Assembly (NCBI RefSeq): GCF_036507355.1 | Contig: NZ_AP027877.1 | Direction: 5' to 3' (one strand) | Length of the DNA stretch: 64,000 bases | Source: Escherichia coli | GTDB lineage: Bacteria; Pseudomonadota; Gammaproteobacteria; Enterobacterales; Enterobacteriaceae | Translations under genes and position numbers: made by a program | Shown: piece after piece, positions 1 to 64,000 of the stretch | Layout of the letters: the number at the start of each line of letters is the position of its first letter | Numbering within the stretch: position 1 is the first letter of the stretch | The notes under the pieces: generated by a model | The model's input: the letters and a program-made list of their open reading frames with translations, nothing else | Told to the model about the DNA's origin: nothing | Databases searched by the model: none

Positions 1-546
1 ACCATCGCCCCGACATTAATCATCAATTACGACGACAAAAGCTGGCAGGCGCTGTTAACGCAACTTGGCGAAATTACCGGGCATGAGAAACAAGCGGCAG
101 AGCGGATTGCGCAGTTTGATAAGCAACTGGCGGCGGCGAAAGAGCAAATCAAATTACCGCCGCAGCCGGTCACTGCCATTGTCTATACTGCCGCTGCACA
201 CAGTGCCAATCTCTGGACGCCGGAATCAGCACAAGGGCAGATGCTGGAACAACTCGGCTTTACGCTGGCGAAGTTACCCGCAGGGTTAAATGCCAGCCAA
301 AGCCAGGGTAAACGCCATGACATCATTCAGCTTGGTGGGGAAAATCTGGCTGCAGGGTTAAATGGCGAGTCACTATTCCTGTTCGCCGGTGATCAGAAAG
401 ATGCCGATGCTATTTATGCTAATCCGCTGCTCGCGCACCTGCCTGCAGTACAAAACAAGCAGGTTTATGCGCTGGGAACCGAGACGTTCCGTCTGGATTA
501 CTACAGCGCCATGCAAGTGCTGGAACGACTTAAGGCGCTGTTTTAA
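1..546 (+). CDS. fepB: Ferric enterobactin periplasmic binding protein FepB, C-terminal part (5' end outside window)
   Basis: Frame 1 is open from nt 1 to the stop at 544-546; translation ([19 protein letters not shown]...RLKALF) matches the FepB C-terminus as I recall it; position beside entS fits K-12 synteny. Confidence 0.9.
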
Positions 547-549
547 GCA

Positions 550-1800
550 TTAACCGTCAGACGCTGTCACCTGCGGCGGCGTCTGGCGAAAACGTCGCAA
601 CTCCACCAGCACCAGCAATAACAACACGCCGATAATCAACAAACCAAAACCGCTCGCGCTTGCGGAAGCAACCGGTGTCATCATCGCTCCCAAACCGCCC
701 AGCAGCGCCGCGCCTATGGCATCGCCCGTCACGTTTTGCGCCGTCCACAAACCGTTAATCCGCCCTAACATCGCTTCCGGAGTTTGCGTTTGCAGCATTG
801 TATATTGCAGCAACGAACTAACCGCGCTCAGCCAGCCGAACAGCGCCAGACAAACCACGCCTAAAATCCACATCGGCATCAGGCCAAACAGACCAATGGC
901 GAGGAACGATCCCAGCGTGGAGAGCAGCATCAATAACCCTGGTCGCGCGCTATGTGCCAGCTTCCCGCTGGTTAACGCGCCAATAGCCGCGCCGAGCGGG
1001 ATCGCCGCATAGAGAAAACCAATCTGTGCCGCCGACATCTGCCAGTTGTCAGCCAGCGCCGGATACAGTACCCGCACCGCGCTCGCCATCGTCAATAAAC
1101 CACCCAGCAGCGCAATCCCTCCTATCAGCGGGCTGGCGAGCAGAAAACGAAATCCTGCCAGTAATGATTTCAACGGATGCTCACGCGGCTGCGGTGGCGG
1201 TGGCAACGCCGGAAGGCTTAACAACGGTAGCAAGGTAATAAACGTGCCCGCCGCCGCCAGCCCGTAGTTCCAGGCCACACCGCCGGTCGCCAGCAATAAA
1301 CCGCCAATCATGGGCGAAATCACCGACCCCAGACGCACGGTCAACATGGTGATCGCCCCGGCCTGCATTAAGTTTTCACGCCCTACCAGTGCTGGTGTCG
1401 CCGCCAATAGCGCCGTAACGCCAAGCGATGCGAAAAAACCATCCCATAAACCAAGTAAATAGATTGCCAGCAATGACGGCTCCGGCAGCAGCGCGTTCAG
1501 GCACAGTCCAATGAAGCCAATGCCACAGGTGCCGCGCGCCAGCAAAATCACTTTTTTGCGCTCATAGCGATCCGCCAGCACACCGCCGACCATCAGGCCA
1601 ACAAACATCGCGCCGCCGGTCAGCGTCACCGAAAGCCCCACCTGCCAGGTGGAATGTGTCATCATCTGGATCTGCACCGGCACCGCGACGCCGAGCAAAC
1701 CCAGAGAAACAATAGAGATGAAACGAGCGAGGAATACTGCGCGAAACGCCGGGTGCGTTTTCAACAGGCTGAGGTTAAGCAGCCAGGATTGTTTATTCAT
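550..1800 (-). CDS. entS: Enterobactin exporter EntS (MFS transporter)
   Basis: 416-aa ORF, hydrophobic multi-helix MFS-like protein; divergent from fepD across a Fur-box region, as in K-12. Confidence 0.93.
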
Positions 1801-1872
1801 TACAATGCCTTGCCATCAAATATTTTAAATACCTATTCTTAGGCTGCACATGCTAACATATCCAAATAAGAT

Positions 1873-1897
1873 CGATAACGATAATTAATTTCATTAT
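1873..1897. promoter_or_regulatory. Fur box in the entS-fepD divergent promoter
   Basis: gataacgataattaatttcattatc closely resembles the GATAATGATAATCATTATC Fur consensus and lies directly upstream of the fepD start. Confidence 0.7.
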
Positions 1898-1910
1898 CAT
1901 GGAAGTTCGT

Positions 1911-2915
1911 ATGTCTGGTTCTGTTGCCGTGACACGCGCCATTGCCGTGCCCGGATTGCTGTTATTACTGATTATCGCGACGGCATTAAGTCTGCTCATT
2001 GGGGCAAAATCACTCCCCGCTTCCGTAGTGCTGGAGGCCTTCTCCGGCACCTGCCAGAGCGCCGACTGCACCATCGTGCTCGACGCGCGGCTGCCGCGTA
2101 CCCTTGCCGGTTTACTGGCAGGCGGCGCGCTTGGCCTTGCCGGGGCGTTAATGCAAACCCTCACCCGAAACCCACTTGCCGACCCCGGCTTGCTTGGCGT
2201 GAACGCCGGAGCCAGCTTTGCCATTGTGCTGGGTGCGGCGCTGTTTGGTTACTCTTCCGCACCGGAACAACTGGCGATGGCCTTCGCCGGGGCGCTGGTG
2301 GCCTCGTTGATTGTTGCCTTTACCGGCAGCCAGGGCGGCGGGCAGTTAAGTCCGGTGCGTTTAACCCTGGCGGGCGTGGCGCTGGCGGCGGTGCTGGAAG
2401 GGCTGACCAGCGGCATCGCCCTGCTTAATCCTGACGTCTACGATCAACTGCGTTTCTGGCAAGCCGGTTCGCTGGATATTCGCAATCTACATACCTTAAA
2501 AGTGGTGCTGATCCCAGTGCTGATCGCCGGAGCAACTGCGCTATTACTGAGTCGCGCGCTGAACAGTTTAAGCCTTGGCAGCGACACCGCGACGGCGCTG
2601 GGCAGTCGCGTGGCGCGCACACAGTTGATTGGTCTGCTGGCGATTACCGTGCTTTGTGGTAGTGCGACGGCGGTAGTTGGCCCGATTGCCTTTATTGGCC
2701 TGATGATGCCGCATATGGCGCGTTGGCTGGTGGGTGCCGATCATCGCTGGTCGCTGCCCGTCACGCTACTTGCTACCCCTGCCCTGCTGCTGTTTGCCGA
2801 TATCATCGGGCGGGTGATTGTGCCCGGCGAGCTGCGCGTTTCTGTGGTCAGTGCGTTTATTGGTGCACCGGTGCTGATCTTCCTCGTGCGACGTAAAACG
2901 CGAGGTGGTGCATGA
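1911..2915 (+). CDS. fepD: Ferric enterobactin ABC transporter permease FepD
   Basis: ORF track 1899..2915; internal ATG at 1911 (MSGSVAVTRA...) gives the 334-aa form I recall for K-12; alternative start at 1899. Confidence 0.9.
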   Translation: MSGSVAVTRAIAVPGLLLLLIIATALSLLIGAKSLPASVVLEAFSGTCQSADCTIVLDARLPRTLAGLLAGGALGLAGALMQTLTRNPLADPGLLGVNAGASFAIVLGAALFGYSSAPEQLAMAFAGALVASLIVAFTGSQGGGQLSPVRLTLAGVALAAVLEGLTSGIALLNPDVYDQLRFWQAGSLDIRNLHTLKVVLIPVLIAGATALLLSRALNSLSLGSDTATALGSRVARTQLIGLLAITVLCGSATAVVGPIAFIGLMMPHMARWLVGADHRWSLPVTLLATPALLLFADIIGRVIVPGELRVSVVSAFIGAPVLIFLVRRKTRGGA

Positions 2916-3904
2916 TTTACGTCTCTCGCCGATTACTCATCACCTGTTTGCTGCTGATTTCCGCCTGTGTGGTTGCAGGTATCTGGGGATTACGCAGCGG
3001 TGCCGTCACGCTGGAAATCTCGCAGGTATTCGCCGCGCTGATGGGCGATGCGCCGCGCAGTATGACGATGGTGGTCACCGAATGGCGTTTACCACGCGTG
3101 CTGATGGCGCTGTTGATTGGCGCAGCACTGGGCGTCAGTGGCGCGATTTTTCAGTCGCTGATGCGTAACCCGCTCGGCAGCCCTGACGTAATGGGTTTTA
3201 ACACCGGGGCGTGGAGCGGCGTGCTGGTGGCGATGGTGCTGTTTGGTCAGGACCTGACGGCTATCGCGCTGGCAGCAATGGTGGGCGGCATTGTCACTTC
3301 TCTGTTGGTCTGGCTGCTCGCCTGGCGTAACGGTATCGACACCTTTCGGTTGATTATTATCGGCATCGGCGTTCGCGCCATGCTGGTGGCCTTTAATACC
3401 TGGCTGTTGCTGAAAGCGTCTTTAGAAACGGCGCTAACAGCAGGTTTGTGGAATGCCGGATCGCTCAACGGCCTGACGTGGGCAAAAACTTCGCCTTCCG
3501 CACCCATCATTATATTGATGCTCATTGCCGCCGCCTTGCTGGTGCGGCGAATGCGCTTGCTGGAAATGGGCGATGATACCGCGTGTGCGCTGGGCGTCAG
3601 CGTTGAACGTTCGCGTCTGTTAATGATGCTGGTTGCAGTGGTGCTTACCGCTGCGGCAACAGCGCTTGCCGGGCCGATTTCCTTTATTGCTTTAGTCGCG
3701 CCGCACATTGCCCGACGCATTAGCGGCACCGCTCGCTGGGGGCTGACCCAGGCGGCGCTGTGCGGGGCGTTGTTATTGCTGGCGGCCGATCTCTGCGCCC
3801 AACAACTGTTTATGCCGTATCAACTTCCGGTTGGCGTCGTTACCGTCAGCCTCGGTGGTATTTACCTTATCGTCTTGTTAATTCAGGAGTCTCGCAAAAA
3901 ATGA
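2912..3904 (+). CDS. fepG: Ferric enterobactin ABC transporter permease FepG
   Basis: 330-aa membrane protein; start overlaps the fepD stop (ATGA), indicating translational coupling. Confidence 0.93.
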   Translation: MIYVSRRLLITCLLLISACVVAGIWGLRSGAVTLEISQVFAALMGDAPRSMTMVVTEWRLPRVLMALLIGAALGVSGAIFQSLMRNPLGSPDVMGFNTGAWSGVLVAMVLFGQDLTAIALAAMVGGIVTSLLVWLLAWRNGIDTFRLIIIGIGVRAMLVAFNTWLLLKASLETALTAGLWNAGSLNGLTWAKTSPSAPIIILMLIAAALLVRRMRLLEMGDDTACALGVSVERSRLLMMLVAVVLTAAATALAGPISFIALVAPHIARRISGTARWGLTQAALCGALLLLAADLCAQQLFMPYQLPVGVVTVSLGGIYLIVLLIQESRKK

Positions 3905-4716
3905 CCGAATCAGTAGCCCGTTTGCGCGGCGAACAGTTAACCCTGGGATATGGCAAATATACCGTTGCGGAAAATCTGACTGTAGAAATACCTGATGGTC
4001 ACTTCACGGCAATTATCGGGCCAAATGGCTGCGGTAAATCCACGTTACTGCGTACCTTAAGCCGCCTGATGACGCCTGCTCATGGGCATGTCTGGCTGGA
4101 TGGCGAGCACATTCAACATTACGCCAGTAAAGAGGTTGCACGCCGGATTGGTCTGTTGGCGCAGAATGCTACCACGCCGGGAGATATCACCGTACAGGAG
4201 CTGGTGGCGCGTGGACGTTACCCGCATCAACCGCTGTTTACCCGCTGGCGCAAAGAGGATGAAGAAGCGGTAACGAAAGCGATGCAGGCCACGGGAATAA
4301 CTCATCTGGCAGATCAAAGCGTGGATACCCTTTCTGGCGGACAACGCCAGCGAGCGTGGATCGCGATGGTGCTGGCCCAGGAAACGGCGATTATGCTGCT
4401 CGACGAACCCACGACCTGGCTGGATATCAGTCATCAGATTGATCTCCTGGAACTGTTAAGCGAACTGAACCGCGAAAAAGGCTATACCCTGGCGGCGGTG
4501 CTGCACGATCTTAATCAGGCCTGTCGTTACGCCAGCCATTTAATTGCATTGCGGGAAGGGAAAATTGTTGCTCAGGGAGCGCCGAAGGAGATTGTCACTG
4601 CTGAACTGATTGAGCGCATTTATGGTCTGCGCTGCATGATCATTGACGATCCAGTTGCCGGAACGCCGCTCGTGGTGCCGCTCGGACGAACGGCACCTTC
4701 AATCGCAAATAGTTAA
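3901..4716 (+). CDS. fepC: Ferric enterobactin ABC transporter ATPase FepC
   Basis: ATG at 3901 overlaps the fepG stop; 271-aa product with Walker A (GPNGCGKST), signature (LSGGQRQR) and Walker B (LLDEP) motifs. The track ORF from 3760 is an upstream extension. Confidence 0.95.
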   Translation: MTESVARLRGEQLTLGYGKYTVAENLTVEIPDGHFTAIIGPNGCGKSTLLRTLSRLMTPAHGHVWLDGEHIQHYASKEVARRIGLLAQNATTPGDITVQELVARGRYPHQPLFTRWRKEDEEAVTKAMQATGITHLADQSVDTLSGGQRQRAWIAMVLAQETAIMLLDEPTTWLDISHQIDLLELLSELNREKGYTLAAVLHDLNQACRYASHLIALREGKIVAQGAPKEIVTAELIERIYGLRCMIIDDPVAGTPLVVPLGRTAPSIANS

Positions 4717-5846
4717 ACTAAGTGGTCTGCCATCATGGCATCCTTTTTTCTGGATGCCATCGCATGGCGCAACAGCACGCTACCACAAGCCACCATCCCG
4801 CCGATCAGCGCGGAAAGGATCACAATAATCGCCTTACCCGGACCGTCTTTTTTCACTGGCAATGACGGGCTTAACTGATATTTAAACGGCGTAAAATTCA
4901 CATCGTTGATATTTGCTTTTGTTAACTGCTCAACAAGATACTGACGATTACGTAATTCACCGTTCAGTTCCGCAACGTCAGTGACCGCTTTTTCAATTTC
5001 CAGTTTGCGTTCAATACCGTCTGCGCCGAGAGAAATAGAGAAATCGGGGTCATCTTTAACGGCCTGACCATTACTGTAAACGGGCTTTTTAATTCCTGCC
5101 GCGTTGGCAATGTCGAGTGAATAATTGAGGCGCTGAATGTTTGCATCAAGTTGATTTTTCATTTTAATGCGGTCCTGAGCCAGTTTTTCTTTTTCAAACT
5201 GGGTTTTGATCTCCAGTTTATTACGGACGTTTTCTATCGACTCTTTCACCACCAACGCAGAGATATAATCGATATACCCGCTCAAAACGGTCTGCGCCTC
5301 TTCACTGGTTGGCGCGGTAAAACTTAGCGTCCAGGAGGTATACAGTGACGGTTCATCTTTTTTCTTACTGGCATTGTCATCAACCGCTTTCATTTTTTCG
5401 CTCAATGCGACAATTGCGCGATGCAAATCCAGTTCGTCGATTTTCGCCTCTTTTAATTGGTCCATCACATAAGGTGATGAACGCAGGTACTCTTCCAGCA
5501 AGCTAATTGACTGAAATTTCTTGATAAACAGATTAAATACACCGCCACGGTCGATATTAACATCGAGATCAAGAACGCGGAGTTTGGTAAAGGTTTTCTC
5601 CAGGTCCTGCCACTGAATGGCTTCGGCGGGAGTAATAACGGCTGAGCTGGTCCATTTTTGCGGCAGGATGAAAGAGATCAGTAAACCTGCGCAGGCAAAT
5701 GCAAAAACGACCGCCATGACCGTTTTTTTGGCCCGCCATAAAACTTCGATTAGATTAAGTAAATCAATTTCATTATTACTGGGCGACGCCAGAGGATAAT
5801 CGGGAAAATGAGCGTCACTTCCCTGTTTAATATTCAGTGATGACAT
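4713..5846 (-). CDS. fepE: Polysaccharide co-polymerase (Wzz-like) FepE
   Basis: 377-aa ORF with N- and C-terminal hydrophobic segments and a coiled-coil-rich middle, as in FepE/Wzz family proteins; 3' end overlaps the fepC 3' end (convergent). Confidence 0.9.
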   Translation of the reverse strand: MSSLNIKQGSDAHFPDYPLASPSNNEIDLLNLIEVLWRAKKTVMAVVFAFACAGLLISFILPQKWTSSAVITPAEAIQWQDLEKTFTKLRVLDLDVNIDRGGVFNLFIKKFQSISLLEEYLRSSPYVMDQLKEAKIDELDLHRAIVALSEKMKAVDDNASKKKDEPSLYTSWTLSFTAPTSEEAQTVLSGYIDYISALVVKESIENVRNKLEIKTQFEKEKLAQDRIKMKNQLDANIQRLNYSLDIANAAGIKKPVYSNGQAVKDDPDFSISLGADGIERKLEIEKAVTDVAELNGELRNRQYLVEQLTKANINDVNFTPFKYQLSPSLPVKKDGPGKAIIVILSALIGGMVACGSVLLRHAMASRKKDAMMADHLV

Positions 5847-6013
5847 GGGGTATAACCTGAAAATGAGTCCAATAGGGGGAAATCTCCACGGCGCTCACTT
5901 TACCAGTTGGTGAGAATTATCCGAAGCTGAAGTTTGTAAATTCATTCCACTGAATGCAACATTCACTCTATTTAAGAAAAATAACCAGCAAACTTATAAA
6001 TTAAATAAATGAT

Positions 6014-6046
6014 AAACCCATAATTATTTCCTGCAATTATGGGTTT
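6014..6046 (-). terminator. Stem-loop (12-bp perfect stem) just downstream of entF, candidate intrinsic terminator or RNA stability element
   Basis: aaacccataatt / aattatgggttt inverted repeat with a 9-nt loop, followed on the minus strand by a U-rich tract (AUCAUUUAUUUAAUUU). Confidence 0.4.
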
Positions 6047-6061
6047 ATAGATAATGTTAAT

Positions 6062-9000
6062 TTATCTGTTTAGCGTTGCGCGAATAATCGGCCCAATTTT
6101 TTCAAATGCCCCTGGAGAGATAATATCCACATGCGCACAATCCTGACGATAGATATCCAGCTCCGCAATCCACGGCGACCAGGCGCGTTCAGGACTCATA
6201 CCTTCCTGAAGCGTGCGTTCAGCAACAAACAACGTCGCTTTACCGTCAAACGGTACGCTATGAGCAGTCGTCAGCAGGCGCACAGCATCAGCGTAGTTGC
6301 CTTCAATGGTGGTAAACAGCTCCGTTGAAGTACTTCCCTGCTGTGCCGCCAGGAAGGCCTCGCGCTCGCAGTTAATCTCCGCCAGCACTTCCGGGTCCAG
6401 ACCATTAGCTTCTTTTTCCTGCCAGTTTTGCGTTTCTGGCGGCCAGGTATCCAGCAAGCCAAGAAATGCCACCTGTTCGCCACGGGCACGCAGCCGCGCC
6501 GCAATCCCCTGCGCCAGCGTACCGCCCAGCGAATAACCCAGCAGGTAATAAGGGCCGTGCGGTTGTTGCTCAAGTAACGTTGCCAGATGCGCTTCGCAGA
6601 CTTCATCCAGGTTCGTCGCTGTCTGCATGGGGCCATGAGGGCGCGGCGACTGAATGCCGATAATCGACCATAGTGGATCGAGATAACGCGAGAGCACGCT
6701 AAACTGCCAGGCAAAACCGGATGCCGGATGGAAACAAAACAGCGTCGGGCCATTACCTTCACGCAACGGCAGAATGGTTTCGAATCCCATGCGCCGGGAG
6801 CTGTCCTCTTCACCATCAATAATCGTTGCCAGTTTGGCGACGGTTGACGCGACCATCACCTGCCCCGGCGTCACCTGACGGGCAAACTGCCGACTTAACT
6901 GCGCTGCCAGTTTCATTGCCAGTAGCGAATGACCGCCAAGCGCGAAGAAATCAGCATCGGCATCCTGCACGTCACAACCCAGCAACGACGCGAATGCCGC
7001 AGCGATAATCGTTTCACTGCCCGCTTTCGGCGCACGCCCCGGCGTTTGTGCCTTAAGTTCAGGCAACGGTAAGGCTTTGCGATCCAGCTTGCCGTTGGCG
7101 CTAAGAGGTAACTGTGGAAGTTGCAGCAGAACGACCGGCACCATATGCGGCGGCAATGTTTCGCGAAGCTGTGCCTGTAATGCGCTGGTATCCAACGGCA
7201 GACCTGATTGCGACACCAGATAGCCCACCAACTGACGCGCATCACCACCGGTGGCTGCCGCCTGGTTAATCACACAGGCGTGGGTAACGGCTTGTTCGAC
7301 ATCCGGCAGCGCCTGCATCACGCGATCGATTTCGCCCAGTTCGATACGCTGCCCGCGAATTTTTAGCTGATCGTCACTGCGCCCGAGGTACTCCACCGCG
7401 CCGTTATCCAGCCAGCGGGCAACGTCTCCGGTACGATACATCCGTTCACCTGGGGCAAAAGGATCGGCAATAAAACGGCTGGCGGTCAGATCGGGTCTTC
7501 CAAGATACCCCTGCGCCAGTTGAATGCCGGTGAGATAGAGATCACCCGCCACACCCGGCGGCACCGGATGCATCATCGCATCAAGAATACGCAGACCCGT
7601 ATTCCACACCGGATAACCAATCGGCACACTGCTGCCGCGCACCTGTGCCAGTTCCTCGCCAAAAGCCGGATACCAGCTCACATCTACCGCCGCTTCCGTC
7701 GGGCCATATAGATTATGCAACGGCGCGCCCGTTAACTGTTGCCATTCGCGGCATAAATCAGCCGGTAAGGCCTCACCACTACAGAAAACCTGTTTCAACG
7801 TCGCGCAATTCTGGCGAGCGGTTTGCGGAGTCAGCGATGCAACAAATGCCGCCAGCATCGACGGCACAAAGTGCGTGGTCGTTACGCCATATTCGGCAAA
7901 GAATTGCTGCATAGCGAGCGGGTCGCGGTGCGCTTCCGGTTCAGCCATCACTAGTTTAGCCCCGGCAATAAACGGCCAGAAAAACTCCCACACCGAGACA
8001 TCAAAACTGCACGGCGTTTTTTGGGCAACGACATCTTCGCCTGTAAGCGGGTAGTGATTTTGCATCCATAACAGGCGGTTAACGATAGCCGTCTGCCCGA
8101 CCATTACCCCTTTCGGCCTGCCGGTGGAACCGGAGGTAAAGATGATATAAGCCGTGTGGTGCGGTTGTGAAAGTTGCAGCGGTGCACTGCCCTGCGGTGT
8201 AAGCGGGGCGTTATAGCAAAGGCTGGTTAAATCTGGAACATCGGCAAAGCGCGGCAGTTGATCGTCGGTGGTGATTAACAGCGACGGACGCGCATCTTCC
8301 AGCATCATTTTCAGGCGATCGTCCGGATAGCCGGTATCCAGCGGTAACCAGGCCGCACCAGCTTCAACAATTGCATGTAGCGCCAGAGTCAAAAATACCG
8401 AGCGCGGTAGCGCCACCGCCACGCTGTCGCCAGGTTTAACGCCGCGCTCACGCAGCAGATTCGCCAGCGCCACCACCTGCTCGCGCATTTCCCGATAGCT
8501 GAACTGGTAACGCGCATCTGCCAGCGCCGGAGCATCCGGTGTTTTTGCCGCTTGTTCTGCCACCAGCGCGCTAAGCGTGGTTTCTGGAATCTCAACCTGA
8601 GTGGCGTTGATCTGCGCCAACTGCGCATATTCACCTGGCAGCATAATATCGACATCGCCGCACAACAGCGCCGGATCCGCGGCTAATTGGGCGATCAGCA
8701 TTTTCAGGCGTTCAGCATGCTGGATTAACGTTGGCTCATCGTAACGCTGTTTATTGGCGAGGATCTCAATACTCAAATCACCGTGTTCATCCGGGAACAG
8801 GGCCAGTTCAAGGTCATTAACCGGACCGGTTGCCAGGGTATGGGTTTGCGCCTCAACATCAAGAATATCCAGTTGGTAATCAAATACCTTGATATTGAGT
8901 ACCGGACCAAACAGCGGTTCATCACCTGCCGCTCGCCCGCTGTCACGGACAATTTGTTCGGCATCGTAACGTTGATGGCGACGCATTTTTTTCAGTTGAG

Positions 9001-9943
9001 CCGCCAGTCGGGTTGCCAGTTCCGGCAGCGTTTCTTGTGCCGCAATGTGAATACCCAACGGCAAAACGTTGAGCACAGGTCCGGTAGCCGTCAGCGCCGC
9101 CGACCCCAGTCGACGCATAAAGATAAATCCGGCAGCGTAGTCCATGCGATTGCACAATCGCCCCAGCCACAAAGCCGCCAGCGCAAGAGCTAAATCGGTA
9201 CGCTGCACACCTGAAAGTTGCATAGCCAGCTGGCGGAATTCCCCGTCGGTAAATTCCAGTTTCAGGCGCAGAATATCTGCCGAAGCGCTGCGCCCCGGTA
9301 AAGGTGCCGGAGAAAGTGACGCGGGCGGTGGCAGTTGACGACGCTGTTCCGCCCAGAATGCTGCATCACGCTGCCAGGCTTCGCTTTCGCGGTATTGCTG
9401 GTACTCTCCCACTACATCAGCGAAAGGCGTAAACGGCGAAGCAGGCGTTGGTTCGCCACGCAGTAATGCGCAGTAAATGTTGGCGATCTGCCGGGTAATG
9501 GCCGGGAAACTGAAGCCATCGACCAGCAAATGGTGATAACGCTGATACCAGTACCAGCGGTTATCTGCCACCTGTATCAGCTGGTGAAAGACCAGTGGTT
9601 TACCGCTATCGACGCGCAAATCTTGTTGCAAATCCGCCTGCATTAATGCCTGCGCAGTACCGTGCGGATCAATGTTGGTTCGCAGGTCGATAATTTCTGG
9701 CAGTTCGAATATCAGCGCATCATCGACCCATTGCCAGACTTCGCCGTTATCTTCCGTAAAACGCATCCGCAACGTATCTGCTTGCGCTAATCCGGCAACC
9801 ACCGCGCGGGCCAGTAATGGCGCATCAACCTCTCCGGTTAACTCAACGTAATGCGCCACGCTCCAGGCGGAGGGTAAATCCGACAGTTTTTCTGCCATCC
9901 AGATGCCGGGCTGTGCGGCTACCAAAGGTAAATGCTGGCTCAT
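6062..9943 (-). CDS. entF: Enterobactin synthase component F (NRPS, C-A-PCP-TE, serine-activating)
   Basis: 1293-aa ORF; adenylation core motifs (YIIFTSGSTGRPKGV, YRTGDVAR, GRSDDQLKIRGQRIELGEI), PCP site (LGGHSLLAMKLA) and thioesterase GYSLGG motif visible in the translation. Confidence 0.97.
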   Translation of the reverse strand: MSQHLPLVAAQPGIWMAEKLSDLPSAWSVAHYVELTGEVDAPLLARAVVAGLAQADTLRMRFTEDNGEVWQWVDDALIFELPEIIDLRTNIDPHGTAQALMQADLQQDLRVDSGKPLVFHQLIQVADNRWYWYQRYHHLLVDGFSFPAITRQIANIYCALLRGEPTPASPFTPFADVVGEYQQYRESEAWQRDAAFWAEQRRQLPPPASLSPAPLPGRSASADILRLKLEFTDGEFRQLAMQLSGVQRTDLALALAALWLGRLCNRMDYAAGFIFMRRLGSAALTATGPVLNVLPLGIHIAAQETLPELATRLAAQLKKMRRHQRYDAEQIVRDSGRAAGDEPLFGPVLNIKVFDYQLDILDVEAQTHTLATGPVNDLELALFPDEHGDLSIEILANKQRYDEPTLIQHAERLKMLIAQLAADPALLCGDVDIMLPGEYAQLAQINATQVEIPETTLSALVAEQAAKTPDAPALADARYQFSYREMREQVVALANLLRERGVKPGDSVAVALPRSVFLTLALHAIVEAGAAWLPLDTGYPDDRLKMMLEDARPSLLITTDDQLPRFADVPDLTSLCYNAPLTPQGSAPLQLSQPHHTAYIIFTSGSTGRPKGVMVGQTAIVNRLLWMQNHYPLTGEDVVAQKTPCSFDVSVWEFFWPFIAGAKLVMAEPEAHRDPLAMQQFFAEYGVTTTHFVPSMLAAFVASLTPQTARQNCATLKQVFCSGEALPADLCREWQQLTGAPLHNLYGPTEAAVDVSWYPAFGEELAQVRGSSVPIGYPVWNTGLRILDAMMHPVPPGVAGDLYLTGIQLAQGYLGRPDLTASRFIADPFAPGERMYRTGDVARWLDNGAVEYLGRSDDQLKIRGQRIELGEIDRVMQALPDVEQAVTHACVINQAAATGGDARQLVGYLVSQSGLPLDTSALQAQLRETLPPHMVPVVLLQLPQLPLSANGKLDRKALPLPELKAQTPGRAPKAGSETIIAAAFASLLGCDVQDADADFFALGGHSLLAMKLAAQLSRQFARQVTPGQVMVASTVAKLATIIDGEEDSSRRMGFETILPLREGNGPTLFCFHPASGFAWQFSVLSRYLDPLWSIIGIQSPRPHGPMQTATNLDEVCEAHLATLLEQQPHGPYYLLGYSLGGTLAQGIAARLRARGEQVAFLGLLDTWPPETQNWQEKEANGLDPEVLAEINCEREAFLAAQQGSTSTELFTTIEGNYADAVRLLTTAHSVPFDGKATLFVAERTLQEGMSPERAWSPWIAELDIYRQDCAHVDIISPGAFEKIGPIIRATLNR

Positions 9944-10158
9944 TGTGCCTCCTGCAACTGGGTGAAATTCGCCGGTGTCAGAGTACGCCAGTGGGCTTCA
10001 AGCCACTGCTGGCAGGACTCTTGTGACTGCGGCTGACACACAATGTCCCAGCCTGCCGGTAAGGCGCATTGTTGCGGCCACAGACTGAATTGCCCCTGCG
10101 CATTGCGCAAAATGTAAAACACTCCCTGTGGATCATCGAAGGGATTACTGAATGCCAT
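9940..10158 (-). CDS. ybdZ: MbtH-like protein YbdZ
   Basis: 72 aa from the ATG at 10158 (MAFSNPFDDPQG...); MbtH-like tryptophan-containing motif; stop overlaps the entF start (ATGA). Confidence 0.9.
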   Translation of the reverse strand: MAFSNPFDDPQGVFYILRNAQGQFSLWPQQCALPAGWDIVCQPQSQESCQQWLEAHWRTLTPANFTQLQEAQ

Positions 10159-10160
10159 AT

Positions 10161-11363
10161 TCAACTCCTGTCATGGAAAAGTGGTTGCCAGAGGTCGATT
10201 AACCCCTGCATCAAGCCACCGCGCCAACAAAGCGCATCATGTCCGCCGTCAACCTGACGCCAGAAAATGGATTCTTTTATAGGGTGCAATTGCGCATACA
10301 GCGCCTGATTGGCCCGCATGATCATCGGCTCGCGAATACCCGCTTCCAGCACAATGCGCAGACCTTCGGCGCTAACTTCACCAGCTTTTAGCTTTTCAAG
10401 TAACACGCCCTCTTGCTGCCCGCCCCGATGCGGCCACCAGTACGATCCTGACTGGCTTAATACACAGCCAAAGCGTTCAGGCCAGTGCAGTCCGGCATAC
10501 AGCGCGGACAGCCCACCAAAACTCTGCCCGGCGACCACGGTGCGATCGGCGCGATCGCTAAAAGGGGCAATAGCTTTCACCAGGGGTAATAACTCTTGCT
10601 GTACTGCCAGCCAGAAATCCGCATTACACGGCAGTTCGTGGGCGCGGTGCGTGGTGTCGATAGCGTCGATCAACACATACACGGCGGGAGGAAGTTGCTG
10701 ACGATGGGTCAGCGAAGTCAGCACAGGCCAGACGGGCATACTTTGCGCCCAAAATTCGCCATCGAGCAAAACTGCCAGCGGGCGTTCTTCTGCTGTTACA
10801 TCGCCGGTGGTAAAAATCCATACACGACGTGAATTTTTCAACCGTTCACTTTTCCAGATAATTTCTTTGGCTGGTATTTCTGGCGCTTGCGGACAATCCC
10901 ATCCCGGTTGCAGAGGCGCTTGCGGCATTTCGAGTGCAGAAACAGCGTGCCCTCGCCCGCCTTTCCAGCTTTGTGGATTCAGCGGATCGGCTATTGCCTG
11001 GGGTAATAGTTTTCGCCAGCCTTCACGTAATTCGAGGCGATCGGGGGATGGTGCAGAAAAAATGTCATCGCGTTCGGTGGGAATAAAGCAGTAGCTGCCG
11101 CGCCAGTTGGCATTGAGTTGTGTCGTCCACTGCCAGACATCAGTACCTGCAATTCGCTGCATCGACTGGGGCTGGCTGTTCTGATGATGATCGGTCACAC
11201 CAGTGATGTAGATCCATACGCGCTTTATCGTCGAGTATTCTTCAGAACCTTGGGGATCACGCCACCAGAAAGTGACCTCAAACATTTCGTCATTCAGACG
11301 CTGCCATTCCGGGCCATGTTTCGACTGCCACCAGCTCTCACTTCCTACTTTTAACGCCGTCAC
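10161..11363 (-). CDS. fes: Enterochelin esterase Fes
   Basis: 400-aa ORF from a GTG at 11363 (MTALKVGSESWW...); a shorter 374-aa form from the internal ATG (MFEVTFWW) is possible; GQSFGG esterase motif present. Confidence 0.9.
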   Translation of the reverse strand: MTALKVGSESWWQSKHGPEWQRLNDEMFEVTFWWRDPQGSEEYSTIKRVWIYITGVTDHHQNSQPQSMQRIAGTDVWQWTTQLNANWRGSYCFIPTERDDIFSAPSPDRLELREGWRKLLPQAIADPLNPQSWKGGRGHAVSALEMPQAPLQPGWDCPQAPEIPAKEIIWKSERLKNSRRVWIFTTGDVTAEERPLAVLLDGEFWAQSMPVWPVLTSLTHRQQLPPAVYVLIDAIDTTHRAHELPCNADFWLAVQQELLPLVKAIAPFSDRADRTVVAGQSFGGLSALYAGLHWPERFGCVLSQSGSYWWPHRGGQQEGVLLEKLKAGEVSAEGLRIVLEAGIREPMIMRANQALYAQLHPIKESIFWRQVDGGHDALCWRGGLMQGLIDLWQPLFHDRS

Positions 11364-11413
11364 ACCATAACCCCATGTTTACTGTGCAATTTTTCATTGA
11401 TTGCAGAAATATA

Positions 11414-11450
11414 TTGATAATATTATTGATAACTATTTGCATTTGCAATA
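11414..11450. promoter_or_regulatory. Overlapping Fur boxes of the fes / fepA divergent promoters
   Basis: tgataatattattgataactatttgcatttgcaatag contains tandem GATAAT-type hexamer repeats typical of Fur operators, centred in the fes-fepA intergenic region. Confidence 0.7.
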
Positions 11451-11605
11451 GCGTAATGGCGCGCCGTGGGAAGCGCGGACATTAATTAACCAACTGCACT
11501 GCGTGTCTTTCAGGATCAAAGGTTTTCGCGGTAGCGGGATGCGTCGTGTTGATGACGACCATGCCCGACAGTTGCAATTCGTGGCAAAAATGCAGGAATA
11601 AAACA

Positions 11606-13846
11606 ATGAACAAGAAGATTCATTCCCTGGCCTTGTTGGTCAATCTGGGGATTTATGGGGTAGCGCAGGCACAAGAGCCGACCGATACTCCTGTTTCACA
11701 TGACGATACTATTGTCGTTACCGCCGCCGAGCAGAACTTACAGGCGCCTGGCGTTTCGACCATCACCGCAGATGAAATCCGCAAAAACCCCGTTGCCCGC
11801 GATGTGTCGGAGATCATCCGTACCATGCCAGGCGTTAACCTGACCGGTAACTCCACCAGTGGTCAGCGAGGGAATAACCGACAGATTGATATTCGCGGTA
11901 TGGGTCCGGAAAACACGCTGATTTTGATTGACGGCAAGCCGGTAAGCAGCCGTAACTCGGTGCGTCAGGGCTGGCGTGGCGAGCGCGATACCCGTGGTGA
12001 TACCTCCTGGGTGCCACCTGAAATGATTGAACGTATTGAAGTTCTGCGTGGTCCGGCAGCTGCGCGTTATGGCAACGGCGCGGCGGGCGGCGTAGTTAAC
12101 ATCATTACCAAAAAAGGCAGCGGCGAGTGGCACGGCTCCTGGGACGCATATTTCAATGCGCCAGAACATAAAGAGGAAGGTGCCACCAAACGCACTAACT
12201 TTAGCCTGACCGGTCCGCTGGGCGACGAATTCAGCTTCCGCTTGTATGGCAACCTCGACAAAACTCAGGCTGACGCGTGGGATATCAACCAGGGCCATCA
12301 GTCCGCGCGTGCCGGAACGTATGCCACGACGTTACCAGCCGGGCGCGAAGGGGTGATCAACAAAGATATTAATGGCGTGGTGCGCTGGGACTTCGCGCCT
12401 CTGCAATCACTCGAACTGGAAGCGGGTTACAGCCGCCAGGGTAACCTGTATGCGGGTGATACCCAGAACACCAACTCTGACGCTTACACTCGCTCGAAAT
12501 ATGGCGATGAAACCAACCGCCTGTATCGCCAGAACTACTCGCTGACCTGGAACGGTGGCTGGGATAACGGCGTGACCACCAGCAACTGGGTGCAGTACGA
12601 ACACACCCGTAACTCGCGTATTCCGGAAGGTCTGGCGGGCGGTACCGAAGGGAAATTTAACGAAAAAGCGACACAGGATTTCGTCGATATCGATCTTGAT
12701 GACGTGATGCTGCATAGCGAAGTTAACCTGCCGATTGATTTCCTCGTTAACCAGACGCTGACGCTGGGTACGGAGTGGAATCAGCAACGGATGAAGGACT
12801 TAAGTTCCAACACCCAGGCACTGACCGGAACGAATACCGGTGGCGCTATTGATGGCGTGAGTGCCACCGACCGTAGCCCGTATTCAAAAGCAGAAATTTT
12901 CTCGCTGTTTGCCGAAAACAACATGGAGCTGACTGACAGCACCATCGTAACGCCGGGGCTGCGTTTCGATCATCACAGTATTGTCGGCAATAACTGGAGC
13001 CCGGCGCTGAACATATCGCAAGGTTTAGGCGATGACTTCACGCTGAAAATGGGCATTGCCCGCGCCTATAAAGCGCCGAGCCTGTACCAGACTAACCCGA
13101 ACTACATTCTCTACAGTAAAGGTCAGGGCTGCTATGCCAGCGCGGGCGGCTGCTATCTGCAAGGTAACGATGACCTGAAAGCAGAAACCAGCATCAACAA
13201 AGAGATTGGTCTGGAGTTCAAACGCGACGGCTGGCTGGCGGGCATCACCTGGTTCCGTAACGATTATCGCAATAAGATTGAAGCAGGCTATGTTGCTGTA
13301 GGGCAAAACGCAGTCGGCACCGATCTCTATCAGTGGGATAACGTGCCGAAAGCGGTGGTTGAAGGTCTGGAAGGATCGTTAAACGTACCGGTTAGCGAAA
13401 CGGTGATGTGGACTAATAACATCACTTATATGCTGAAGAGTGAAAACAAAACCACGGGCGACCGTTTGTCGATCATCCCGGAGTATACGTTGAACTCAAC
13501 GCTGAGCTGGCAGGCACGAGAAGATTTGTCGATGCAAACGACCTTCACCTGGTACGGTAAGCAGCAGCCGAAGAAGTACAACTATAAAGGTCAGCCAGCG
13601 GTTGGACCGGAAACCAAAGAAATTAGTCCTTACAGCATTGTTGGGCTGAGCGCGACGTGGGATGTGACGAAGAATGTCAGTCTGACCGGCGGCGTGGACA
13701 ATCTGTTCGACAAACGTTTGTGGCGTGCGGGTAATGCCCAGACCACGGGCGATTTGGCAGGGGCCAACTATATCGCCGGTGCCGGGGCGTATACCTATAA
13801 CGAGCCGGGACGCACGTGGTATATGAGCGTAAACACCCACTTCTGA
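11606..13846 (+). CDS. fepA: TonB-dependent ferric enterobactin outer membrane receptor FepA
   Basis: 746 aa from the ATG at 11606 (MNKKIHSLALLVNLGIYGVAQA signal peptide); TonB box DTIVVTA; C-terminal aromatic residue (HF). Confidence 0.97.
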   Translation: MNKKIHSLALLVNLGIYGVAQAQEPTDTPVSHDDTIVVTAAEQNLQAPGVSTITADEIRKNPVARDVSEIIRTMPGVNLTGNSTSGQRGNNRQIDIRGMGPENTLILIDGKPVSSRNSVRQGWRGERDTRGDTSWVPPEMIERIEVLRGPAAARYGNGAAGGVVNIITKKGSGEWHGSWDAYFNAPEHKEEGATKRTNFSLTGPLGDEFSFRLYGNLDKTQADAWDINQGHQSARAGTYATTLPAGREGVINKDINGVVRWDFAPLQSLELEAGYSRQGNLYAGDTQNTNSDAYTRSKYGDETNRLYRQNYSLTWNGGWDNGVTTSNWVQYEHTRNSRIPEGLAGGTEGKFNEKATQDFVDIDLDDVMLHSEVNLPIDFLVNQTLTLGTEWNQQRMKDLSSNTQALTGTNTGGAIDGVSATDRSPYSKAEIFSLFAENNMELTDSTIVTPGLRFDHHSIVGNNWSPALNISQGLGDDFTLKMGIARAYKAPSLYQTNPNYILYSKGQGCYASAGGCYLQGNDDLKAETSINKEIGLEFKRDGWLAGITWFRNDYRNKIEAGYVAVGQNAVGTDLYQWDNVPKAVVEGLEGSLNVPVSETVMWTNNITYMLKSENKTTGDRLSIIPEYTLNSTLSWQAREDLSMQTTFTWYGKQQPKKYNYKGQPAVGPETKEISPYSIVGLSATWDVTKNVSLTGGVDNLFDKRLWRAGNAQTTGDLAGANYIAGAGAYTYNEPGRTWYMSVNTHF

Positions 13847-13883
13847 TGCTAACGTCAGATTGTTGACAAAGTGCGCGTCGTTC

Positions 13884-13984
13884 ATGCCGGATGCGGCGTG
13901 AACGCCTTATCCGGCCTACAAAAATCTTGCCAATTCAATATATTGCAGGACCATGTAGGCCTGATAAGCGTAGCGCATCAGGCA
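13884..13984. repeat. REP/BIME element (two inverted REP palindromes) between fepA and entD
   Basis: gccggatgcggcgtgaacgccttatccggcctaca and tgtaggcctgataagcgtagcgcatcaggc are canonical REP sequences in opposite orientation. Confidence 0.8.
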
Positions 13985-14020
13985 GTTTTGCGTTTGTCAT
14001 CAGTCTCGGATATGGTCGAT

Positions 14021-14641
14021 ATGAAAACTACGCATACCTCCCTCCCCTTTGCCGGACATACGCTGCATTTTGTTGAGTTCGATCCGGCGAATTTTTGTGA
14101 GCAGGATTTACTCTGGCTGCCGCACTACGCACAACTGCAACACGCTGGACGTAAACGTAAAACAGAGCATTTAGCCGGACGGATCGCTGCTGTTTATGCC
14201 TTGCGGGAATATGGCTATAAATGTGTGCCCGCAATCGGCGAGCTACGCCAACCGGTGTGGCCTGCGGAGGTATACGGCAGTATTAGCCACTGCGGGGCTA
14301 CGGCATTGGCCGTGGTTTCCCGTCAACCGATTGGCGTTGATATCGAAGAAATTTTTTCTGCGCAAACAGCGACCGAATTGACAGACAACATTATTACACC
14401 AGCAGAACACGAGCGACTCGCAGACTGCGGTTTAGCCTTTTCTCTGGCGCTGACACTGGCATTTTCCGCCAAAGAGAGCGCATTTAAGGCAAGTGAGATC
14501 CAAACTGATGCAGGTTTTCTGGACTATCAGATAATTAGCTGGAATAAACAGCAGGTCATCATTCATCGTGAGAATGAGATGTTTGCTGTGCACTGGCAGA
14601 TAAAAGAAAAAATAGTCATAACTCTGTGCCAACATGATTAA
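14021..14641 (+). CDS. entD: Phosphopantetheinyl transferase EntD
   Basis: 206 aa from the ATG at 14021 (MKTTHTSLPFAGH...); the longer track ORF from 13871 runs through the REP element and is not credible. Start could also be the ATG at 14012. Confidence 0.92.
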   Translation: MKTTHTSLPFAGHTLHFVEFDPANFCEQDLLWLPHYAQLQHAGRKRKTEHLAGRIAAVYALREYGYKCVPAIGELRQPVWPAEVYGSISHCGATALAVVSRQPIGVDIEEIFSAQTATELTDNIITPAEHERLADCGLAFSLALTLAFSAKESAFKASEIQTDAGFLDYQIISWNKQQVIIHRENEMFAVHWQIKEKIVITLCQHD

Positions 14642-14661
14642 TTGACAACATCTGGTACGAT

Positions 14662-15130
14662 TCGCCCGCAGCCATCACTGACTGCGGGCGAAAGTGTAAA
14701 GCAGGTGCCTTACCACTCTGACCTGACAACCGGATATGCGGGGATTGCTCCCCGCACAACGGCTACTTCTTCGGTTCGTAAGCGAGAACAGCCTTAAACT
14801 CAATATTACGTTCCTTTACGGTGAACTCACACAGCGAGTCTCCGACCAGAAGCGTAAATCCCAGCACCGTCAAACACAGCACTATGACTGCCACAAGGGC
14901 ATATTTCGTCAGCATGTTTATATTGCCTCCATGCGAAGAAGGGACTACCATCCGAGTTGTTGAGGCTCGGAGTGGCAGCCCCAGGATTGATAGAAATATC
15001 TCCTGGGGCTTCATCTTTCCAGACCTCAGAGTTAACCTGAAACCGGAAAGCTTCAGGCACCCGCCGTTATCTTACCCTTCCTTAGCAAAATAGCTGTTTA
15101 TTTATACAGTGAATCCTGTTTCGGACTTCT
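14662..15130 (-). other. hokE-like type I toxin-antitoxin locus, copy 1 (repeat unit)
   Basis: About 470-bp unit containing a Hok toxin ORF, upstream mok-like leader and a terminal inverted repeat (cgcccgcag...ctgcgggcg); repeated with 503-bp period at 15165-15632. Confidence 0.8.
14763..14915 (-). CDS. hokE: Hok-family membrane toxin (HokE-like), copy 1
   Basis: 50-aa peptide [50 protein letters not shown], typical Hok/Gef toxin with one transmembrane helix. Confidence 0.85.
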
Positions 15131-15164
15131 GTCGGCAAAACTCATCATTGCTCTTAAAACGAAA

Positions 15165-15632
15165 TCGCCCGCAGCCATCACTGACCGCGGGCGAAAGTGT
15201 AAAGCAGGTGCCTTACCATCCTGACCTGACAACCGGATATGCGGGGATTACTCCCCGCACAACGGCTACTTCTTCGGTTCGTAAGCGAGAACAGCCCTGA
15301 ACTCAATATTACGTTCCTTCACCGTAAACTCACACAGCGAGTCTCCGACCAGAAGCGTAAATCCCAGTACCGTCAAACACAGCACTATGACTGCCACAAG
15401 GGCATATTTCGTCAGCATGTTTATATTGCCTCCATGCGAAGAAGGAACTACCATCCAAATTGTCTGGTTTGGAGTGGCAGCCCCAGGGTTGATAGAAATA
15501 TCTCCTGGGGCTTCATCTTTCCAGACCTCAGAGTAAACCTGAAACCGGAAAGCTTCAGGCACCCGCCGTTATCTTACCTTTGCTTAGCAAAATAGCTGTT
15601 TATTTATACAGTAAGTCCTGTTTCGGACTTCT
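15165..15632 (-). other. hokE-like type I toxin-antitoxin locus, copy 2 (repeat unit)
   Basis: Second unit, roughly 95% identical to copy 1 with scattered substitutions and a 1-nt indel in the leader. Confidence 0.8.
15266..15418 (-). CDS. Hok-family membrane toxin (HokE-like), copy 2
   Basis: 50-aa peptide identical to copy 1 except K41R (…[14 protein letters not shown]). Confidence 0.85.
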
Positions 15633-15848
15633 CACTCCCCATTTGATCAACTGAAGCTGAACCCGTTTTTTTCTGCATGCCTCAATCGTCAAAATTCTTC
15701 GCCACCAGCCAGCCGTGCCATAACTTGTCACATTGCAAAAGTAGCCAATTTGCTTCAGTCACCATCACCAAAAAAAGAAATATTCCAGAACTTCCGCATC
15801 TCGCCCAGCCGCTCCGACTTCTATACTGAATAGAAAACGCCAACATAA

Positions 15849-16976
<1,128 letters not shown>

Positions 16977-17041
16977 GCCGGGAATTGCCTTACAGAAGAA
17001 TATCCCTGACAATGGTGTTTTAACTTACATTTAACAATGTT

Positions 17042-17290
17042 ATGAAACACCCTTTAGAAACCTTGACCACCGCAGCAGGCATTTTGCTGATGGCTTTCCT
17101 CTCTTGCCTGCTGCTGCCCGCCCCCGCACTGGGGCTGACGCTGGCACAAAAACTGGTGACCACGTTCCATCTGATGGATCTTAGTCAGCTTTACACTTTA
17201 TTGTTTTGTCTGTGGTTTTTAGTGCTGGGCGCTATTGAGTATTTTGTTCTGCGCTTTATCTGGCGACGCTGGTTCTCGCTGGCGGATTAA
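17042..17290 (+). CDS. ybdJ: Small inner membrane protein YbdJ
   Basis: 82-aa ORF with two hydrophobic helices; position between ybdK and ybdF matches K-12. Confidence 0.8.
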
Positions 17291-17354
17291 ACGTCGATTA
17301 TCGCCGTACTTCGCGGCATACTTTGCTTATTCTCCTTCGCCTAAAGGAACGTTT

Positions 17355-17723
17355 ATGGATAAGCAATCACTGCACGAAACGGCGAAACGCCAGGCCCTTG
17401 AGTTACCCTTTGTCGAGCTTTGCTGGCCTTTTGGCGCGGAGTTCGATGTTTTTAAAATTGGCGGCAAGATTTTTATGCTGTCGTCGGAGCTACGCGGCGT
17501 CCCCTTTATCAATCTGAAGTCCGAACCACAAAAATCCCTGTTAAATCAGCAAATATACCCGAGCATTAAGCCAGGGTATCACATGAATAAAAAGCACTGG
17601 ATTTCGGTGTATCCCGGCGAGGAAATCTCCGAAGCGTTACTTCGCGATCTGATCAACGATTCGTGGAATCTGGTGGTTGATGGTCTGGCTAAACGCGATC
17701 AAAAAAGAGTGCGTCCAGGCTAA
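17355..17723 (+). CDS. ybdF: Conserved protein YbdF
   Basis: 122 aa from the ATG at 17355 ([11 protein letters not shown]...); the track ORF from 17235 is an upstream extension. Confidence 0.8.
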
Positions 17724-17816
17724 AGCGGAAATCTATAGCGCATTTTTCTCGCTTACCATTTCTCGTTGAACCTTGTAATCTGCTGGCACGCAAAATTACT
17801 TTCACATGGAGTCTTT

Positions 17817-18470
17817 ATGGATATCATTTCTGTCGCCTTAAAGCGTCATTCCACTAAGGCATTTGATGCCAGCAAAAAACTTACCCCGGAACAGGCCGAG
17901 CAGATCAAAACGCTACTGCAATACAGCCCATCCAGCACCAACTCCCAGCCGTGGCATTTTATTGTTGCCAGCACGGAAGAAGGTAAAGCGCGTGTTGCCA
18001 AATCCGCTGCCGGTAATTATGTGTTCAACGAGCGTAAAATGCTTGATGCCTCGCACGTCGTGGTGTTCTGTGCAAAAACCGCGATGGACGATGCCTGGCT
18101 GAAGCTGGTTGTTGACCAGGAAGATGCTGATGGCCGCTTTGCCACGCCGGAAGCGAAAGCCGCGAACGATAAAGGTCGCAAGTTCTTCGCTGATATGCAT
18201 CGTAAAGATCTGCATGATGATGCAGAGTGGATGGCAAAACAGGTTTATCTCAACGTCGGTAACTTCCTGCTCGGCGTGGCGGCTCTGGGTCTGGACGCGG
18301 TACCCATCGAAGGTTTTGACGCCGCCATCCTCGATGCAGAATTTGGTCTGAAAGAGAAAGGCTACACCAGTCTGGTGGTTGTTCCGGTAGGTCATCACAG
18401 CGTTGAAGATTTTAACGCTACGCTGCCGAAATCTCGTCTGCCGCAAAACATCACCTTAACCGAAGTGTAA
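17817..18470 (+). CDS. nfsB: Oxygen-insensitive NAD(P)H nitroreductase NfsB
   Basis: 217 aa from the ATG at 17817 ([23 protein letters not shown]...), the classical NfsB N-terminus. Confidence 0.95.
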
Positions 18471-18479
18471 TTCTCTCTT

Positions 18480-18508
18480 GCCGGGCATCTGCCCGGCTAT
18501 TTCTCATC
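18480..18508 (+). terminator. Candidate rho-independent terminator downstream of nfsB
   Basis: GC hairpin gccgggcatctgcccggc followed by tatttctc. Confidence 0.45.
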
Positions 18509-18529
18509 AGATTTTACTTATTTGCATAA

Positions 18530-19825
<1,296 letters not shown>

Positions 19826-19861
19826 TTAAAAAAACCGCTCTCATCGAATGGATGAGAGCGG
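19826..19861 (-). terminator. Rho-independent terminator of pheP (also placed to stop ybdG read-through)
   Basis: Perfect 11-bp stem ccgctctcatc / gatgagagcgg with a 5-nt loop, preceded on the plus strand by AAAAAAA (a U-run on the minus-strand transcript). Confidence 0.7.
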
Positions 19862-19892
19862 ACATCGTTTTGTCGGATGTAGCGTGAATGCC

Positions 19893-21269
19893 TTATTTCC
19901 GACGCAGCGTTTTAAACGCCACAAACAGGAATACAATCCACACCGGCAGCAGGATCGCTGACAAGCGCATATCATCCATCGTGCACATCAGCAGCAAAAT
20001 CATGCCGAGGAAGGCAATGCAGAGATAGTTGCCGAACGGATAGAGCAGCGCCTTAAACTGTGTTTCACGCCCCTGACGTCGCATCGCTGCACGAAAACGC
20101 AGATGCGCCAGGCAGATCATAATCCAGTTCAACAGCAGCGTTGCTACCACCAGCGCCATCAGCAGACCAAACGCTTTTTGCGGCAGCAGATAGTTGATTA
20201 ACACCACCAGCGAAGTGATCGCTCCGGAAAGCATCAGCGAGTTAATCGGCACGCCGCGACGGCTGACGCGAGTCAAAAACTTCGGCGCATTACCCTGTAC
20301 AGAAAGGCCAAACAGCATGCGGCTGTTAGAGTAAACCCCGCTGTTATACACTGACAGCGATGCTACCAGAATGACGAAGTTCAGCGCAGAAGCTACCACG
20401 TTGCTGTCGAGATTATGGAAAATCATCACAAACGGGCTACTGTTGGATTTCACTTCCACCCACGGATAGAGCGCCAGTAAAACCACCAGTGAACCGATGT
20501 AAAACAGCAGGATGCGATACACCACCTGATTTACCGCTTTTGGAATGCTTTTTTCCGGATCGCGCGCTTCAGCCGCAGTAATCCCAATCAGCTCCAGACC
20601 GCCGAAGGAGAACATAATCACCGCCAGCGACAAAATCAGCCCATTCCAGCCGGTGGCGAAGAAACCACCGTAGCGCCAGAGGTTGTCGATACTGGCTTTC
20701 TCGCCGCCGTGACCAGAAAACAGCAGCCACAGGCCAAAGCCGATCATACCGATGATCGCCAGCACTTTAATCAGCGCAAACCAGAACTCGGTTTCGCCAT
20801 ATAAGCGCACGTTCACCAGGTTAACGGCGTTGATGATAATAAAGAAGGCGGCAGCCCAAATCCACGTTGGAACATCCGGGAACCAGTACTGCATATAGAT
20901 GCCCGCAGCGGTCAGCTCTGCCATTCCCACCAGCACGAACATCACCCAGTAGTTCCAGCCGGAGAGGAACCCGGCGAACGGTCCCCAGTATTTATAGGCA
21001 AAGTGGGCAAATGAACCGGATACCGGCTCTTCGACCACCATCTCGCCGAGCTGGCGCATAATCAGGAAAGCGATGATCCCGGCGACGCCGTAGCCCAGCA
21101 ATACAGCCGGACCCGCCATCTGAATCGCCGGGCCAATGCCAAGAAACAGACCAGTACCAATTGCGCCACCCAGCGCAATCAGTTGAATATGACGGTTATG
21201 TAATCCGCGATGAAGCGTCGGCTCTTGATTCGACGCAGTATCTTCCGATACGGTTGACGCGTTTTTCAC
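19893..21269 (-). CDS. pheP: Phenylalanine-specific permease PheP (APC family)
   Basis: Track ORF is 470 aa; the 458-aa form starting (M)KNASTVSEDTASNQEPTLHRG... begins at a GTG codon 12 codons into the track ORF; 12-helix amino-acid permease. Confidence 0.9.
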   Translation of the reverse strand: MKNASTVSEDTASNQEPTLHRGLHNRHIQLIALGGAIGTGLFLGIGPAIQMAGPAVLLGYGVAGIIAFLIMRQLGEMVVEEPVSGSFAHFAYKYWGPFAGFLSGWNYWVMFVLVGMAELTAAGIYMQYWFPDVPTWIWAAAFFIIINAVNLVNVRLYGETEFWFALIKVLAIIGMIGFGLWLLFSGHGGEKASIDNLWRYGGFFATGWNGLILSLAVIMFSFGGLELIGITAAEARDPEKSIPKAVNQVVYRILLFYIGSLVVLLALYPWVEVKSNSSPFVMIFHNLDSNVVASALNFVILVASLSVYNSGVYSNSRMLFGLSVQGNAPKFLTRVSRRGVPINSLMLSGAITSLVVLINYLLPQKAFGLLMALVVATLLLNWIMICLAHLRFRAAMRRQGRETQFKALLYPFGNYLCIAFLGMILLLMCTMDDMRLSAILLPVWIVFLFVAFKTLRRK

Positions 21270-21370
21270 GCCTTTCCCCTGTGTGTCTTTTTTGTTGAGG
21301 GGCACCTTTTAACATTTAGTGCCCATCGTCGCAAGACACAATCCACACGGTTAAACGGGGTATCCTGCTT

Positions 21371-24300
21371 TTATTTCCGTACCCGATGTCGGTGCAGCCA
21401 CATCAGCTTATACGCCGCCGGGATAATAAACAGCGACAGCAAAGGCGCGGTGATCATGCCGCCAATCATCGGCGCGGCAATCCGGCTCATCACCTCTGAC
21501 CCTGCTCCTGTTCCCCACAGAATCGGCAGCAGACCAGCGATAATCACCGCCACCGTCATCGCTTTCGGGCGCACGCGCAGTACCGCGCCGTGATACAACG
21601 CCTCATCCAGCTTCTGCTCGCTGAATGTTTGCGGATTATTCAACGACGGCTCGGCCTCTATGGCGTGACGTAAATACATCAGCATCACCACGCCAAATTC
21701 GGCGGCGACCCCGGCGAGGGCGATAAAGCCAGTGCCCGTCGCCACAGAAAGATGAAAGCCCATCCACCACAGCAACCAGATGCCGCCCACCAGCGCAAAC
21801 GGTACGCTGCTGATAATCAGCAACGCTTCGCCCACCCGACGGAATGCCAGATACAACAGCACGAAGATGATCATCAACGTCATCGGCACCATGAGTTTCA
21901 GCTTATGGTTGGCGCGCTCCAGTAGCTCGAACTGCCCGGAGAACGCCACGCTGGTGCCCGGTTTTAACTGCACTTTTTCAGCTATCGCTTTTTGCAGATC
22001 GTGAACCACCGACACCATGTCACGATCGCGGGCATCGATATAAATCCAGCTCGTCGGGCGCGCATTCTCGGTTTTCAGCATCGACGGTCCGGTAGAGACG
22101 TTAACGTCGGCCACGTCCGCCAGGGTGATTTGCTGCTTCATCGGCGTCAGGATCGGCAACTGGCGCAGCGCCTGCGGGCTATCGCGCCAGCTTTGCGGAT
22201 AACGCAGATTAATGGGATAACGGGCAATTCCTTCCACCATTTCGCCAACCATCGCCCCGCCCACCGCAGATGTCACAAACAATTGCACATCCGCCACCGT
22301 CATACCGTAACGCGCGGCTTTTTCACGGTTAATCTCAACGTTGATATAGCGCCCACCTTCCAGACGCTCGGCAAGCGCAGAAGCCACGCCTGGCACCGTT
22401 CGCGCCACTTCTTCAATTTGCTCCGCCATCGCGTCGATATCCGCCAGCACAGTGCCGGAAACTTTAATGCCGATGGGGCTTTTAATGCCGGTTGAGAGCA
22501 TATCGATACGGTTACGAATTGGCGGCACCCACAGATTCGCCAGCCCCGGCAGACGCACGGTGTTATCCAGTTCCTCAATGATTTTGTCCATCGTCATGCC
22601 TGGCCGCCACTGATCCTGTGGCTTAAGCTGAATGGTCGTTTCAACCATCTCCAGCGGAGCAGAATCGGTGGCGGTTTCCGCTTTCCCGGTTTTGCCAAAT
22701 ACCCGCGCCACTTCAGGTACGCTCATAATCAGCTTGTCGGTTTTTTGCAGCATACTCGCCGCCTCTGCTGCGGAAATCCCCGGCAGCGTCGATGGCATAT
22801 ACAACAAGTCGCCTTCATTGATCTGCGGTAAAAATTCCCCGCCAACTTTATTGAGCGGCCAGAGAACCGTCAGCACCGAAAGCGCTGCCACCAGCAGCGT
22901 GGTTTTCGGCCAGTGCAGTACTTTCAGCAATAGCGGATGATAAACACGAATCAAAAAGCGATTGAGCGGGTTACTGCTTTCCGGCGGAATTTTGCCACGG
23001 ATCCAGTAACCCATCAGGATAGGGATCACCACGATCGCCAGCAGCGCCGCGCCCGCCATCGCATACGTTTTGGTGAACGCCAGCGGGCCAAACAGACGCC
23101 CTTCCTGCCCTTCCAGGGTGAAGATCGGGATAAACGACAGTGTGATAATCAGCAGACTGATAAACAACGCCGGTCCCACTTCAACAGACGCATCGGTAAT
23201 CACCTGCCAGCGCGTTTTATTATCCAGCGTGGCGTCAGGATGCTGGTGCTGCCACTCTTCCAGCCGTTTATGCGCATTCTCGATCATGACGATAGCGGCA
23301 TCGACCATCGCCCCGACGGCAATCGCAATACCGCCCAGCGACATAATATTGGCATTCAGCCCCTGGAAGTGCATGACAATAAAAGCAATACACAACCCCA
23401 GCGGCAACGAAATAATCGCCACCAGCGCCGAGCGCACATGCCAGAGAAACAGCGCACAGACTACCGCCACCACAATAAACTCTTCCAGCAACTTGCCGCT
23501 GAGGTTGTCGATGGCCCGGTCAATGAGCTGGCTGCGATCGTATGTTGTAACTATCTCCACGCCTTCCGGCAGACTACTTTTCAGCGTTTCCAGTTTGTCC
23601 TTCACGGCGGCGATCACTTCTCGGGCGTTTTTGCCGGAGCGCAGGATCACCACCCCGCCCGCAACTTCGCCTTCGCCGTTCAGTTCGGCAATGCCCCGGC
23701 GCATCTCCGGGCCAACCTGGACCTTCGCAACATCACGCAGATAAACGGGCACGCCATTTTCACTGGCTTTTAAAACGATGTGATTAAAGTCGTCGAGCGT
23801 TTGCAGATAGCCGCTGGCGCGCACCATATATTCCGCTTCCGCCAGTTCGATCGACGAACCGCCCGCTTCCTGGTTTGAAGCATCCAGCGCATTTTTCACT
23901 TCGCCGAGACTGATGCCATACTGCGCCAGGCGCTGAGGATCGATAACCACCTGATACTCTTTCACCACACCGCCCACCGACGCCACTTCCGCAACGTCAG
24001 GGATGGTTTTTAGCTCATATTTGAGAAACCAGTCCTGCAATGAGCGTAAATCGGCCAGATCGTGCTTACCGCTGCGATCCACCAATGCATATTCATAGAT
24101 CCAGCCAACACCCGTGGCATCTGGCCCCAGCTCGGCGCTGACTCCCGCAGGCAGCTTACCCTGTACCTGGTTGAGGTACTCCAGCACCCGCGAGCGCGCC
24201 CAGTACGGATCGGTGCCATCTTCGAAAATGACATACACATAAGAGTCGCCAAACTGCGAGAAACCACGCACAGTCTTCGCGCCAGGCACCGACAACATGG

Positions 24301-24514
24301 TGGTAGTTAGCGGATAAGTCACCTGATTTTCAACGATTTGCGGTGCCTGACCGGGATAGCTGGTTTTAATAATCACCTGCACATCGGAGAGATCCGGCAG
24401 CGCATCCACTGGCGTATTAATGATGGTCCAGGTGCCCCAGATACTTAGAAACAACGCGCCCATCAGCACCAAAAAACGGTTCGCCACCGAGCGACGAATA
24501 ATCCATTCAATCAT
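21371..24514 (-). CDS. cusA: RND copper/silver efflux pump CusA
   Basis: 1047-aa RND transporter; N-terminal [23 protein letters not shown]. Confidence 0.97.
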
Positions 24515-24525
24515 TGGTTATTCCC

Positions 24526-25749
24526 TCAATGCGCATGGGTAGCACTTTCAGAGCGCATCCGCTCCAGTGCGCCAGAAATATTGGCTTCGGAATCAATCAG
24601 GAACAGGCCGCTGGAAACCACCTTTTCACCTTCCGCCAGACCAGAGCGTAATGCGGTGACACCTTGCGATGCCTGGAAAACGGCAACGCGTTTTGGTACA
24701 AAGCGCCCGTCGGCATCAACGGTAATCACCCGCTGTTCGCTGCCGGTATCAATCAGCGCTTGTGACGGAATGAGCAGCATCGGTTCGCTGGCGGTATTGA
24801 GTTGCAACCAGGCGTTCATTCCCGGTTTTAGCGCCTCGTCGGCGTTGTCGACTTCCAGACGCAGCTGCAGCGTGCGGGTCGCGGCATCCACGCCAGGTAG
24901 TAGCGTCCATTTGCGGATGGTGAGTGTTTTATCAGGTCGCGCCGGAACGGTGAGCGTAAACTGCGAGGCATCTTTCACCAGCCAGGCGATGGACTCCGGG
25001 ATCGCAGCAGTGACCCACACCGGGTCCATACCCTGAATTTTCGCTACCACGTTATCTTTGGCGATATTCATTCCCGCGCGCAGATCAAACGCGGTGATCA
25101 CGCCATCAATGGGTGCTTTGAGCGTAAAGCGAGTCTGGATTTTTTGCGTGGCGATCAGGCGGCGAATATCCGCCTCCGGCATTCCCGCCAGTCGCAGCCG
25201 CTCAAGAATGCCTTCAGTCTGGGTCGCCGTACCGCCGGTTTCGCGCAGCAGTAAATACTCACTCTGCGCTTCCACCCAGTCAGGAATGGTCAGGTCGAGA
25301 AGCGGTGCGCCCTTTTGTACTTTATCGCCCACGGTAAGCGGATACACCTTGTCGATAAACCCGGCAGCGCGAGCCTGCACAATGGCATACTGATACTCGT
25401 TGTAACTGACATTCGCCGGGAAACTCTGGGCAAAAGTCAGCGGTCCGCGCGTGACGGTAGCCGTTTTCACCCCCAGATTCTGCGTCTGAGTCGGGTCAAT
25501 GCGCACACCAGACGCAGAACTCTCTTCATCGGCATATTTCGGCACCAGATCCATATCCATAAACGGCGATTTACCTGGTTTATCGAACCGCGTATTGGGA
25601 TACATCGGGTCGTACCAGAATAAGATTTTACGTTCTGCGGTCGACGTTTTTTCTGCAGGCGGTTCCGCCTTTGCAAACCAGGTAAAACCTGCCGCAGAAA
25701 TAATACCGCCCGCGATCATGCTGCCGATAATAAGCGCGATTTTTTTCAT
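24526..25749 (-). CDS. cusB: Membrane fusion protein CusB
   Basis: 407-aa periplasmic adaptor immediately downstream of cusF and upstream of cusA. Confidence 0.95.
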   Translation of the reverse strand: MKKIALIIGSMIAGGIISAAGFTWFAKAEPPAEKTSTAERKILFWYDPMYPNTRFDKPGKSPFMDMDLVPKYADEESSASGVRIDPTQTQNLGVKTATVTRGPLTFAQSFPANVSYNEYQYAIVQARAAGFIDKVYPLTVGDKVQKGAPLLDLTIPDWVEAQSEYLLLRETGGTATQTEGILERLRLAGMPEADIRRLIATQKIQTRFTLKAPIDGVITAFDLRAGMNIAKDNVVAKIQGMDPVWVTAAIPESIAWLVKDASQFTLTVPARPDKTLTIRKWTLLPGVDAATRTLQLRLEVDNADEALKPGMNAWLQLNTASEPMLLIPSQALIDTGSEQRVITVDADGRFVPKRVAVFQASQGVTALRSGLAEGEKVVSSGLFLIDSEANISGALERMRSESATHAH

Positions 25750-25764
25750 CTCATTAAACCTGGG

Positions 25765-26097
25765 TTACTGGCTGACTTTAATATCCTGTAATAAAGAAAG
25801 GTTGCCCTGCTGGACAAAATTAAACGCCACTTTGTCGCCAGTTTTAATTTCACTCATTTTCGTCTGCGGAGTGATGGTAAAGCGCATGGTCATCTCCGGC
25901 CAGTTCACGGCAGCAATCGGATCGTGATGGATGGTGATTTTTTTGCTTTCCAGATCAACACCTTTTACCACGCCGGTGGCACTAATGACCTGTGGTTGTG
26001 CTTCGCTCATGGTTTCATGATGATGTTCGTTAGCCTGGGCATTAAAGCCAATAACGGTAAACAGACTGAACATTGCGACTTGCAGTGCTTTTTTCAT
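25765..26097 (-). CDS. cusF: Periplasmic copper/silver chaperone CusF
   Basis: 110-aa secreted protein with a His-rich N-terminal region (NEHHHETMSEAQPQVIS) and the Met/Trp metal-site region. Confidence 0.95.
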   Translation of the reverse strand: MKKALQVAMFSLFTVIGFNAQANEHHHETMSEAQPQVISATGVVKGVDLESKKITIHHDPIAAVNWPEMTMRFTITPQTKMSEIKTGDKVAFNFVQQGNLSLLQDIKVSQ

Positions 26098-26120
26098 TTA
26101 TTTTCTCCTGGAGTTAAAAA

Positions 26121-27503
26121 TTATTGCTGCCAACCGCCACCAAGTGCGGTATATAAAGAAATTTCGTTGACCTGACGGGCATAATTCAGGTCAAGTAAGG
26201 TTTGTCGGGTTGCAAATAAAGAACGCTCGGCATCCAGCACTTCCAGATAACTTACCGCGCCGTGCTGATATAATGCCCGCGCCCGTTGCAAAGTAATTTG
26301 CAGCGACGCCAGATAACGCTGCTGGGCGCTGATTTGATCGTTCAGGCTTTGACGTAATGCCAGCGCATCTGCCACTTCTTTAAAGGCGTTCTGGATTTTC
26401 TGTTCATAATTCACTACCGACTGCTGCTGGCGAATTTCGGCGATATCCAGATTGGCCTGGTTGCGTCCGGCATTAAAAATGGGGATCTCAATTTTAGGAA
26501 TAAAATTCCACATCCCGCTGCTGGCGTTAAATAATGACGACAGATCGCTGCTGGCGGTTGATATTCCGCTGGTCAGGCTTATAGATGGGAAAAATGCCGC
26601 GCGTGCGGCCCCAATATTGGCATTAGCCGCCATTAACGCGTGTTCAGCTTCCATAATATCCGGGCGCTGCAATAAGATTTGCGACGACAAGCCCGCCGGT
26701 AATTTAACGCTTTGCAGGCTGTCGCTGTTTACTGTCTGCGCTTGCGGCAGCTTGCCGTAGCTTCCCAATAACAGTTGCAATGCATTATTCGCCTGCGCCA
26801 GTTCCCCCTGACGTTTAGCGATGTCACTGCGGGTACTTTCTATCACCCCGCGAGCCTGTTCCAGCGCCAGAACATTGCTGCTACCGGTCAACAGTTGTTT
26901 TTCGACAAACGCATATGACTGCTGATAATTACGCAGCGTTTCTTCGGCTATTTGCAATTGCGCATACGCCAGTTGCTGATTGAAATAGCTTTGCGCGACA
27001 TTAGAAACCAGCAGAATATGCACCGCGCGCTGAGCTTCCTCAGTGGCTAAATAATTTTGTCGCTCGGCTTCGCTCATGTTCTTTAAGCGCCCGAAAAAAT
27101 CGAGGTCAAAGCTGGCGTTAAGGCCAGTAGAAAACTCCCGCGTCGTGGCTGAATCGCCTTTAAGATTGCCGCTCCAGCTGCCGCTGCCCTCGCCATTGAG
27201 CTGTGGGTAGCGGTCGGCATCGGTCAGACGATATTGCGCCCGTGCCTCCTGCACTTTCAGCGTCGCCATGCGCAAATCCCGGTTATTCACCAGCGCCTCG
27301 CTAATCAGCGTCTTCACCTGATTATCAACAAAAAAGGTGCGCCAGCCCGCGTTCTGATAGTTATCTGCTGCGTTAACGAGGCCGTTCTGGCTGAGTGAGA
27401 ACTGCTGCGGTACGGGCATTGCCGGGCGCTGATAATCCGGTGCCAGTGAACAACCGGTTAGCGCAAGGGCCACACAAAATGGCAGAAGTTTACAAGGAGA
27501 CAT
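26121..27503 (-). CDS. cusC: Outer membrane efflux lipoprotein CusC
   Basis: 460-aa ORF with a lipoprotein signal (LALTGCSL), OMF/TolC-like. Confidence 0.95.
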   Translation of the reverse strand: MSPCKLLPFCVALALTGCSLAPDYQRPAMPVPQQFSLSQNGLVNAADNYQNAGWRTFFVDNQVKTLISEALVNNRDLRMATLKVQEARAQYRLTDADRYPQLNGEGSGSWSGNLKGDSATTREFSTGLNASFDLDFFGRLKNMSEAERQNYLATEEAQRAVHILLVSNVAQSYFNQQLAYAQLQIAEETLRNYQQSYAFVEKQLLTGSSNVLALEQARGVIESTRSDIAKRQGELAQANNALQLLLGSYGKLPQAQTVNSDSLQSVKLPAGLSSQILLQRPDIMEAEHALMAANANIGAARAAFFPSISLTSGISTASSDLSSLFNASSGMWNFIPKIEIPIFNAGRNQANLDIAEIRQQQSVVNYEQKIQNAFKEVADALALRQSLNDQISAQQRYLASLQITLQRARALYQHGAVSYLEVLDAERSLFATRQTLLDLNYARQVNEISLYTALGGGWQQ

Positions 27504-27572
27504 AGGCTCATAATTTCTGGTGATTTTATACCGCCAACTTTACTCGCCAGGCTCTGATTTTCCGGTGACAGG

Positions 27573-27594
27573 AAAATGACAAAATTGTCATTTT
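27573..27594. promoter_or_regulatory. CusR box in the cusC-cusR divergent promoter
   Basis: Perfect palindrome aaaatgacaaaattgtcatttt (AAAATGACAA-NN-TTGTCATTTT) centred in the 156-bp intergenic region. Confidence 0.8.
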
Positions 27595-27659
27595 GCCAAT
27601 AAGCGATTGCCATCTGATCCCGCTACTCTAGAATTGCCCGGGCAACATGCGGAGGAAAT

Positions 27660-28343
27660 ATGAAACTGTTGATTGTCGAAGATGAAAAGAAAACCGGAGA
27701 ATACTTGACCAAAGGGTTAACCGAAGCCGGTTTTGTGGTCGATTTGGCCGACAACGGGCTGAATGGCTACCATCTGGCGATGACCGGTGATTATGATCTG
27801 ATAATCCTCGATATTATGCTGCCGGACGTGAACGGCTGGGATATCGTGCGCATGTTGCGCTCCGCCAATAAAGGGATGCCGATTCTGTTGCTTACCGCGC
27901 TTGGCACCATTGAACATCGCGTCAAGGGGCTGGAGTTGGGGGCAGATGACTACCTGGTGAAACCATTCGCTTTTGCTGAACTACTGGCGCGGGTGCGCAC
28001 TCTCCTGCGGCGCGGGGCGGCGGTGATTATCGAAAGTCAGTTTCAGGTTGCCGATCTGATGGTCGATCTCGTCAGCCGCAAAGTCACCCGCAGCGGCACG
28101 CGCATCACTTTGACCAGTAAAGAGTTTACTCTGCTGGAGTTTTTTCTCCGCCATCAGGGCGAAGTGCTGCCCCGCTCGCTTATCGCCTCGCAGGTATGGG
28201 ACATGAATTTTGACAGCGACACTAACGCCATTGATGTGGCGGTGAAGCGGCTGCGCGGCAAAATCGACAACGACTTTGAGCCGAAGCTGATTCAGACCGT
28301 GCGCGGCGTGGGCTATATGCTTGAGGTACCTGATGGTCAATAA
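27660..28343 (+). CDS. cusR: Copper-responsive response regulator CusR (OmpR family)
   Basis: 227-aa ORF with a receiver domain ([12 protein letters not shown]...[11 protein letters not shown]) and a winged-helix C-terminus. Confidence 0.95.
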
Positions 28344-29775
28344 GCCATTTCAGCGCCCGTTTTCGCTGGCAACCCGCCTGACCTTTTTTATCAGCCTGGC
28401 CACCATCGCGGCGTTTTTCGCCTTTGCATGGATCATGATCCACTCAGTAAAAGTGCATTTTGCCGAGCAGGATATTAATGATTTAAAAGAGATTAGCGCC
28501 ACCCTTGAACGGGTACTAAATCACCCTGACGAAACGCAAGCCCGACGCTTAATGACGCTGGAAGATATCGTCAGTGGTTATTCCAACGTGTTGATTTCCC
28601 TGGCAGATAGCCACGGCAAAACGGTGTATCACTCCCCCGGTGCGCCTGATATCCGCGAGTTTGCACGTGATGCCATACCCGATAAAGACGCGCGGGGTGG
28701 CGAGGTGTATCTCCTTTCCGGCCCGACGATTATGATGCCAGGCCACGGTCACGGGCATATGGAACACAGCAACTGGCGGATGATTAACTTGCCGGTTGGC
28801 CCGTTGGTGGACGGCAAACCGATTTATACGCTATACATCGCGCTGTCGATCGATTTTCATCTTCATTACATAAATGATTTGATGAATAAACTTATTATGA
28901 CCGCATCGGTAATCAGCATCCTGATCGTCTTTATCGTGCTGTTGGCGGTACATAAAGGTCACGCGCCGATCCGCAGCGTCAGCCGTCAAATCCAGAATAT
29001 CACCTCGAAAGATCTCGACGTTCGCCTCGACCCGCAGACCGTGCCCATTGAGCTGGAACAGCTGGTACTGTCGTTCAACCATATGATCGAGCGTATTGAG
29101 GATGTCTTTACCCGCCAGTCCAATTTCTCAGCGGATATCGCTCACGAAATTCGCACGCCGATTACCAATCTCATCACGCAAACGGAAATCGCCCTCAGCC
29201 AGTCTCGCAGCCAGAAGGAGCTGGAAGATGTGCTCTACTCTAATCTCGAAGAGCTGACGCGAATGGCGAAAATGGTCAGCGATATGCTGTTTCTCGCTCA
29301 GGCCGATAACAACCAGCTAATCCCCGAAAAGAAAATGCTCAACCTGGCGGATGAAATCGGCAAAGTGTTCGATTTTTTCGAGGCGTTAGCGGAAGATCGC
29401 GGCGTGGAGTTGCGATTTGTTGGCGACGAGTGCCAGGTTGCGGGCGATCCGCTGATGCTGCGTCGGGCGTTAAGCAACCTGCTTTCGAACGCCCTGCGTT
29501 ATACGCCACCCGGAGAGGCTATTGTAGTACGCTGCCAGACGGTCGATCATCTGGTGCAAGTTATCGTCGAAAACCCCGGTACGCCCATTGCGCCCGAGCA
29601 CTTACCGCGATTGTTTGACCGTTTCTACCGCGTTGACCCCTCCCGCCAACGAAAAGGCGAAGGTAGCGGCATTGGGCTGGCGATAGTGAAATCGATTGTT
29701 GTCGCACATAAAGGCACGGTTGCAGTAACGTCAGATGCGCGGGGAACAAGATTTGTTATCACATTACCCGCTTAA
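28333..29775 (+). CDS. cusS: Copper/silver sensor histidine kinase CusS
   Basis: 480 aa from the ATG at 28333, overlapping the cusR 3' end; H-box ([10 protein letters not shown]) and ATPase motifs present. Confidence 0.95.
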
Positions 29776-29924
29776 TCCTTCAGCAAACGGCAACTTTTAT
29801 AACCAGTGTAAAAATAACGTGCCGCAATAGTCATACCTATTAATGGTAAAAAGCTGTCACAATTCATAAAAAACCTTAATATACGCCACCCTAAACATAA
29901 CCAGCGTTAATGTAAGGTTTTTGT

Positions 29925-32162
29925 GTGGACTGGCTTCTTGATGTTTTTGCTACCTGGCTCTATGGCTTAAAAGTAATCGCGATAACGTTAGCGGTCATCA
30001 TGTTCATCAGCGGGCTGGACGATTTTTTTATTGATGTCGTCTACTGGGTACGCCGCATTAAACGCAAGTTGAGTGTTTATCGCCGCTACCCGCGAATGAG
30101 TTACCGCGAACTGTATAAACCAGATGAAAAACCGTTAGCGATTATGGTTCCGGCGTGGAATGAAACGGGCGTCATCGGCAATATGGCCGAGCTGGCGGCG
30201 ACCACGCTCGACTACGAAAACTATCATATCTTTGTTGGCACCTACCCCAACGACCCCGATACTCAGCGTGATGTTGACGAAGTGTGCGCTCGCTTCCCGA
30301 ATGTGCATAAGGTAGTCTGCGCGCGTCCTGGCCCCACCAGCAAAGCCGACTGTCTGAACAACGTGCTGGACGCCATCACCCAGTTTGAACGTAGCGCCAA
30401 TTTCGCATTTGCTGGTTTTATTCTGCATGACGCCGAAGATGTGATTTCACCGATGGAGTTGCGTCTGTTCAACTATCTGGTCGAGCGTAAAGATCTGATT
30501 CAGATCCCGGTATACCCATTCGAACGCGAATGGACGCACTTCACCAGCATGACTTACATTGATGAGTTTTCAGAACTGCATGGCAAAGATGTTCCGGTGC
30601 GTGAAGCCCTCGCCGGACAAGTGCCCAGCGCAGGCGTCGGCACCTGTTTCAGCCGCCGCGCCGTGACCGCACTGTTAGCTGACGGTGACGGTATTGCTTT
30701 CGACGTGCAGAGTCTTACTGAAGATTACGACATTGGCTTCCGCCTGAAAGAAAAAGGTATGACGGAAATTTTTGTCCGTTTTCCGGTGGTGGACGAAGCC
30801 AAAGAACGCGAGCAGCGTAAATTTTTACAGCACGCACGGACGTCAAACATGATCTGCGTGCGCGAATATTTCCCCGATACCTTTTCGACTGCGGTTCGAC
30901 AAAAATCTCGCTGGATCATCGGCATTGTTTTCCAGGGCTTTAAAACCCACAAATGGACCTCCAGCCTGACGCTGAACTACTTTCTCTGGCGCGACCGCAA
31001 AGGGGCAATCAGTAACTTTGTCAGCTTCCTCGCAATGCTGGTGATGATCCAGCTTTTGCTGTTGCTGGCGTATGAAAGTTTGTGGCCCGATGCCTGGCAT
31101 TTCCTTTCTATTTTTAGCGGCAGCGCATGGTTAATGACCCTGCTGTGGCTAAACTTTGGCTTGATGGTTAACCGCATCGTGCAGCGGGTGATTTTCGTCA
31201 CTGGCTACTACGGCCTGACGCAGGGGCTACTATCTGTCCTGCGTCTTTTCTGGGGCAACCTGATTAACTTTATGGCCAACTGGCGCGCGTTAAAACAGGT
31301 ACTTCAACACGGCGATCCACGTCGCGTCGCGTGGGATAAAACAACGCATGACTTCCCCAGCGTCACTGGCGATACCCGCTCGTTGCGCCCGTTAGGTCAA
31401 ATTCTGCTGGAAAATCAGGTCATCACTGAAGAACAGCTCGATACAGCACTGCGTAATCGCGTCGAAGGTCTACGCCTGGGCGGTTCAATGCTGATGCAGG
31501 GGCTGATTAGCGCCGAGCAGCTGGCACAGGCGCTGGCAGAGCAAAACGGCGTGGCGTGGGAATCCATCGATGCCTGGCAGATCCCGTCCTCGCTGATTGC
31601 CGAAATGCCGGCCTCCGTGGCGCTGCATTATGCGGTACTGCCGCTGCGTCTGGAAAATGATGAGTTAATTGTCGGCAGTGAAGATGGTATTGACCCGGTT
31701 TCGCTGGCGGCCCTGACACGTAAAGTCGGACGCAAAGTGCGTTACGTCATTGTTCTGCGGGGACAAATTGTCACGGGGTTACGTCACTGGTATGCACGCC
31801 GACGCGGTCACGATCCGCGGGCAATGTTGTACAATGCGGTTCAGCATCAGTGGCTCACGGAACAGCAGGCCGGTGAAATCTGGCGGCAATATGTGCCGCA
31901 TCAGTTCCTGTTCGCCGAAATACTGACCACGCTCGGTCATATTAATCGTTCAGCAATTAACGTGTTGTTATTGCGCCATGAACGCAGTTCTCTGCCGCTC
32001 GGCAAGTTTTTGGTCACCGAAGGCGTTATCAGCCAGGAAACGTTGGATCGCGTCCTGACAATTCAACGCGAATTACAAGTTTCGATGCAATCACTATTAC
32101 TCAAAGCAGGTTTAAACACAGAACAGGTTGCGCAACTGGAGTCCGAAAATGAAGGAGAATAA
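29925..32162 (+). CDS. nfrB: NfrB: inner-membrane family-2 glycosyltransferase with a C-terminal MshEN-type c-di-GMP-binding domain (phage N4 adsorption protein B)
   Basis: 745-aa ORF from a GTG start (MDWLLDVF...); GT2 motifs (DAEDV, QKSRW) and a C-terminal region resembling MshEN domains. Confidence 0.93.
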   Translation: MDWLLDVFATWLYGLKVIAITLAVIMFISGLDDFFIDVVYWVRRIKRKLSVYRRYPRMSYRELYKPDEKPLAIMVPAWNETGVIGNMAELAATTLDYENYHIFVGTYPNDPDTQRDVDEVCARFPNVHKVVCARPGPTSKADCLNNVLDAITQFERSANFAFAGFILHDAEDVISPMELRLFNYLVERKDLIQIPVYPFEREWTHFTSMTYIDEFSELHGKDVPVREALAGQVPSAGVGTCFSRRAVTALLADGDGIAFDVQSLTEDYDIGFRLKEKGMTEIFVRFPVVDEAKEREQRKFLQHARTSNMICVREYFPDTFSTAVRQKSRWIIGIVFQGFKTHKWTSSLTLNYFLWRDRKGAISNFVSFLAMLVMIQLLLLLAYESLWPDAWHFLSIFSGSAWLMTLLWLNFGLMVNRIVQRVIFVTGYYGLTQGLLSVLRLFWGNLINFMANWRALKQVLQHGDPRRVAWDKTTHDFPSVTGDTRSLRPLGQILLENQVITEEQLDTALRNRVEGLRLGGSMLMQGLISAEQLAQALAEQNGVAWESIDAWQIPSSLIAEMPASVALHYAVLPLRLENDELIVGSEDGIDPVSLAALTRKVGRKVRYVIVLRGQIVTGLRHWYARRRGHDPRAMLYNAVQHQWLTEQQAGEIWRQYVPHQFLFAEILTTLGHINRSAINVLLLRHERSSLPLGKFLVTEGVISQETLDRVLTIQRELQVSMQSLLLKAGLNTEQVAQLESENEGE

Positions 32163-35121
32163 CCTTAATCGCGTCATCGGATGGTCTGGTTTACTGCTGA
32201 CGTCTTTATTGAGTACCAGCGCACTCGCAGACAATATCGGCACCAGCGCAGAAGAGCTGGGGCTGAGCGATTATCGCCATTTTGTTATTTATCCCCGTCT
32301 CGATAAGGCGCTGAAGGCACAGAAAAATAACGACGAAGCAACCGCCATCCGCGAATTTGAATATATACACCAGCAGGTGCCGGATAATATTCCGCTGACT
32401 TTATACCTTGCGGAAGCCTATCGCCATTTTGGTCATGATGACCGGGCGCGGCTGTTGCTTGAGGATCAACTGAAACGTCACCCAGGAGATGCCCGACTTG
32501 AGCGCAGTCTGGCGGCTATTCCGGTTGAAGTGAAAAGCATTACAACTGTTGAAGAACTGCTTGCCCAGCAAAAAGCGTGCGATGCTGCGCCGACCCTGCG
32601 TTGTCGCAGTGAAGTCGGGCAGAATGCCCTGCGGCTGGCACAGTTACCTGTCGCCAGAGCGCAACTGAACGATGCGACGTTTGCTGCATCGCCGGAAGGA
32701 AAAACGCTGCGAACCGATCTGCTGCAACGGGCAATCTACCTGAAACAATGGTCCCAGGCAGATACGCTATACAATGAAGCACGCCAGCAGAACACATTAA
32801 GCGCGGCAGAACGCCGCCAGTGGTTTGATGTGCTTCTTGCCGGGCAGCTGGACGATCGGATCCTGGCACTGCAATCACAGGGGATCTTCACCGATCCTCA
32901 GTCATATATTACTTACGCGACCGCGCTGGCTTATCGTGGCGAAAAAGCACGCCTCCAGCATTATCTCATTGAAAATAAGCCGCTGTTTACCACGGACGCA
33001 CAAGAGAAAAGTTGGCTCTATCTGTTATCTAAATACAGCGCCAACCCCGTTCAGGCATTGGCGAATTATACGGTGCAGTTTGCCGATAACCGCCAGTATG
33101 TTGTTGGCGCGACGCTACCGGTGCTGTTAAAAGAAGGTCAGTACGACGCAGCGCAAAAACTGCTCGCCACCCTCCCCGCCAATGAAATGCTTGAGGAGCG
33201 TTATGCTGTCAGCGTGGCGACCCGTAACAAGGCTGAAGCTCTGCGTCTGGCACGCTTGCTGTATCAGCAAGAACCGGCAAATCTTACCCGCCTGGATCAA
33301 CTAACCTGGCAACTGATGCAGAACGAGCAGTCACGGGAAGCTGCCGATTTATTGCTGCAACGCTATCCTTTCCAGGGCGATGCGCGTATCAGCCAGACTT
33401 TAATGGCGCGACTGGCGTCTCTGCTGGAAAGTCATCCTTACCTGGCAACGCCGGCGAAGGTGGCGATTTTATCGAAACCCTTACCGCTGGCGGAGCAACG
33501 TCAGTGGCAAAGTCAGTTGCCGGGTATTGCAGATAATTGCCCGGCAATAGTTCGCTTGCTGGGCGATATGTCGCCTTCCTACGATGCTGCCGCCTGGAAC
33601 CGTCTGGCAAAGTGTTATCGGGACACGCTACCCGGTGTGGCGTTGTATGCATGGCTTCAGGCCGAACAACGACAACCGAGCGCCTGGCAACATCGTGCGG
33701 TAGCCTATCAGGCGTATCAGGTTGAGGACTACGCCACCGCACTGGCGGCCTGGCAGAAAATCAGTCTTCACGACATGAGCAATGAGGATCTGCTTGCTGC
33801 TGCCAATACCGCCCAGGCGGCAGGAAATGGTGCGGCTCGCGATCGCTGGCTACAACAGGCAGAACAACGTGGACTGGGAAGCAATGCCCTCTACTGGTGG
33901 CTGCATGCACAACGTTACATTCCTGGTCAGCCGGAACTCGCACTGAACGATCTCACGCGCTCAATCAATATTGCGCCTTCTGCCAACGCTTACGTTGCGC
34001 GGGCGACAATTTATCGCCAACGTCATAATGTCCCGGCCGCGGTGAGTGATTTGCGCGCCGCGCTGGAACTGGAACCGAATAATAGCAACATCCAGGCAGC
34101 GCTTGGTTACGCCTTGTGGGATAGCGGTGATATCGCACAGTCGCGGGAAATGCTCGAACAGGCGCATAAAGGGCTTCCGGACGATCCGGCACTGATCCGA
34201 CAACTGGCCTACGTGAACCAGCGTCTGGATGACATGCCTGCGACGCAGCACTACGCCCGGCTGGTGATTGATGACATTGATAATCAGGCGCTGATAACCC
34301 CATTGACGCCAGAACAAAATCAACAACGCTTCAATTTCCGCCGTTTGCATGAGGAGGTCGGTCGCCGCTGGACGTTCAGTTTCGATTCTTCTATCGGCTT
34401 GCGTTCCGGCGCAATGAGTACCGCTAACAATAATGTCGGCGGCGCAGCGCCAGGGAAAAGCTATCGTAGCTACGGGCAACTGGAAGCCGAGTACCGCATC
34501 GGACGCAATATGCTGCTGGAAGGCGACCTGCTCTCAGTTTATAGCCGCGTCTTTGCCGATACCGGAGAAAACGGGGTGATGATGCCGGTGAAAAATCCGA
34601 TGTCCGGCACCGGTCTGCGCTGGAAGCCGCTGCGCGATCAGATCTTTTTCCTCGCCGTCGAACAGCAGTTGCCGCTGAACGGGCAAAATGGCGCATCCGA
34701 TACCATGCTGCGCGCCAGCGCCTCATTCTTTAATGGCGGCAAATACAGCGACGAATGGCACCCGAACGATTCAGGCTGGTTTGCCCAAAACCTGTACCTC
34801 GATGCGGCGCAATATATCCGCCAGGATATTCAGGCGTGGACGGCAGATTATCGCGTCAGCTGGCATCAGAAGGTAGCTAACGGACAGACTATTGAGCCTT
34901 ACGCTCACGTTCAGGACAACGGCTATCGTGATAAAGGCACTCAGGGCGCGCAGCTTGGCGGTGTCGGGGTCCGCTGGAATATCTGGACCGGCGAGACGCA
35001 CTACGACGCCTGGCCGCACAAAGTCAGTCTCGGCGTCGAGTATCAACATACCTTTAAGGCGATTAATCAACGTAACGGAGAGCGCAACAACGCGTTTCTC
35101 ACCATTGGAGTGCACTGGTAA
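32149..35121 (+). CDS. nfrA: NfrA: outer membrane TPR/beta-barrel protein (phage N4 adsorption protein A)
   Basis: 990 aa from the ATG at 32149 (MKENNLNRVIGWSGLLLTSLLSTSALA signal peptide), overlapping the nfrB 3' end by 14 nt; C-terminal ...TIGVHW. Confidence 0.93.
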   Translation: MKENNLNRVIGWSGLLLTSLLSTSALADNIGTSAEELGLSDYRHFVIYPRLDKALKAQKNNDEATAIREFEYIHQQVPDNIPLTLYLAEAYRHFGHDDRARLLLEDQLKRHPGDARLERSLAAIPVEVKSITTVEELLAQQKACDAAPTLRCRSEVGQNALRLAQLPVARAQLNDATFAASPEGKTLRTDLLQRAIYLKQWSQADTLYNEARQQNTLSAAERRQWFDVLLAGQLDDRILALQSQGIFTDPQSYITYATALAYRGEKARLQHYLIENKPLFTTDAQEKSWLYLLSKYSANPVQALANYTVQFADNRQYVVGATLPVLLKEGQYDAAQKLLATLPANEMLEERYAVSVATRNKAEALRLARLLYQQEPANLTRLDQLTWQLMQNEQSREAADLLLQRYPFQGDARISQTLMARLASLLESHPYLATPAKVAILSKPLPLAEQRQWQSQLPGIADNCPAIVRLLGDMSPSYDAAAWNRLAKCYRDTLPGVALYAWLQAEQRQPSAWQHRAVAYQAYQVEDYATALAAWQKISLHDMSNEDLLAAANTAQAAGNGAARDRWLQQAEQRGLGSNALYWWLHAQRYIPGQPELALNDLTRSINIAPSANAYVARATIYRQRHNVPAAVSDLRAALELEPNNSNIQAALGYALWDSGDIAQSREMLEQAHKGLPDDPALIRQLAYVNQRLDDMPATQHYARLVIDDIDNQALITPLTPEQNQQRFNFRRLHEEVGRRWTFSFDSSIGLRSGAMSTANNNVGGAAPGKSYRSYGQLEAEYRIGRNMLLEGDLLSVYSRVFADTGENGVMMPVKNPMSGTGLRWKPLRDQIFFLAVEQQLPLNGQNGASDTMLRASASFFNGGKYSDEWHPNDSGWFAQNLYLDAAQYIRQDIQAWTADYRVSWHQKVANGQTIEPYAHVQDNGYRDKGTQGAQLGGVGVRWNIWTGETHYDAWPHKVSLGVEYQHTFKAINQRNGERNNAFLTIGVHW

Positions 35122-36012
35122 ATGCGTAAGTTCATTTTCGTATTGCTGACACTGCTTTTGGTCAGCCCTTTTTCCTTTGCGATGAAAGGTATTATCTGGC
35201 AACCACAAAACCGTGATAGTCAGGTTACCGATACCCAGTGGCAGGGGCTGATGAGTCAGTTACGTTTGCAAGGCTTCGATACCCTGGTTTTGCAATGGAC
35301 CCGTTACGGCGATGCATTTACCCAGCCAGAACAGCGCACGTTATTGTTTAAGCGGGCCGCAGCTGCGCAACAGGCTGGCCTGAAGCTGATTGTCGGGCTG
35401 AACGCCGATCCGGAATTTTTTATGCACCAGAAACAGTCGTCCGCAGCGCTGGAAAGCTATCTTAATCGCCTGCTGGCTGCCGATCTCCAGCAAGCCAGAT
35501 TATGGAGCGCCGCGCCTGGCGTAACGCCGGATGGCTGGTACATCAGCGCGGAAATTGACGACCTGAACTGGCGCAGCGAAGCCGCCCGTCAGCCTTTGCT
35601 AACATGGTTAAACAACGCGCAGCGGCTGATTAGCGATGTTTCAGCAAAACCGGTTTATATCAGTAGTTTTTTCGCCGGAAACATGTCGCCAGATGGCTAT
35701 CGCCAACTGCTGGAACACGTTAAAGCAACCGGCGTTAATGTCTGGGTACAGGATGGCAGCGGCGTGGATAAACTTACCGCTGAACAGCGTGAACGTTATC
35801 TACAGGCCAGCGCCGATTGCCAGAGTTCCGCCCCAGCAAGCGGCATTGTTTATGAACTGTTTGTCGCCGGCAAAGGCAAAACCTTTACAGCGAAACCGAA
35901 ACCGGACGCAGAAATTGCCTCGCTGTTAGCGAAACGTTCCTCTTGCGGTAAAGACACTCTCTATTTCTCTCTGCGCTATTTGCCCGTCGCGCACGGCATT
36001 CTCGAGTATTAA
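35122..36012 (+). CDS. ybcH: YbcH, secreted protein co-encoded with NfrA/NfrB
   Basis: 296-aa ORF starting immediately after the nfrA stop; signal peptide MRKFIFVLLTLLLVSPFSFA. Confidence 0.9.
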   Translation: MRKFIFVLLTLLLVSPFSFAMKGIIWQPQNRDSQVTDTQWQGLMSQLRLQGFDTLVLQWTRYGDAFTQPEQRTLLFKRAAAAQQAGLKLIVGLNADPEFFMHQKQSSAALESYLNRLLAADLQQARLWSAAPGVTPDGWYISAEIDDLNWRSEAARQPLLTWLNNAQRLISDVSAKPVYISSFFAGNMSPDGYRQLLEHVKATGVNVWVQDGSGVDKLTAEQRERYLQASADCQSSAPASGIVYELFVAGKGKTFTAKPKPDAEIASLLAKRSSCGKDTLYFSLRYLPVAHGILEY

Positions 36013-36194
36013 ATCTCCTCCAGGTAAGTCGGGTACGACCTGGCTTACCTCTTTCGCTCTCGTCAGAATTCCATCAAGATTAATTGCTAAAAAGCGTGCT
36101 AAAGAAAGAAGATCGTTATCGGCGAACGGGCCGATCACTCATGCAGGAAGCATAGATCCTTTGAGCGGAGTTTCTGATATCTGAGGAGTGCGAA

Positions 36195-36956
36195 ATGCAA
36201 TTGAGCAGCAGTGAACCTTGCGTGGTGATCCTGACCGAAAAAGAGGTAGAGGTAAGCGTCAATAACCATGCTACGTTTACCCTTCCGAAAAACTACCTGG
36301 CCGCCTTCGCGTGCAACAATAACGTCATTGAACTCTCAACGTTAAATCACGTATTAATCACCCACATCAACCGTAACATCATCAACGATTATCTGTTGTT
36401 TTTAAATAAGAACTTAACCTGTGTAAAGCCCTGGTCGCGGCTGGCTACCCCGGTTATCGCTTGTCATAGCCGTACACCGGAAGTGTTCCGGCTAGCCGCC
36501 AACCACAGCAAGCAGCAACCTAGCAAACCCTGCGAAGCGGAGTTGACGCGCGCATTGCTTTTTACCGTATTGTCTAACTTTCTTGAGCAATCGCGGTTTA
36601 TTGCCCTACTGATGTATATCTTACGCAGCAGCGTCCGCGACAGCGTCTGCCGCATTATTCAAAGCGATATTCAGCATTACTGGAATCTGCGAATTGTCGC
36701 CAGTTCGCTATGTTTAAGCCCCAGCCTGCTCAAAAAGAAATTAAAAAACGAAAATACCAGCTATAGCCAGATTGTCACAGAGTGTCGTATGCGTTACGCC
36801 GTACAGATGTTATTGATGGATAACAAAAATATCACTCAGGTGGCGCAATTATGTGGCTATAGCAGCACGTCGTACTTTATCTCTGTTTTTAAGGCGTTTT
36901 ACGGCCTGACACCGTTGAATTATCTCGCCAAACAGCGACAAAAAGTGATGTGGTGA
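36195..36956 (+). CDS. envY: AraC-family transcriptional regulator EnvY
   Basis: 253-aa ORF with a C-terminal AraC-type HTH (…ITQVAQLCGYSSTSYFISVFKAFYGLTP…). Confidence 0.9.
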   Translation: MQLSSSEPCVVILTEKEVEVSVNNHATFTLPKNYLAAFACNNNVIELSTLNHVLITHINRNIINDYLLFLNKNLTCVKPWSRLATPVIACHSRTPEVFRLAANHSKQQPSKPCEAELTRALLFTVLSNFLEQSRFIALLMYILRSSVRDSVCRIIQSDIQHYWNLRIVASSLCLSPSLLKKKLKNENTSYSQIVTECRMRYAVQMLLMDNKNITQVAQLCGYSSTSYFISVFKAFYGLTPLNYLAKQRQKVMW

Positions 36957-37001
36957 AGGGCAAAGCGGAAACGGATAAGACGGGCATAAATGAAGAAGAA
37001 A

Positions 37002-37078
37002 TGGCGCGCCCTGCAGGATTCGAACCTGCGGCCCACGACTTAGAAGGTCGTTGCTCTATCCAACTGAGCTAAGGGCGC
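37002..37078 (-). tRNA. argU: tRNA-Arg (anticodon UCU), argU
   Basis: Reverse complement reads GCGCCCTTAGCTCAGTTGGATAGAGCAACGACCTTCTAAGTCGTGGGCCGCAGGTTCGAATCCTGCAGGGCGCGCCA: cloverleaf with TTCGAATCC T-arm, UCU anticodon and CCA end. Confidence 0.93.
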
Positions 37079-37320
37079 GTTGATACCGCAATGCGGTGTA
37101 ATCGCGTGAATTATACGGTCAACCCTTGCTGAGTCAATGGCTTTTGATCTGGTTGCTGAACAAGTGAACGACCGCGTCTGATTTTCTGATTTATTTCGCT
37201 ATAGCGGCAAACAAATGCACACCGCTGCGCATCTGAATCAAGAAAACCCGTATTTTCATGTATCAAAGTACAATTTACCGCCCTAACGGAAAATTGTCCG
37301 CTCCTATGAGACTGGTAACT

Positions 37321-37529
37321 ATGAAACCAACGTCGGTGATCATTATGGATACTCATCCTATCATCAGAATGTCTATTGAAGTTCTGTTGCAAAAAAACAG
37401 TGAATTGCAGATTGTCCTGAAAACGGATGATTACCGCATAACCATCGATTATCTCCGAACCCGTCCTGTTGATTTAATCATTATGGATATAGACTTGCCC
37501 GGAACAGACGGTTTTACCTTCCTGAAAAG
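37321..37529 (+). pseudogene. fimZ: 5' fragment of response-regulator gene fimZ (receiver domain only), truncated by IS1
   Basis: Encodes MKPTSVIIMDTHPIIRMSIEVLLQKNSELQIVLKTDDYRITIDYLRTRPVDLIIMDIDLPGTDGFTFLKR, then runs into the IS1 terminal repeat (…VMTPTY*). Confidence 0.85.
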
Positions 37530-37544
37530 GGTAATGACTCCAAC

Positions 37545-38048
37545 TTATTGATAGTGTTTTATGTTCAGATAATGCCCGATGACTTTGTCATGCAGCTCCA
37601 CCGATTTTGAGAACGACAGCGACTTCCGTCCCAGCCGTGCCAGGTGCTGCCTCAGATTCAGGTTATGCCGCTCAATTCGCTGCGTATATCGCTTGCTGAT
37701 TACGTGCAGCTTTCCCTTCAGGCGGGATTCATACAGCGGCCAGCCATCCGTCATCCATATCACCACGTCAAAGGGTGACAGCAGGCTCATAAGACGCCCC
37801 AGCGTCGCCATCGTGCGTTCACCGAATACGTGCGCAACAACCGTCTTCCGGAGCCTGTCATACGCGTAAAACAGCCAGCGCTGGCGCGATTTAGCCCCGA
37901 CATAGCCCCACTGTTCGTCCATTTCCGCGCAGACGATGACGTCACTGCCCGGCTGTATGCGCGAGGTTACCGACTGCGGCCTGAGTTTTTTAAGTGACGT
38001 AAAATCGTGTTGAGGCCAACGCCCATAATGCGGGCTGTTGCCCGGCAT
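37545..38048 (-). CDS. insB: IS1 InsB (transposase frame; InsAB' is made by -1 frameshift)
   Basis: 167-aa [28 protein letters not shown]… overlapping the insA 3' end in the -1 frame. Confidence 0.95.
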
Positions 38049-38242
38049 CCAACGCCATTCATGGCCATATCAATGATTTTCTGGTGCGTACCGGGTTGAG
38101 AAGCGGTGTAAGTGAACTGCAGTTGCCATGTTTTACGGCAGTGAGAGCAGAGATAGCGCTGATGTCCGGCGGTGCTTTTGCCGTTACGCACCACCCCGTC
38201 AGTAGCTGAACAGGAGGGACAGCTGATAGAAACAGAAGCCAC
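37967..38242 (-). CDS. insA: IS1 InsA
   Basis: 91-aa protein [42 protein letters not shown]…. Confidence 0.95.
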
Positions 38243-38525
38243 TGGAGCACCTCAAAAACACCATCATACACTAAATCAGTAAGTTGGCAGCATCACCAAT
38301 TATCTTAATCCTTTGACAAGGAAATAAGTCAGTTCCAGATTTACAACGCCATCATGGACGAAAAATGAAGCTTTCAATCTCAGCGACCTCAGCGACGGTG
38401 CGCCTAACCTTCGCAAGAGGTCGCTTCACGCGATAAATCTGAAACGAAACCTGACAGCGCGCCCCGCTTCTGACAAAATAGGCGCATCCCCTTCGACCTA
38501 CGTAACAGATGGAATCCTCTCTCTG

Positions 38526-39392
38526 ATGGCAGCAAAGATTATTGACGGTAAAACGATTGCGCAGCAGGTGCGCTCTGAAGTTGCTCAAAAAGTTCAGGCG
38601 CGTATTGCAGCCGGACTGCGGGCACCAGGACTGGCCGTTGTGCTGGTGGGTAGTAACCCTGCATCGCAAATTTATGTCGCAAGCAAACGCAAGGCTTGTG
38701 AAGAAGTCGGGTTCGTCTCCCGCTCTTACGACCTCCCGGAAACCACCAGCGAAGCGGAGCTGCTGGAGCTTATCGATACGCTGAATGCCGATAACACCAT
38801 CGATGGCATTCTGGTTCAACTGCCGTTACCGGCGGGTATTGATAACGTCAAAGTGCTGGAACGTATACACCCGGACAAAGACGTAGACGGTTTCCATCCT
38901 TATAATGTCGGTCGTCTGTGCCAGCGCGCGCCGCGTCTGCGTCCCTGCACCCCGCGCGGTATTGTCACGCTGCTTGAGCGTTACAACATTGATACCTTCG
39001 GCCTCAACGCCGTGGTGATTGGCGCATCGAATATCGTTGGCCGCCCGATGAGCATGGAACTGTTGCTCGCAGGTTGCACCACCACCGTGACTCACCGTTT
39101 CACTAAAAATCTGCGTCACCACGTAGAAAATGCCGATCTGTTGATCGTTGCCGTCGGCAAGCCAGGCTTTATTCCCGGTGACTGGATCAAAGAAGGCGCA
39201 ATTGTGATTGATGTCGGCATCAACCGCCTGGAAAATGGCAAGGTTGTGGGCGACGTCGTGTTTGAAGACGCGGCTAAACGCGCCTCATACATTACGCCTG
39301 TTCCGGGCGGCGTTGGCCCGATGACGGTTGCCACGCTGATTGAAAACACGCTACAGGCGTGCGTTGAATATCATGATCCACAGGGTGAGTAA
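38526..39392 (+). CDS. folD: Bifunctional methylenetetrahydrofolate dehydrogenase/cyclohydrolase FolD
   Basis: 288-aa [26 protein letters not shown]…. Confidence 0.97.
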
Positions 39393-39393
39393 C

Positions 39394-39606
39394 ATGGCGA
39401 CATTTTCTTTAGGTAAACATCCGCACGTTGAGCTGTGCGACTTGCTGAAACTGGAAGGCTGGAGCGAAAGCGGCGCGCAGGCGAAAATCGCGATTGCCGA
39501 AGGCCAGGTGAAAGTCGACGGTGCGGTTGAAACGCGCAAACGCTGCAAAATCGTCGCCGGTCAGACAGTGAGTTTTGCAGGTCACAACGTACAGGTTGTT
39601 GCCTGA
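39394..39606 (+). CDS. ybcJ: S4-like RNA-binding protein YbcJ
   Basis: 70 aa from the ATG at 39394 (MATFSLGKHPHVELCDLLK…), 1 nt after the folD stop. Confidence 0.9.
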   Translation: MATFSLGKHPHVELCDLLKLEGWSESGAQAKIAIAEGQVKVDGAVETRKRCKIVAGQTVSFAGHNVQVVA

Positions 39607-39713
39607 TCCCTTTCCCGGCCTGTATCAACAGGCCAGTTCTCTTTTCAGACTTTTGCCCTCTACGCCCCGTTCATCCATGCTGATAGCATCGACATTTTGC
39701 CGAAGCGACCATC

Positions 39714-40235
39714 ATGCCAACCGTTATTACGCACGCCGCCGTTCCCCTTTGCATTGGTTTAGGGTTGGGTTCGAAAGTCATCCCTCCGCGTCTTTTATTT
39801 GCCGGAATCATCCTGGCGATGCTGCCCGACGCCGACGTATTGTCGTTTAAATTTGGCGTTGCTTACGGCAATGTTTTTGGTCATCGCGGGTTTACCCATT
39901 CGCTGGTGTTTGCGTTTGTTGTCCCGCTGTTATGTGTGCTGATTAGACGCCGATGGTTCAGGGCTGGGCTGATTCGCTGCTGGCTGTTTTTAACCGTCTC
40001 GTTGCTATCGCACAGCTTGCTGGATTCGGTAACTACTGGCGGTAAGGGCGTTGGCTGGCTGTGGCCGTGGTCAGATGAACGCTTTTTCGCTCCCTGGCAG
40101 GTGATTAAAGTCGCGCCGTTTGCATTGTCTCGTTACACCACAGCGTACGGGCATCAGGTGATTATTTCTGAATTGATGTGGGTGTGGTTGCCGGGGATGC
40201 TACTGATGGGAATGTTGTGGTGGCGCAGACGATAA
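39714..40235 (+). CDS. ybcI: Inner-membrane metal-dependent hydrolase family protein YbcI (DUF457)
   Basis: 173-aa hydrophobic ORF MPTVITHAAVPLCIGLGLG…. Confidence 0.9.
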   Translation: MPTVITHAAVPLCIGLGLGSKVIPPRLLFAGIILAMLPDADVLSFKFGVAYGNVFGHRGFTHSLVFAFVVPLLCVLIRRRWFRAGLIRCWLFLTVSLLSHSLLDSVTTGGKGVGWLWPWSDERFFAPWQVIKVAPFALSRYTTAYGHQVIISELMWVWLPGMLLMGMLWWRRR

Positions 40236-40259
40236 CCGGATGCGAAAACTCGCATCCGG
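40236..40259. terminator. Bidirectional terminator hairpin between convergent ybcI and cysS
   Basis: 10-bp stem ccggatgcga / tcgcatccgg with a 4-nt loop immediately after the ybcI stop and 11 nt after the cysS stop. Confidence 0.5.
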
Positions 40260-40270
40260 CAATAGCGCAA

Positions 40271-41656
40271 TTACTTACGACGCCAGGTGGTCCCTTGCGG
40301 GCCATCTTCCAGCACGATCCCCATCTCGTTAAGACGGTCACGCGCCGCATCTGCCGCCGCCCAGTCTTTCGCTTTACGGGCATCCAGACGCTGTTGAATT
40401 AACGCTTCAATCTCAGCCACTTCGCTGTCGTCTGCCTGCGCGCCGCTTTGCAGGAACGCTTCCGGTTCTTGCTCCAGCAGGCCCAATACAGCGGAAAGTT
40501 TACGCAGGTGAGATGCCATTGCATTCGCCGCTGCCATATCTTCTGCTTTCAGACGGTTCACTTCACGCGCCATATCAAACAGCACGGAATAGGCTTCCGG
40601 GGTGTTGAAATCGTCGTCCATCGCTTCAATAAAGCGCGCTTCAAACGCTTCGCCACCGGCAGGCGCAACGGTTTTATCTGTGCCGCGCAGCGCAGTGTAG
40701 AGACGCTCCAGCGCCGCACGCGCCTGCTTCAGGTTCTCTTCGCTATAGTTCAGCTGGCTGCGATAGTGGCCCGACATCAGGAAGTAACGCACGGTTTCCG
40801 CGTCGTAGTATTTCAGCACATCACGCACGGTGAAGAAGTTACCCAGCGATTTGGACATCTTCTCGCGGTCAACCATCACCATCCCGGAGTGCATCCAGTA
40901 GTTCACATACTGGCCATCATGCGCACAGGTGGACTGAGCGATTTCGTTCTCGTGGTGCGGGAACATCAGGTCTGAACCGCCGCCGTGGATATCAAAGTGG
41001 TTACCCAGCTGCTTGCAGTTCATTGCCGAACATTCAATGTGCCAGCCAGGACGGCCCGCGCCCCACGGAGACGGCCAGCTCGGTTCGCCCTCTTTCGACA
41101 TCTTCCACAGAACGAAGTCCATCGGGTTGCGTTTGTCATCGACCACGTCAACGCGCGCGCCTGCCTGCAGCTGGTCGAGATCCTGACGCGACAGCACGCC
41201 ATAAGTCGGATCGGTCGGGACGTCGAACATCACGTCGCCGTTGTCCGCCACATAAGCGTGACCTTTGGCGATCAGTTGTTCAGTGAGTTCAATAATTTCT
41301 GCGATATGGTGCGTCGCGCGCGGCTCCATATCCGGGCGCAGAATGTTCAACGCATCAAAATCTTTGTGCATTTCGGCGATCATGCGATCCACCAGCGCCA
41401 CAAAGCTTTCGCCATTTTCATTGGCGCGTTTGATGATTTTGTCGTCGATATCGGTAATGTTGCGCACATACTTCAGCTTATAGCCGAGGAAACGCAGATA
41501 GCGCGCAACCACGTCAAAAGCAACAAAGGTACGCCCGTGACCGATATGACAGAGATCGTAAACGGTGATTCCACACACGTACATGCCGACTTCCCCGGCG
41601 TGAATAGGCTTAAATTCCTCTTTTTGGCGTGTCAGAGTATTGAAGATTTTTAGCAT
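40271..41656 (-). CDS. cysS: Cysteinyl-tRNA synthetase
   Basis: 461-aa ORF with class I HIGH (CHIGHGR) and KMSKS motifs. Confidence 0.97.
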
Positions 41657-41829
41657 CGAAGATTCCGTTTAGACATGTGTGGGTAATTGAGTTGCGTATA
41701 ATACCCATATTTCCCGCGCGAATCAGCATACATTGCGTGATGATCCGATCGTGCGGTTATGCTATAACACCACCCTATATATGACCCGAACTGGGTTGAA
41801 GCACCAATCAAACGGAACAGGATGCAAAA

Positions 41830-42324
41830 ATGGTTACTTTCCACACCAATCACGGCGATATTGTCATCAAAACTTTTGACGATAAAGCACCTGAAACAGT
41901 TAAAAACTTCCTGGACTACTGCCGCGAAGGTTTTTACAACAACACCATTTTCCACCGTGTTATCAACGGCTTTATGATTCAGGGCGGCGGTTTTGAACCG
42001 GGCATGAAACAAAAAGCCACCAAAGAACCGATCAAAAACGAAGCCAACAACGGTCTGAAAAATACCCGTGGTACGCTGGCAATGGCCCGTACTCAGGCTC
42101 CGCACTCTGCAACTGCACAGTTCTTCATCAACGTGGTTGATAACGACTTCCTGAACTTCTCTGGCGAAAGCCTGCAAGGTTGGGGCTACTGCGTGTTTGC
42201 TGAAGTGGTTGAAGGCATGGACGTGGTAGACAAAATCAAAGGTGTTGCAACCGGTCGTAGCGGTATGCACCAGGACGTGCCAAAAGAAGACGTTATCATT
42301 GAAAGCGTGACCGTTAGCGAGTAA
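41830..42324 (+). CDS. ppiB: Peptidyl-prolyl cis-trans isomerase B (cyclophilin)
   Basis: 164-aa [30 protein letters not shown]…. Confidence 0.97.
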
Positions 42325-42326
42325 TC

Positions 42327-43049
42327 GTGGCGACACTCTTTATTGCAGATCTTCATCTCTGCGTGGAAGAACCGGCGATCACCGCCGGTTTTCTGCGTTT
42401 TTTAGCGGGAGAAGCCCGCAAGGCCGACGCGCTGTATATTCTTGGCGATCTGTTTGAAGCGTGGATTGGCGACGACGATCCCAACCCACTTCATCGCCAG
42501 ATGGCGGCAGCGATCAAAGCGGTGTCCGATTCCGGCGTTCCCTGTTATTTCATTCATGGCAACCGTGATTTTCTGCTCGGCAAACACTTTGCCCGTGAAA
42601 GTGGCATGACGTTATTGCCGGAAGAGAAGGTGCTCGAACTTTATGGTCGTCGGGTGTTGATTATGCATGGCGACACGCTGTGCACCGATGATGCGGGTTA
42701 TCAGGCTTTTCGCGCCAAAGTCCACAAACCCTGGCTGCAAACGCTATTCCTCGCCCTGCCGTTGTTTGTGCGCAAACGCATTGCCGCGCGAATGCGAGCG
42801 AACAGTAAAGAAGCCAACAGCAGTAAATCGCTGGCGATCATGGACGTTAACCAAAACGCGGTGGTCAGTGCGATGGAAAAACATCAGGTGCAATGGCTGA
42901 TTCACGGGCATACCCATCGCCCGGCGGTACATGAACTTATCGCCAATCAGCAACCGGCTTTTCGCGTGGTACTGGGTGCCTGGCATACGGAAGGTTCGAT
43001 GGTGAAAGTCACGGCGGATGACGTTGAGTTGATTCATTTTCCATTTTAA
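42327..43049 (+). CDS. lpxH: UDP-2,3-diacylglucosamine pyrophosphatase LpxH
   Basis: 240-aa ORF from a GTG start ([12 protein letters not shown]…), calcineurin-like metallophosphatase motifs (DLH, GDLFE, GNRD). Confidence 0.95.
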
Positions 43050-43165
43050 ATACCCGCGAGTTTGCTGATTTCACAGCCACGCAACCGTTTTCCTTGCTCT
43101 CTTTCCGTGCTATTCTCTGTGCCCTCTAAAGCCGAGAGTTGTGCACCACAGGAGTTTTAAGACGC

Positions 43166-43675
43166 ATGTCTTCCCGCAATAATCCGGCGCGTGTCGCCAT
43201 CGTGATGGGGTCCAAAAGCGACTGGGCTACCATGCAGTTCGCCGCCGAAATCTTCGAAATCCTGAATGTCCCGCACCACGTTGAAGTGGTTTCTGCTCAC
43301 CGCACCCCCGATAAACTGTTCAGCTTCGCCGAAAGCGCCGAAGAGAACGGTTATCAGGTGATTATTGCGGGCGCAGGCGGCGCGGCGCACCTGCCAGGTA
43401 TGATTGCCGCCAAAACGCTGGTGCCGGTGCTGGGCGTGCCAGTACAGAGCGCCGCACTGAGCGGTGTCGATAGCCTCTATTCTATCGTACAAATGCCGCG
43501 CGGCATTCCGGTGGGTACGCTGGCGATTGGTAAAGCTGGCGCGGCAAACGCGGCGTTACTGGCAGCACAAATTCTTGCGACTCATGATAAAGAACTGCAC
43601 CAGCGTCTGAATGACTGGCGCAAAGCCCAGACCGACGAAGTGCTGGAAAACCCGGACCCGCGAGGTGCGGCATGA
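43166..43675 (+). CDS. purE: N5-carboxyaminoimidazole ribonucleotide mutase PurE
   Basis: 169 aa from the ATG at 43166 ([20 protein letters not shown]…). Confidence 0.97.
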
Positions 43676-44739
43676 AACAGGTTTGCGTCCTCGGTAACGG
43701 GCAGTTAGGCCGTATGCTGCGTCAGGCAGGCGAACCGTTAGGCATTGCTGTCTGGCCAGTCGGGCTGGACGCTGAACCGGCGGCGGTGCCTTTTCAACAA
43801 AGCGTGATTACCGCTGAGATCGAACGCTGGCCGGAAACCGCATTAACCCGCGAGCTGGCGCGCCATCCGGCCTTTGTGAACCGCGATGTGTTCCCGATTA
43901 TTGCTGACCGTCTGACTCAGAAGCAGCTTTTCGATAAGCTCCACCTGCCGACTGCACCGTGGCAGTTACTTGCCGAACGCAGCGAGTGGCCTGCGGTGTT
44001 TGATCGTTTAGGTGAGCTGGCGATTGTTAAGCGTCGCACTGGTGGCTATGACGGACGCGGTCAATGGCGTTTACGCGCCGATGAAACCGAACAGTTACCG
44101 GAAGAGTGTTACGGCGAATGTATTGTCGAGCAAGGCATTAACTTCTCTGGTGAAGTATCGCTGGTTGGCGCGCGCGGCTTTGATGGCAGCACCGTGTTTT
44201 ATCCGCTGACGCATAACCTGCATCAGGACGGTATTTTGCGCACCAGCGTCGCTTTCCCGCAGGCCAATGCGCAGCAGCAAGCGCAAGCCGAAGAGATGCT
44301 TTCGGCGATTATGCAGGAGCTGGGCTATGTGGGCGTGATGGCGATGGAGTGTTTTGTCACCCCGCAAGGTCTGCTGATCAACGAACTGGCTCCGCGTGTG
44401 CATAACAGCGGTCACTGGACACAAAACGGTGCCAGCATCAGCCAGTTTGAGCTGCATCTGCGGGCGATTACCGCTCTGCCGTTACCGCAACCGATAGTGA
44501 ATAGTCCGTCGGTGATGATCAACCTGATTGGTAGCGATGTGAATTATGACTGGCTGAAACTGCCGCTGGTGCATCTGCACTGGTACGACAAAGAAGTCCG
44601 TCCGGGGCGTAAAGTGGGGCATCTGAATTTAACCGACAGCGACACATCGCGTCTGACCGCGACGCTGGAAGCCTTAATCCCGCTGCTGCCGTCAGAGTAT
44701 GCCAGCGGCGTGATGTGGGCGCAGAGCAAGTTCAGTTAA
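43672..44739 (+). CDS. purK: N5-carboxyaminoimidazole ribonucleotide synthase PurK
   Basis: 355-aa ATP-grasp ORF overlapping the purE stop (ATGA). Confidence 0.97.
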
Positions 44740-44749
44740 GCAGGTGCTC

Positions 44750-45000
44750 ATTTGATTGCCGGATGCGGCGTAAACGCCTTATCCAGCCTACCGATCCGGC
44801 ACCCATTGTAGGCCTGATAAGATGCGTCAAGCGTCGCATCAGGCATTGTGCGCCAATTGCCGGATGCGGCACCAATTGTAGGCCTGATAAGACGCGTCAA
44901 GCGTCGCATCAGGCATTGTGCGCCAATTGCCGGATGCGGCACCAATTGTAGGCCTGATAAGACGCGTCAAGCGTCGCATCAGGCACAAATGTCTAATGCC
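44750..45000. repeat. Cluster of REP palindromes (BIME) in three tandem units of about 70 bp
   Basis: gccggatgcggc…tgtaggcctgataagacgcgtcaagcgtcgcatcaggc repeated three times between convergent purK and ybcF. Confidence 0.85.
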
Positions 45001-45005
45001 TACAA

Positions 45006-45899
45006 CTACAGCGAAATACAGGTCCCCGCTTCGCCCGCCAGCGTCTCTTCAATCCGCGATAACGCCCCAATCCACGCGGGTTTACCACGGCTTCTGACAT
45101 AACCACTCACCGCCGTTACCTTCGGCCCCATCGAACCATCGGCTTTGGCAAATGGCGCTAACTCATCCGGTGTGGCATGGCGAATGGCACGTTGCTGCGG
45201 CGTTCCCCAGTTTTCATATACCGCATCAGCATCGGTGAGGATCACCAGTCCATCGGCGTTAATTTGCTCGGCGAGCAACGCAGCGGCGAGATCTTTATCA
45301 ATCACTGCTTCACTCCCTGCTCCGTCATCCGTCACAGGCACACCGCCGCCGCCACTGCAAATCACCACATGCCCCTCTTTGAGCAACAACTCGATGGCTT
45401 CGCTGTCGAGAATTTTACGCGGTTGCGGAGACGCCACCACCCGGCGTAAATATTTACCATCACGTTTCATCTGCCAGCCGTAAGCCGCTTCCAGTGCCTC
45501 TTGTTCTTCTGGCTGATAAACCGGACCAATAAATTTCTCTGGCTGCAAAAACGCCGGATCATCAGGCGAAACCTCAATGCGCGTCAGCACCGTCGTCACG
45601 GGCGGCATCTGCGGCTGTGCGCTCAAACTCTGCGCCAGCATATAGCCAATCATCCCCTGACTTTCTGCCACCAGCACATCCAGCGGATACGGTTCTACCT
45701 CTTTCCACGCCAGATTCTGCAATGCCAGCAGCCCCACCTGCGGCCCGTTGCCGTGAACAATCGCCAGCCGATAAGAACGGGCCAGGCGCGCCAGCGCGGG
45801 TACAGCACTGGCGATATTGCGATATTGATTTTCTGCCGTCAGCGCCTCACCGCGCTGAAGCAAGGCATTGCCCCCAAGAGCTACAACCAGTATTTTCAT
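45006..45899 (-). CDS. ybcF: Carbamate kinase-like protein YbcF (ArcC/AllK)
   Basis: 297-aa [21 protein letters not shown]… typical of the carbamate kinase family; start overlaps the ylbF stop. Confidence 0.92.
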
Positions 45900-46711
45900 G
45901 GTTTTCCTTGTAATAATTGTTGACCAAGCCAGAACCCCAGCAGTGTATCTGCCCCTGACGTATGCCCCAGCGCCAGCAGCGAATCAATCGCAACAGCGGT
46001 ACGTTTCGGGCAACTCAGAGCATGAACAAAGTGCAGGAGTGGCGAGGCGAAATATCCTTGCGCGGCATAACGTAAATAACTGACGCTCACCGCTGTGGTA
46101 ACGAGTTGCAGATTGTCGGAACAGGCAAAAAACGGACGACCGGAGCGCGCATCTAAAGCGCCATAATACCAGGCCGCCAGCAGCATTCCGCTCAGCGTGT
46201 CATCATGACTCGGCGTTAATCCGGGGCCTTTACCCAGCCAGTGTCGCCAGTCGGTCTTAACGCCATTGAGCGCGGCCTGAAAACAGTGACGAAACTGGCG
46301 TAACTCAGCAGGCAGCGGATCGCTTGCCGCCAACGCCAGTGGCCCGAAAAGCCCGGTTTCCTCCGCGCGTTGCATCCATGCAGCTGCAAGTGGTTGAGGA
46401 TGCGCAGGCGGCGTAATACGCAGCAAACAATAACGCTGTGGCTGTTTAACCGTGAAACGCCCGAGGCGAATCCCTTGAGCCACAACCTGTGGTCGTTCAT
46501 TGCCGCATAATCCACCGCATAACGCATCGAATTGCGCACGGCGAAGCACCCATCCTCCGGGGCCGAAACCACTACCCTGACGATGCAGCGTTAACAGTTC
46601 GCCGCTTTCCGTCATCAGGTTAATCGCCCGCCGCCACACTCCCGCTAACCGCCAGGACTGGCGATAATTCGGTGCGCTACTACTGGCAAGCAGAGGATGG
46701 ATGATCGTCAT
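45896..46711 (-). CDS. ylbF: YlbF (AllH), putative oxamate carbamoyltransferase subunit
   Basis: 271 aa from the ATG at 46711 ([12 protein letters not shown]…); the track ORF from 46804 is an upstream extension. Confidence 0.85.
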
Positions 46712-46721
46712 TGCGCGTTCC

Positions 46722-47981
46722 TCAACCAATACCCATGCTTTCAGCCAGTGCTTCCAGCGCCTGTTCAAAACACGCCAGCGGTGCCCGCACAGTGCCTGCG
46801 CCAATCTGCCCGATCCCCGCCTCTTTATGGGCGATACCGGTATTGATGAGTGGCGTAATGCCGGTTTCTACCACGCGACGAATGTCCAGTCCCAGGCACG
46901 CGCCCTGAAAATCCCAGCTTGGGATCTGCAACTGCATATTGCGTTCAAGGTAAATTTCCGCCATCTCTTCAGATACCGCCCTGGCCGCTTCCATGCCACC
47001 CGCACCGACAAAGCGCGTTACGCCAGGCGCTGCGATCATTGCCGCACCTCCGATACCAAAGGTTTCGGTAATCGCGCTATCGCCCATATCCGGGTTCGCC
47101 TGCTCCTGCGAGAAGCCGGTGAAAAACAGACCTTGCGGAGTGTTTACAGGCGCAGTAAACCAGCGTTCGCCCAGCCCGCTTACCCGAATCCCGAACATAT
47201 TGCCGTTGCGGGTCATTGCCGTGACGATGCTGCCTGCGCGGATCATCGCGCCAGCATCCATCGCCGCCTTGCAGTAAGCCATCGCGAGGTTGAGGAAGAA
47301 CTGATCGGTCACGCTGAGGAAATCCATCACTTCCGCGATGTGCTGTTTATCATGATCGAGGCGAGCAATTTGTGGGGCCAGCGCACGCATTAACAGTGCT
47401 GAGGAAGCAATATTGCGTTGATGGAACTCATCGCCCATCGTAATGCCCTGCGCCATCATCGCGGTAAGATCGATACCGCGCTCCATGCGCCCCAGCGCCG
47501 CGCTTAATACTGGCATTAACACATCGCGCATCCAGCGATGGCGAGTCAGGACATCTTCGCCGTAAGCGCCAAAACGCATCACTTTGCCGATACCTTCGTT
47601 GAGGTTGCAGTACGCCCGGTTGCCGTCGGTCACATTCTCGACCACCAGCATTGGCATACTGGCAGAAGTAATGCCGCCCATTGGCCCGACGGCATTCACA
47701 TGGTGACAAGGAATGAAGTTCACTTCCCCCTGCTCCAGTATTGCCAGCGCCTGCGCTTCATCTTTCGCCCAACCTTCCAACAGACATGCGCCCACGCACG
47801 CCCCTTTCATGGGTCCGGTCATCTCCTGCCAGCGCATTGGCGGCCCGGCGTGAAGCAGTGTTTTGCCCTGGTTTAGTTCGCTGATAAGTGAAGAAGCCGG
47901 TTGCACATCCAGCCAGTGTGGACGAGCGCGACGAATTTGTTCGATAACCGCAGCATTGGCTTGCGCCACTGATGTAAACAT
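46722..47981 (-). CDS. ylbE: YlbE (AllG, DUF1116), intact 419-aa form
   Basis: Uninterrupted 419-aa [26 protein letters not shown]…. Confidence 0.88.
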
Positions 47982-47990
47982 GGGAACCCC

Positions 47991-49658
47991 TTATTGCAAA
48001 CGTTCTAATAAACGAGCCAGTTTTTTATTGCCGCCGGCGACTGGCGACCATTGGTAATGCACAACCGGTTTGCTGGCGCTTTGTAGCTCCAGCGCAAAAC
48101 TGCGTAATCCGATGTTAATCACGGCGACGTTTTCCAGTAATGACGGTGTGTGTTGCTGTGCGGCAGGCGAGAGCGGATGAATTAACGCTGCCGCCAGCAA
48201 GGTGGCTTCCGGCAGCGAACTCACTACCGCGATCCCCGCATCTTCCAGCGTGGCGATTTGCTGCGAGCGGCATTGCGGGTCACGTTCAGTGCCTGTCACC
48301 GTGGCAATGGCATACAGTGGTTGATTGTCTGAACGCGCAGCACAGGCTTTTTGCCAGGCGCTTACCAGCGAGGCGGCAGGATCGGCAGTCGCACCGAAGC
48401 CAATCACGACATCAAGCAGCAGCACACGCACTTGCGGTTTAGCGCCGAGATCGGCAATTAACTGGTTGCGTAAGGTTGGGTCGATCATCGGATGGGGACG
48501 CCCGACGGTGTAGAAATCATCGCCGAGGTCAATAATCTGGTGGCCATCGGCGTCCAGCATCATGCCGTGATGATGGGCATCATCGGCTTCCACGCCAAGG
48601 TGTCCGGCAAGTAATCCCGCCGCTTCGGCAGCCAGCGTACCGCCGGTATACAAACCGCAAATAAATCCGCTGCTGGCAGGCGTTATCGCGTTACGTCGCG
48701 CCGTAACGCGTGAAAGCAGGCAAGCCAGGCGTGCGGCCTCATCCAGCGAGGAGGCAAACCAGACATTCTCGTCGCGGGCCACCGCCGGGGTATAACCTAA
48801 AAACAGCGCCACCGTCGGTTTGCCGGTTGCTTTCATGGCATTAACAATTTTCAGACGCACCGCTTCGGCAGGTGGTTTTGAAACAAATGCCAGCACTTCG
48901 CTTTTCTCGTCTGCACTGAGCATTTCCAGCGCTGTTAGCGCACTGATGCCGCCCACTTCACGGCTGAGGTCGCGCCCGCCAAGGCCAATCGCGTGAGTAA
49001 TTCCCTCCCCTGCCAGCGCAATCTGCGAACACAGCTCCTGAATCCCGGTACCGGAAGCGCCAATGACGCCAATATTGCCTTCCGGCATCACGTTAGCAAA
49101 AGCCAGCGGCGTGGCGGCAATCATCGACGTACCGCAGTCCGGCCCCATCACCAGCAAGCCTTTTTCTCGCGCGCGGGTTTTAAGTTGGATTTCATCTTCC
49201 AGCGTGACGTTATCGGAGAACATCATCACGTTGAGGTTGCGATCCAGCGCCTGATTCGCCAGCTCCGCCGCATACTCGCCAGCCACTGAAATCAGCGCCA
49301 GATTGGCATCGGGTAATTTCTGACAGGCACTGTCCCAGCGACGCACCTGCGTCAAGGACTGGCTGCTGCCTGACCCCTGCGCCAGTTGTTTTAGCGCCTC
49401 TTCAAGCTGCTGCATAATCGCCTGCGCGATCCCCGCATCCGCCGCTTCGCTACGAATTGCCACGCAAATATCGTTCGGCGTGGCGTTATTAAAATCGTCA
49501 TGCCAGAAACCTGTGGTATCTAATAACGCTTTATTGGCGGGCGTACCCATCATTACGGAAACATCATCAACATTTTCTGATTCGCTGAGTTTTCGTGAAA
49601 TAATCATTAAACTGACCGAATCCTGAAAACACCCTTTTTTAATAAAGGCGTGGATCAT
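47991..49658 (-). CDS. fdrA: FdrA (AllF), acyl-CoA synthetase-like protein
   Basis: 555-aa ORF MIHAFIKKGCFQDSVSLMIISRKL…; first gene of the fdrA-ylbE-ylbF-ybcF block. Confidence 0.92.
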   Translation of the reverse strand: MIHAFIKKGCFQDSVSLMIISRKLSESENVDDVSVMMGTPANKALLDTTGFWHDDFNNATPNDICVAIRSEAADAGIAQAIMQQLEEALKQLAQGSGSSQSLTQVRRWDSACQKLPDANLALISVAGEYAAELANQALDRNLNVMMFSDNVTLEDEIQLKTRAREKGLLVMGPDCGTSMIAATPLAFANVMPEGNIGVIGASGTGIQELCSQIALAGEGITHAIGLGGRDLSREVGGISALTALEMLSADEKSEVLAFVSKPPAEAVRLKIVNAMKATGKPTVALFLGYTPAVARDENVWFASSLDEAARLACLLSRVTARRNAITPASSGFICGLYTGGTLAAEAAGLLAGHLGVEADDAHHHGMMLDADGHQIIDLGDDFYTVGRPHPMIDPTLRNQLIADLGAKPQVRVLLLDVVIGFGATADPAASLVSAWQKACAARSDNQPLYAIATVTGTERDPQCRSQQIATLEDAGIAVVSSLPEATLLAAALIHPLSPAAQQHTPSLLENVAVINIGLRSFALELQSASKPVVHYQWSPVAGGNKKLARLLERLQ

Positions 49659-49974
49659 AACAACTCCTTAAAAATTGCACCCATGGCAATTGCACGAGCA
49701 GTGTTAATGTGGCGATTACGGTATCGATGACAACGGGTAAATAAGGTGATGAATATCACACAGGGATTATTAACAAAAGAATTCAAATAACCGCCATGCT
49801 ATTACGTGTTATTTTTTAATAAGCGTGGTTGTTTTAAAAACCAGGTTAAAAGAGAGCGGATTATCAAATAAATTCTAACTATATTTTTTTGCCTGTCTGG
49901 ATCACATAATCCAGATATTTTCCCTGTATGTTAATTGCAGTCATGCTTCACACCGTCGTTAAAAAGGAAGACAG

Positions 49975-51024
49975 ATGAAAATCAGTCGGGAAACACTCCA
50001 CCAGCTAATTGAGAATAAACTCTGCCAGGCTGGGTTAAAACGTGAGCACGCTGCAACCGTGGCTGAAGTATTGGTTTACGCCGATGCCAGAGGGATCCAC
50101 TCTCATGGCGCGGTGCGCGTGGAATACTACGCGGAACGCATTTCAAAAGGCGGCACCAACCGCGAACCGGAGTTTCGTCTTGAGGAAACCGGGCCGTGCT
50201 CGGCAATTTTACATGCCGACAATGCCGCCGGACAGGTCGCGGCGAAAATGGGTATGGAACATGCCATCAAAACCGCCCAGCAAAATGGCGTTGCGGTGGT
50301 CGGTATCAGCCGGATGGGTCACAGCGGCGCAATCTCTTATTTTGTGCAGCAGGCAGCCCGCGCCGGATTAATTGGCATTTCGATGTGCCAGTCCGATCCA
50401 ATGGTGGTGCCGTTTGGCGGCGCGGAAATTTACTACGGTACTAACCCACTGGCCTTTGCCGCGCCGGGAGAAGGCAACGAGATCCTTACCTTTGATATGG
50501 CGACTACCGTACAGGCATGGGGAAAAGTGCTCGACGCCCGCTCGCGTAATATGTCTATCCCGGATACCTGGGCGGTCGATAAAAACGGTGCACCAACAAC
50601 CGATCCGTTCGCGGTACATGCTCTGCTCCCCGCCGCCGGGCCGAAAGGGTATGGCCTGATGATGATGATTGACGTCCTCTCAGGCGTCTTACTCGGCTTA
50701 CCGTTCGGGCGACAGGTTAGTTCGATGTATGACGATTTACACGCCGGGCGTAATTTGGGGCAATTACATTTAGTTATTAATCCGAACTTTTTCTCCTCCA
50801 GCGAATTATTCCGTCAACATCTTAGCCAGACCATGCGCGAATTAAATGCCATTACCCCCGCGCCCGGTTTTAATCAGGTTTATTATCCCGGACAGGATCA
50901 GGATATTAAACAACGCAAAGCCGCCGTCGAAGGCATCGAAATTGTTGATGATATTTACCAGTATTTAATTTCCGACGCGCTTTATAACACGTCATACGAA
51001 ACGAAAAATCCCTTTGCGCAATAA
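49975..51024 (+). CDS. allD: Ureidoglycolate dehydrogenase AllD
   Basis: 349-aa ORF MKISRETLHQLIENKLCQAGL…. Confidence 0.95.
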   Translation: MKISRETLHQLIENKLCQAGLKREHAATVAEVLVYADARGIHSHGAVRVEYYAERISKGGTNREPEFRLEETGPCSAILHADNAAGQVAAKMGMEHAIKTAQQNGVAVVGISRMGHSGAISYFVQQAARAGLIGISMCQSDPMVVPFGGAEIYYGTNPLAFAAPGEGNEILTFDMATTVQAWGKVLDARSRNMSIPDTWAVDKNGAPTTDPFAVHALLPAAGPKGYGLMMMIDVLSGVLLGLPFGRQVSSMYDDLHAGRNLGQLHLVINPNFFSSSELFRQHLSQTMRELNAITPAPGFNQVYYPGQDQDIKQRKAAVEGIEIVDDIYQYLISDALYNTSYETKNPFAQ

Positions 51025-51045
51025 TTATTGAGACAGGACTTTCTT

Positions 51046-52281
51046 ATGATTACACATTTTCGCCAAGCCATAGAAGAAACGCTGCCCTGGCTTTCCTCTT
51101 TTGGCGCTGACCCAGCGGGTGGGATGACCCGTTTACTTTATTCGCCGGAATGGCTGGAAACCCAGCAGCAATTTAAAAAAAGAATGGCAGCAAGCGGGCT
51201 GGAAACACGTTTCGATGAAGTGGGGAATTTATACGGTCGCCTGAGTGGCACCGAATATCCACAGGAAGTGGTTCTGAGCGGTTCGCATATCGATACCGTG
51301 GTTAACGGCGGTAACCTCGACGGGCAATTCGGCGCGCTGGCGGCGTGGCTGGCAATTGACTGGTTGAAAACGCAATACGGCGCGCCGTTACGTACGGTTG
51401 AAGTGGTGGCGATGGCGGAAGAAGAAGGCAGCCGCTTCCCGTATGTTTTCTGGGGCAGTAAAAATATCTTTGGGCTGGCGAATCCTGACGACGTGCGGAA
51501 TATCTGTGATGCCAAAGGAAATAGTTTTGTCGATGCGATGAAGGCTTGCGGATTTACTCTGCCGAACGCCCCACTAACTCCGCGTCAGGATATTAAAGCC
51601 TTTGTCGAACTGCATATCGAACAGGGCTGTGTGCTGGAAAGTAATGGGCAATCAATTGGCGTGGTGAATGCAATTGTCGGGCAGCGTCGCTATACGGTGA
51701 CGCTGAACGGCGAATCAAACCATGCAGGCACCACGCCGATGGGTTATCGTCGTGATACGGTTTACGCTTTCAGTCGCATTTGCCATCAGTCGATCGAAAA
51801 AGCGAAAAAGATGGGCGATCCGCTGGTTCTGACCTTTGGGAAAGTAGAGCCGCGCCTGAATACGGTGAATGTGGTGCCGGGTAAAACCACGTTCACCATT
51901 GATTGTCGTCATACCGACGCCGCCGTGCTGCGTGATTTCACCCAACAGTTAGAAAACGACATGCGGGCGATTTGCGATGAAATGGACATTGGTATTGATA
52001 TCGATTTATGGATGGACGAAGAACCCGTGCCGATGAATAAGGACCTGGTCGCCACCCTGACAGAATTGTGTGAAAGCGAAAAACTGAATTACCGGGTGAT
52101 GCACAGTGGTGCCGGGCACGACGCGCAAATTTTCGCGCCTCGCGTGCCGACCTGCATGATTTTCATTCCCAGCATCAACGGGATCAGCCATAACCCGGCG
52201 GAACGCACCAATATTACCGACCTTGCCGAAGGGGTCAAAACGTTGGCACTCATGCTTTATCAACTTGCCTGGCAGAAATAA
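51046..52281 (+). CDS. allC: Allantoate amidohydrolase AllC
   Basis: 411 aa from the ATG at 51046 (MITHFRQAIEETLP…), M20 peptidase family. Confidence 0.95.
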   Translation: MITHFRQAIEETLPWLSSFGADPAGGMTRLLYSPEWLETQQQFKKRMAASGLETRFDEVGNLYGRLSGTEYPQEVVLSGSHIDTVVNGGNLDGQFGALAAWLAIDWLKTQYGAPLRTVEVVAMAEEEGSRFPYVFWGSKNIFGLANPDDVRNICDAKGNSFVDAMKACGFTLPNAPLTPRQDIKAFVELHIEQGCVLESNGQSIGVVNAIVGQRRYTVTLNGESNHAGTTPMGYRRDTVYAFSRICHQSIEKAKKMGDPLVLTFGKVEPRLNTVNVVPGKTTFTIDCRHTDAAVLRDFTQQLENDMRAICDEMDIGIDIDLWMDEEPVPMNKDLVATLTELCESEKLNYRVMHSGAGHDAQIFAPRVPTCMIFIPSINGISHNPAERTNITDLAEGVKTLALMLYQLAWQK

Positions 52282-52291
52282 GGAGTCATAA

Positions 52292-53077
52292 ATGGGATAT
52301 TTAAATAACGTCACCGGTTACCGCGATGATTTACTGGCTAACCGTGCGATTGTGAAACACGGTAATTTCGCACTGTTAACACCAGACGGTCTGGTAAAAA
52401 ATATTATTCCGGGCTTTGAAAATTGTGACGCGACAATCCTCTCCACGCCAAAGCTGGGTGCCTCTTTTGTTGATTATCTGGTCACACTGCATCAAAACGG
52501 TGGCAACCAACAGGGCTTCGGTGGCGAAGGCATTGAAACGTTCCTGTATGTGATCTCTGGAAATATCACTGCCAAAGCCGAAGGCAAAACATTTGCCTTA
52601 AGCGAAGGTGGCTATCTTTATTGCCCGCCAGGCTCCTTAATGACGTTTGTTAACGCCAAGGCCGAAGACAGCCAAATCTTTTTATATAAGCGCCGCTATG
52701 TTCCGGTAGAAGGCCATGCACCGTGGCTGGTTTCTGGCAATGCCAGCGAACTGGAACGCATTCACTATGAAGGTATGGATGATGTGATCCTGCTGGATTT
52801 TCTGCCCAAAGAGTTAGGTTTTGATATGAACATGCATATCCTCTCTTTTGCACCAGGTGCCAGCCATGGTTATATCGAAACACACGTTCAGGAACACGGT
52901 GCCTATATTCTTTCCGGTCAGGGGGTTTATAACCTCGACAATAACTGGATCCCGGTGAAAAAAGGCGATTACATCTTTATGGGCGCTTATTCTTTACAGG
53001 CTGGTTATGGCGTAGGGCGTGGTGAAGCGTTCAGCTATATTTACTCGAAAGATTGTAACCGCGACGTAGAGATTTAA
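52292..53077 (+). CDS. allE: (S)-ureidoglycine aminohydrolase AllE (YlbA), bicupin
   Basis: 261-aa ORF MGYLNNVTGYRDDLLANRAIVKHGNF…. Confidence 0.93.
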   Translation: MGYLNNVTGYRDDLLANRAIVKHGNFALLTPDGLVKNIIPGFENCDATILSTPKLGASFVDYLVTLHQNGGNQQGFGGEGIETFLYVISGNITAKAEGKTFALSEGGYLYCPPGSLMTFVNAKAEDSQIFLYKRRYVPVEGHAPWLVSGNASELERIHYEGMDDVILLDFLPKELGFDMNMHILSFAPGASHGYIETHVQEHGAYILSGQGVYNLDNNWIPVKKGDYIFMGAYSLQAGYGVGRGEAFSYIYSKDCNRDVEI

Positions 53078-53119
53078 ATCATACCACTCGCCTGATTATT
53101 TTTAGCTATGTTGGATTTT

Positions 53120-53147
53120 GCCACGGTTTATACCGTGGCTTTTTTTG
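53120..53147 (+). terminator. Rho-independent terminator of the allDCE operon
   Basis: Hairpin gccacggtttataccgtggc followed by TTTTTTT. Confidence 0.7.
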
Positions 53148-53161
53148 TAGTAAATTCAGGT

Positions 53162-53188
53162 AAAAAAAGATGCGAAATAAATCGCATC
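53162..53188 (-). terminator. Rho-independent terminator downstream of glxK
   Basis: Hairpin gatgcgaaataaatcgcatc preceded on the plus strand by AAAAAAA (a U-run on the minus-strand transcript). Confidence 0.65.
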
Positions 53189-53205
53189 CGCTTTAAAGGT
53201 AAGAG

Positions 53206-54351
53206 TCAGTTTTTAATTCCCTGACCTATTTTAATGGCGCAGGCAATATTTCGCGCGCTGTTGAAGAGATTGGTTTCACCGCTGGCGAGCACTTCGGCTA
53301 AAGGTGCCAGACGAGGCAAAATGCTGAATACCGCGTCAATGCCGTACTGGTGCACCACTTCCACGCCATCACCCAATACGCCAGCAATCCCAATCACCGG
53401 TACATTAAACTGCTTCGCCACCGACGCAACGCCCAGCGGCGCTTTACCGCCTGCCGTTTGCGAGTCAATGCGCCCTTCCCCGGTGATCACCAGTGCTGCG
53501 CCCTGCACTGCCTGCGCAAGATTGACTGCATTCAACACAATCTCAATGCCCGGTTTAATATCCGCATTGAGGAATACCGCCGCCGCAATCCCCATACCGC
53601 CCGCAGCGCCGCCGCCCGCCATCTGGCAGACATTAATTTCAGTTTGCTGTTGTAAAACACGGGCGTAATTTTGCAGCCCCTGTTCCAGTTCTTCGACCAT
53701 CTCCGGCGTTGCCCCTTTTTGCGGGCCAAACACCGCCGCCGCGCCGCGTGCCCCTACCAGCGGGTTATCAACGTCACATGCTACTTCAATATGGCAGTTC
53801 GCCAGACGCGGATCGCATTCATCCATCTCAATGCTTGCCACGCGCGCTAAATTGCCGCCGTTAGCCACCAGCACCTGACCGTCGGCATCAAGGAAACGCA
53901 CACCGAGCGCCTGAGCCATGCCCATACCGCCGTCGACCGTCGCACTGCCGCCAATGCCGAGAATAATATGGCGAATGCCGTTATCCAGCGCATGACGAAT
54001 TAACTCCCCCGTACCAAAACTGGAGGCCAGCAACGGATTACGCTTTTCAGGCGCGACCAGCATCAGGCCACTTGCTGCCGCCATCTCAATCACCGCCGTT
54101 TTCCCGTCGCCGGTAAGGCCATAAAAAGCATTCACTTTTTCGCCCATCGGCCCGCAGACTTCAAGCGTCACGATGTTGCCGCCCGTCGCGGCGACCATCG
54201 CATCCACCGTCCCTTCGCCGCCATCCGCTATCGGCAAACAGATATAGTTCGCATCGGGAAAGAGGGTCGAAAACCCGGCTTTAATTGCCTGACAACATTT
54301 TTCTGCACTTAAGCTCTCTTTAAAAGAGTCTGGCGCAATGACAATCTTCAT
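53206..54351 (-). CDS. glxK: Glycerate 3-kinase GlxK
   Basis: 381 aa from the ATG at 54351 ([16 protein letters not shown]…). Confidence 0.95.
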
Positions 54352-54372
54352 TATCAATCCTTTTTCAACAAA

Positions 54373-55680
54373 TTATTCGATGCGTTCCCACGGAATAAGG
54401 TTATCCATAAGAACAGCCAGTAAAATCCCGACCAATAAGCCGTTACTGAGCAGAGGACGAAGCGTTAATGGAAGGTCTTGCAGATACACAGGCGGTAATG
54501 CCATTAAAAATATGCCGACAAATAACGGCAATGCGAGTCGATAAATGTTGCGAGCGGTAAACGTTATTTGCTGGCTAAACACCAGCGCGGAAAAGAGTAA
54601 AGGCAGATAAGAAACCAGCATGACCGCACTACTCACGGGTAAAGGGATACTGCAAAACAGTCGCGTGAGTGCAGGAACCAGCGCCACCAGCAGGCAAATA
54701 ACGCTGCCATAAATAAACGAACGCCGCGTGTAATCGCCAGTCTGGGTTAATAAACCAATGGATGAAACAAACGGTGAAAATGGAATTACCGCCAGCGGTA
54801 CGGTTATCAGCGTCATAAATCCGGTCGCCACAAAGCTACGACGATAACGCGTATTCCCCGCGCCCTGCTGCGGATAAAAAACATCCGTGCCCCGAATCGC
54901 ACCGTAGGTATTGCTGATATTCACCAGACCTGTAATCACCGCCGTCAGAATAATCCCCGGAGACAAAGCACCGCCACTGCCGAGCGGGAACCACTGCCAG
55001 TGCAACTCACCGGAGAGCGAATGCGAAGAAGGAAAGCAAAAGTACCACAACAACCAGCCAGTTATGGTGCCGACCAGCAGGCCATAACGGGCAAAACGTT
55101 GCGGCAGGAAAATAATCATCGCCAGTACCAGGCACATCACCGCCACCGAGAGCGCGAACGGCGGTAACTGAATTTTAAAATTCGGGTCGGCTATGCCAAA
55201 CGGCAGCCCGAGCATACCTTTGAAAAAGATAGTGGTCAGCTGCGCGCCCAGCATCAACATAAACAAGACCATCACCGACGGCGTAAATAACCGTGCCAGG
55301 CGATGGCCTAATCCGCTAAAACCAATCAACATCGTCAGCACGCCGGAGAGTGCAATCCCCACCGCCAGGCTGGTAGCGATATCGTTGATCGGTGTCCCGC
55401 GCGATGCTTCGCCAAGGGTGATAGTAAGGATGGTTCCCCACCACAGGCCACCTGGCCCTTCCATAATAGCGCGACGATGACCGCAAAACGCCTGAGCGAA
55501 GCAGGCCAGTGCGGTAGCAAGAAAAGCATATTGCGTGAGCGTAAGCAGGCTACTTTGCGGCAACTGAAAAGCAGAAAGTAGCGTAGGAGGAACCACAACC
55601 GTGTTGCAAAAAATAAAGAAAAACCACTGAAATCCTGATAACAGGCTTTCGCGGCTGACTGCAAAATTGAACATAAACAC
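54373..55680 (-). CDS. ybbY: Putative purine/nucleobase permease YbbY (NCS2 family)
   Basis: Polytopic membrane ORF of about 433-435 aa (MFMFNFAVSRESLL…); start ambiguous between two adjacent ATGs. Confidence 0.88.
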   Translation of the reverse strand: MFMFNFAVSRESLLSGFQWFFFIFCNTVVVPPTLLSAFQLPQSSLLTLTQYAFLATALACFAQAFCGHRRAIMEGPGGLWWGTILTITLGEASRGTPINDIATSLAVGIALSGVLTMLIGFSGLGHRLARLFTPSVMVLFMLMLGAQLTTIFFKGMLGLPFGIADPNFKIQLPPFALSVAVMCLVLAMIIFLPQRFARYGLLVGTITGWLLWYFCFPSSHSLSGELHWQWFPLGSGGALSPGIILTAVITGLVNISNTYGAIRGTDVFYPQQGAGNTRYRRSFVATGFMTLITVPLAVIPFSPFVSSIGLLTQTGDYTRRSFIYGSVICLLVALVPALTRLFCSIPLPVSSAVMLVSYLPLLFSALVFSQQITFTARNIYRLALPLFVGIFLMALPPVYLQDLPLTLRPLLSNGLLVGILLAVLMDNLIPWERIE

Positions 55681-55730
55681 ACCTTAACCGGAGAATGCCC
55701 GCCGCAAGGACGGGCATTGCAGGGGCCAGA

Positions 55731-57092
55731 TTACTGCTGATGTTTAAGGATAAATTGACCTTTCGGCGCAACAGGGAAGCCCTGTTCAATGTCGTAAATC
55801 ACATCACCACGTAAGATGGTTTTCGTGATACGCGCGCCAATGGTACGGCCAACATACGGGCTGACTTTGTGGCGATATTCCAGATCGTCATTGGTAAGAA
55901 CATAGCTGCTATTCGGCTGAATGAAGACGAAGTCGGCATCTTTTCCTGGGGCGATACGGCCTTTTTGCTGCAGACCGAAAATATCTGCTGCGTTAGTCGC
56001 CATTAATTTGCCGAACATTGGCAGAGACATTCCGCGTTTCTGTACCGCTTCATCGAACATCACGTCCATACAGTTTTGCAGACCGGCAATACCGCCCCAT
56101 GCTTCCATGATGTTGCCGGCTTTCATTTCCGGAGGGCATGGTGAGTGGTCGGAAACCAGGCAGTCGATTTCACCGTTAAACAGTTTTTCCCACATGCCTT
56201 TCTGGTTTTCCAGATCGCGGATCGGCGGTGAACACTTCGCCAGAGTACCGATTTCTTCGAACTGATCGGTATCCAGTACAAAGTAATGCGGGCAGGATTC
56301 ACAAGTAACGTCCTGACCTTCCTGACGTGCACGAGTCACTTCTTCAACCCCTTCCGGGCTGCTGATATGGCAAACGTGCAGACGGCAACCGGCAACTTTC
56401 GCCAGATACAGCACGCGGCGAATCGCTTCCACTTCGGTAAATACCGGACGCGAAGCCACATAGTCATGGGCAGTTACGCGACCTTCACGTTTCGCTTCTT
56501 CGCCCAGTGCGTCACAGATCAGCGCGTTTTCGCAGTGCACCAGCACCGGCTGCCCCAGTTCGCCCAGCTTCTGCGCACCTTTGAAGAACTGCCAGTCGTT
56601 TACATCACGGAAGTCGTTGTCGATACCGCGATCGCCACAGGTCGCAACGAAGCATTTGAAGCCGACAACGCCCACTTCATCCAGCTCATGCAGACGGTCG
56701 ATGTTGTAAGACACCAGGCCACCGAGTTGTGCCGCATCGATAGTCAGCTTGCCTTTAGCGGCATCGAACTTCAGTTCAATTGAAGCGCGGTCAACCGTTG
56801 CAGGCAGCTGGTTGAGCGGCATTTCGATCATGGTGGTGATACCACCTTTTGCCGCTGCGCGAGTACCGGTTTCATAACCTTCCCAGTGGCTACGACCCGG
56901 TTCAGAAATATGGGTGTGCGCATCAACCATGCCCGGCGAAACCACCAGACCAGACGCATCCATAACTTCTTTTGCATCGCCCAGATCCTGACCGATAGCA
57001 GCAATTTTGCCGCCTTTAACGGCGATATCTACAACGCGAGCTTCGTTTTCTAAAATAACGGTGCCGTTTTTAATGATTAAATCAAAAGACAT
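55731..57092 (-). CDS. allB: Allantoinase AllB
   Basis: 453-aa amidohydrolase [33 protein letters not shown]… with metal-binding HxH (DAHTH). Confidence 0.96.
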
Positions 57093-57151
57093 AACAAACT
57101 CCTTGTAAAATACAGATTGGTTTTTAACTCAATGTTCAATATCGGGATTAA

Positions 57152-58606
57152 TTAACCTATGGTTTTTTGCTCTCCTGTTTTTTCTGCTGTTGTACGTTTC
57201 TTTAATAAGGCGTAGGCCGCAAAGGCGACGATGACGCCGACAAACCATGAGACACGCGATAACGGTTCCATAAAGGGAATAAACTTACCGCCAAGAGATA
57301 AAATAACGGCCACCAGAGTTACTGAAAACGCGGTGAGGTTAAAACCGTTATCGTAATATTTATAATCGCCAGGTGCGGTGTACAGTTCATCAAGATTAAT
57401 TTGCCCACGCATCACCACAAAATAATGCGCCATCATGACACCAATTACCGGACCAAGCATTCCGCCGATAATATCGAGGAACAGATAAATACTGTCCTGA
57501 TTTTCCATTAATTTCCACGGGCAGATCAGCAGGCTGATAATACTGGCAATCAGTACGCCGTTTTTATAGGTCAGTTTTGTCGGTGCAATGGCAGCAATCT
57601 GATAACCAGCCGGAATAATATTACCAGTGGCGTTAGTGGAGATAGTCGTCATCAGAATAACCAGTACCGCAAAGAACGAGGCAAACAGGCTGTCCCAACG
57701 CTGAACAATATCCAGCACGTTCCAGGTATCAGCGCCGTAATGAATACTGGCTCCGGCAATAATACATACCCCGGCGACCGCAAACAGAATATAGGCCACA
57801 ACTAAACCCAGCGTTTGCCCCAGCGCTTGCTCACGAAACGAGTGGGCGTTTTGCGTAAAGTCGGATGCGCTCACCGCCGGAGCCGCCCAGACCGCAACTA
57901 CCGCGTTAATCACCACCAGGAACAGGAAGCCACTGTTTTCTGCTTTCTGAATACCGCTCGGAATGTAGTCAAAGATTGGACCGAGCCCGACCAGCGAAAT
58001 CGCCCAAATCGCCATACCGCCGAAAACGATATAGATGCACGGGTTAAGAATGGCAGTGAATTTATTTAAAACTTTGCCACCGCCAAAACCTATACCAACG
58101 TTGACCAGCCAGAAGAGTAAGAAAGTAATTAAGCCCGGTAGAGAAAGGCCTAACAGAGTGAAATCACCACCGAGAGTCAAAAATCCCGGCCAGATTTTGC
58201 CAATCAGAATCAAGCAGGCCAGTGACCCCGCGTAACATTGCAGGCCAAACCACATAATGGCAGCAATACCGCCTCTTAATAATCCGGGAAACAGTGCGCC
58301 ACGTACGCCGTAAGAAGCACGCAGGATCATGGCAAACGGTACGCCGTATTTACTGCCCGCAGCGCCGTTTAATACCATTACCGCGGCAATGAAAAAGGCG
58401 CTGAGGATAATTGCCAGCATAATACTAAAGGTAGACAAGCCGAGAATAAAAAAGCCGCCGACCATCACATAATTGGGAACGTTATGAACCGAACCCATCC
58501 ATAAGGTAAAATAGTTAAATGTTTTCCAGGTCCGCTGGCTTTGCGTTTTCGGCAATAGATCTTCGCTATAGCCGCGTTGCTGGAATAGTTTTCTCTGATG
58601 TTCCAT
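57152..58606 (-). CDS. ybbW: Allantoin permease YbbW (NCS1 family)
   Basis: 484-aa polytopic membrane ORF MEHQRKLFQQRGYSEDLLPKTQSQRTW…. Confidence 0.92.
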   Translation of the reverse strand: MEHQRKLFQQRGYSEDLLPKTQSQRTWKTFNYFTLWMGSVHNVPNYVMVGGFFILGLSTFSIMLAIILSAFFIAAVMVLNGAAGSKYGVPFAMILRASYGVRGALFPGLLRGGIAAIMWFGLQCYAGSLACLILIGKIWPGFLTLGGDFTLLGLSLPGLITFLLFWLVNVGIGFGGGKVLNKFTAILNPCIYIVFGGMAIWAISLVGLGPIFDYIPSGIQKAENSGFLFLVVINAVVAVWAAPAVSASDFTQNAHSFREQALGQTLGLVVAYILFAVAGVCIIAGASIHYGADTWNVLDIVQRWDSLFASFFAVLVILMTTISTNATGNIIPAGYQIAAIAPTKLTYKNGVLIASIISLLICPWKLMENQDSIYLFLDIIGGMLGPVIGVMMAHYFVVMRGQINLDELYTAPGDYKYYDNGFNLTAFSVTLVAVILSLGGKFIPFMEPLSRVSWFVGVIVAFAAYALLKKRTTAEKTGEQKTIG

Positions 58607-58774
58607 AAATCCCTCTTAATTTCACGTATCGAATAACGTTGTTTTAATCTAGCTATGAGGAACAAATAAAATAAAAATATTATTTTTAATACTGAAGCAA
58701 CATCTTTGGCTGCTTTCTTTTTTAATATTGCTGGCCGATTCATTTTTTGATATCGGCCATTTTTATTGCGGGTA

Positions 58775-59653
58775 TCAGGCCAGTTTATGGTTAGCCATTA
58801 ATTCCAGCGCCTGCACTAACGCAGAGTGATCCAACTGGCTGCCACCGTTTGCCGCGCAGGTATTAAATAACTCCTGGCAGGTCGCAGTGTTTGGCAGGTT
58901 CAGCGCCAGTGCCTTCGCACTTTGCAGTGCCAGGTTGAGATCTTTCTGGTGCAGCGCAATTTTGAAACCTGGATTAAAGGTGCGTTTAATCATGCGCTCA
59001 CCGTGAACTTCCAGAATACGTGAGGAAGCAAAGCCGCCCATCAGCGCCTGGCGCACACGTACCGGGTCTGCACCGGCTTTTGAAGCAAACAGCAGAGCTT
59101 CAGAGACCGCTTCAATATTGAGCGCTACGATAATCTGATTTGCCACTTTGCAGGTTTGACCGTCGCCGTTACCGCCCACAAGGGTGATATTTTTACCGAG
59201 CAGTTCAAACAGCGGTTTAACACGTTCAAATACCGCTTCGTCACCGCCAACCATAATTGACAACGTCCCTTCACGCGCGCCGATTTCGCCGCCGGAGACT
59301 GGCGCATCGAGATAATCACCACCCAGTTCATTCACCTGACGAGCGAAACGTTTAGTTTCAATCGGTGAAATGGAGCTCATATCAACAATGGTTTTGCCCT
59401 TCAGCGAGGCTTTGGTACAACCATTTTCACCAAACAGAATTTCTTCAACCTGAGGTGTGTCCGGCACCATAATAAAAATGATGTCCGCTGCTTCCGTTAC
59501 CTGGCGCGCGGTGTCGACATTAACAGCACCGAGTGACAGTAATTCATCAGCAACCGGTCCAATGGTCGTGACATGTAATTGATGGCCGGCACGCGCCAGA
59601 TTAATGGCCATCGGAGTACCCATAATGCCTAAGCCAATAAATCCCAGTTTCAT
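58775..59653 (-). CDS. glxR: Tartronate semialdehyde reductase GlxR
   Basis: 292-aa ORF MKLGFIGLGIMGTPMAINL… with an NAD-binding GxGxxG. Confidence 0.95.
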   Translation of the reverse strand: MKLGFIGLGIMGTPMAINLARAGHQLHVTTIGPVADELLSLGAVNVDTARQVTEAADIIFIMVPDTPQVEEILFGENGCTKASLKGKTIVDMSSISPIETKRFARQVNELGGDYLDAPVSGGEIGAREGTLSIMVGGDEAVFERVKPLFELLGKNITLVGGNGDGQTCKVANQIIVALNIEAVSEALLFASKAGADPVRVRQALMGGFASSRILEVHGERMIKRTFNPGFKIALHQKDLNLALQSAKALALNLPNTATCQELFNTCAANGGSQLDHSALVQALELMANHKLA

Positions 59654-59753
59654 AATTAACCTCTTTTTAAATGCCGCTATTCCTGAATTCAGACAACACG
59701 ATCCCCTGCCAACTTAGCGGCCTAAAAAAGCATTGTCTGAATAGCGTTACGTT

Positions 59754-60530
59754 TTAACGGTACGGATCCATCCAGCGTAAACCGGCTTCTGTGGTGGTTT
59801 GGGGTTTATATTCACACCCAACCCAACCGTTGTAGTCAGAATTTTCGATTACCTTAAAGAGATAATCATAATTAATTTCTCCGGTCCCCGGTTCACCGCG
59901 ATGCGGATTATCAGCAATTTGCAGGTGACCAATTTTATCGGCCCACTGAGTCATGGTGTTGGTTAATTCACCTTCCATCCGCTGCATGTGATAAATGTCA
60001 TACTGAATTTTCAAATTGCAGCAACCAACATCATCAATCAATTTCAGCGCCTGCCGAGTTCCGGTGAGATGGAAACCAGGAATATCAAAATGGTTAATAG
60101 GTTCAATCAGTAATAAAATATCTTCTTTCATCAGCATATTCGCGGCATAACGCAGGTTTTCTACAAGCGTTGCGTGAATCTGTTCACTGCTGAAACCAGC
60201 CGGCGTTTTACCGACCAGACAGTTAATTTTTTTATTACCCAGCGCACGGGCATAACGAATCGCTGCTTCTACGCCATCCCGAAACTCTTCTTCACGGCCA
60301 GGAATACAGGCAATACCGCGCTCCCCCGCCGCCCAGTCACCCGCCGGTAAATTGTGCAGCGTATGTTCGAGTTTATTACTCGCCAGCACCTGTTTTAATT
60401 CTTCAATGTCGTAGTCATAAGGAAACATAAATTCAACGCCGCGAAAACTACACTGCGCAGCTTTCTCAAAACGGGCGAGAAAATCATATTCACCAAATAA
60501 CATCGATAAATTAGCAGAGAAACGTAACAT
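59754..60530 (-). CDS. hyi: Hydroxypyruvate isomerase Hyi
   Basis: 258-aa ORF MLRFSANLSMLFGEYDFLARFEKAAQ…. Confidence 0.95.
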   Translation of the reverse strand: MLRFSANLSMLFGEYDFLARFEKAAQCSFRGVEFMFPYDYDIEELKQVLASNKLEHTLHNLPAGDWAAGERGIACIPGREEEFRDGVEAAIRYARALGNKKINCLVGKTPAGFSSEQIHATLVENLRYAANMLMKEDILLLIEPINHFDIPGFHLTGTRQALKLIDDVGCCNLKIQYDIYHMQRMEGELTNTMTQWADKIGHLQIADNPHRGEPGTGEINYDYLFKVIENSDYNGWVGCEYKPQTTTEAGLRWMDPYR

Positions 60531-60542
60531 TATTTATCTCCC

Positions 60543-62324
60543 TTATTCATAGTGCATGAAGCAGGTTTCAGTCGGTGCATCCGCTGCGTTATCGGCGATA
60601 TCTTCAAATTCCATGACGTTATCCAGTTCGCTGCCCATCGAAATATTTGTCACACGCTCGAGAATAACTTCCACGACTACCGGTACCCGATATTGCGCCA
60701 TTAAGGCTTTCGCCTGTTCAAAGGCCGGTGCAATATCTTCCGGTTTGAAGACGCGAATAGCTTTACAACCTAAACCTTCCGCTACTTTTACGTGGTCGAC
60801 GCCGTAACCGTTCACTTCGCTGGAGTTGATATTCTCGAAAGCGAGTTGCACGCAGTAGTCCATGTCAAAGGCGCGTTGTGACTGACGAATCAGGCCGAGA
60901 TAGGCGTTATTCACCAGCACATGGATGTACGGAATGTTGAACTGCGCGCCAACGGCTAACTCTTCAATCAGGAACTGGAAGTCGAAGTCACCGGAAATCG
61001 CCACCACATTGCGTTTCGGATCAGCGGCACAAACCCCCAGCGCCGCCGGAATCGTCCAGCCTAACGGACCAGCCTGACCACAGTTGATCCAGTGGCGGTC
61101 TTTAAAGACATGCAGCATTTGTGCCGCAGCGATTTGTGACAGGCCAATGGTGGTGACATAACAAACATCGCGACCAAAGGCTTTGTTCATCTCTTCATAC
61201 ACGCGCTGCGGTTTCACCGGCACGTTGTCGAAATGGGTTTTGCGCAGCAAAGTGCGTTTGCGCTGCTGGCAGTCGGCGACCCATTCTTTACGACACGGCA
61301 GACGACCCGCTTTTTGCATCTCCTGCGCCACTTCAACCAGCAGTGTCAGCGCCGCTTTAGCATCAGAGACAATGCCGAGATCCGGACACAGCACGCGGCC
61401 AATTTGCGTCGGCTCAATATCGATATGAACGATTTTGCGCCCTTCGGTGTATTTCTCTACCGAACCGGTATGACGGTTAGCAAAACGGTTACCGATACCA
61501 AACACCATGTCGGACGCCAGCAACGTTGCGTTACCGTAACGATGCGCGGTTTGCAGACCGACCATCCCGGCCATCAGTTCATGATCGTCCGGGATACAGC
61601 CCCAGCCCATCAGCGTTGGGATCACCGGAACGCTGGTCAGTTCAGCAAACTGTTGTAACAGTGCAGCTGCGTCAGCATTGATTACCCCGCCCCCGGCAAC
61701 AATCACCGGACGTTCGGCCTGGATTAACATTTCTACAGCTTTTTCGATCTGCATACGGCTGGCAGCAGGTTTGTAGACCGGTAGCGGTTCGTACATGTCA
61801 GGATCAAACTCGATTTCCGCAACCTGAACGTCGAACGGTAAATCCACCAGTACCGGACCCGGACGACCAGAACGCATCAGGTGAAATGCCTGTTGCAGCA
61901 CGCGAGGCACCAGCGCCGCTTCACGAACTGTAACCGCCATTTTGCTGACCGGTTTAGCAATTGCTTCAATATCTACGGCCTGAAAATCTTCTTTATGCAG
62001 ACGGGCGCGCGGTGCCTGGCCGGTAATGCACAGAATAGGAATGGAATCAGCAGAAGCGGAATAGAGCGCGGTGATCATGTCCGTGCCCGCAGGACCGGAA
62101 GTCCCCAGACATACGCCGATATTCCCTGCCGTTGCGCGGGTATAACCTTCCGCCATGTGCGAAGCACCTTCCACATGACGCGCCAGAATGTGACGAATAC
62201 CGCCGTGCTTACGCATCGCTGAGTAGAACGGATTGATTGCAGCTCCCGGAACACCGAAGGCGGTGGTGATACCTTCTTTCTCCAGCACATACATTGCCGC
62301 GTCAACGGCTCTCATTTTTGCCAT
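60543..62324 (-). CDS. gcl: Glyoxylate carboligase Gcl (ThDP enzyme)
   Basis: 593 aa from the ATG at 62324 ([18 protein letters not shown]…); the track ORF from 62414 is an upstream extension across the promoter. Confidence 0.96.
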
Positions 62325-62344
62325 TTTATTCCTACCTCTATTTA

Positions 62345-62361
62345 TTGGAAAATTTTTCCAA
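62345..62361. promoter_or_regulatory. AllR operator in the gcl promoter
   Basis: Perfect palindrome ttggaaaatttttccaa about 20 nt upstream of the gcl start. Confidence 0.8.
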
Positions 62362-62413
62362 CTTTCAAATTTTGTCAAAAAAACCCGCTCCGCAGAGCGG
62401 GATGCGACAGACA

Positions 62414-63229
62414 TTATGGATGTGCTTTCAGTCCCAACGCCGTGCTGATATCGCGGGCGGTGTCTCTGACCAGCTCACCCTGACTGACAAAACGATCTTC
62501 TGTCAGTCTTGATGAAGGCCCGGAGATGGAGATAGCGGCAACAACGCTACCGACATCATCGTAAATTGCTGAAGCTATGCAATTCAGACCTACAACATGC
62601 TCTTCTTTATCTACGGTATAGCCCAGTTCACGCGCTTGTTCCAGGTCCTTCAGCAAGGTGGGCATATCCACAAGCGTAGTTGGCGTAAACTGCTGCAAAC
62701 CGGTTTGCAGAATGATGCTCATCAACTCCTCTTCCGCCAGCGGATAAAGCAGCGCCTTGCCCGCACCGGAAGCATGCAGCGGCAGACGACTGCCCAGTGG
62801 CGCACACATCCTGACCATCGATTTACACTCTAGCTGACCAATTAATACTGCTTCATTGCCGTTACGGATCGCGACATTGACCGTTTCGCCGGAAAGTAAC
62901 ATCAGGCGGCGCATAAACGGCCCGGCGACGGAGAGGACATCGCGGTTATGGATGTACGCCGCACCGACGTTAAAGACACCTAATCCTATATGCCACCAGC
63001 CTAACTGACTGTCCTGATAGACAAAATCCGCTGCCTGTAAAACCTTCAGCAAGCGAAAGGTCGTGGAGAGCGGCAAATCCAGATTGAGAGAAATATCGCT
63101 AACCGACGAACTTCCCCCACTTTTTTCCAGATATTGCAGAATCGCAATTCCCCGCTCTAACGCCTGTGCGCCCTTCTGTGCCACAGGCTCCGCCTGTCCT
63201 GGCCTGCCGCGCCGTCTAACTTCCGTCAT
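62414..63229 (-). CDS. allR: IclR-family repressor AllR
   Basis: 271-aa [37 protein letters not shown]… with an N-terminal HTH and C-terminal effector domain. Confidence 0.96.
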
Positions 63230-63306
63230 ACCTACGTTAACTCCGACCTACAAGTGAGCATAAACAATGAACAATTAATTTATCTTATGCAAGTCGGTTG
63301 CAGGCG

Positions 63307-63789
63307 TCACGCAAAACAGAGTTCCTGTTCAGGAATACTTTCAACATCACAGTTGTCACTGCCGCCGCGATCGATGGTCAGAAAATCGGTGACGCGCTGC
63401 CAGGCGAAAAGTGGGTGATGCCAGACGTTACGATGGTAATTCACTCCCTGTTCGCCGTTGGTAATAAACGCCCGCAGCGTTGACAGGTCTGGTTTGTCGT
63501 CGCCTAACGCCACGACCACCACAAACACTTCACCTTTCATCGGGATAAAGGCCTGAGTGCCCAGCGGATGACGTTCGAGTTCGTGAATGGTCAGCGGCAG
63601 ATTCGCCGGTTGCGCGCGGTTAATGCTGATAAGCGTACGGTCTTGCTCAAGAATCTCAACCAGCGCCAAATCGTGGTAACGCTCCACCAGGCCATTGTTA
63701 ATATGGAAAAAATCCCGTTGCTGCGTTTCGATTACGTCGCCATAAGCACTAAAGGCTTCCTGACTTAACGGTAATACCTGAAGTTTCAT
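63307..63789 (-). CDS. allA: Ureidoglycolate lyase AllA
   Basis: 160-aa [31 protein letters not shown]…. Confidence 0.95.
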
Positions 63790-63894
63790 CTCTTTGTCCT
63801 TGTAACATAATTCCGTTCAACCACCGCCGACCGGTCAGCTTGGTTTCAATAACAGGCAATCTAAAACCTTAAGAGAACAACATCAATACAAAAG

Positions 63895-63911
63895 TTGGAA
63901 TATTTTTCCAA
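63895..63911. promoter_or_regulatory. AllR operator in the allA upstream (allA/allS divergent) region
   Basis: ttggaatatttttccaa, a near-perfect copy of the gcl operator palindrome, about 105 nt upstream of allA. Confidence 0.7.
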
Positions 63912-64000
63912 AACTAGATTTAGTCCACAAATTGAACAGGGTTATCATGTAAAAATACTGATAAATCAGAGGATAAGAAAATCACGCAACTTGCGGATTT

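Follow-up and report, generated by a model that had tools for sequence, protein, structure and literature searches.

The window analysed here, a stretch of 64,000 nucleotides of Escherichia coli DNA, carries entF and, downstream of it on the same strand, fepE. The features of the region between the two genes are listed below in the direction of transcription.

6062–9943, minus strand: entF coding sequence of 1293 amino acids with its TAA stop at 6064–6062 (open reading frame; NCBIfam EntF equivalog, 2801 bits; E. coli annotation)
6050–6066, no strand assigned: AT-rich Fur-like 17-mer GATAATGTTAATTTATC (from the sequence), taken to be without Fur operator function
6012–6048, minus strand: putative terminator hairpin (fold, shuffles, and covariation) with the 5' arm AUAAACCCAUAAUUG at 6048–6034, the loop CAGGAAA at 6033–6027, and the 3' arm UAAUUAUGGGUUUAU at 6026–6012
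5990–6011, minus strand: U-rich tail CAUUUAUUUAAUUUAUAAGUUU (T-score 3.0 vs. 4.8 in K-12)
5980–5992, minus strand: major H-NS footprint TTTGCTGGTTATT of the EHEC fepE promoter region (PMC8669466; exact match in the window)
5925–5920, minus strand: fepE −35 element TTCGGA, overlapping the RcsB-box homologue TCGGATAATTCTCA at 5924–5911 (conserved alignment block)
5897–5905, minus strand: extended −10 element TGgTAAAGT (TG at 5905–5904, hexamer at 5902–5897; conserved across genera)
5886–5890, minus strand: predicted fepE transcription start at about 5888 (geometry of Salmonella SL1344; 5' UTR of about 42 nt)
5859–5856, minus strand: Shine-Dalgarno-like CAGG of fepE
4713–5846, minus strand: fepE, or wzz(fepE), encoding an O-antigen chain-length regulator of 377 amino acids (NCBIfam Wzz(fepE) equivalog, 622 bits)

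The promoter of fepE

The fepE promoter block was conserved in 17 of the 18 loci compared and has the elements of a sigma-70 extended −10 promoter. The motif CTGnTAnAnT is shared by Escherichia, Citrobacter, and Salmonella, and the −35 and −10 elements are separated by 17 nt. A generic promoter scan missed the block and reported only a site inside entF, because the −35 element is weak and the extended −10 element is not credited. In EHEC, studies with a promoter-gfp fusion have shown that the fepE promoter is active and repressed by H-NS, and that deletion of the H-NS footprint site derepresses fepE 2.1-fold (PMC8669466). In Salmonella, the fepE transcription start site has been mapped, with an RcsB box TCGGATAATTCTGA at −36 to −22 (PMC7913699), and an RpoD ChIP site has been reported for the gene (PMC11548764). 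The distance from the RcsB box to the ATG is 79 nt in Salmonella SL1344 and 78 nt in the window, and by analogy with Salmonella the E. coli transcript would start near position 5888; the accessible literature yielded no mapped fepE start site for E. coli. The preliminary description of the region had suggested that fepE possibly has a separate Fur-controlled promoter. A separate promoter is indeed supported by the published work; it lies, however, not at or near the 17-mer but about 125–160 nt downstream of it (5925–5888), beyond the terminator, and Fur control is not supported by the ChIP-exo maps considered below.

The high-affinity 10-mer bound by H-NS has the consensus TCGATAAATT. The sequence GATAAATT at 6066–6059, within the 17-mer, matches eight of its ten positions, and the GC content is 25–29% over 5950–6099. 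An EHEC pull-down with a fragment corresponding to 5694–6120 of the window recovered H-NS, CbpA, and Dps, and the H-NS footprint with its 2.1-fold effect (5992–5980) lies about 60 bp from the 17-mer. The 17-mer might therefore be a nucleation or spreading site within an H-NS-bound, AT-rich tract that silences fepE, a role that would be compatible with a terminator at the same place. We regard this as a tentative possibility, since matches of 8/10 occur at chance level in the window (57 found vs. 59 expected), the published major footprint is elsewhere, and the 17-mer is not conserved across the E. coli alleles in which fepE has likewise been reported to be down-regulated on attachment.

The hairpin downstream of entF

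A hairpin of 14 Watson-Crick pairs and one G-U pair with a 7-nt loop begins 13 nt after the entF stop on the minus strand, and 166 nt separate its 3' end from the fepE ATG (5846). This agrees with the preliminary description, which had noted a stem-loop and U-rich tract past entF about 170 nt before fepE. The hairpin has a predicted folding energy of −15.0 kcal/mol (z = −4.79), and none of 200 shuffled sequences folded as well. In the 64 kb, just one other inverted repeat with a loop has arms of 12 nt or more; it lies right after entD. The hairpin was retained in both the minimum free energy and the centroid structure of its 171-nt context, and no anti-terminator fold was found there. A search of Rfam at a permissive threshold over 5500–6500 gave noise only, with no match at an E-value below 2 (all at least 2.3). 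A terminator pattern scan reported one site, and shuffled sequences gave 0.8. An outer helix between the RNA of the 17-mer and the distal U-rich tail was also seen in the folds; it is retained as wobble pairs in K-12 but lost in other Escherichia species, and was rejected as a conserved element.

Among the Escherichia, Citrobacter, and Salmonella sequences compared, 22 out of 23 have a hairpin with a T-rich tail 13–41 nt past the entF stop (13–21 nt in Escherichia, 24–41 nt in Citrobacter and Salmonella). In C. amalonaticus a non-homologous, GC-rich hairpin is found at the same place. Seven of the 15 pairs are altered on both sides, and 94.2% of the alignment cells are paired, compared with 36–52% in slid controls. 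The covariation score of 0.369 (0.04–0.08 in the controls) was reached by none of 500 shuffles. Thus, a stable stem-loop with compensatory changes lies just past the last gene on the transcribed strand, as would be expected of a terminator. An IS1 insertion lies within the hairpin in one strain. The within-species divergence of this 100-bp stretch is unusual.

The stem is AU-rich, with only three G-C pairs in 15. With the GGG of the stem core as the starting point, the U-tract is UUUAUCAUUUAUUU in the window, where A and C interrupt it, and UUUUUUAUUUGUUU in K-12; the first eight nucleotides after the GGG include five U in the window and seven in K-12, and the d'Aubenton-Carafa discriminant is −30 and +4, respectively. 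The window allele may therefore terminate less tightly than that of K-12. These properties (the AU-rich stem, the imperfect U-tract, and the negative discriminant), together with about 170 nt of untranslated RNA past the stop that could load Rho, would also suit a hairpin serving mainly as a 3'-end stabilizer or processing barrier, with the fall in transcript level from entF to fepE caused by Rho or by rapid decay of the spacer. We consider this decidedly unlikely as the main explanation: a canonical run of 5–7 U follows the stem directly in K-12 and in most other species, the hairpin and the T-tract are conserved together, and the spacer is AT-rich and not C-rich. Even so, part of the drop could come from unequal mRNA stability or from Rho.

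The preliminary description had left the choice between a terminator and an attenuator. Conservation, covariation, and the drop in transcript level argue for the former. A regulated attenuator, at which read-through is tuned by the ribosome at the entF stop or by a factor on the A-rich 5' flank, is very unlikely. The stop is 13 nt from the stem base, such that a terminating ribosome could touch the outer A-U pairs, the weak U-tract of the window is typical of factor-sensitive terminators, and the 5' flank is able to pair with the distal tail; on the other hand, neither a competing structure nor an Rfam match was found, the distance from stop to hairpin is not conserved, and the outer pairing is lost outside E. 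coli. The search for a mapped RNA 3' end at the hairpin found none; neither entF nor fepE appears in the searchable Term-seq data (PMC7815308), and standard media keep entF repressed. For a possible sRNA derived from the entF 3' UTR, no paper was found that connects entF with Hfq and RIL-seq.

The Fur-like 17-mer and the effect of Fur on fepE

The 17-mer, read from the window as gataatgttaatttatc on the plus strand at 6050–6066, takes in the final Arg codon and the stop of entF and extends 12 nt into its 3' UTR. The preliminary description was right about its location and its overlap with the entF stop, and had likened it to a Fur box. Among the criteria applied, a Fur box should agree well with the 19-bp consensus GATAATGATAATCATTATC, or else contain three or more GATAAT-like hexamers in phase, to a degree not explained by local composition; it should also contain an inverted repeat of the 7-1-7 type (TGATAATnATTATCA), and as a rule a pair of them that overlap with a 6-bp offset. 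The 17-mer matches the 19-bp consensus at 13 of 19 positions, as do or exceed 35 strand-sites in the 64-kb window, and 14.8% of dinucleotide-preserving shuffles of the entF–fepE intergenic region reached at least 13/19, so that the resemblance is within chance. A better match, with 15/19, lies inside the hyi coding region. Under the 7-1-7 model the 17-mer scored below 10/14 and contained no unit, whereas the genuine fepD–entS and fepA–fes sites are 7-1-7 arrays at 10–11/14. Its GATAA/TTATC half-sites are 7 bp apart and not 9. Counting consensus matches cannot distinguish the 17-mer from the true fepA–fes operator, as both score 13/19; the assessment was accordingly based on shuffled sequences, the 7-1-7 model, sequence conservation, and the published Fur occupancy.

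The exact 17-mer is present only in O157/O145-type alleles, and its counterpart in K-12 is AATAATATTAATTTACC. It is absent from K-12 and from eight of the 11 E. coli alleles examined, as well as from all Citrobacter and Salmonella loci compared, so the orthologous regions do not conserve it. The allele of the window occurs in 407 of 5426 genomes, and the intergenic region of O157 Sakai is identical to that of the window. The ATC end of the 17-mer depends on a synonymous choice between the codons AGA and AGG. Its position is not that of an operator at a −35/−10 region either, the terminator lying between the 17-mer and the fepE promoter.

The resemblance noted in the preliminary description had implied possible Fur binding at the 17-mer, and the published in vivo maps speak against it. 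In the Fur ChIP-exo study of Gao et al. there is no peak between fepA/fes and fepD/entS in any of eight E. coli strains (MG1655, W3110, W, KO11FL, 042, BL21(DE3), Sakai, and CFT073). In the Fur ChIP-seq of CFT073 the peaks listed are only at fes/fepA and fepD, and Fur was not among the proteins recovered in the EHEC pull-down. An information-theory scan for Fur sites in K-12 (PMC2189734) mentions neither entF nor fepE, and K-12 in any case does not have the 17-mer.

Expression data show how differently the two genes respond. In published RNA-seq of fur mutants, the values for entF and fepE were 902 and 6.8 in MG1655 and 1326 and 23 in W3110, a drop of 58- to 133-fold in K-12, and in CFT073 deletion of fur derepressed entF 294-fold and fepE 4.9-fold; these drops come from K-12-type strains and CFT073, not from the allele of the window. 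This drop bears out the earlier suggestion that transcription of fepE is not mere read-through within a single operon. The fitted read-through was 0.7% for MG1655 and 1.7% for W3110. In agreement, fepE belongs to neither of the two Fur iModulons, and in serum fes, ybdZ, and entF are induced and fepE is not induced alongside. Together, this shows that the modest dependence of fepE on Fur needs no Fur box.

A working Fur operator at the 17-mer, providing fepE with a Fur-controlled promoter of its own, is hardly credible: although no single 19-mer of the genuine fepA–fes operator, which has weaker matches at 6-bp shifts, scores above the same 13/19, and although loss of fur raises fepE 5- to 55-fold, this rise is about 60-fold smaller than the effect on entF and fits read-through, and the ChIP-exo strains without a peak include Sakai with the identical allele. 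The 17-mer is an incidental, strain-specific AT-rich stretch composed of the terminal AGA codon of entF, the TAA, and the A-rich sequence that precedes the hairpin.

Transcript organization and comparison with known systems

The region is very probably organized as an entF terminator followed by a separately promoted fepE, which is controlled by H-NS and RcsB and not by Fur, with the Fur-like 17-mer being incidental. The hairpin and U-rich tract at 6048–5990 on the minus strand would act as a Rho-independent terminator at which the Fur-regulated fes-ybdZ-entF transcript ends, 13 nt past the entF stop. Most transcription of fepE would then begin at a sigma-70 promoter of its own, some 90 nt farther downstream, which would be subject to H-NS repression and RcsB binding and not to Fur. 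The small effect of Fur on fepE is best accounted for by about 1–2% of transcripts reading through the terminator once entF is derepressed several-hundred-fold. Termination at the hairpin in the allele of the window is an inference, as are the read-through percentage and the position of the E. coli transcription start.

The hairpin, the fepE promoter, and the Fur story are ordinary and essentially already known. Gao et al. give the transcription unit as fes-ybdZ-entF, while EcoCyc/RegulonDB-style tables, as far as they are reflected in PMC4145685 and PMC7157518, present fes-ybdZ-entF-fepE as one unit. The database operon would really be fes-ybdZ-entF plus a separately promoted fepE, a correction that helps the modeling of the Fur regulon and work on O-antigen length control in EHEC. 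As each piece is already contained in published ChIP-exo, RNA-seq, H-NS, and RcsB studies, this amounts to little beyond tidying of the annotation. A further idea is that the hairpin is a tunable, fast-evolving valve, with the O157/O145 allele leaking more and selection on the coupling of fepE to iron lying behind the divergence and the IS1 insertion; we consider this unlikely. If it were true, iron starvation would measurably raise fepE and lead to longer O-antigen chains in O157/O145 pathogens, and allele-dependent terminator strength would tie iron starvation to very-long O-antigen in some lineages.

Compared with the Fur boxes of the enterobactin cluster (fepA–fes, fepD–entS, and fepB–entC), the 17-mer is similar in being AT-rich, in its GATAAT-like hexamers, and in its palindromic look, and it equals the fepA–fes operator in its best single consensus match of 13/19. 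Unlike them, it has no phased 7-1-7 array, its half-site spacing is 2 bp short, and it is off-promoter, unconserved, and without Fur in ChIP-exo and ChIP-seq, whereas the genuine operators of the cluster have Fur peaks in every strain. The hairpin resembles the intrinsic terminators at the ends of enterobacterial operons in that a stem-loop and a U-rich tract lie a few nucleotides past the last stop, the stem has compensatory changes, the A-rich 5' flank mirrors the U-tract, and the transcript level falls strongly downstream. It differs from the usual intrinsic terminators in its AU-rich stem and, in O157/O145-type alleles, in the interrupted U-tract. The fepE promoter corresponds to that described in EHEC for the H-NS/YgjI pathway (PMC8669466), as the window contains the exact EDL933 H-NS footprint sequence, and to that of Salmonella with its RcsB box and SalCom transcription start site (PMC7913699), from which the RcsB-box homologue of the window differs by one mismatch, with the same extended −10 element. 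There is no material difference between the published fepE promoter and that of the window, which is another copy from the EHEC lineage.

A probable terminator between entF and fepE

The window belongs to the EHEC O157/O145 lineage, with 99.7% identity to the O145 strain RM9872 over 5700-6300, and between entF and fepE it matches O157:H7 Sakai at every position. The 215-bp spacer and its flanks contain the following features (window positions):

6062-9943, minus strand: entF, 1293 aa, TAA stop at 6064-6062
6050-6066: Fur-like 17-mer GATAATGTTAATTTATC, spanning the entF stop
6048-6012, transcript (minus) strand: hairpin of 14 Watson-Crick pairs and one G-U pair, 7-nt loop
4713-5846, minus strand: fepE, also wzz(fepE), 377 aa

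The base of the hairpin lies 13 nt past the entF stop, 166 nt separate its 3' end from the fepE ATG, and its T-rich tail reads CAUUUAUUUAAUUUAUAAGUUU. The preliminary description of the motif, the hairpin, and the tail was accurate; it had proposed a terminator or attenuator after entF and possibly a separate, Fur-controlled fepE promoter. The hairpin is far outside chance (z-score -4.8; 0 of 200 shuffles fold equally well). Across the 64 kb, just one further inverted repeat has a loop and arms of 12 nt or longer. This second one, a GC-rich hairpin with a 4-nt loop (TTCGCCCGCAGCCA / TGACTGCGGGCGAA, 14661-14692), follows the entD stop (14641) by 20 nt and probably terminates the fepA-entD unit, the neighbouring Fur-regulated unit of which entD is the last gene. 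At its far end, fepE (minus, end 4713) converges on and overlaps fepC (plus, end 4716) by 4 bp (4713-4716), leaving no space for terminators between the genes, so the fepDGC and fepE transcripts must run mutually antisense unless stopped within the genes.

The fepE locus was compared in one genome per species and in extra E. coli alleles. The gene order entF-fepE is kept in Escherichia, Citrobacter, and Salmonella, and in 22 of 23 sequences the entF stop is followed after 13-41 nt by a hairpin with a folding energy of -10 to -18 kcal/mol and a T-rich tail. In C. amalonaticus an unrelated GC-rich hairpin (AUCCCUCGUAAC…GUUACGGGGGAU followed by CUUUUAUU) occupies the place of the AU-rich one, which argues that the function, and not just the sequence, is conserved. 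In Citrobacter sp. MGH106, the spacer measures 344 bp and contains a degenerate copy together with an additional long palindrome, ccccagtcacttatcaggtaagtgactgggg. When 20 homologous hairpins were aligned, standard pairs filled 94.2% of the alignment cells, against 36-52% in controls with slid partners, and 7 of the 15 pairs had changed on both sides (e.g., CCC/GGG to GCC/GGC or UCC/GGA), with A-U to U-A changes occurring within E. coli. The covariation score was 0.369 versus 0.04-0.08 in the slid controls, a value reached by 0 of 500 shuffles. No competing structure was found in a 171-nt fold and no Rfam match in the hairpin region. The hairpin is most probably a plain intrinsic terminator and not an attenuator.

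Published RNA-seq does show the expected expression boundary between the two genes. The values for entF and fepE were about 902 and 6.8 in MG1655 delta-fur and 1326 and 23 in W3110 (Gao et al. 2023, PMC10164565 supplement); a two-point fit gives read-through of 0.7% and 1.7%, respectively, plus a small constant fepE level. In CFT073, deletion of fur raised fes 388-fold, ybdZ 158-fold, and entF 294-fold, and fepE just 4.9-fold (PMC7157518 supplement). The induction of fes, ybdZ, and entF in serum did not extend to fepE (PMC4145685), fepE is absent from both Fur iModulons, and the transcription unit named in ChIP-exo peak lists is fes-ybdZ-entF (Gao et al. 2023, PMC10164565). These data support the view that fepE is not simply read through within one operon. 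The Term-seq studies searched, in whose media entF is repressed, contained no mapped RNA 3' end at the hairpin.

Allelic variation of the terminator

The RNA-seq values come from strains with a K-12-type tail (UUUUUUAUUUGUUU) and from CFT073, and the window tail differs from that of K-12. It is interrupted (UUUAUCAUUUAUUU), with a classical discriminant of -30 versus +4 in K-12, and judged by its sequence the window allele may be leakier. Within E. coli, the 106 bp comprising the terminator and an H-NS site (5975-6080) vary far more than their surroundings: the window allele (at least 99% identity) was found in 407 of 5426 genomes and 3393 were just 80-90% identical, whereas identity over the 601-bp region that takes in the gene ends is mostly 90-99%. 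The alleles look mosaic; O139 P15-25, for instance, combines the window motif with the K-12 tail. Terminator strength might differ between alleles, and such variation might link O-antigen length to iron starvation in certain lineages.

In E. coli HCP30S3_I2 (NZ_CM149861.1, 3131339-3132178), an IS1A within the 5' arm of the hairpin (…ataaaccc|ggtgatgctgcc…, window about 6041) abolishes the terminator and parts entF from the downstream sequence. The FepE homologue of E. coli SCPM-O-B-8794, adjoining a contig end, is just 76% identical to that of the window. Three fepE homologues of Pseudocitrobacter lack an entF in the upstream 1.5 kb, and fepE is thus not linked to the enterobactin cluster in every genome.

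The Fur-like motif

The motif agrees with the 19-bp Fur consensus at 13 positions, as do 35 strand-sites of the window, and when the intergenic region is shuffled with its dinucleotides preserved, 14.8% of the shuffles reach at least 13/19. A better match (15/19, GATAATCATAATTAATTTC, 59861-59879) lies inside the coding sequence of hyi (hydroxypyruvate isomerase), in the gcl-hyi-glxR cluster; this match has no known iron link. The half-sites GATAA/TTATC are 7 bp apart instead of 9, and the motif contains no unit scoring at least 10/14 in the 7-1-7 inverted-repeat model; phased arrays of such units are present at fepD-entS and fepA-fes. Nor is the motif conserved: just 3 of the 11 E. coli alleles compared, and no Citrobacter or Salmonella locus, carry the exact form, its K-12 counterpart is AATAATATTAATTTACC, and its ATC end is set by the synonymous AGA/AGG choice in the last EntF codon. 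In Citrobacter sp. R56, a Fur-like AT-rich palindrome of different sequence (cagataatatcattatac) has the same relative position directly 5' of the hairpin, which points to a tendency of the A-rich 5' flank of the entF terminator to yield Fur look-alikes.

The most decisive evidence comes from Fur ChIP-exo: the peak lists of MG1655, W3110, W, KO11FL, 042, BL21(DE3), Sakai, and CFT073 hold no peak between fepA/fes and fepD/entS, and the Sakai entF-fepE intergenic sequence is exactly that of the window. A pull-down with EHEC DNA recovered H-NS, CbpA, and Dps without Fur; its fragment maps to 5694-6120 and includes the motif, and the result is weak negative evidence because Fur binding needs a metal cofactor.

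The fepE promoter

Escherichia, Citrobacter, and Salmonella share the block TTTCGGATAATTCT...CTGnTAnAnT, which in the window holds these elements of the fepE promoter:

5925-5920: -35 element TTCGGA
17 nt: spacer between -35 and -10
5905-5904: TG of the extended -10
5902-5897: -10 element TAAAGT

In Salmonella SL1344, the RcsB box TCGGATAATTCTGA begins 79 nt before the fepE ATG and transcription starts 36 nt past the start of the box (PMC7913699). The window homologue, TCGGATAATTCTCA, begins 78 nt before the ATG, and the shared geometry predicts a fepE start near 5888. An RpoD ChIP site lies upstream of Salmonella fepE (PMC11548764), and a fepE promoter-gfp fusion is active in EHEC EDL933 (PMC8669466). 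The top 7-1-7 match of the intergenic region, GGATAATTCTCACCA (5908-5922, minus strand; 10/14, chance P = 0.33), sits in the -35/spacer part of this promoter, overlaps the RcsB box, and is kept across genera; a repressor would have to bind at this position, and no Fur ChIP peak has been reported there.

In EDL933, H-NS binds the fepE promoter region; its major footprint is TTTGCTGGTTATT, removal of which derepresses fepE 2.1-fold (PMC8669466). The footprint corresponds to 5992-5980, directly past the terminator tail. The Fur-like motif lies within the same 25-29% GC trough and may thus contribute to the DNA that H-NS binds, although its 8/10 match to an H-NS 10-mer is at chance level.

The preliminary description was right to propose a terminator. 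Of the proposed Fur-controlled promoter, the separate promoter holds, located elsewhere than at the motif, and the link to Fur is unsupported. The fepE promoter has already been described in the literature, and the finding is an ordinary one.

Follow-up and report, generated by a model that had tools for sequence, protein, structure and literature searches.

GTG start of fes and close gene junctions in the fes–ybdZ–entF operon of Escherichia coli

The stretch of DNA that we analysed (the window, 64,000 nucleotides from Escherichia coli) carries the E. coli enterobactin operon fes–ybdZ–entF on its minus strand. Its three genes were placed as follows:

10161–11363, minus strand: fes, coding for the enterochelin (ferric-enterobactin) esterase, 400 aa and a TGA at 10163–10161 (open reading frame list, translation and RefSeq coordinates)
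9940–10158, minus strand: ybdZ, coding for an MbtH-like protein, 72 aa and a TGA at 9942–9940 (translation and RefSeq annotation)
6062–9943, minus strand: entF, coding for the serine-activating NRPS, 1293 aa (open reading frame list and RefSeq annotation of the matching region)

A 1751-nt region of this locus was found in 5414 of 5426 complete E. coli genomes with 95–99.9% identity, and fes, ybdZ, entF and fepA are annotated there; the best match over the whole region was an O145:H28 strain (99.9% identity). The genes, their order and their junctions are the same in K-12 MG1655, where fes (b0585, NP_415117.2) lies at 612737–613939, ybdZ (b4511) at 613942–614160 and the start of entF (b0586) at 614157. 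Around the fes start, 170 nt of the window are identical to K-12 without a difference; Fes has 400 aa in both strains, with six amino-acid differences between the two proteins. The YbdZ of the window departs from that of K-12 at a few residues and is presumably a strain variant. In the literature the operon is called fes–ybdZ–entF–fepE.

The identity of the proteins was examined with family models. Fes matched NCBIfam NF007758 over residues 2–398 (709.4 bits, cut-off 222) and the Pfam families PF11806 (147 bits) and PF00756 (75 bits). The residues G279, Q280, S281, G283 and G284 of the GxSxG motif and G373, G374, H375 and D376 of the GGHD motif were invariant in 27 homologues; by analogy with alpha/beta hydrolases, the serine of GxSxG is the predicted nucleophile and the histidine of GGHD also has a predicted catalytic role. 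E. coli Fes reportedly hydrolyses (ferric) enterobactin. YbdZ matched the Pfam MbtH family PF03621 over residues 4–54 (76.4 bits, cut-off 27). Its gene adjoins and overlaps entF, and this synteny is found in most of 36 full-length homologous loci; as in other pairs of MbtH-like proteins and NRPSs, ybdZ lies in the window directly upstream of the gene for its NRPS partner, with which YbdZ forms a known complex (PDB 5JA1).

Two codons compete for the start of Fes:

11361–11363, minus strand: GTG start codon of fes, the 3' GUG of a GUGUG and the sole in-frame ATG, GTG or TTG between the TAA at 11381–11379 and codon 27
11283–11285, minus strand: internal ATG (Met27, codon 27), the first in-frame ATG and the start of the old 374-aa annotation

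The sequence-only reading had claimed that a 400-aa Fes needs the GTG at 11363 and that the first ATG would give 374 aa, 26 residues fewer; reading of the minus strand, the open reading frame list and the translation all bore this out. The interval from the TAA to the GTG consists of five sense codons (ACA TGG GGT TAT GGT), none of which is a start codon. By our own estimate, (61/64)^31, random sequence ahead of an ATG would stay open for about 31 codons roughly 1 time in 4–5. The geometry of the reading frame alone is thus within chance, so that the support for the GTG rests on comparative and structural evidence.

The GTG is present at the aligned position in Escherichia, Citrobacter, Leclercia and Enterobacter, and the tblastn match extends to query residues 1–7 in 37 loci, from Escherichia to Pseudomonas, Aeromonas and Iodobacter. 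In 27 sequences with 47–95% identity, W11, W12 and P18, all upstream of Met27, were invariant and G7 was nearly so. Across genera, codons 7–20 showed pS of 0.4–0.9 versus pN of 0.06–0.4, and G7 and S8 are encoded by differing synonymous codons. When the comparison was confined to the Escherichia clade, there was no excess of third-position changes in codons 2–26 (variable columns 5:5:6, versus 50:30:157 in the remainder of fes); pN/pS, calculated from few changes, was about 0.3 in these codons versus about 0.1 in the remainder. Since changes within Escherichia are too scarce and show no bias to third positions, the coding signal for codons 2–26 comes from the comparison between genera. The internal ATG is found in most E. 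coli sequences and is restricted to some sequences of Escherichia; Escherichia sp. MOD1 and E. albertii have AAT or ACT at codon 27 instead, and the ATG is missing in all other genera. In Salmonella Fes (3mga), DGNYRVTFWW stands in the place of DEMFEVTFWW here and position 27 is not Met, which leaves Salmonella without the alternative start.

The structures point in the same direction. In an AlphaFold2 model of Fes, residues 11–30 have pLDDT values of 94–95; this part of the model has a helix (9–13), a strand (19–22) and a further strand (27–35), of which Met27 is the first residue. The fold of the model agrees with the crystal structures 2b20 and 3c87 along its entire length, N-terminus included (TM-score 0.83–0.89 over 393–395 columns). 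Shigella flexneri Fes (PDB 2b20, 3c87, 3c8d, 3c8h) differs from the Fes of the window at 4 of 400 aligned residues, over residues 1–400; its crystal chains align with the 400-aa model over 395 columns, with as many as 391 residues resolved, and residues 11–30 are resolved in them. Salmonella Fes (3mga) is about 73% identical to Fes of the window over its full length, including residues 1–26. The crystallized constructs from both organisms start at the equivalent of the GTG codon, and in both proteins a beta domain at the N-terminus precedes an alpha/beta hydrolase. The stretch of 26 residues before Met27 is conserved and belongs integrally to the N-terminal domain; it is made up of a short helix with the invariant Trp-Trp pair and then a beta-strand.

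We also looked for ribosome-binding sites upstream of both candidate starts, as the sequence-only reading had proposed, and the outcome weakly favours the GTG:

11370–11374, minus strand: weak SD-like GGGGU, 6 nt upstream of the GTG, within the conserved block AAACATGGGGTTAT (11380–11367)

The duplex of GGGGU with the 3' end of 16S rRNA has an energy of -5.9 kcal/mol, which falls within the background of 25-mers inside fes (mean -4.7, sd 2.7). The AAACATGGGGTTAT block is kept across 13 enterobacterial loci, where the variants GAGGT, AAGGT, GGAGT and AGGGT are all complementary to the anti-SD. For the internal ATG, the best anti-SD pairing (-3.9 kcal/mol) lies 17 nt upstream and nothing was found at a usable spacing. 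It has been published that fes, like focA, ycgY, yoaA and yahE, is without a canonical SD, defined as at least four Watson-Crick pairs (PMC9841429). The weak but conserved GGGGU would be the element that serves the fes GTG.

How Fes starts can be set against two other readings. That translation begins at ATG 11285, giving 374 aa, and that the 26 upstream codons are an untranslated leader open by chance, agrees with the original published start and the original RefSeq annotation, with the former place of fes among the EcoGene N-terminally verified proteins (PMC4512697) and with the persistence of the 374-aa form in some records; in addition, ATG is a better initiator than GTG, and the Pfam model of the N-terminal domain begins only at Fes residue 29. 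These points are met by the absence of the Met27 ATG from E. albertii, Escherichia sp. MOD1, Citrobacter, Salmonella and all other genera, by the conservation of the preceding codons as protein (invariant W11, W12 and P18, pS far above pN), by the lack of an SD at usable spacing before ATG 11285, and by residues 11–26, which are folded with confidence in the model and resolved in crystals. Peptides upstream of Met27 detected by mass spectrometry are also reported, at second hand, in PMC4512697, which cites Krug 2013. We find a start at ATG 11285 scarcely credible, and a 374-aa-only Fes is in effect refuted already by the comparative data.

A mixed mode, in which the GTG is used mostly and some E. 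coli strains make a Met27 isoform of 374 aa as well, would account for the N-terminus of 1988; a shorter N-terminus of Fes was indeed reported earlier (PMC4512697), internal starts occur in E. coli, and the Met27 ATG is present in most of its sequences. A shorter Fes species could equally come from proteolysis or from an expression construct, however, and the internal ATG is not preceded by an SD and varies even inside the genus Escherichia. Moreover, Met27 opens a beta-strand, and the isoform would lose strand 19–22, its hairpin partner, together with the Trp-Trp helix, so that it would probably misfold. We therefore regard dual initiation as very improbable. Initiation of Fes at GTG 11363 is strongly supported; the product would be a two-domain esterase of 400 aa, and the 374-aa form would be an old annotation error and not an isoform.

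The present records agree with this start. The same fes GTG is annotated in RefSeq K-12 (NP_415117.2) and in six other E. coli genome records that we inspected; the 400-aa sequence is that of FES_ECOLI, and the 374-aa form is left in a few older records only. According to PMC4512697, fes was taken out of the EcoGene verified set when shotgun mass spectrometry (Krug 2013) showed that the published N-terminus was 26 aa short, and by 2015 the RefSeq start had been shifted 78 nt upstream. In Table 3 of PMC9841429, fes is one of 12 genes listed with a gtGTG start and is not discussed individually. Fes peptides were absent from the TRAINSPOTTER N-terminomics supplements, and fes goes unmentioned in the EcoGene 3.0 paper. 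The start of fes was mis-annotated from 1988 until about 2013. The predicted tryptic peptides of Fes ahead of Met27 are VGSESWWQSK, HGPEWQR and LNDEMFEVTFWWR.

The GUGUG at the fes start has a peculiar context in the window:

11360–11368, minus strand: mini-ORF of two codons, AUG GUG UGA, which is out of frame and overlaps the fes start, as read from the sequence

Compared with the other genes with a GUGUG start (PMC9841429), the 5' GUG of fes has an AUG before it and a UGA directly after it. Mis-initiation there would yield a product of one or two codons, not an overlapping protein. When we calculated aligned spacings by the measure of PMC9841429, the 5' GUG had about 13 (the optimum), the fes GUG 15 and the AUG 10. 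In Citrobacter, Leclercia and Enterobacter there is one extra base between GGGGTTAT and the GTG, which in Citrobacter places the ATG in frame. A 1-nt deletion in Escherichia, relative to these three genera, might have created AUG-GUG-UGA, and start-stop initiation there might lose a share of the ribosomes or let them reinitiate at the fes GUG. If true, this context would hold back the synthesis of Fes, in this genus only, in comparison with YbdZ and EntF and their much stronger SDs; we consider the idea very improbable.

Further upstream lies the region shared with the divergent fepA gene:

11420–11448, minus strand: probable fes promoter hexamers TTGCAA and TAATAT with 17 nt between them, picked by eye, in the Fur-box block common to fepA

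Across 13 loci, the Fur-box block TATTGCAAATGCAAATAGTTATCAATAATATTATCAA hardly varies. The fepA–fes promoter is said to be bidirectional and regulated by Fur, reportedly from the work of Pettis in 1988 and of Hunt in 1994. A scan of the fepA–fes intergenic region with consensus promoters did not call a fes promoter, the hexamers picked by eye falling under the threshold with 8 of 12 matches, so that the transcription start site is placed by inference only. The RNA of the fes leader was no more structured than shuffled controls (z = -0.04), and a scan of positions 9700–11800 against Rfam gave no RNA family at E<=1. The region is the 5' part of the Fur-regulated fes–ybdZ–entF(–fepE) operon, which would be transcribed along the minus strand from the bidirectional fepA–fes control region. 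In a paper on CsrA, a translational fusion of fes was repressed by Fur and not regulated by CsrA; the start codon was not addressed there. A 'hypothetical protein' placed by PGAP in the fepA leader was rejected as a gene, as it has an in-frame TAA in the window.

At the two downstream junctions, the following features were found:

10156–10163, minus strand: fes–ybdZ junction TGA, AT, ATG, with the two bases AT (10160–10159) before the ybdZ ATG at 10158
10165–10169, minus strand: ybdZ SD AGGAG within the last fes codons, 6 nt before the ATG (-9.5 kcal/mol)
9940–9943, minus strand: ATGA overlap of the entF start (9943–9941) with the ybdZ stop, as read from the sequence
9948–9953, minus strand: entF SD AGGAGG within the 3' end of ybdZ, 4 nt before the ATG (-10.3 kcal/mol)

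Reading of the minus strand thus confirmed the earlier claim that the fes stop lies 2 nt before the ybdZ start and that the ybdZ stop and the entF start share an ATGA. A TTG at 10164 was considered as the ybdZ start (74 aa) and rejected; it abuts the SD without a spacer, and the homologues begin at the ATG. The ybdZ SD region ACAGGAGTT is kept in Escherichia, Citrobacter, Kluyvera and Enterobacter and the entF SD region GCAGGAGG in Escherichia and Citrobacter. The 2-nt gap between fes and ybdZ is specific to Escherichia: fes of Citrobacter ends about 30 nt earlier, Kluyvera and Enterobacter have a gap of 15–16 nt, and among enterobacterial genera the gap ranges from -1 to +31 nt. An ATGA or GTGA between ybdZ and entF was found in Escherichia, Citrobacter, Kluyvera, Leclercia, one Enterobacter locus and two Pseudomonas loci, and the overlap is maintained in most of the Enterobacteriaceae loci examined. 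Gaps of -4 to +2 nt occur at 6 of the 10 co-directional junctions of the ent/fep cluster, so tight junctions alone are no more than the norm of this cluster.

The sequence-only reading had further called the three genes translationally coupled. The geometry stood: at both junctions the stop and the start overlap or lie a few nucleotides apart, with the downstream SD inside the upstream reading frame. As a statement of fact the claim went beyond what can be read from the sequence, given the strong SDs of the downstream genes and the unstructured junctions. Folding of the junction RNAs gave z-scores of +0.86 and +1.69, that is, less structure than in the shuffles and no masked ribosome-binding site. 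With no more structure than in shuffled RNA, nothing enforces a dependence on upstream translation, and the model in which coupling acts by unmasking of structure is unsupported; a downstream ribosome-binding site masked by structure is one route to coupling and not a requirement. The tight junctions might instead reflect compaction of the operon, ybdZ and entF being translated mainly de novo from their own SDs, independently of the upstream cistron. The strength of these SDs, the lack of a hairpin that would need unmasking, the equally tight junctions elsewhere in the cluster and the variable fes–ybdZ gap in other genera are all in keeping with this. The retention of the ybdZ–entF overlap in most Enterobacteriaceae loci and in two Pseudomonas loci is less easily reconciled with it, the YbdZ–EntF complex offers a motive for linked synthesis, and the title of a 1987 paper (Pettis & McIntosh) speaks of coupled expression of fes and entF. 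Compaction with independent translation is a possible explanation, though in our opinion rather less likely than not.

Translational coupling of fes–ybdZ–entF is plausible. Ribosomes ending one cistron would be placed to start the next, with the SD inside the preceding reading frame and the stop and start close together, and termination-reinitiation would contribute to expression. The arrangement of the junctions probably helps to match the synthesis of the small MbtH-like YbdZ to that of EntF, its NRPS partner, a purpose as conjectural as reinitiation itself. Directly shown are the coordinates, the conservation at the protein level, the place of the N-terminus in the fold of Fes and what the annotation now says. 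Taken as a whole, the explanation that this is the fes–ybdZ–entF operon, that Fes is made from GTG 11363 and that the downstream junctions are placed for reinitiation is very probable.

It is clear that the GTG start and the tight junctions are real, yet both are already in the reference annotation and the literature; the finding is correct, ordinary and known, and has little weight beyond quality control. In that respect, the reading from sequence alone arrived at the fes start now accepted and at the geometry of the operon junctions. Three details we have seen nowhere else: conservation of the internal ATG fails even inside the genus Escherichia, the ribosome-binding block of fes is kept across genera, and the 2-nt fes–ybdZ junction arose by an Escherichia-specific C-terminal extension of fes. 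The correct start also has practical weight, as a construct of 374 aa would miss a helix and a strand that are conserved in the N-terminal domain.

The window is Escherichia coli DNA. The 1751 bases around fes, ybdZ and entF were matched in 5414 of 5426 complete E. coli genomes at 95–99.9% identity; the top match was an O145:H28 strain, and the genes annotated beneath the match are fepA, fes, ybdZ and entF. The sequence-only reading had placed the start of fes at a GTG and described fes, ybdZ and entF as translationally coupled. Reading of the minus strand, the ORF list and the translations bore out all of its coordinates, and the features are as follows:

11381–11379, minus strand: in-frame TAA 5' of fes, followed by five non-start codons before the GTG
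11363 (GTG) to 10163–10161 (TGA), minus strand: fes ORF, 400 codons
11285, minus strand: first in-frame ATG of fes, codon 27, from which the product would be 374 aa
10158 (ATG) to 9942–9940 (TGA), minus strand: ybdZ, 72 aa
9943 (ATG), minus strand: start of entF, 1293 aa, sharing ATGA with the ybdZ TGA

Two bases separate the fes stop from the ybdZ ATG. The gene identities also hold, as Fes matched NCBIfam NF007758 (709 bits) together with Pfam Enterochelin_N and Esterase, and YbdZ matched Pfam MbtH.

By chance a frame often stays open for about 30 codons 5' of an ATG, and ORF geometry alone proves little; we take the comparative evidence to be decisive for the GTG question. We fetched 37 loci with Fes relatives, from Escherichia species, Citrobacter, Kluyvera, Leclercia, Enterobacter, Erwinia, Mangrovibacter, Rahnella, Pseudomonas, Iodobacter and Aeromonas. 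Homology extended to residues 1–7 of E. coli Fes in essentially all of them, and in an alignment of 27 sequences (47–95% identity) W11, W12 and P18 were invariant and G7 nearly so. Salmonella Fes has DGNYRVTFWW at the site of E. coli DEMFEVTFWW. Over codons 7–20, synonymous divergence greatly exceeded non-synonymous divergence across genera (in Citrobacter, pN 0.06–0.12 vs pS 0.4–0.75); between genera the G7 codon is GGA, GGC, GGG or GGT and the S8 codon AGT or AGC. This excess indicates that the stretch 5' of Met27 is translated and that purifying selection acts on it. Even within Escherichia the internal ATG varies, codon 27 being AAT in Escherichia sp. MOD1 and ACT in E. albertii, and no Met was found at this position among the aligned Fes sequences of any non-Escherichia genus. 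The GTG is the sole in-frame start codon 5' of Met27 in Escherichia, and the aligned position is also GTG in Citrobacter, Leclercia and Enterobacter. The GTG start is thus supported by conserved coding sequence 5' of an unconserved ATG.

Within the Escherichia clade, codons 2–26 (11283–11363, minus strand) showed few synonymous changes, with pN/pS of about 0.3 vs about 0.1 in the rest of the gene, and no third-position excess (variable columns 5:5:6 vs 50:30:157). This pattern suggests relaxed protein constraint plus an extra RNA constraint at the 5' end.

The N-terminus was also examined in an alignment-based AlphaFold2 model (mean pLDDT 81). Residues 11–30 had pLDDT of 94–95, and the model contains a short helix at 9–13, carrying the Trp-Trp pair, and strands at 19–22 and 27–35. 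Met27 is the first residue of the latter strand in the model, and the 374-aa protein would lose that strand's neighbours. Crystal constructs of Shigella flexneri Fes contain the full 400 residues, and up to 391 resolved residues of a chain aligned across 395 columns of the model, which means that order in the crystals extends to most of the 26 added residues. The match to Pfam PF11806 (Enterochelin_N) does not start until residue 29, despite the invariant W11, W12 and P18 in the 27 homologues (Fes 1–28, 11280–11363); the NCBIfam Fes model, unlike PF11806, has 13 additional N-terminal positions. Inconsistent start annotations appear to have been carried into the domain models.

Both candidate starts were inspected for a Shine-Dalgarno (SD) sequence, a check that the sequence-only reading had proposed, and the outcome leaned weakly towards the GTG. 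The GTG is preceded, at a 6-nt spacer, by GGGGU, whose duplex with the 16S 3' end (−5.9 kcal/mol) is weak and lies inside the background of fes-internal 25-mers (mean −4.7, sd 2.7). The internal ATG has no usable SD, its best anti-SD pairing (−3.9 kcal/mol) being 17 nt away. GGGGU lies within the block AAACATGGGGTTAT (11367–11380, minus strand), which in 13 enterobacterial loci was more conserved than the adjacent first fes codons. Its variable positions give GGGGT, GAGGT, AAGGT, GGAGT or AGGGT, all still complementary to the anti-SD, as a functional SD should look. The distance from GGGGTTAT to the GTG is one base shorter in Escherichia than in Citrobacter, Leclercia and Enterobacter; because of this missing base, the Escherichia reading frame excludes an ATG that Citrobacter has in frame two codons 5' of the GTG. 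In another frame the fes start context reads AUG GUG UGA (11360–11368, minus strand), an out-of-frame mini-ORF of two codons that overlaps the fes GUG, and fes is among 12 E. coli genes reported to start at the 3' GUG of GUGUG without a canonical SD (PMC9841429). By our calculation of aligned spacing, the out-of-frame 5' GUG is placed at least as well as the fes GUG, so that abortive 'start-stop' initiation by some ribosomes is conceivable, though unlikely.

Two other frames were noticed near the fes leader. A 19-codon ORF (11338–11397, minus strand; ATG at 11397, MKNCTVNMGLWCDGVKSRK*) runs across the fes start in a different frame; where it has ATG, E. albertii, E. whittamii and Escherichia sp. 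MOD1 have ATA, and this unconserved ORF is probably meaningless. Some RefSeq E. coli genomes carry in the fepA leader a 66-aa 'hypothetical protein', WP_001174912.1 (11401–11601, plus strand), whose end lies 4 nt short of the fepA ATG. This call is very likely spurious, since the frame in the window has an in-frame TAA (LQ*RNG vs LQYRNG).

The whole finding, GTG start and junctions, is already known and annotated. RefSeq fes of E. coli K-12 MG1655 (612737–613939, NP_415117.2) likewise encodes 400 aa, and six further E. coli genome records that we inspected use the same GTG. Over the 141 bases surrounding the start, the window and K-12 do not differ, and identity is at least 99% in 4390 genomes and 95% or more in all 5414. 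The 400-aa sequence equals UniProt FES_ECOLI, and the only records still giving the 374-aa form are a few older ones from K-12 derivatives. The literature history is second-hand, through PMC4512697, which reports that shotgun MS (Krug 2013) showed the N-terminus published by Pettis et al. to be 26 aa too short, that fes was for this reason dropped from EcoGene's verified genes, and that RefSeq shifted the start 78 nt upstream.

The junction geometry is equally real, with the 2-nt gap, the ATGA overlap and each SD within the preceding ORF: AGGAG (10169–10165; −9.5 kcal/mol) inside fes, 6 nt before the ybdZ ATG, and AGGAGG (9953–9948; −10.3 kcal/mol) inside ybdZ, 4 nt before the entF ATG. The junction RNAs showed no excess of structure over shuffled sequence (z = +0.86 and +1.69). 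With both SDs strong and the RNAs unstructured, independent initiation is perfectly possible, and nothing at the junctions would enforce dependence on upstream translation. Tight junctions are moreover the rule within the ent/fep cluster, where co-directional gaps are +2, −4, −4, −4, −1, +2, +9, +13, +174 and +215 nt. As judged from the loci compared, conservation of the two junctions is unequal. The ybdZ/entF overlap, ATGA or GTGA, recurs in Escherichia, Citrobacter, Kluyvera, Leclercia, one Enterobacter locus and two Pseudomonas loci, whereas a 2-nt fes/ybdZ gap is confined to Escherichia and a few others (the distance is 30–31 nt in Citrobacter, 15–16 nt in Kluyvera and Enterobacter). Linked synthesis of YbdZ and EntF would be biologically reasonable, given that these proteins form a complex (PDB 5JA1). 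Translational coupling as a whole is plausible; from ybdZ to entF it is likely to be real, and from fes to ybdZ it is possible.

Escherichia fes reads through ttccaCgacaggagttgaGt, which is intergenic in Citrobacter. Its last codons (FHDRS*, 10161–10190, minus strand) are homologous to the 30-nt Citrobacter fes-ybdZ spacer, ybdZ SD included (fetched loci L008–L012, L039, about 2690–2750), so that the 2-nt junction comes from a fes C-terminal extension specific to the genus. Residues 398–400, at the end of this tail, were modelled as disordered (pLDDT below 50).

Elsewhere in the cluster, in the annotation of NZ_CP007133.1 (600–620 kb), fepD/fepG and fepG/fepC each share 4 nt and entB/entA shares 1 nt, entA and entH are 2 nt apart, and the 3' ends of the convergent fepE and fepC have a 4-nt overlap. 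Beyond entD there are two tandem 50-aa hokE toxin ORFs (14763–14915 and 15266–15418, minus strand) differing in one residue (R/K); their placement is that of the O145:H28 reference genome, and K-12 has IS186 near that position.

Follow-up and report, generated by a model that had tools for sequence, protein, structure and literature searches.

Two tandem, apparently intact hokE/sokE type I toxin-antitoxin modules at the entD-ybdK site, a common natural polymorphism of Escherichia coli

The paradigm for type I toxin-antitoxin loci of the hok/sok kind is that of plasmid R1, in which the mok reading frame overlaps hok in another frame. A close chromosomal relative of the locus described here is hokE/sokE of E. 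coli K-12 (b4415/b4835), where a single hokE unit is split by IS186B within a 3'-UTR hairpin (GCGGGG-N6-CCCCGC), with a target duplication GGGAGTAATCCC. No mokE is annotated in K-12, although an in-frame precedent exists in the same genome, as mokC and hokC use one common stop codon.

The HokE coding sequence is toxic when expressed (bioRxiv 10.1101/2025.08.07.668861), and hokE has been counted among the LexA-box genes, with a heterology index (HI) of 4.9 (PMC11228462; PMC2826370). A gene annotated as hokE appears in a table of ciprofloxacin-induced genes of EDL933, an O157:H7 strain (PMC11125564), and hokE of K-12 was not induced by AZT (PMC11228462); the K-12 copy that lacked AZT induction is the one disrupted by IS186. 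As summarized in bioRxiv 10.1101/2025.08.07.668861, Pedersen and Gerdes tested hokA, hokB and hokC of the chromosome and saw no post-segregational killing and no activation by rifampicin, so that loci of this kind may lack function even when their sequence is intact. Local duplication of hok genes has also been described: 10% of them lie in 'islets' of 2-6 copies generated in this way (bioRxiv 10.1101/2025.08.07.668861, a 2025 preprint), and the hok-2.1/hok-2.2 pair of strain NRG857c is a duplication of a hokE homologue (PMC7232551).

Here we analyzed the hokE region of a 64-kb window, that is, the whole 64,000-nucleotide stretch of an E. coli genome (contig NZ_AP027877.1) to which all coordinates below refer. 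The interval between entD and ybdK very probably harbors two intact hokE/sokE modules in tandem at a conserved site, a common and old natural polymorphism whose mode of action would be R1-like and linked to the SOS response. The basis for this reading is sequence, conservation, predicted structures and distribution in the population, with the mechanism drawn from the anatomy of the locus, the paradigm of R1 and the LexA literature.

Layout and distribution of the tandem

Both units are on the minus strand, arranged head to tail in the interval from entD to ybdK. Unit 1 (14662-15130; 469 bp) is proximal to entD and is the downstream copy on the hok strand, whereas unit 2 (15165-15632; 468 bp) is proximal to ybdK and is the upstream copy; they differ from copies 1 and 2 of O157:H7 by 1 nt and 7 nt, respectively. 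The neighboring genes are fepA (11546-13846), entD (13871-14641, with its stop at 14641) and ybdK (15858-16976, with its start at 15858), so that the gene order fepA-entD-hokE-ybdK is the synteny expected of the hokE locus. A blastn comparison of unit 1 with the window gave 94.9% identity over 469 nt, and a repeat search of the window returned two direct-repeat blocks (14662-14960/15165-15463, 96%, and 14964-15130/15466-15632, 95%) spaced by 503 and 502 bp, which places a 1-nt indel between the blocks. By pairwise alignment, the units differ by 23 substitutions and this one 1-nt indel, 24 differences in total. Two diverged tandem units of about 470 bp with a period of 503 bp had been proposed in a sequence-only reading of the region, and all three comparisons bear this out. 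The 34-bp spacer between the units (15131-15164, minus strand) is unlike either outer flank and is kept in other tandem genomes.

No insertion sequence was found between entD and ybdK in the window, in agreement with the earlier remark that IS186 is missing from this locus. The K-12 state, described in the same reading as one hokE beside an IS186, also proved correct, with the added detail that the IS186B element interrupts the unit itself; the K-12 match to the window ends at position 14741. In strain ES8 the hokE locus carries both IS186 and IS150. A plasmid origin was considered and discarded, since the matches in PLSDB were almost only mislabelled chromosomes plus a few large E. coli replicons, and the locus is thus chromosomal.

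To count the tandem in other genomes we used a 109-nt query centred on the spacer, for which a coverage of at least 80% is possible only where the junction between copies exists. At least 2057 of the 5426 complete E. coli genomes contain this junction, with 100% matches in O157:H7 and many others. Among 40 evenly spaced matches to the whole locus, about 40% were tandem, about 22% consisted of a single uninterrupted unit and about 27% were broken at the K-12 position, the remaining 10% being partial matches outside these three states. Some of the sampled tandems carry an SDR/ABC gene island in place of the entD flank. The window itself is nearest to O157:H7 (99.0% over 12 kb), and PGAP annotates hokE twice in O157:H7 as in many other genomes. 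When one genome of each species was scanned, this tandem turned up at its usual site and with its usual spacer in E. whittamii, in Escherichia sp. MOD1-EC7003 and in a divergent genome named E. coli, whereas E. albertii and Escherichia sp. E1V33 had a single hokE copy. The presence of the tandem across Escherichia species indicates that the duplication is old.

The tandem hokE pair is thus a common, annotated and already published copy-number polymorphism. The suggestion that the arrangement was peculiar to this strain has to be abandoned, given its occurrence in at least 2057 of the 5426 genomes and in other Escherichia species, and its description in the literature (PMC7232551; bioRxiv 10.1101/2025.08.07.668861). 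These data also confirm that K-12, whose only copy is disrupted by IS186, does not typify E. coli at this locus. Studies of hokE carried out in K-12, on SOS induction or persistence for instance, are therefore likely to under-report events in the roughly 40% of strains, including O157:H7, that have two intact copies.

Elements of the two modules

Each unit contains a hok open reading frame of 50 codons plus stop on the minus strand, ORF 1 at 14763-14915 and ORF 2 at 15266-15418, as the sequence-only reading had reported. Six differences separate the two coding sequences, of which five are synonymous and the sixth produces the sole change between the proteins, K41 in Hok 1 to R41 in Hok 2, so that the K41R change named in that reading is correct. 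The assignment to the hokE type of type I toxins was upheld by the match of the ORFs to Pfam HOK_GEF (PF01848; E = 2.5e-8), by the identity of Hok 1 to K-12 HokE at 49 of 50 residues and by the entD-ybdK synteny; the NCBIfam Hok models also match both ORFs, with scores below their curated cut-offs. A 90-aa ORF on the plus strand (14821-15093) was rejected as spurious, since no protein family matches it and the frame is not kept from strain to strain; it often carries the PGAP label 'hypothetical protein, frameshifted'.

Upstream of each hok gene, the Rfam model RF01794 matched over its full length at 14907-15062 (leader 1; 86.5 bits) and 15410-15564 (leader 2; 80.2 bits), both on the minus strand and above the gathering score of 59. 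These matches sit on the hok sense strand and extend as far as the hok AUG; what the model describes is thus the hok mRNA leader and not Sok. The leaders begin at 15062 (5' end GGGUGCC) and 15564. A pattern search for CTGT-N8-ACAG returned only two matches in the 64-kb window, one per unit (15094-15109 and 15596-15611), located at -32 to -47 from the hok 5' ends and identical in both units. These LexA boxes had been missed in the sequence-only reading. The hok promoters can be assigned only weakly, by reading of the sequence: a -10-like hexamer TAAGAT lies 6 nt upstream of the 5' end of leader 1 (15069-15074, minus strand), with its counterpart in unit 2 at 15571-15576 (minus strand), which would make for weak promoters, and a consensus promoter scan called no sigma-70 site in the hokE region.

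The full-length hok RNAs (15062 to 14658 and 15564 to 15158) fold better than shuffled controls, with z-scores of -8.8 and -7.2, respectively. In these minimum free energy structures, obtained in silico only, nucleotides 1-8 of each RNA (GGGUGCCU) are base-paired to AGGCACCU, close to the 3' end; in unit 1 the fbi-like element at 14703-14710 pairs with 15055-15062, and in unit 2 that at 15206-15213 pairs with 15557-15564 (all on the minus strand). Such predicted end pairing corresponds to the fold-back (fbi/tac) that characterizes hok mRNAs. A hairpin with a 14-bp stem closes each unit on the minus strand. That of unit 2 (15165-15194) is followed by UUUCGUUUU and was called by the terminator scan, whereas that of unit 1 (14661-14692), found by repeat search and folding, has no U-tract and was missed by the scan. 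These hairpins had been described earlier as a terminal inverted repeat, which is right as far as the repeat goes, one at the 3' end of each unit; they are of the terminator type and not the ends of a mobile element. The 3'-UTR hairpin GCGGGG-N6-CCCCGC is intact in both units (14738-14755 and 15241-15258, minus strand), as seen by comparison with K-12 and by alignment of the units, the former being the position at which IS186B is inserted in K-12.

The positions of the Sok antisense RNAs were transferred from sokE of MG1655, which is annotated as a 60-nt RNA beginning 44 nt upstream of the hokE AUG and has a homologous region in both units. On this basis, Sok-1 is predicted at 14959-15018 (60 nt) and Sok-2 at 15462-15520 (59 nt), both on the plus strand, with a predicted fold that consists of a 10-nt single-stranded 5' tail, one hairpin and a U-rich tail. 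Each is preceded by a promoter-like site, TTGCCT and TACCAT separated by 17 nt (14923-14951 for Sok-1 and 15426-15454 for Sok-2, plus strand), whose hexamers are unchanged in 31 of the 31 units compared; they fit 8 of 12 consensus positions and therefore fall below the threshold of a consensus scan.

The predicted target of Sok on the hok mRNA is a hairpin at 14947-14976 in unit 1 (stem UCCGAG/CUCGGA, loop CCUCAACAA) and at 15450-15478 in unit 2 (stem UCCAAA/UUUGGA, loop CCAGACAA, which includes the 1-nt deletion), both on the minus strand. In both copies this hairpin forms once the 3' end is removed in silico. It is also found in the consensus structure of 19 distinct leaders, in which two of its stem pairs have changed on both sides (G-C to A-U); the same consensus contains a hairpin that pairs the GGAGG of hok with CCUUC. 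As for compensation between ucb (the Sok-target region) and the downstream box (dcb), no consistent compensatory pairing was shown beyond recognition allele A, the allele to which the dcb variant GAGUGG is linked.

A putative mok-like frame starts in each unit at an AUG located 12 codons upstream of hok and in frame with it, giving 62 codons (14763-14951 and 15266-15454, minus strand). It is proposed from reading of the sequence, by analogy with mokC/hokC. The AUG in question (14951/15454) forms part of the 3' arm of the Sok-target hairpin, at a distance of 8 nt from the 5' end of Sok. Of the upstream frames, only the 62-codon extension is conserved across alleles, and its AUG is not preceded by a clear Shine-Dalgarno sequence. 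Longer in-frame extensions of hok exist (83 aa from an ATG at 15014 in copy 1, and 98 aa from a GTG at 15562 in copy 2), but both hinge on the 1-nt indel and were rejected as mok, since indels at two sites shift the frames among alleles and these extensions are not conserved coding sequence. The 'mok-like leader' attributed to each unit in the sequence-only reading therefore stands as a hok leader (RF01794), and its mok component is weakly supported, with no mokE in K-12 and no clear Shine-Dalgarno.

Taken together, these elements suggest the following mechanism. A weak promoter overlapped by the LexA box would transcribe each hok mRNA, with more transcription during the SOS response. The full-length mRNA would be inert, its 3' fbi element being paired with the 5' end, until slow trimming of the 3' end allowed the leader to adopt another fold in which the Sok-target hairpin and the translation start are exposed. 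Sok, a short RNA presumably made constitutively from the opposite strand, would bind through its single-stranded 5' tail and block translation, probably promoting cleavage as well. Wherever Sok was outrun or insufficient, the 50-aa membrane peptide Hok would be made and the cell depolarized. Both copies appear intact because the changes in the coding sequences are mostly synonymous, the Sok hexamers and LexA boxes are identical, the full-length RNAs fold with paired ends and the stem of the target hairpin is compensated. Counting against activity are the weak hok promoter, the lack of a U-tract after the unit 1 hairpin, the absence of an evident mok start with a Shine-Dalgarno and the repeated IS hits on the locus.

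Divergence at the Sok recognition site and rival readings

The differences between the copies had been described as scattered substitutions with a 1-nt indel. The indel was confirmed, but the differences are not evenly scattered, as 7 of the 24 fall within 15 nt (14954-14968; binomial P = 7e-6), a clustering that the sequence-only reading had also missed. Five of these seven map to the single-stranded tail that makes up the first 10 nt of Sok, and the remaining two to the arm of the target hairpin on the opposite side. When 31 units from 19 genomes were compared, the highest nucleotide diversity was that of the Sok tail/target (pi = 0.30, compared with a unit mean of 0.045), whereas the adjoining 40 nt are essentially invariant, as is the sequence between the mok-like AUG and that of hok (pi of 0-0.006). 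At least six alleles of this recognition module were found among the units compared, and the two copies were hetero-allelic in 14 of the 14 tandem genomes that could be evaluated, that is, those with both leaders intact. The position of a given allele within the tandem varies, allele B being distal to entD in the window and proximal to entD in p11A. Three genomes chosen among the junction matches, of which two had more than one recorded junction place, contained no three-copy array, all being two-copy. It can be envisaged that the allele combinations arose as deletions from an A-B-C ancestor of three copies.

A reading that goes further, and that we put forward tentatively, as improbable though not negligible, is that this pattern reflects functional insulation. 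The tandem copies would be kept hetero-allelic at the ~10-nt Sok tail/target loop, so that each antitoxin mainly controlled the mRNA of its own toxin and the pair behaved as two independent SOS-gated switches with partly orthogonal antitoxins, not as a gene dosage effect; the six or more 'specificity alleles' would be maintained and shuffled by unequal crossing-over and gene conversion. Besides the clustering, the diversity peak and the constant heteroallelism, predicted duplexes of the 22-nt Sok tails fit this scheme, as the cognate pairs (-50.6 kcal/mol for Sok-1 with hok-1 and -48.8 kcal/mol for Sok-2 with hok-2) were more stable than the crossed ones (-30.2 kcal/mol for Sok-1 with hok-2 and -39.2 kcal/mol for Sok-2 with hok-1). 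Moreover, the two hok coding sequences of E. whittamii are identical and have three private substitutions in common, while their flanks and recognition modules differ, which points to gene conversion that did not erase the difference in recognition.

However, any mutation in a cis-encoded antisense RNA necessarily alters its target as well, and the loop is under neither coding nor promoter constraint; it may therefore be no more than the portion of the unit with the weakest constraint, subject to neutral drift. The other ~50 nt of Sok are nearly identical in the two copies, so that the full duplexes are predicted to be very stable in any combination (-103 to -113 kcal/mol). In addition, the sampled genomes are few and phylogenetically related, and the heteroallelism could just reflect the age of the duplication. 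The two antitoxins may be partly non-interchangeable, and the divergence at the recognition site is equally compatible with selection for such non-interchangeability and with neutral drift. If it were functional, the tandem would offer a natural case of antisense-RNA specificity evolving between adjacent paralogues.

A second alternative, which we regard as quite improbable, takes the tandem as a decaying relic, in which one or both copies would be inactive and the chromosomal hok genes would be selfish remnants tolerated as silent. The behavior of hokA, hokB and hokC summarized above would fit such silence, as would the weakness of the hok promoter, undetected by the scan, and the repeated insertions into the locus (IS186 in K-12; IS186 and IS150 in ES8) suggest that its loss is tolerated or favored. 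Decay would nevertheless be hard to reconcile with two intact ORFs whose changes are mostly synonymous, with the near invariance of the sequence between the mok-like and hok AUGs, and with strong RNA folds in which changes in the stem are compensatory. The tandem has also been kept across Escherichia species, the HokE peptide is toxic on expression (bioRxiv 10.1101/2025.08.07.668861) and hokE is listed as induced by ciprofloxacin in EDL933 (PMC11125564). Finally, the wrong expansion of a single unit during assembly, for which nothing speaks beyond the general risk that repeats pose, has a negligible chance of being correct, since the copies differ at 24 positions and the two-copy structure, the spacer and the copy-specific variants are common to thousands of independent complete assemblies; the units are genuine diverged paralogues, as had been proposed. 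Two intact hokE/sokE modules in tandem thus remain the preferred reading.

Comparison with known systems

The locus closely resembles the tandem hokE of O157:H7 and of the AIEC strain NRG857c (hok-2.1/hok-2.2), with which it has in common the two units, the spacer, their order and the period of about 503 bp. These tandems differ only in their alleles: Hok of O157:H7 copy 2 carries L18P, and other lineages mix other recognition alleles. With hokE/sokE of K-12 the window shares the entD-ybdK site, a toxin that is 98% identical, the leader, the Sok region, the LexA box and the 3' elements. In contrast to the two uninterrupted units of the window, K-12 has one unit in which IS186B parts the fbi element and the terminator from the gene, and the recognition alleles of the window, A and B, are both unlike the D' allele of K-12.

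The resemblance to hok/sok of plasmid R1 extends to the Hok/Gef toxin, a predicted antisense Sok (about 60 nt, folding into one hairpin behind a single-stranded 5' tail), the RF01794 leader, the predicted pairing of the 5' and 3' ends (tac/fbi) and a hairpin that hides the Shine-Dalgarno of hok. The loci of the window differ from R1 in being chromosomal and not plasmid-borne, in the LexA box at the hok promoter and in a mok-like frame that would be in frame with hok. For chromosomal loci, as noted above, the tests of hokA, hokB and hokC gave no post-segregational killing (as summarized in bioRxiv 10.1101/2025.08.07.668861).

As local head-to-tail duplications of a small toxin gene together with its cis-antisense RNA, the two hokE/sokE units also resemble the ldrA-C/rdl and ibs/sib arrays, from which they differ in their toxin and RNA families. 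Antisense recognition specific to each paralogue has been reported for ibs/sib.

Sok target-loop diversity and probable recombination between the copies

Within the hokE unit, the 5' tail of the predicted antisense RNA Sok and its target loop together make up the hypervariable spot, located at 14954-14968 in the entD-proximal copy (copy 1) and at 15457-15470 in the ybdK-proximal copy (copy 2). Nucleotide diversity (pi) reached 0.30 at this spot, compared with a unit mean of 0.045 (31 units), and at least six alleles of it were found among the 31 hokE units. The two copies carried different alleles of the tail and target loop in 14/14 evaluable tandem genomes.

In the tandem of E. whittamii (L018, 2696-3667), the hok coding sequences of both copies are identical and have three private substitutions in common, whereas the parts of the units flanking them differ at 3-9 positions, a pattern which indicates gene conversion between the copies. 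The single-copy unit of EH031 (L006, 563-1031) matches copy 2 of the ET791-type tandem in its 5' promoter part and copy 1 of the same tandem type in the rest, beyond the promoter part. This mosaic unit looks like the product of a crossover, and would fit an unequal recombination event deleting one unit.

Insertion sequences at the hokE locus

Both copies in the window carry a small 3'-UTR hairpin, GCGGGG-N6-CCCCGC, at 14738-14755 and 15241-15258. IS186 has a target preference for GGGG-N6/7-CCCC, and in K-12 it sits in this hokE hairpin, with the target duplication GGGAGTAATCCC. In strain ES8, IS186 adjoins copy 1 and an IS150 is found inside the leader of copy 2. From these insertions in K-12 and ES8, the hokE locus therefore appears to be a recurrent target of IS elements.

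Unit boundaries, flanks and antisense ORFs

The terminator-type hairpin of unit 1 (14661-14692) is 20 nt from the stop codon of the convergent entD gene, and no U-tract was found at it on either strand. In p11A, WP4-W18, MOD1-EC7003 and R7, an island with genes for two SDR oxidoreductases and an ABC permease takes the place of the tandem's flank on the entD side, and ends about 8 bp from this hairpin. Further away, the fepA-entD intergenic region (13875-13962) contains a REP-like element, whose match to naRNA4 falls short of the gathering score. The ES036 sRNA model also matches in this region, with 40.5 bits (gathering score, 37.6).

The ORFs antisense to the hok leader (14821-15093 and 15239-15595, + strand) are annotated by PGAP as "hypothetical protein" in many genomes, where they are usually frameshifted. 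A protein family search with them returned no match, and they are probably annotation noise.

Elsewhere in the window, an ORF for an IS1-family transposase (37545-38048) comes after tRNA-Arg(UCU) (37002-37078), with a gene for an envY-like AraC regulator immediately on the other side. The corresponding interval of K-12 holds the DLP12 prophage, ompT and appY, none of which was seen at 37002-38048.

Codon 46 of hok

In both copies, hok codon 46 is TAC followed by G (Tyr46; 14778-14780 and 15281-15283) and falls in the predicted hairpin loop CUUACGAAC. This TAC-G motif showed no variation in the units compared. According to a preprint, the hokE mRNA is A-to-I edited at the Tyr46 codon, yielding Cys, and hokB is likewise edited, by TadA (bioRxiv 10.1101/2025.08.07.668861).

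Follow-up and report, generated by a model that had tools for sequence, protein, structure and literature searches.

Two tandem hokE/sokE modules, both apparently intact, are present in the 64 000 nt stretch of Escherichia coli DNA analysed here (the window; assembly GCF_036507355.1, contig NZ_AP027877.1), and their leaders differ in length by a single nucleotide. From alignment and predicted folding, this indel is very probably a polymorphism of the target loop in the hok mRNA and of the tail of the antisense RNA Sok, and the accompanying change to a long upstream reading frame a by-product. A first-pass annotation had instead proposed that the length difference makes or breaks a mok-type leader frame, such that the two copies may differ in translatability or in Sok pairing.

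Two tandem hokE/sokE units between entD and ybdK

Window 14640–15660 contains two direct repeats, each of approximately 503 bp and both on the minus strand, flanked by entD (end 14641) and ybdK (start 15858). Each repeat encodes a small hydrophobic peptide.

14763..14915, minus strand: hokE copy 1 coding sequence, 50 aa and stop (ORF translation; Pfam HOK_GEF, PF01848)
15266..15418, minus strand: hokE copy 2 coding sequence, 50 aa and stop (ORF translation; Pfam HOK_GEF)

Both peptides belong to the Hok/Gef family according to Pfam PF01848 (34 bits for copy 1 and 33.3 for copy 2; cut-off 22), and both match the NCBIfam Hok models with scores under the model cut-offs. HokE of copy 2 differs from that of copy 1 by K41R. 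A protein identical to copy 1 is named HokE by PGAP in E. coli genomes, and every full-length genome match inspected carries two PGAP-annotated hokE genes. A two-copy query is covered to at least 80% in 3346 of 5426 complete E. coli genomes; the maximum identity of the window sequence to complete E. coli genomes in the collection is 98.7–98.9%. Both units are known, annotated hokE/sokE type I toxin–antitoxin loci of E. coli, and the HokE coding sequence is reported to be toxic when overexpressed (10.1101/2025.08.07.668861). Groups of two to six hok copies less than 2 kb apart have been termed Hok 'islets' (bioRxiv 10.1101/2025.08.07.668861), and the present locus resembles them in that a single hok cluster is duplicated in tandem at one site.

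The RNA elements around each coding sequence are as follows.

14907..15062, minus strand: hokE-1 mRNA leader, from the predicted +1 (GGGUGCC) to the hok start, with tac, ucb, an SD-like GGGG and the Sok-target hairpin (Rfam RF01794)
15410..15564, minus strand: hokE-2 mRNA leader (Rfam RF01794)
14703..14710, minus strand: predicted fbi element of copy 1 (AGGCACCU), partner of the mRNA 5' end GGGUGCCU (minimum-energy fold)
15206..15213, minus strand: predicted fbi element of copy 2 (equivalent of the copy 1 element)
14662..14691, minus strand: 3' terminal stem-loop of hokE-1 mRNA (homology with the copy 2 stem)
15165..15194, minus strand: 3' terminal stem-loop of hokE-2 mRNA (reported by sequence scan)

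The full Rfam RF01794 model is matched on the hok strand (1–157 in copy 1), with scores of 86.5 bits in copy 1 and 80.2 bits in copy 2 against a gathering score of 59. The +1 position was assigned by homology with the 5' end of the plasmid R1 hok mRNA. In minimum-energy folds of the full-length mRNAs, tac pairs with fbi (nt 1–8 with nt 353–360 in copy 1, or 352–359 in copy 2), and in both copies ucb pairs with the SD (GCCCCAGG with CCUGGGGC, in silico). The predicted folds of both full-length mRNAs thus resemble the R1-type closed state. The hok/sok (parB) system of R1 shares with these units the Hok/Gef toxin, tac/fbi, sequestration of the SD by ucb, and a Sok-target hairpin with an SD-like element; its cis-antisense Sok of approximately 60 nt, with a free tail of approximately 10 nt (PMC9841398, PMC1635323), has a predicted counterpart here. 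K-12 hokE/sokE (b4415/b4835) has the same ybdK–entD site, a near-identical Hok, the same leader architecture and the same Sok position, but is present as a single copy with IS186 inserted 19 nt past the hokE stop.

That one copy is a decaying pseudo-locus, or that the difference between the copies is an assembly artefact, is most improbable. Copy 2 does have a weaker predicted Sok-target hairpin (−20.3 kcal/mol, compared with −26.2 kcal/mol for copy 1) as well as K41R, and its counterpart in O157:H7 carries L18P. However, an intact 50 aa Hok, tac/fbi, ucb/SD, the terminal stem-loop and the Sok promoter hexamers are retained in both copies, both leaders score above the RF01794 gathering threshold, and both leader alleles recur exactly in hundreds of complete genomes. 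At 99% identity or higher, the leader core of copy 1 (101 nt) is found in 1540 E. coli records and that of copy 2 (100 nt) in 939. Both alleles are common in E. coli, and this recurrence rules out sequencing or assembly error as the source of the indel.

The surroundings of hokE vary between lineages. IS186/IS421-family elements lie just past the hokE stop in two single-copy sequences, L002 (K-12; 1508–2852) and L011 (334–1446), where they are located between hokE and entD and part the 3' (fbi) region from hokE. At positions 1–1493 of L009 and L010 (one of them ST131), two SDR-family oxidoreductase genes replace entD beside a tandem hokE pair; the hokE islet thus does not have the same left-hand junction in every lineage. 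Window 13875–13962, inside a 5' extension of the entD ORF, contains REP-like elements (Rfam ES036, 40.5 bits, above the gathering score; naRNA4, 38.4 bits, below it). The O157:H7 counterpart of copy 2 (L001, hok ATG at 1319) combines K41R with L18P, the latter in the hydrophobic helix, and may encode a weakened toxin in that lineage.

Leader reading frames and a candidate mokE start

Pairwise alignment of the two units (94–96% identity) contains exactly one internal indel, of 1 nt, at alignment column 196. This corresponds to window 14961–14963, 46–48 nt upstream of the copy 1 hok ATG (A at 14915), and confirms the length difference that the first-pass annotation had placed within 14930–14990. 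The differences between the units are clustered: 7 of the 20 within the transcribed unit lie in one 15 nt stretch round the indel (simulated P ~2e-4).

The frame change described in the first-pass annotation is also real. An ORF with a GTG start in copy 2 (15266–15562, minus strand, 98 aa) runs in frame into Hok, and the equivalent GTG ORF of copy 1 (14827–15060, minus strand, 77 aa) does not share the hok frame. Copy 1 is not, as had been supposed, left with only a short frame of 12 codons joined to Hok: its hok frame is open upstream to an ATG at 15014, giving an 83 aa ORF (14763–15014, minus strand).

Alignment of 19 E. coli hokE units, drawn from 11 genomes and the window, reveals two polymorphic 1 nt indel sites in the leader, one in the loop of the Sok-target hairpin and the other, CCAGGA(C)GAU, near −85 with respect to hok. 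Together these generate three leader length classes of 146, 147 and 148 nt. In the 147 nt class (window copy 1 and K-12) the GTG ORF is in frame 2 and extends to +86, and the ORF from ATG(−99) is in frame 0 with hok. In the 146 nt class (window copy 2) it is the GTG ORF that is in frame 0 with hok, the ATG(−99) ORF being in frame 1 with a stop at −32. The 148 nt class, found in four of the five single-copy strains sampled, has the GTG ORF in frame 1, stopping at −32, and the ATG(−99) ORF in frame 2, extending to +86. No indel-spanning ORF has a constant relation to hok among the 19 alleles. The −85 indel is found in L003 (hok ATG 1319), L006, L007, L008, L009 and L010 (ATG 2257) and L011, and is absent from both window copies; it falls in the hairpin formed by ucb and the SD, a segment that doubles as the stem-loop of Sok.

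These data bear directly on the proposal that the indel switches a mok-type leader ORF into or out of the hok frame, or truncates it, so that the copies differ in Hok translatability. The GTG ORF is in the hok frame in copy 2 only, and the copy 2 ORF from the ATG at −98 ends at −32, before the hok SD, whereas the same ATG in copy 1 reads in frame into hok; to this extent the sequences fit the proposal. Against it, the GTG would lie at nt 3–5 of the predicted mRNA, within the tac stem and without an SD, and ATG(−99) is directly 5' of ucb, with a poorly spaced GGAAAG. Among common E. coli alleles, each of the two ORFs is found in every one of the three frames, and the allele class with early termination of one or other ORF is widespread. 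Among 53 HokE-like leaders of other Enterobacteriaceae, the ATG(−99) start was not found and the open GTG-initiated frame was not conserved. The long GTG ORF was accordingly rejected as mok, and the ATG(−99) ORF as a conserved mok. Nor is the frame of characterised mok genes relative to hok conserved (PMC9841398): in K-12, mokC shares the frame of hokC but mokB does not share that of hokB, and in R1 the mok AUG (116–118) is out of frame with the hok AUG (174–176), the mok ORF spanning hok. For R1, it suffices that mok is translated as far as the hok initiation region (PMC9841398). A switch of translatability by way of the indel is thus very unlikely, and the upstream frame change, although real, is probably without consequence.

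In R1, the 5' arm of the hairpin carries GAGG and, 7 nt downstream of it, the mok AUG; a start at the corresponding position relative to the SD-like GGGG was sought in E. coli hokE and is absent. Such an R1-like AUG, 7 nt after GAGG, is present in 9 of the 53 HokE-like leaders (L031, L040, L019, L038, L039, L041, L043, L047 and L056). There the ORF either ends at a UGA over hok codons 2–3 or forms an in-frame fusion with Hok, according to whether the loop is of 8 or 9 nt, and a toggle of the frame with loop length is seen, for example, between L031 and L040, both from Kluyvera. Even in relatives with an R1-like mok start, therefore, the frame is not fixed.

The most plausible candidate for the mokE start, judged from the allele alignment, is an AUG at −36.

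14949..14951, minus strand: AUG at −36 of copy 1, opening a 12-codon extension in frame with Hok (allele alignment)
15452..15454, minus strand: equivalent AUG of copy 2 (allele alignment)

This codon is downstream of the indel and identical in both copies, although it lies as far as 26–27 nt past the SD-like GGGG; it is the sole start codon between the GGGG and hok that is invariant in the 19 E. coli alleles. Of the 53 family leaders, 46 have an AUG at −36, −33 or −32, whose ORF crosses the hok SD in 44, but this conservation is confounded in that the codon overlaps both the 3' arm of the hairpin and, on the opposite strand, the −10 box proposed for Sok (TACCAT or TAACAT). In the family, this ORF is either continuous with hok in the same frame or closed by a UGA that overlaps codons 2–3 of hok. 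Seven family leaders have AUA at this position, giving TACTAT in the −10 box. Identification of Mok coding sequences across the three frames has been reported to be ambiguous (10.1101/2025.08.07.668861), and a literature search for mokE found no relevant open-access paper.

Other small ORFs overlap this region. A four-codon mini-ORF, AUG GAG GCA AUA UAA, begins at −17 (window 14929–14931 and 15432–15434, minus strand); its start is just 5' of the hok SD, which it overlaps, and its stop is 2 nt before the hok AUG. Klebsiella-type leaders without an AUG at −33 have an equivalent AUG at −14 that reads to a UGA at +4. On the opposite strand, ORFs cover the hok leader and the beginning of the coding sequence (14821–15093, plus strand, 90 aa; 15239–15595, plus strand, 118 aa). 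The 90 aa ORF, annotated by PGAP as a hypothetical protein, has no Pfam family, and these antisense ORFs are probably spurious. The 'frameshifted' flags that PGAP often attaches to this hypothetical protein across the leader are explained by the same leader indels.

The Sok-target hairpin and the predicted SokE RNAs

On folding of the leaders, the indel maps to the apical loop (9 nt in copy 1, 8 nt in copy 2) of the hairpin targeted by Sok.

14941..14982, minus strand: copy 1 Sok-target hairpin (sokT), with a stem of 16 bp, a single bulged C and a loop of 9 nt, CCUCAACAA, at 14957–14965 (fold and covariation)
15444..15484, minus strand: Sok-target hairpin of copy 2, same architecture with an 8 nt loop, CCAGACAA, at 15460–15467 (fold and alignment)

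The SD-like GGGG, a homologue of the GAGG that serves as mok SD in R1, stands at the beginning of the 5' arm of the hairpin. Beside the indel, the upper stem is CCGAG/CUCGG in copy 1 and CCAAA/UUUGG in copy 2, so that two G–C pairs are replaced by two A–U pairs through compensatory changes. The structure is also maintained across the family. In 48 distinct hairpins, taken from the E. coli alleles and the 53 HokE-like leaders of other Enterobacteriaceae, 88% of cells are paired, compared with 31–49% when the partner is slid by 1–3 columns. Double-change cells number 61, compared with approximately 20 in shuffles, none of 500 shuffles reaching 61; five pairs have changes on both sides. The stem changes at −41 and −39 are outside the predicted Sok, and the compensation therefore reflects a constraint on the hok mRNA hairpin itself. 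The loop column containing the indel is of 8 or 9 nt throughout the HokE-like family. The lower predicted stability of the copy 2 hairpin could shift the balance between open and closed leader.

Of the target loops of copy 1, copy 2 and K-12, only that of copy 1 has a YUNR U-turn motif (CUCA), and the motif is thus not conserved here. The K-12 loop, CCCGAACAA, is unlike that of either window copy. In strain AR_0006, the L004 unit whose hok ATG is at 815 has a chimeric hairpin, with a 5' arm of the CCCAAA type and a 3' arm of the CUCGG type. This results in upper-stem mismatches and suggests recombination or gene conversion between tandem copies.

Sok is read from the opposite strand of the same DNA, and a change in the target loop is therefore also a change in the 5' tail of SokE. 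The ends of the SokE RNAs were transferred from the annotation of K-12 sokE (b4835), at −103 to −44 relative to the hokE ATG.

14959..15018, plus strand: predicted SokE-1, 60 nt, with a 10 nt single-stranded 5' tail, GUUGAGGCUC, a stem-loop and the 3' end CUUCAUCUUU (homology with K-12 sokE; fold)
15462..15520, plus strand: predicted SokE-2, 59 nt, with the 5' tail GUCUGGUUUG (homology with K-12 sokE; fold)
14923..14951, plus strand: putative sokE-1 promoter, TTGCCT, 17 nt spacer, TACCAT (read by eye)
15426..15454, plus strand: putative sokE-2 promoter, TTGCCT, 17 nt spacer, TACCAT (read by eye)

The hexamers of the putative sokE-1 promoter match the consensus at 8 of 12 positions, with spacing in agreement with the K-12 sokE 5' end, and its −10 box overlaps, on the other strand, the AUG at −36. 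A sigma-70 scan for hok and sok promoters returned none at the scanner threshold, the sok hexamers scoring below it. Both predicted SokE RNAs fold with an unpaired 5' tail of 10 nt followed by a stem-loop, and with the K-12 ends the indel would fall at Sok nt 3–5. In R1, the loop of the refolded hok mRNA is first recognised by an 11 nt Sok tail, which is the rate-determining recognition element (PMC1635323).

The predicted tails of SokE-1 and SokE-2 differ at 5 of 10 positions, and first recognition of the mRNA of the other copy is therefore predicted to be much weaker. Calculated duplex energies for the first 12 nt of Sok with the target hairpin are −24.3 and −21.1 kcal/mol within a copy, compared with −7.8 and −11.5 kcal/mol between copies. 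For full-length Sok and target the values are −126 and −123 kcal/mol within a copy and −101 and −113 kcal/mol between copies; since the full cross-copy duplex is still highly favourable, cross-repression may persist. The suggestion in the first-pass annotation that Sok pairing is altered thus holds, as a prediction, for recognition between copies, and does not hold within a copy, where each Sok is fully complementary to its own mRNA.

Taken with the leader alignment, these results are best explained by two apparently intact modules. The indel is a 9 versus 8 nt length polymorphism in the loop at the tip of the Sok-target hairpin, and, with the predicted Sok ends, equally a change at nt 3–5 of the single-stranded SokE 5' tail, the part that makes first contact with the target loop in R1. 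The two compensatory stem substitutions that accompany it keep the hairpin in both copies. Each Sok remains a perfect match for its own mRNA, while the indel and the neighbouring changes would alter recognition across copies. The frame change in the long upstream ORFs is most probably a by-product, those ORFs being unconserved and the likeliest leader ORF starting at the AUG at −36.

Divergence between copies and possible antisense specificity

The divergence of the recognition elements extends beyond the window. Twelve tandem pairs were examined, of which seven were from E. coli, three from other Escherichia lineages, one from Klebsiella and one from Enterobacter, and the two loops were unlike in all 12. 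In these pairs the divergence of the hairpin top was 2–10 times that of the remainder of the unit, an enrichment whose P value is inflated by their phylogenetic non-independence. Among E. coli alleles, nucleotide diversity is approximately 0.2 in the hairpin top and 0.068 at hok third codon positions, a roughly threefold difference.

Neutral drift offers one possible, if somewhat doubtful, account of this pattern. The loop would tolerate any sequence of 8 or 9 nt, the changes would be inconsequential even for Sok specificity, and hokE itself might be largely inert. Loop sequence and length vary freely among the 53 family leaders, extended cross-copy duplexes of Sok and mRNA stay very stable, and chromosomal hok loci were inactive in post-segregational killing in earlier work (summarised in 10.1101/2025.08.07.668861), all of which would be expected under drift. 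It accords less well with a diversity in the hairpin top that exceeds that of hok third codon positions, with loops that differ in every tandem pair, with compensatory changes that place the hairpin under selection, and with the rate-determining role of the Sok tail in R1.

Conversely, the Sok 5' tail and target loop may be under diversifying selection, forming a specificity code like that of plasmid incompatibility, such that each toxin is controlled separately and by its own antitoxin only. This is a tentative suggestion and, on present evidence, rather an unlikely one. The divergence of tail and loop is consistent with altered cross-recognition between the copies, without amounting to proof of it, and any actual difference in cross-repression is a matter of prediction from the folds and duplex energies.

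In systems such as Sib/ibs, OrzO/OrzP and the copy-control RNAs of plasmids, the choice of target by an antisense RNA among near-identical paralogues can depend on a handful of nucleotides in a recognition loop or tail. SokE-1 and SokE-2 may be comparable to these by analogy. Tandem Hok islets and the difficulty of calling Mok have already been described; that study considered Hok peptides only, with no comparison of Sok tails and target loops between islet copies (10.1101/2025.08.07.668861).

For this locus, the tempting reading that a leader-ORF frameshift renders one copy differently translatable is unsupported, and the real variability is instead placed at the Sok recognition tail and the target loop. 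Discrimination between the copies by their Soks would be an extension of known principles of antisense specificity and not a new kind of system. If such discrimination does occur, duplicated type I modules in E. coli would be independently controlled rather than redundant.

Follow-up and report, generated by a model that had tools for sequence, protein, structure and literature searches.

The 156-bp spacer between the divergent cusC and cusR genes almost certainly holds the known CusR operator of E. coli, a single site from which both the cusCFBA and the cusRS promoters are activated. The operator is already published, conserved and ordinary, and our analysis found no evidence against reading the site as a CusR operator. 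It lies within a chromosomal copper/silver efflux circuit that is intact in this strain. Below, the window refers to the whole 64-kb stretch of DNA that was analysed, and all positions are those of the window unless another sequence is named.

Results

Sequence and symmetry of the CusR box

The spacer and the box have the following coordinates:

27504–27659, no strand assigned: cusC–cusR divergent intergenic region, 156 bp, with the box centre 2 bp off its midpoint
27573–27594, no strand assigned: CusR box AAAATGACAA-AA-TTGTCATTTT, two perfect 10-nt inverted arms with a symmetry centre at 27583.5

On the plus strand of the window, the 22-mer at 27573–27594 reads AAAATGACAAAATTGTCATTTT. A repeat finder scored the arms at 27573–27582 and 27585–27594 as 100% complementary, and the central AA (27583–27584) is not self-complementary. 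The perfect 22-bp palindrome of the preliminary description is thus not what the DNA contains; the element has a 10+2+10 form that differs from its own reverse complement at two positions, and this is also the form in which the published CusR consensus is written. The identification as a CusR box, on the other hand, stands, with a match at 20 of the 20 specified bases of the published consensus AAAATGACAAnnTTGTCATTTT and with CusR gSELEX and ChIP on this spacer already in print. According to PMC11195947, which cites Yamamoto & Ishihama 2005, the E. coli CusR site is the palindrome AAAATGACAAnnTTGTCATTTT between cusRS and cusC(F)BA. The box also contains a hexamer inverted repeat with 6-4-6 spacing, ATGACA-AAAT-TGTCAT, whose halves are separated by 4 bp (27576–27591). 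No match to the 22-mer with up to three mismatches arose in 100 dinucleotide-preserving shuffles of the window, the 64-kb window has no second copy of the 22-mer, and the 16-nt core ATGACAANNTTGTCAT has no further site with up to two mismatches in the same 64 kb.

The K-12 CusR box AAAATGACAAnnTTGTCATTTT, which PMC11195947 credits to Yamamoto & Ishihama 2005, is the identical 22-mer, in a spacer of the same 156-bp length with the same flanking genes. Relative to a sampled K-12-like strain, the window differs by two spacer SNPs, both outside the box: G for A at 27572 and A for G at 27530. The latter, near the putative cusC start, creates TATAAA on the minus strand.

The cus genes

The ORF map places cusA, cusB, cusF and cusC on the minus strand and cusR and cusS on the plus strand, in the canonical gene order, with 27504–27659 as the spacer between cusC and cusR:

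21371–24514, minus strand: cusA, RND permease, 1047 aa (TIGR00914, 1666.8 bits, cut-off 701)
24526–25749, minus strand: cusB, periplasmic adaptor, 407 aa (NF007303, 861.6 bits, cut-off 390)
25765–26097, minus strand: cusF, periplasmic metallochaperone, 110 aa (NF007348, 206 bits, cut-off 143)
26121–27503, minus strand: cusC, outer-membrane channel, 460 aa, full length (NF007347, 907.1 bits, cut-off 598)
27660–28343, plus strand: cusR, OmpR/PhoB-family response regulator, 227 aa (NF007346 equivalog, 507.9 bits, cut-off 420)
28333–29775, plus strand: cusS, Cu(I)/Ag(I) sensor histidine kinase, 480 aa (NF007345, 981.9 bits, cut-off 423)

All six ORFs are full length, and each exceeds its NCBIfam curated cut-off with essentially end-to-end profile coverage. 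CusR has the Pfam domains Response_reg and Trans_reg_C (receiver and winged helix), and CusS has a CusS sensor domain followed by HAMP, HisKA and HATPase_c. The translations retain D51 of CusR and H271 of CusS, the residues with described roles in the phosphorelay (PMC12589874). Because the genes are full length and equivalog-level, with canonical domains and both phosphorelay residues present, we conclude that the circuit is intact, as had been proposed from the first inspection of the DNA. The divergent arrangement proposed at that stage, with the box between cusC (26121–27503) and cusR (27660–28343), was likewise recovered. A further claim, that the cusR stop overlaps the cusS start, was right for the reading frames, which share 11 nt (ATGGTCAATAA), but not for the codons themselves, which share no bases: the cusS ATG (28333–28335) lies 5 nt ahead of the cusR TAA (28341–28343). 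The 11-nt overlap is also present in the RefSeq annotation of a strain with an identical spacer, where RefSeq labels the flanking genes cusC and cusR. Over 361 nt around the spacer, the window is 100% identical to E. coli O157:H7 PV15-279.

Several features elsewhere in the window were recorded along the way. At 29776–29924, the window runs from cusS straight on to nfrB. In the O157:H7 genome with the 100% identical spacer, cusS and nfrB are separated by an island of about 11 kb carrying vgrG, rhs, a toxin-domain gene and ISAs1; the adjacency of the two genes in the window therefore indicates that it does not have the arrangement of that O157:H7 lineage. Two tandem matches to the sok antitoxin RNA (Rfam RF01794), at 14907–15062 (86.5 bits) and 15410–15564 (80.2 bits), imply two copies of the hokE/sok type I toxin-antitoxin system, and the compared O157:H7 record likewise annotates two hokE genes. 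A tRNA-Arg(TCT) gene at 37002–37078 follows envY (about 36195–36956) and precedes fimZ/sfm; it is presumably argU, which prophage DLP12 uses as its attachment site in K-12. The window has neither a prophage nor an ompT/appY segment at this tRNA. Rfam also matched two sRNA families, STnc480 at 53084–53150 (87.1 bits) and ES036 at 13921–13962 (40.5 bits, just above the gathering score).

Conservation of the box within E. coli and beyond

Of 5426 complete E. coli genomes, 5335 contain the cusC–cusR spacer. Across the 44 nt centred on the box, 3335 genomes agree fully with the window and the other 1999 show one or two mismatches; put by position, the window's sequence at 27562–27605 is common to 3335 of 5334 genomes, whereas that at 27509–27552 is common to only 1070 of 5334. 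In the four variant E. coli genomes that we examined, the box is unchanged and the nearest change is at 27572, 1 nt outside it.

A close-orthologue alignment (A1) comprised Citrobacter, Klebsiella, the plasmid sil system and E. coli strains. The box is invariant in the five E. coli sampled there, and it reads AAAATGACAAAACTGTCATTTT in Citrobacter werkmanii, AAAATGACAAAGCTGTCATTTT in the chromosomal cus locus of Klebsiella pneumoniae and ATAATGACAATGTTGTCATTTT in the silC–silR spacer of an IncHI2 Salmonella plasmid. Thus, Citrobacter, Klebsiella and plasmid sil show at most one change in the box, with the rest of the spacer mostly diverged. The plasmid site, part of a mobile paralogue and not of the chromosomal locus, departs from the cus box by a single arm mismatch and in its centre; it too lies 84 nt from the regulator start and shares the upstream GTGAC and ACTTTA blocks. 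In the piece of this plasmid that we used (CP082444.1), no ORF of at least 100 aa was found at the expected silR start downstream of the sil box (6108–6800 of the piece), and its sequence ATGAAAATATTAATCGTGAAGACG looks as if silR carries a frameshift or an assembly error. A search of plasmids returned mostly chromosomes filed as plasmids.

To this we added a distant set of 79 scannable upstream regions, drawn from at least 80 CusR/CopR loci identified by a scan of bacterial genomes with CusR; beta- and gamma-proteobacteria dominate it, with one enterobacterial locus among the matches listed. In 22 of the 79 regions among the matches listed, the 400 nt preceding the regulator contain the 16-nt core with up to three mismatches, against about 1% of shuffled controls. 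The distance from the box to the start codon is usually 70–100 nt in these distant loci, again among the matches listed, and is 84 nt in the window. A lack of the motif in orthologous regions had been named in advance as an outcome that would speak against the site; instead, Citrobacter, Klebsiella, plasmid sil and many distant CusR/CopR loci all retain the box.

A frequent distant variant, ATTACAA..TTGTAAT, shows the G/T alternation by which the cus and hiuH boxes of E. coli differ. The hiuH–hprR box recognized by HprR and CusR, CATTACAAAATTGTAATG (PMC9302797), is likewise a 6-4-6 inverted repeat (ATKACA-N4-TGTMAT) and, like the cus box, separates a regulator operon from a divergent target, but the third position of its half-sites is T/A, against G/C in the cus box. 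The hiuH–hprR box is situated outside the window and has a different binding affinity (PMC8249747). The AgrR box of Cupriavidus metallidurans, ATTACA-N4 (PMC7380067), and the CopR sites of Pseudomonas (PMC12428095) have the half-site ATTACA in place of the ATGACA of cus, and the plasmid pcoE promoter carries a related copper box, TGACAAnnTTGTCAT (PMC11195947).

Putative promoters and a third TGACA half-site

Three further features of the spacer bear on how the shared site may be used:

27537–27542, minus strand: putative cusC −10 element, TAAAGT, from a phylogenetic footprint in which ACTTTA is invariant in E. coli, Citrobacter, Klebsiella and plasmid sil
27566–27570, plus strand: third TGACA half-site, on the cusC side, repeating the TGACA of the left arm (27577–27581) in direct orientation at a distance of 11 bp
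27607–27634, plus strand: putative cusR promoter, −35 TTGCCA (27607–27612), 16-nt spacer and −10 TAGAAT (27629–27634), matching the consensus at 10 of 12 positions

The TTGCCA/TAGAAT pair is the only sigma-70-like site found within 27400–27760, and the TTG of its −35 and the TA.AAT of its −10 are invariant in A1. From this pair, cusR transcription is predicted to start near 27641, which would put the box centre near −57. On the cusC side, the conserved TAAAGT points to a start near 27530 and a box centre near −53.5, and an A/T-rich hexamer occurs at the equivalent −10 offset in distant loci. No TTGACA-like hexamer was found 16–18 bp upstream of the putative cusC −10, which leaves this promoter with no recognizable −35. 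We also considered TATAAA/TAAAAT at 27523–27530 as the cusC −10 and rejected it, as it is unconserved beyond E. coli whereas TAAAGT at 27537–27542 is invariant.

The third TGACA would fall at about −36 to −40 of the putative cusC promoter, the usual place of a −35. GTGAC at 27565–27569 does not vary among the E. coli, Citrobacter, Klebsiella and plasmid sil sequences of A1, and in 24 box-bearing CusR/CopR loci among the matches listed the segment 'cTGACag' is 70–90% conserved at the equal offset. Flanking half-sites of a comparable kind have been described for AgrR (PMC7380067) and CopR (PMC12428095), and Pseudomonas putida CopR footprints contain multiple TGACA motifs (PMC12428095); TGACA 27566–27570 is the counterpart in cus of this flanking repeat. 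The AgrR and Pseudomonas CopR sites come with footprint and mutant evidence; for the cus half-site, the evidence is its conservation. Since similar repeats are published for AgrR and CopR, the third half-site is, by analogy, typical of the family and not something new, although the accessible literature did not set it out explicitly for E. coli cus. The cusC half of the spacer contains two more repeats, both of which may be due to chance: a 20-nt direct repeat (27504–27523 and 27549–27568), whose copies are 80% identical and lie 45 bp from each other, and an imperfect inverted repeat of 10 nt, ATTTTCCGGT/ACAGGAAAAT (27557–27577), that overlaps the third half-site.

Discussion

Our results place a characterized operator in its expected setting, and published work supplies most of its biology. 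Binding by CusR and HprR and induction by copper and silver are taken here, by analogy, from studies of K-12, where the box sequence is identical. In a ChIP study under copper (bioRxiv 10.1101/2020.08.17.251918), CusR gave one peak in the whole chromosome, in the cusC–cusR spacer, and a gSELEX study reports a single peak in the same spacer for unphosphorylated CusR (PMC8249747). Phosphorylated CusR activates both PcusC and PcusR (PMC10920338, PMC11522558), and a weak PcusC has been reported for K-12 (PMC11522558). Because unphosphorylated CusR also binds, and because PMC8249747 suggests that it represses when no inducer is present, the CusR site may not be purely an activator site.

These observations fit a simple sequence of events. 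Periplasmic Cu(I) or Ag(I) would activate CusS, which would autophosphorylate on H271 and pass the phosphate to D51 of CusR. A CusR dimer would then occupy the inverted TGACA-N4-TGTCA at 27577–27590, whose pentamers lie at 27577–27581 and 27586–27590, with the A/T arms extending its contacts to 27573–27594. From this one central site, CusR would activate cusCFBA leftwards, supplying the efflux pump and the CusF chaperone, and cusRS rightwards, in a positive autoregulatory loop. The paralogue HprR (YedW) would recognize the same box and so link the locus to peroxide/HOCl signalling.

This last step raises the question of whether the box is mainly an HprR site in a locus that responds chiefly to H2O2 or HOCl. 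The relationship between the two regulators is close: the next-best NCBIfam equivalog for CusR is the HprR model (277.6 bits, below its cut-off of 353), and PMC8249747 reports that the single strongest HprR gSELEX peak is in the cusR–cusC spacer, with the same recognition sequence as CusR. However, HprR's own locus has the ATTACAA..TTGTAAT variant (PMC9302797), whereas the cus site is the ATGACAA variant and adjoins cusR, and the cus spacer held the sole CusR ChIP peak under copper. In K-12, according to the cited literature, deletion of cusR abolishes copper induction and deletion of hprR leaves it intact. Roles for HprR and CusR can coexist, the one as an addition to the other and not a replacement, and we regard a mainly HprR-directed box as very unlikely.

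Even less probable, to the point of being negligible, is that the element is a chance A/T-rich inverted repeat, or a DNA or RNA hairpin (a terminator or cruciform) to which no protein binds. The single-stranded DNA does fold somewhat better than shuffled sequences (z = −2.6), but this is expected of any inverted repeat. No terminator-like site was found in 27400–27760 and no Rfam family matched at the position of the box; the stem, A/T-rich around a 2-nt centre, is not followed by a T-run, and the box lies upstream of both putative promoters and so is probably not transcribed. The absence of the 22-mer from the shuffles, together with its conservation across genera despite diverged flanks, excludes a chance palindrome, and protein binding to the box is already published.

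Within the CusR operator, the two promoters may nevertheless be served differently. The in-phase third TGACA at 27566–27570 might help to recruit RNA polymerase to the putative cusC promoter, which lacks a −35. We tentatively suggest, at somewhat below even confidence, that the E. coli operator is tripartite: the third TGACA would make the shared site asymmetric, an extra CusR protomer or a shifted dimer would drive cusCFBA in a PhoB-like (class II) manner, and cusRS, with its own TTGCCA −35, would be activated from further upstream. We did not come across this proposal for E. coli cus in the accessible literature, but for AgrR and CopR the principle has been published.

As a discovery, a characterized operator in a heavily studied locus has limited value, but it is a useful positive control, in that a real regulatory site was recognized from raw sequence. 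The third half-site and the promoter geometry offer only a slightly new angle, which could help in designing copper biosensors based on CusRS. If the tripartite arrangement is real, it could explain unequal strengths or thresholds of the two divergent cus promoters.

Follow-up and report, generated by a model that had tools for sequence, protein, structure and literature searches.

The attachment site of prophage DLP12 at argU is unoccupied in this Escherichia coli strain, whose lineage probably lost an ompT-appY lambdoid prophage from this place recently, by recombination between two 47-bp attachment cores. There is no DLP12-like element at the argU locus of the 64,000-nucleotide stretch that we analysed (hereafter the window), and the region at 36957-37100, judged from its sequence, is very probably an unoccupied attB for DLP12-type lambdoid prophages that target argU. 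The junction is a structural fact of the sequence and not a statistical signal, and chance is irrelevant to it.

The distance from the envY stop codon to the 3' end of argU, which the earlier note had put at about 45 bp, is exactly 45 bp (36957-37001). This spacer matches the bacterial side of attR in K-12, where the corresponding 45 bp lie between the partial tRNA copy of attR and envY and differ by one SNP. A consensus scan detected no terminator in the spacer. ARAGORN found a single tRNA gene in the window, a tRNA-Arg with the anticodon tct/UCU; this is argU, which is complete (37002-37078, minus strand) and identical to K-12 argU at 77/77 bases, and the Rfam tRNA model RF00005 matches it over 37005-37078 with 72.1 bits. 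The 47-bp DLP12 attachment core (37000-37046, minus strand) consists of the last 45 nt of argU followed by TT and reads CTTCTAAGTCGTGGGCCGCAGGTTCGAATCCTGCAGGGCGCGCCATT. It is present once, with no 20-mer of the core found elsewhere in the 64 kb, whereas K-12 has two copies, at the ends of DLP12. A promoter-like site, TTGACT-16-TATAAT, lies at 37110-37137 on the minus strand and may serve argU, a function suggested by 11/12 matches in a consensus scan only. The ORFs adjoining argU are envY and a truncated fimZ, with no intD, lambdoid gene, appY or ompT between them, and the bacterial arms of attL and attR are joined directly via one core without a scar.

The earlier note placed DLP12, appY and ompT between argU and envY in K-12, and the MG1655 annotation bears this out. 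The annotated order is fimZ-argU-(DLP12: intD ... appY, ompT)-envY-ybcH-nfrA-nfrB, with argU at 564723-564799, the "cryptic prophage DLP12" at 564755..586056 and envY at 586147-586908. When the whole window was compared by BLAST with K-12 560000-596000, two segments were found around the argU site: window 27103-37049 corresponds to K-12 596000-586054, and window 37000-37530 to K-12 564801-564271. The two segments overlap solely in the core (37000-37046/49). Nowhere in the 64-kb window was there a BLAST match to K-12 564802-586053, the interval of intD, the prophage genes, appY and ompT. The K-12 stretch missing from the window is the annotated DLP12 of 21.3 kb, and both of its flanks are colinear with K-12. 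With the core located by this comparison, present in a single copy and bordered by both bacterial flanks, the earlier description of the argU site as unoccupied stands.

In occupied genomes, an integrase-mediated crossover inside the 47-bp core would split attB. Integration would leave an intact argU followed by intD at attL and a 47-bp partial tRNA copy followed by envY at attR, with the prophage and its appY-ompT cargo in between. Ramisetty and Sudhakari (2019; PMC6379469) described the integration of DLP12 into the 3' end of argU and a repeat of 47 bp at attR, and it is in that paper that Lindsey et al. (1989) is cited for the attachment of DLP12 at argU.

The genes on the envY side were all said earlier to be kept, and all of them are intact. 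The gene for the AraC-family regulator EnvY (36195-36956, plus strand) encodes 253 aa, of which 252/253 are identical to K-12 EnvY. No EnvY-specific NCBIfam model scored above its cutoff, the top match being GadX with 166.9 bits against a cutoff of 500, and the identity of envY therefore rests on the K-12 match together with source names: the exact EnvY sequence of the window carries the name EnvY in NCBI sources, and the RefSeq annotation of the matching genomes is envY. The gene ybcH (DUF4434; 35122-36012, plus strand) encodes 296 aa, 293/296 identical to K-12, and matches NF007404 with 521.9 bits (cutoff 344). Farther from the junction, nfrA (32149-35121, plus strand) encodes 990 aa with 983/990 identical to K-12 and matches the NCBIfam model NF007302, "phage receptor", with 1890.6 bits against a cutoff of 1223, and nfrB (29925-32162, plus strand) is colinear with K-12, has no internal stops and is identical to K-12 NfrB at 745/745 aa. 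The view that envY is flanking chromosome and not prophage cargo is supported, because envY lies outside attR in K-12, its start (586147) coming after the end of DLP12 (586056), and because all of the 2,503 complete genomes described below whose site is empty retain it.

On the other side of argU, fimZ is truncated by IS1 after codon 70, giving a 76-aa fusion ORF (37321-37551, plus strand) in which residues 1-70 are those of K-12 FimZ and the remainder is IS1. The truncated fimZ matches positions 1-71 of the 210 positions of the FimZ profile NF007403. The IS1 copy (768 bp, 37530-38297) joins fimZ codon 70 to the upstream region of folD. It is complete, with its terminal inverted repeats present, but there is no 9-bp target duplication, and the flanks CCTGAAAAG and AATTATCTT differ. 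K-12 557961-564270 is missing from the window, that is, sfmA, sfmC, sfmD, sfmH and sfmF together with the 3' part of fimZ. The lack of a target-site duplication suggests that IS1 removed the whole sfm fimbrial operon by an adjacent deletion.

The same junction between fimZ codon 70 and IS1 recurs in further E. coli lineages, whose identity to the window is just 98-99%. Exact matches to the 76-aa fusion ORF came from these lineages only; one of them, the pig isolate HCP6S3_I2, has the same envY-argU-fimZ'-IS1-folD architecture. This common junction may mark a hot spot of insertion, or else an old allele that has spread horizontally. When the fusion is read from an alternative start that gives 97 aa, an exact match was found only on a 593-bp metagenome scaffold. 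An IS1 junction of GCA_900195525.1 lies 11 bp from the folD-side junction of the window (near window 38309), and GCA_905398585.1, one of the close relatives discussed below, carries an extra IS1 near window 53077 (53077-53170, between allE and glxK) that the window is without. IS1 is active and variable in the lineage of the window. At window 14741-15255 the hokE/sokE region appears to be tandemly duplicated, with two copies of K-12 607621-608010 (95.6% and ~98% identical), each preceded by sequence of K-12 609348-609438, and the IS186 of K-12 is absent there. Between ybcF and purK (44793-44985), overlapping BLAST segments indicate one more copy of a ~70-bp repeat than in K-12; the repeat is probably of the REP/BIME type and variable in copy number.

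To place the junction among other strains, we surveyed 5,426 complete RefSeq E. coli genomes and scored the site as empty when at least 80% of window 36100-37400 was found in one place, an occupied site covering at most 73%. A contiguous empty junction was found in 2,503/5,426 genomes (46%), and argU followed by a K-12-type integrase in 2,778 (51%). The K-12-type junction from ompT to envY was present in 1,577 (29%), and ompT was found anywhere in the genome in 3,095 (57%). The empty argU/DLP12 site is one of two common states in E. coli, already known and ordinary. Loci with and without the prophage have been compared before, and DLP12 was reported at argU in 74% of 638 Escherichia/Shigella genomes (PMC6379469).

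The earlier note had concluded from the empty site that the strain lacks the OmpT protease gene, and this step is unsupported. Since 2,503 and 3,095 add up to more than 5,426, at least 172 complete genomes combine an empty argU site with ompT elsewhere. In O157:H7 TR01 (NZ_CP033605.1), for example, the empty junction is at 0.66 Mb, and an ompT 100% identical to that of K-12 is found at 1.599 Mb in a prophage remnant adjoining minCDE. An empty argU site therefore does not imply an ompT-negative strain, and the absence of a gene should not be inferred from one locus.

The appY-ompT pair behaves as mobile prophage cargo, also at loci other than argU. Many different lambdoid prophages, of which some have complete tail modules, carry it at their right end, and CP125919.1 has the module twice in one genome, one copy beside a different integrase. 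A separate arrangement was seen in GCA_039758115.1, where the order is folD, integrase fragment, methyltransferase, ompT and ybcH; envY, sfm and fimZ are gone from this genome along with the bulk of the prophage, and its large deletion at this locus is an independent one.

Among complete RefSeq E. coli genomes, identity to the window does not exceed 99.1% on either flank, which marks the near-identical draft assemblies as genuinely close relatives. An NfrA exactly like that of the window is encoded on 8 contigs. Over window 22149-37046 (14,898 bp), GCA_047852605.1 has 0 mismatches, and a single mismatch is present in each of GCA_905398585.1 and GCA_044688185.1. All three contigs stop matching the window exactly at 37046, the last base of the core, and then run into ompT, appY and lambdoid genes for a tail-fibre assembly protein, a head protease and a portal. 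The Logan contigs L008 and L046 (SRR31122001, SRR32181686) stop at 37029, exactly the position at which a repeated core would break a k=31 graph. GCA_905398585.1 also has the same IS1/folD junction (38297/38298), and that flank is 99.96-99.99% identical to the window. Its contig end inside the prophage was checked for IS1, which would have indicated a different deletion structure, and it is not IS1.

A reading of the strain as Shigella, for which the IS1 copy, the lack of ompT and the lack of any complete E. coli genome above 99.1% might speak, was considered and rejected. All records of the exact NfrA and FdrA sequences name Escherichia coli, and ompT is present in the closest relatives.

The right end of the relatives' prophage is colinear with the decayed DLP12 remnant of K-12 at 98.7-98.9% identity. 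One of the relatives has an IS insertion in the prophage, and the element has lost sequence internally, between its genes for the head protease and for tail-fibre assembly. The IS insertion and the colinearity with the decayed K-12 remnant make this prophage look old and not newly acquired. Within the sampled clone, which otherwise carries this defective DLP12-like prophage, the window strain appears to be the sole member with an empty site.

Because the near-identical relatives all carry an ompT-appY prophage that starts where the core ends, we consider that the lineage of the window strain probably lost such a prophage recently; this reading is based on 8 relative contigs and their envY-side junction. 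An ancestor would have carried the ompT-appY lambdoid prophage at the argU site, and the prophage would have been lost by recombination between its two 47-bp cores, mediated either by integrase and excisionase or by RecA. Both routes would give an identical product, which the window sequence cannot tell apart. In K-12, Hha reportedly can induce the excision of DLP12 (PMC4632033). We lean, by a little, towards the more specific view that the strain is a natural, very recent and base-perfect excisant of a defective ompT-appY prophage that the other sampled members of the clone retain.

It is also conceivable, but in our judgement rather unlikely, that the site was never occupied in the direct ancestry of the strain and that the relatives gained an argU-targeting appY-ompT prophage after divergence. 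The empty state is frequent (46% of complete genomes), and lambdoid prophages that integrate at argU, have full tail modules and encode the same AppY protein are widespread, so that active phages of this type circulate. In addition, the relatives' element keeps the portal and head-protease genes, which are absent from K-12 DLP12; being richer in phage genes than DLP12, it could have been acquired later, and this counts against a recent loss. However, all 8 of the 8 contigs with the NfrA allele of the window look occupied and the window alone is empty, and the defects of the element together with a right end ~98.8% identical to the K-12 remnant point to long residence.

The relatives are relevant also to the quality of the assembly: as all of the closest ones are occupied, attL and attR might have been joined across the 47-bp repeat, with about 20-40 kb dropped or misplaced. 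This we regard as very improbable. The junction is base-perfect and has the same structure as in the 2,503 natural genomes, and to collapse tens of kb of unique sequence in a long-read or hybrid assembly would take a repeat far longer than 47 bp. Furthermore, the GenBank protein numbers of NfrA (BED23386) and FdrA (BED23402) are 16 apart, which equals the gene count of the empty configuration.

About equally improbable is an import of the empty allele by homologous recombination, through transduction or conjugation from a donor with an empty site, replacing a resident prophage. Recombination is frequent in E. coli, and 1.3 kb at the junction are 99.8% identical to O157:H7 and other strains, as against at most 99.1% over longer flanks. 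But the left flank is 100% identical to the occupied relatives up to the core, so that an imported tract must start within or beyond the core, and on the right side merely 484 bp lie between the core and IS1; moreover, the high conservation of envY and argU can account for the 99.8%. Loss of a resident prophage by recombination between its cores is the reading that we prefer for the lineage of the window strain.

If it is correct, "grounded" prophages of the DLP12 type would still be cleanly lost in the wild, and the strain and its relatives would offer an isogenic-like pair for the question, raised for Shigella and enteroinvasive E. coli (EIEC), of whether DLP12 was excised or never present. 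Compared with the window strain, the near-identical relatives that bear the prophage provide a small but concrete example of a presence/absence polymorphism of a prophage within a clone. For strain typing, the absence of DLP12 at argU and the deletion of the sfm operon by IS1 can be used. ompT-negative genotypes are found in Shigella, EIEC and BL21, and a possibly ompT-negative background in the window strain would matter for protein-expression hosts and for phenotypes that depend on OmpT.

Among known systems, the K-12 DLP12 site has the same tRNA gene, the same 47-bp core and the same flanks (fimZ on one side, envY-ybcH-nfrAB on the other) as the window; in K-12 the site is occupied, 21.3 kb separating its two cores, whereas in the window it is unoccupied and has one core. 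O157:H7 TR01 has the same empty envY-argU-fimZ junction as the window, 99.8% identical over 1.3 kb, and differs in what can be seen of ompT, which it carries elsewhere, beside minCDE, while its argU site is empty. In Shigella and EIEC, ompT and the DLP12 region are absent at the K-12 locus, as in the window. The part of PMC5723341 that cites Nakata et al. (1993) presents this absence as a pathoadaptive, "antivirulence" loss, and whether the Shigella and EIEC lineages never hosted DLP12 or excised it is left undecided there. The window strain differs from these in that it is labelled E. coli, that no invasion-plasmid context is visible in the 64 kb and that its lineage is not a known EIEC one, and also in having close relatives that bear the prophage, which hint at a loss in the lineage of the window.
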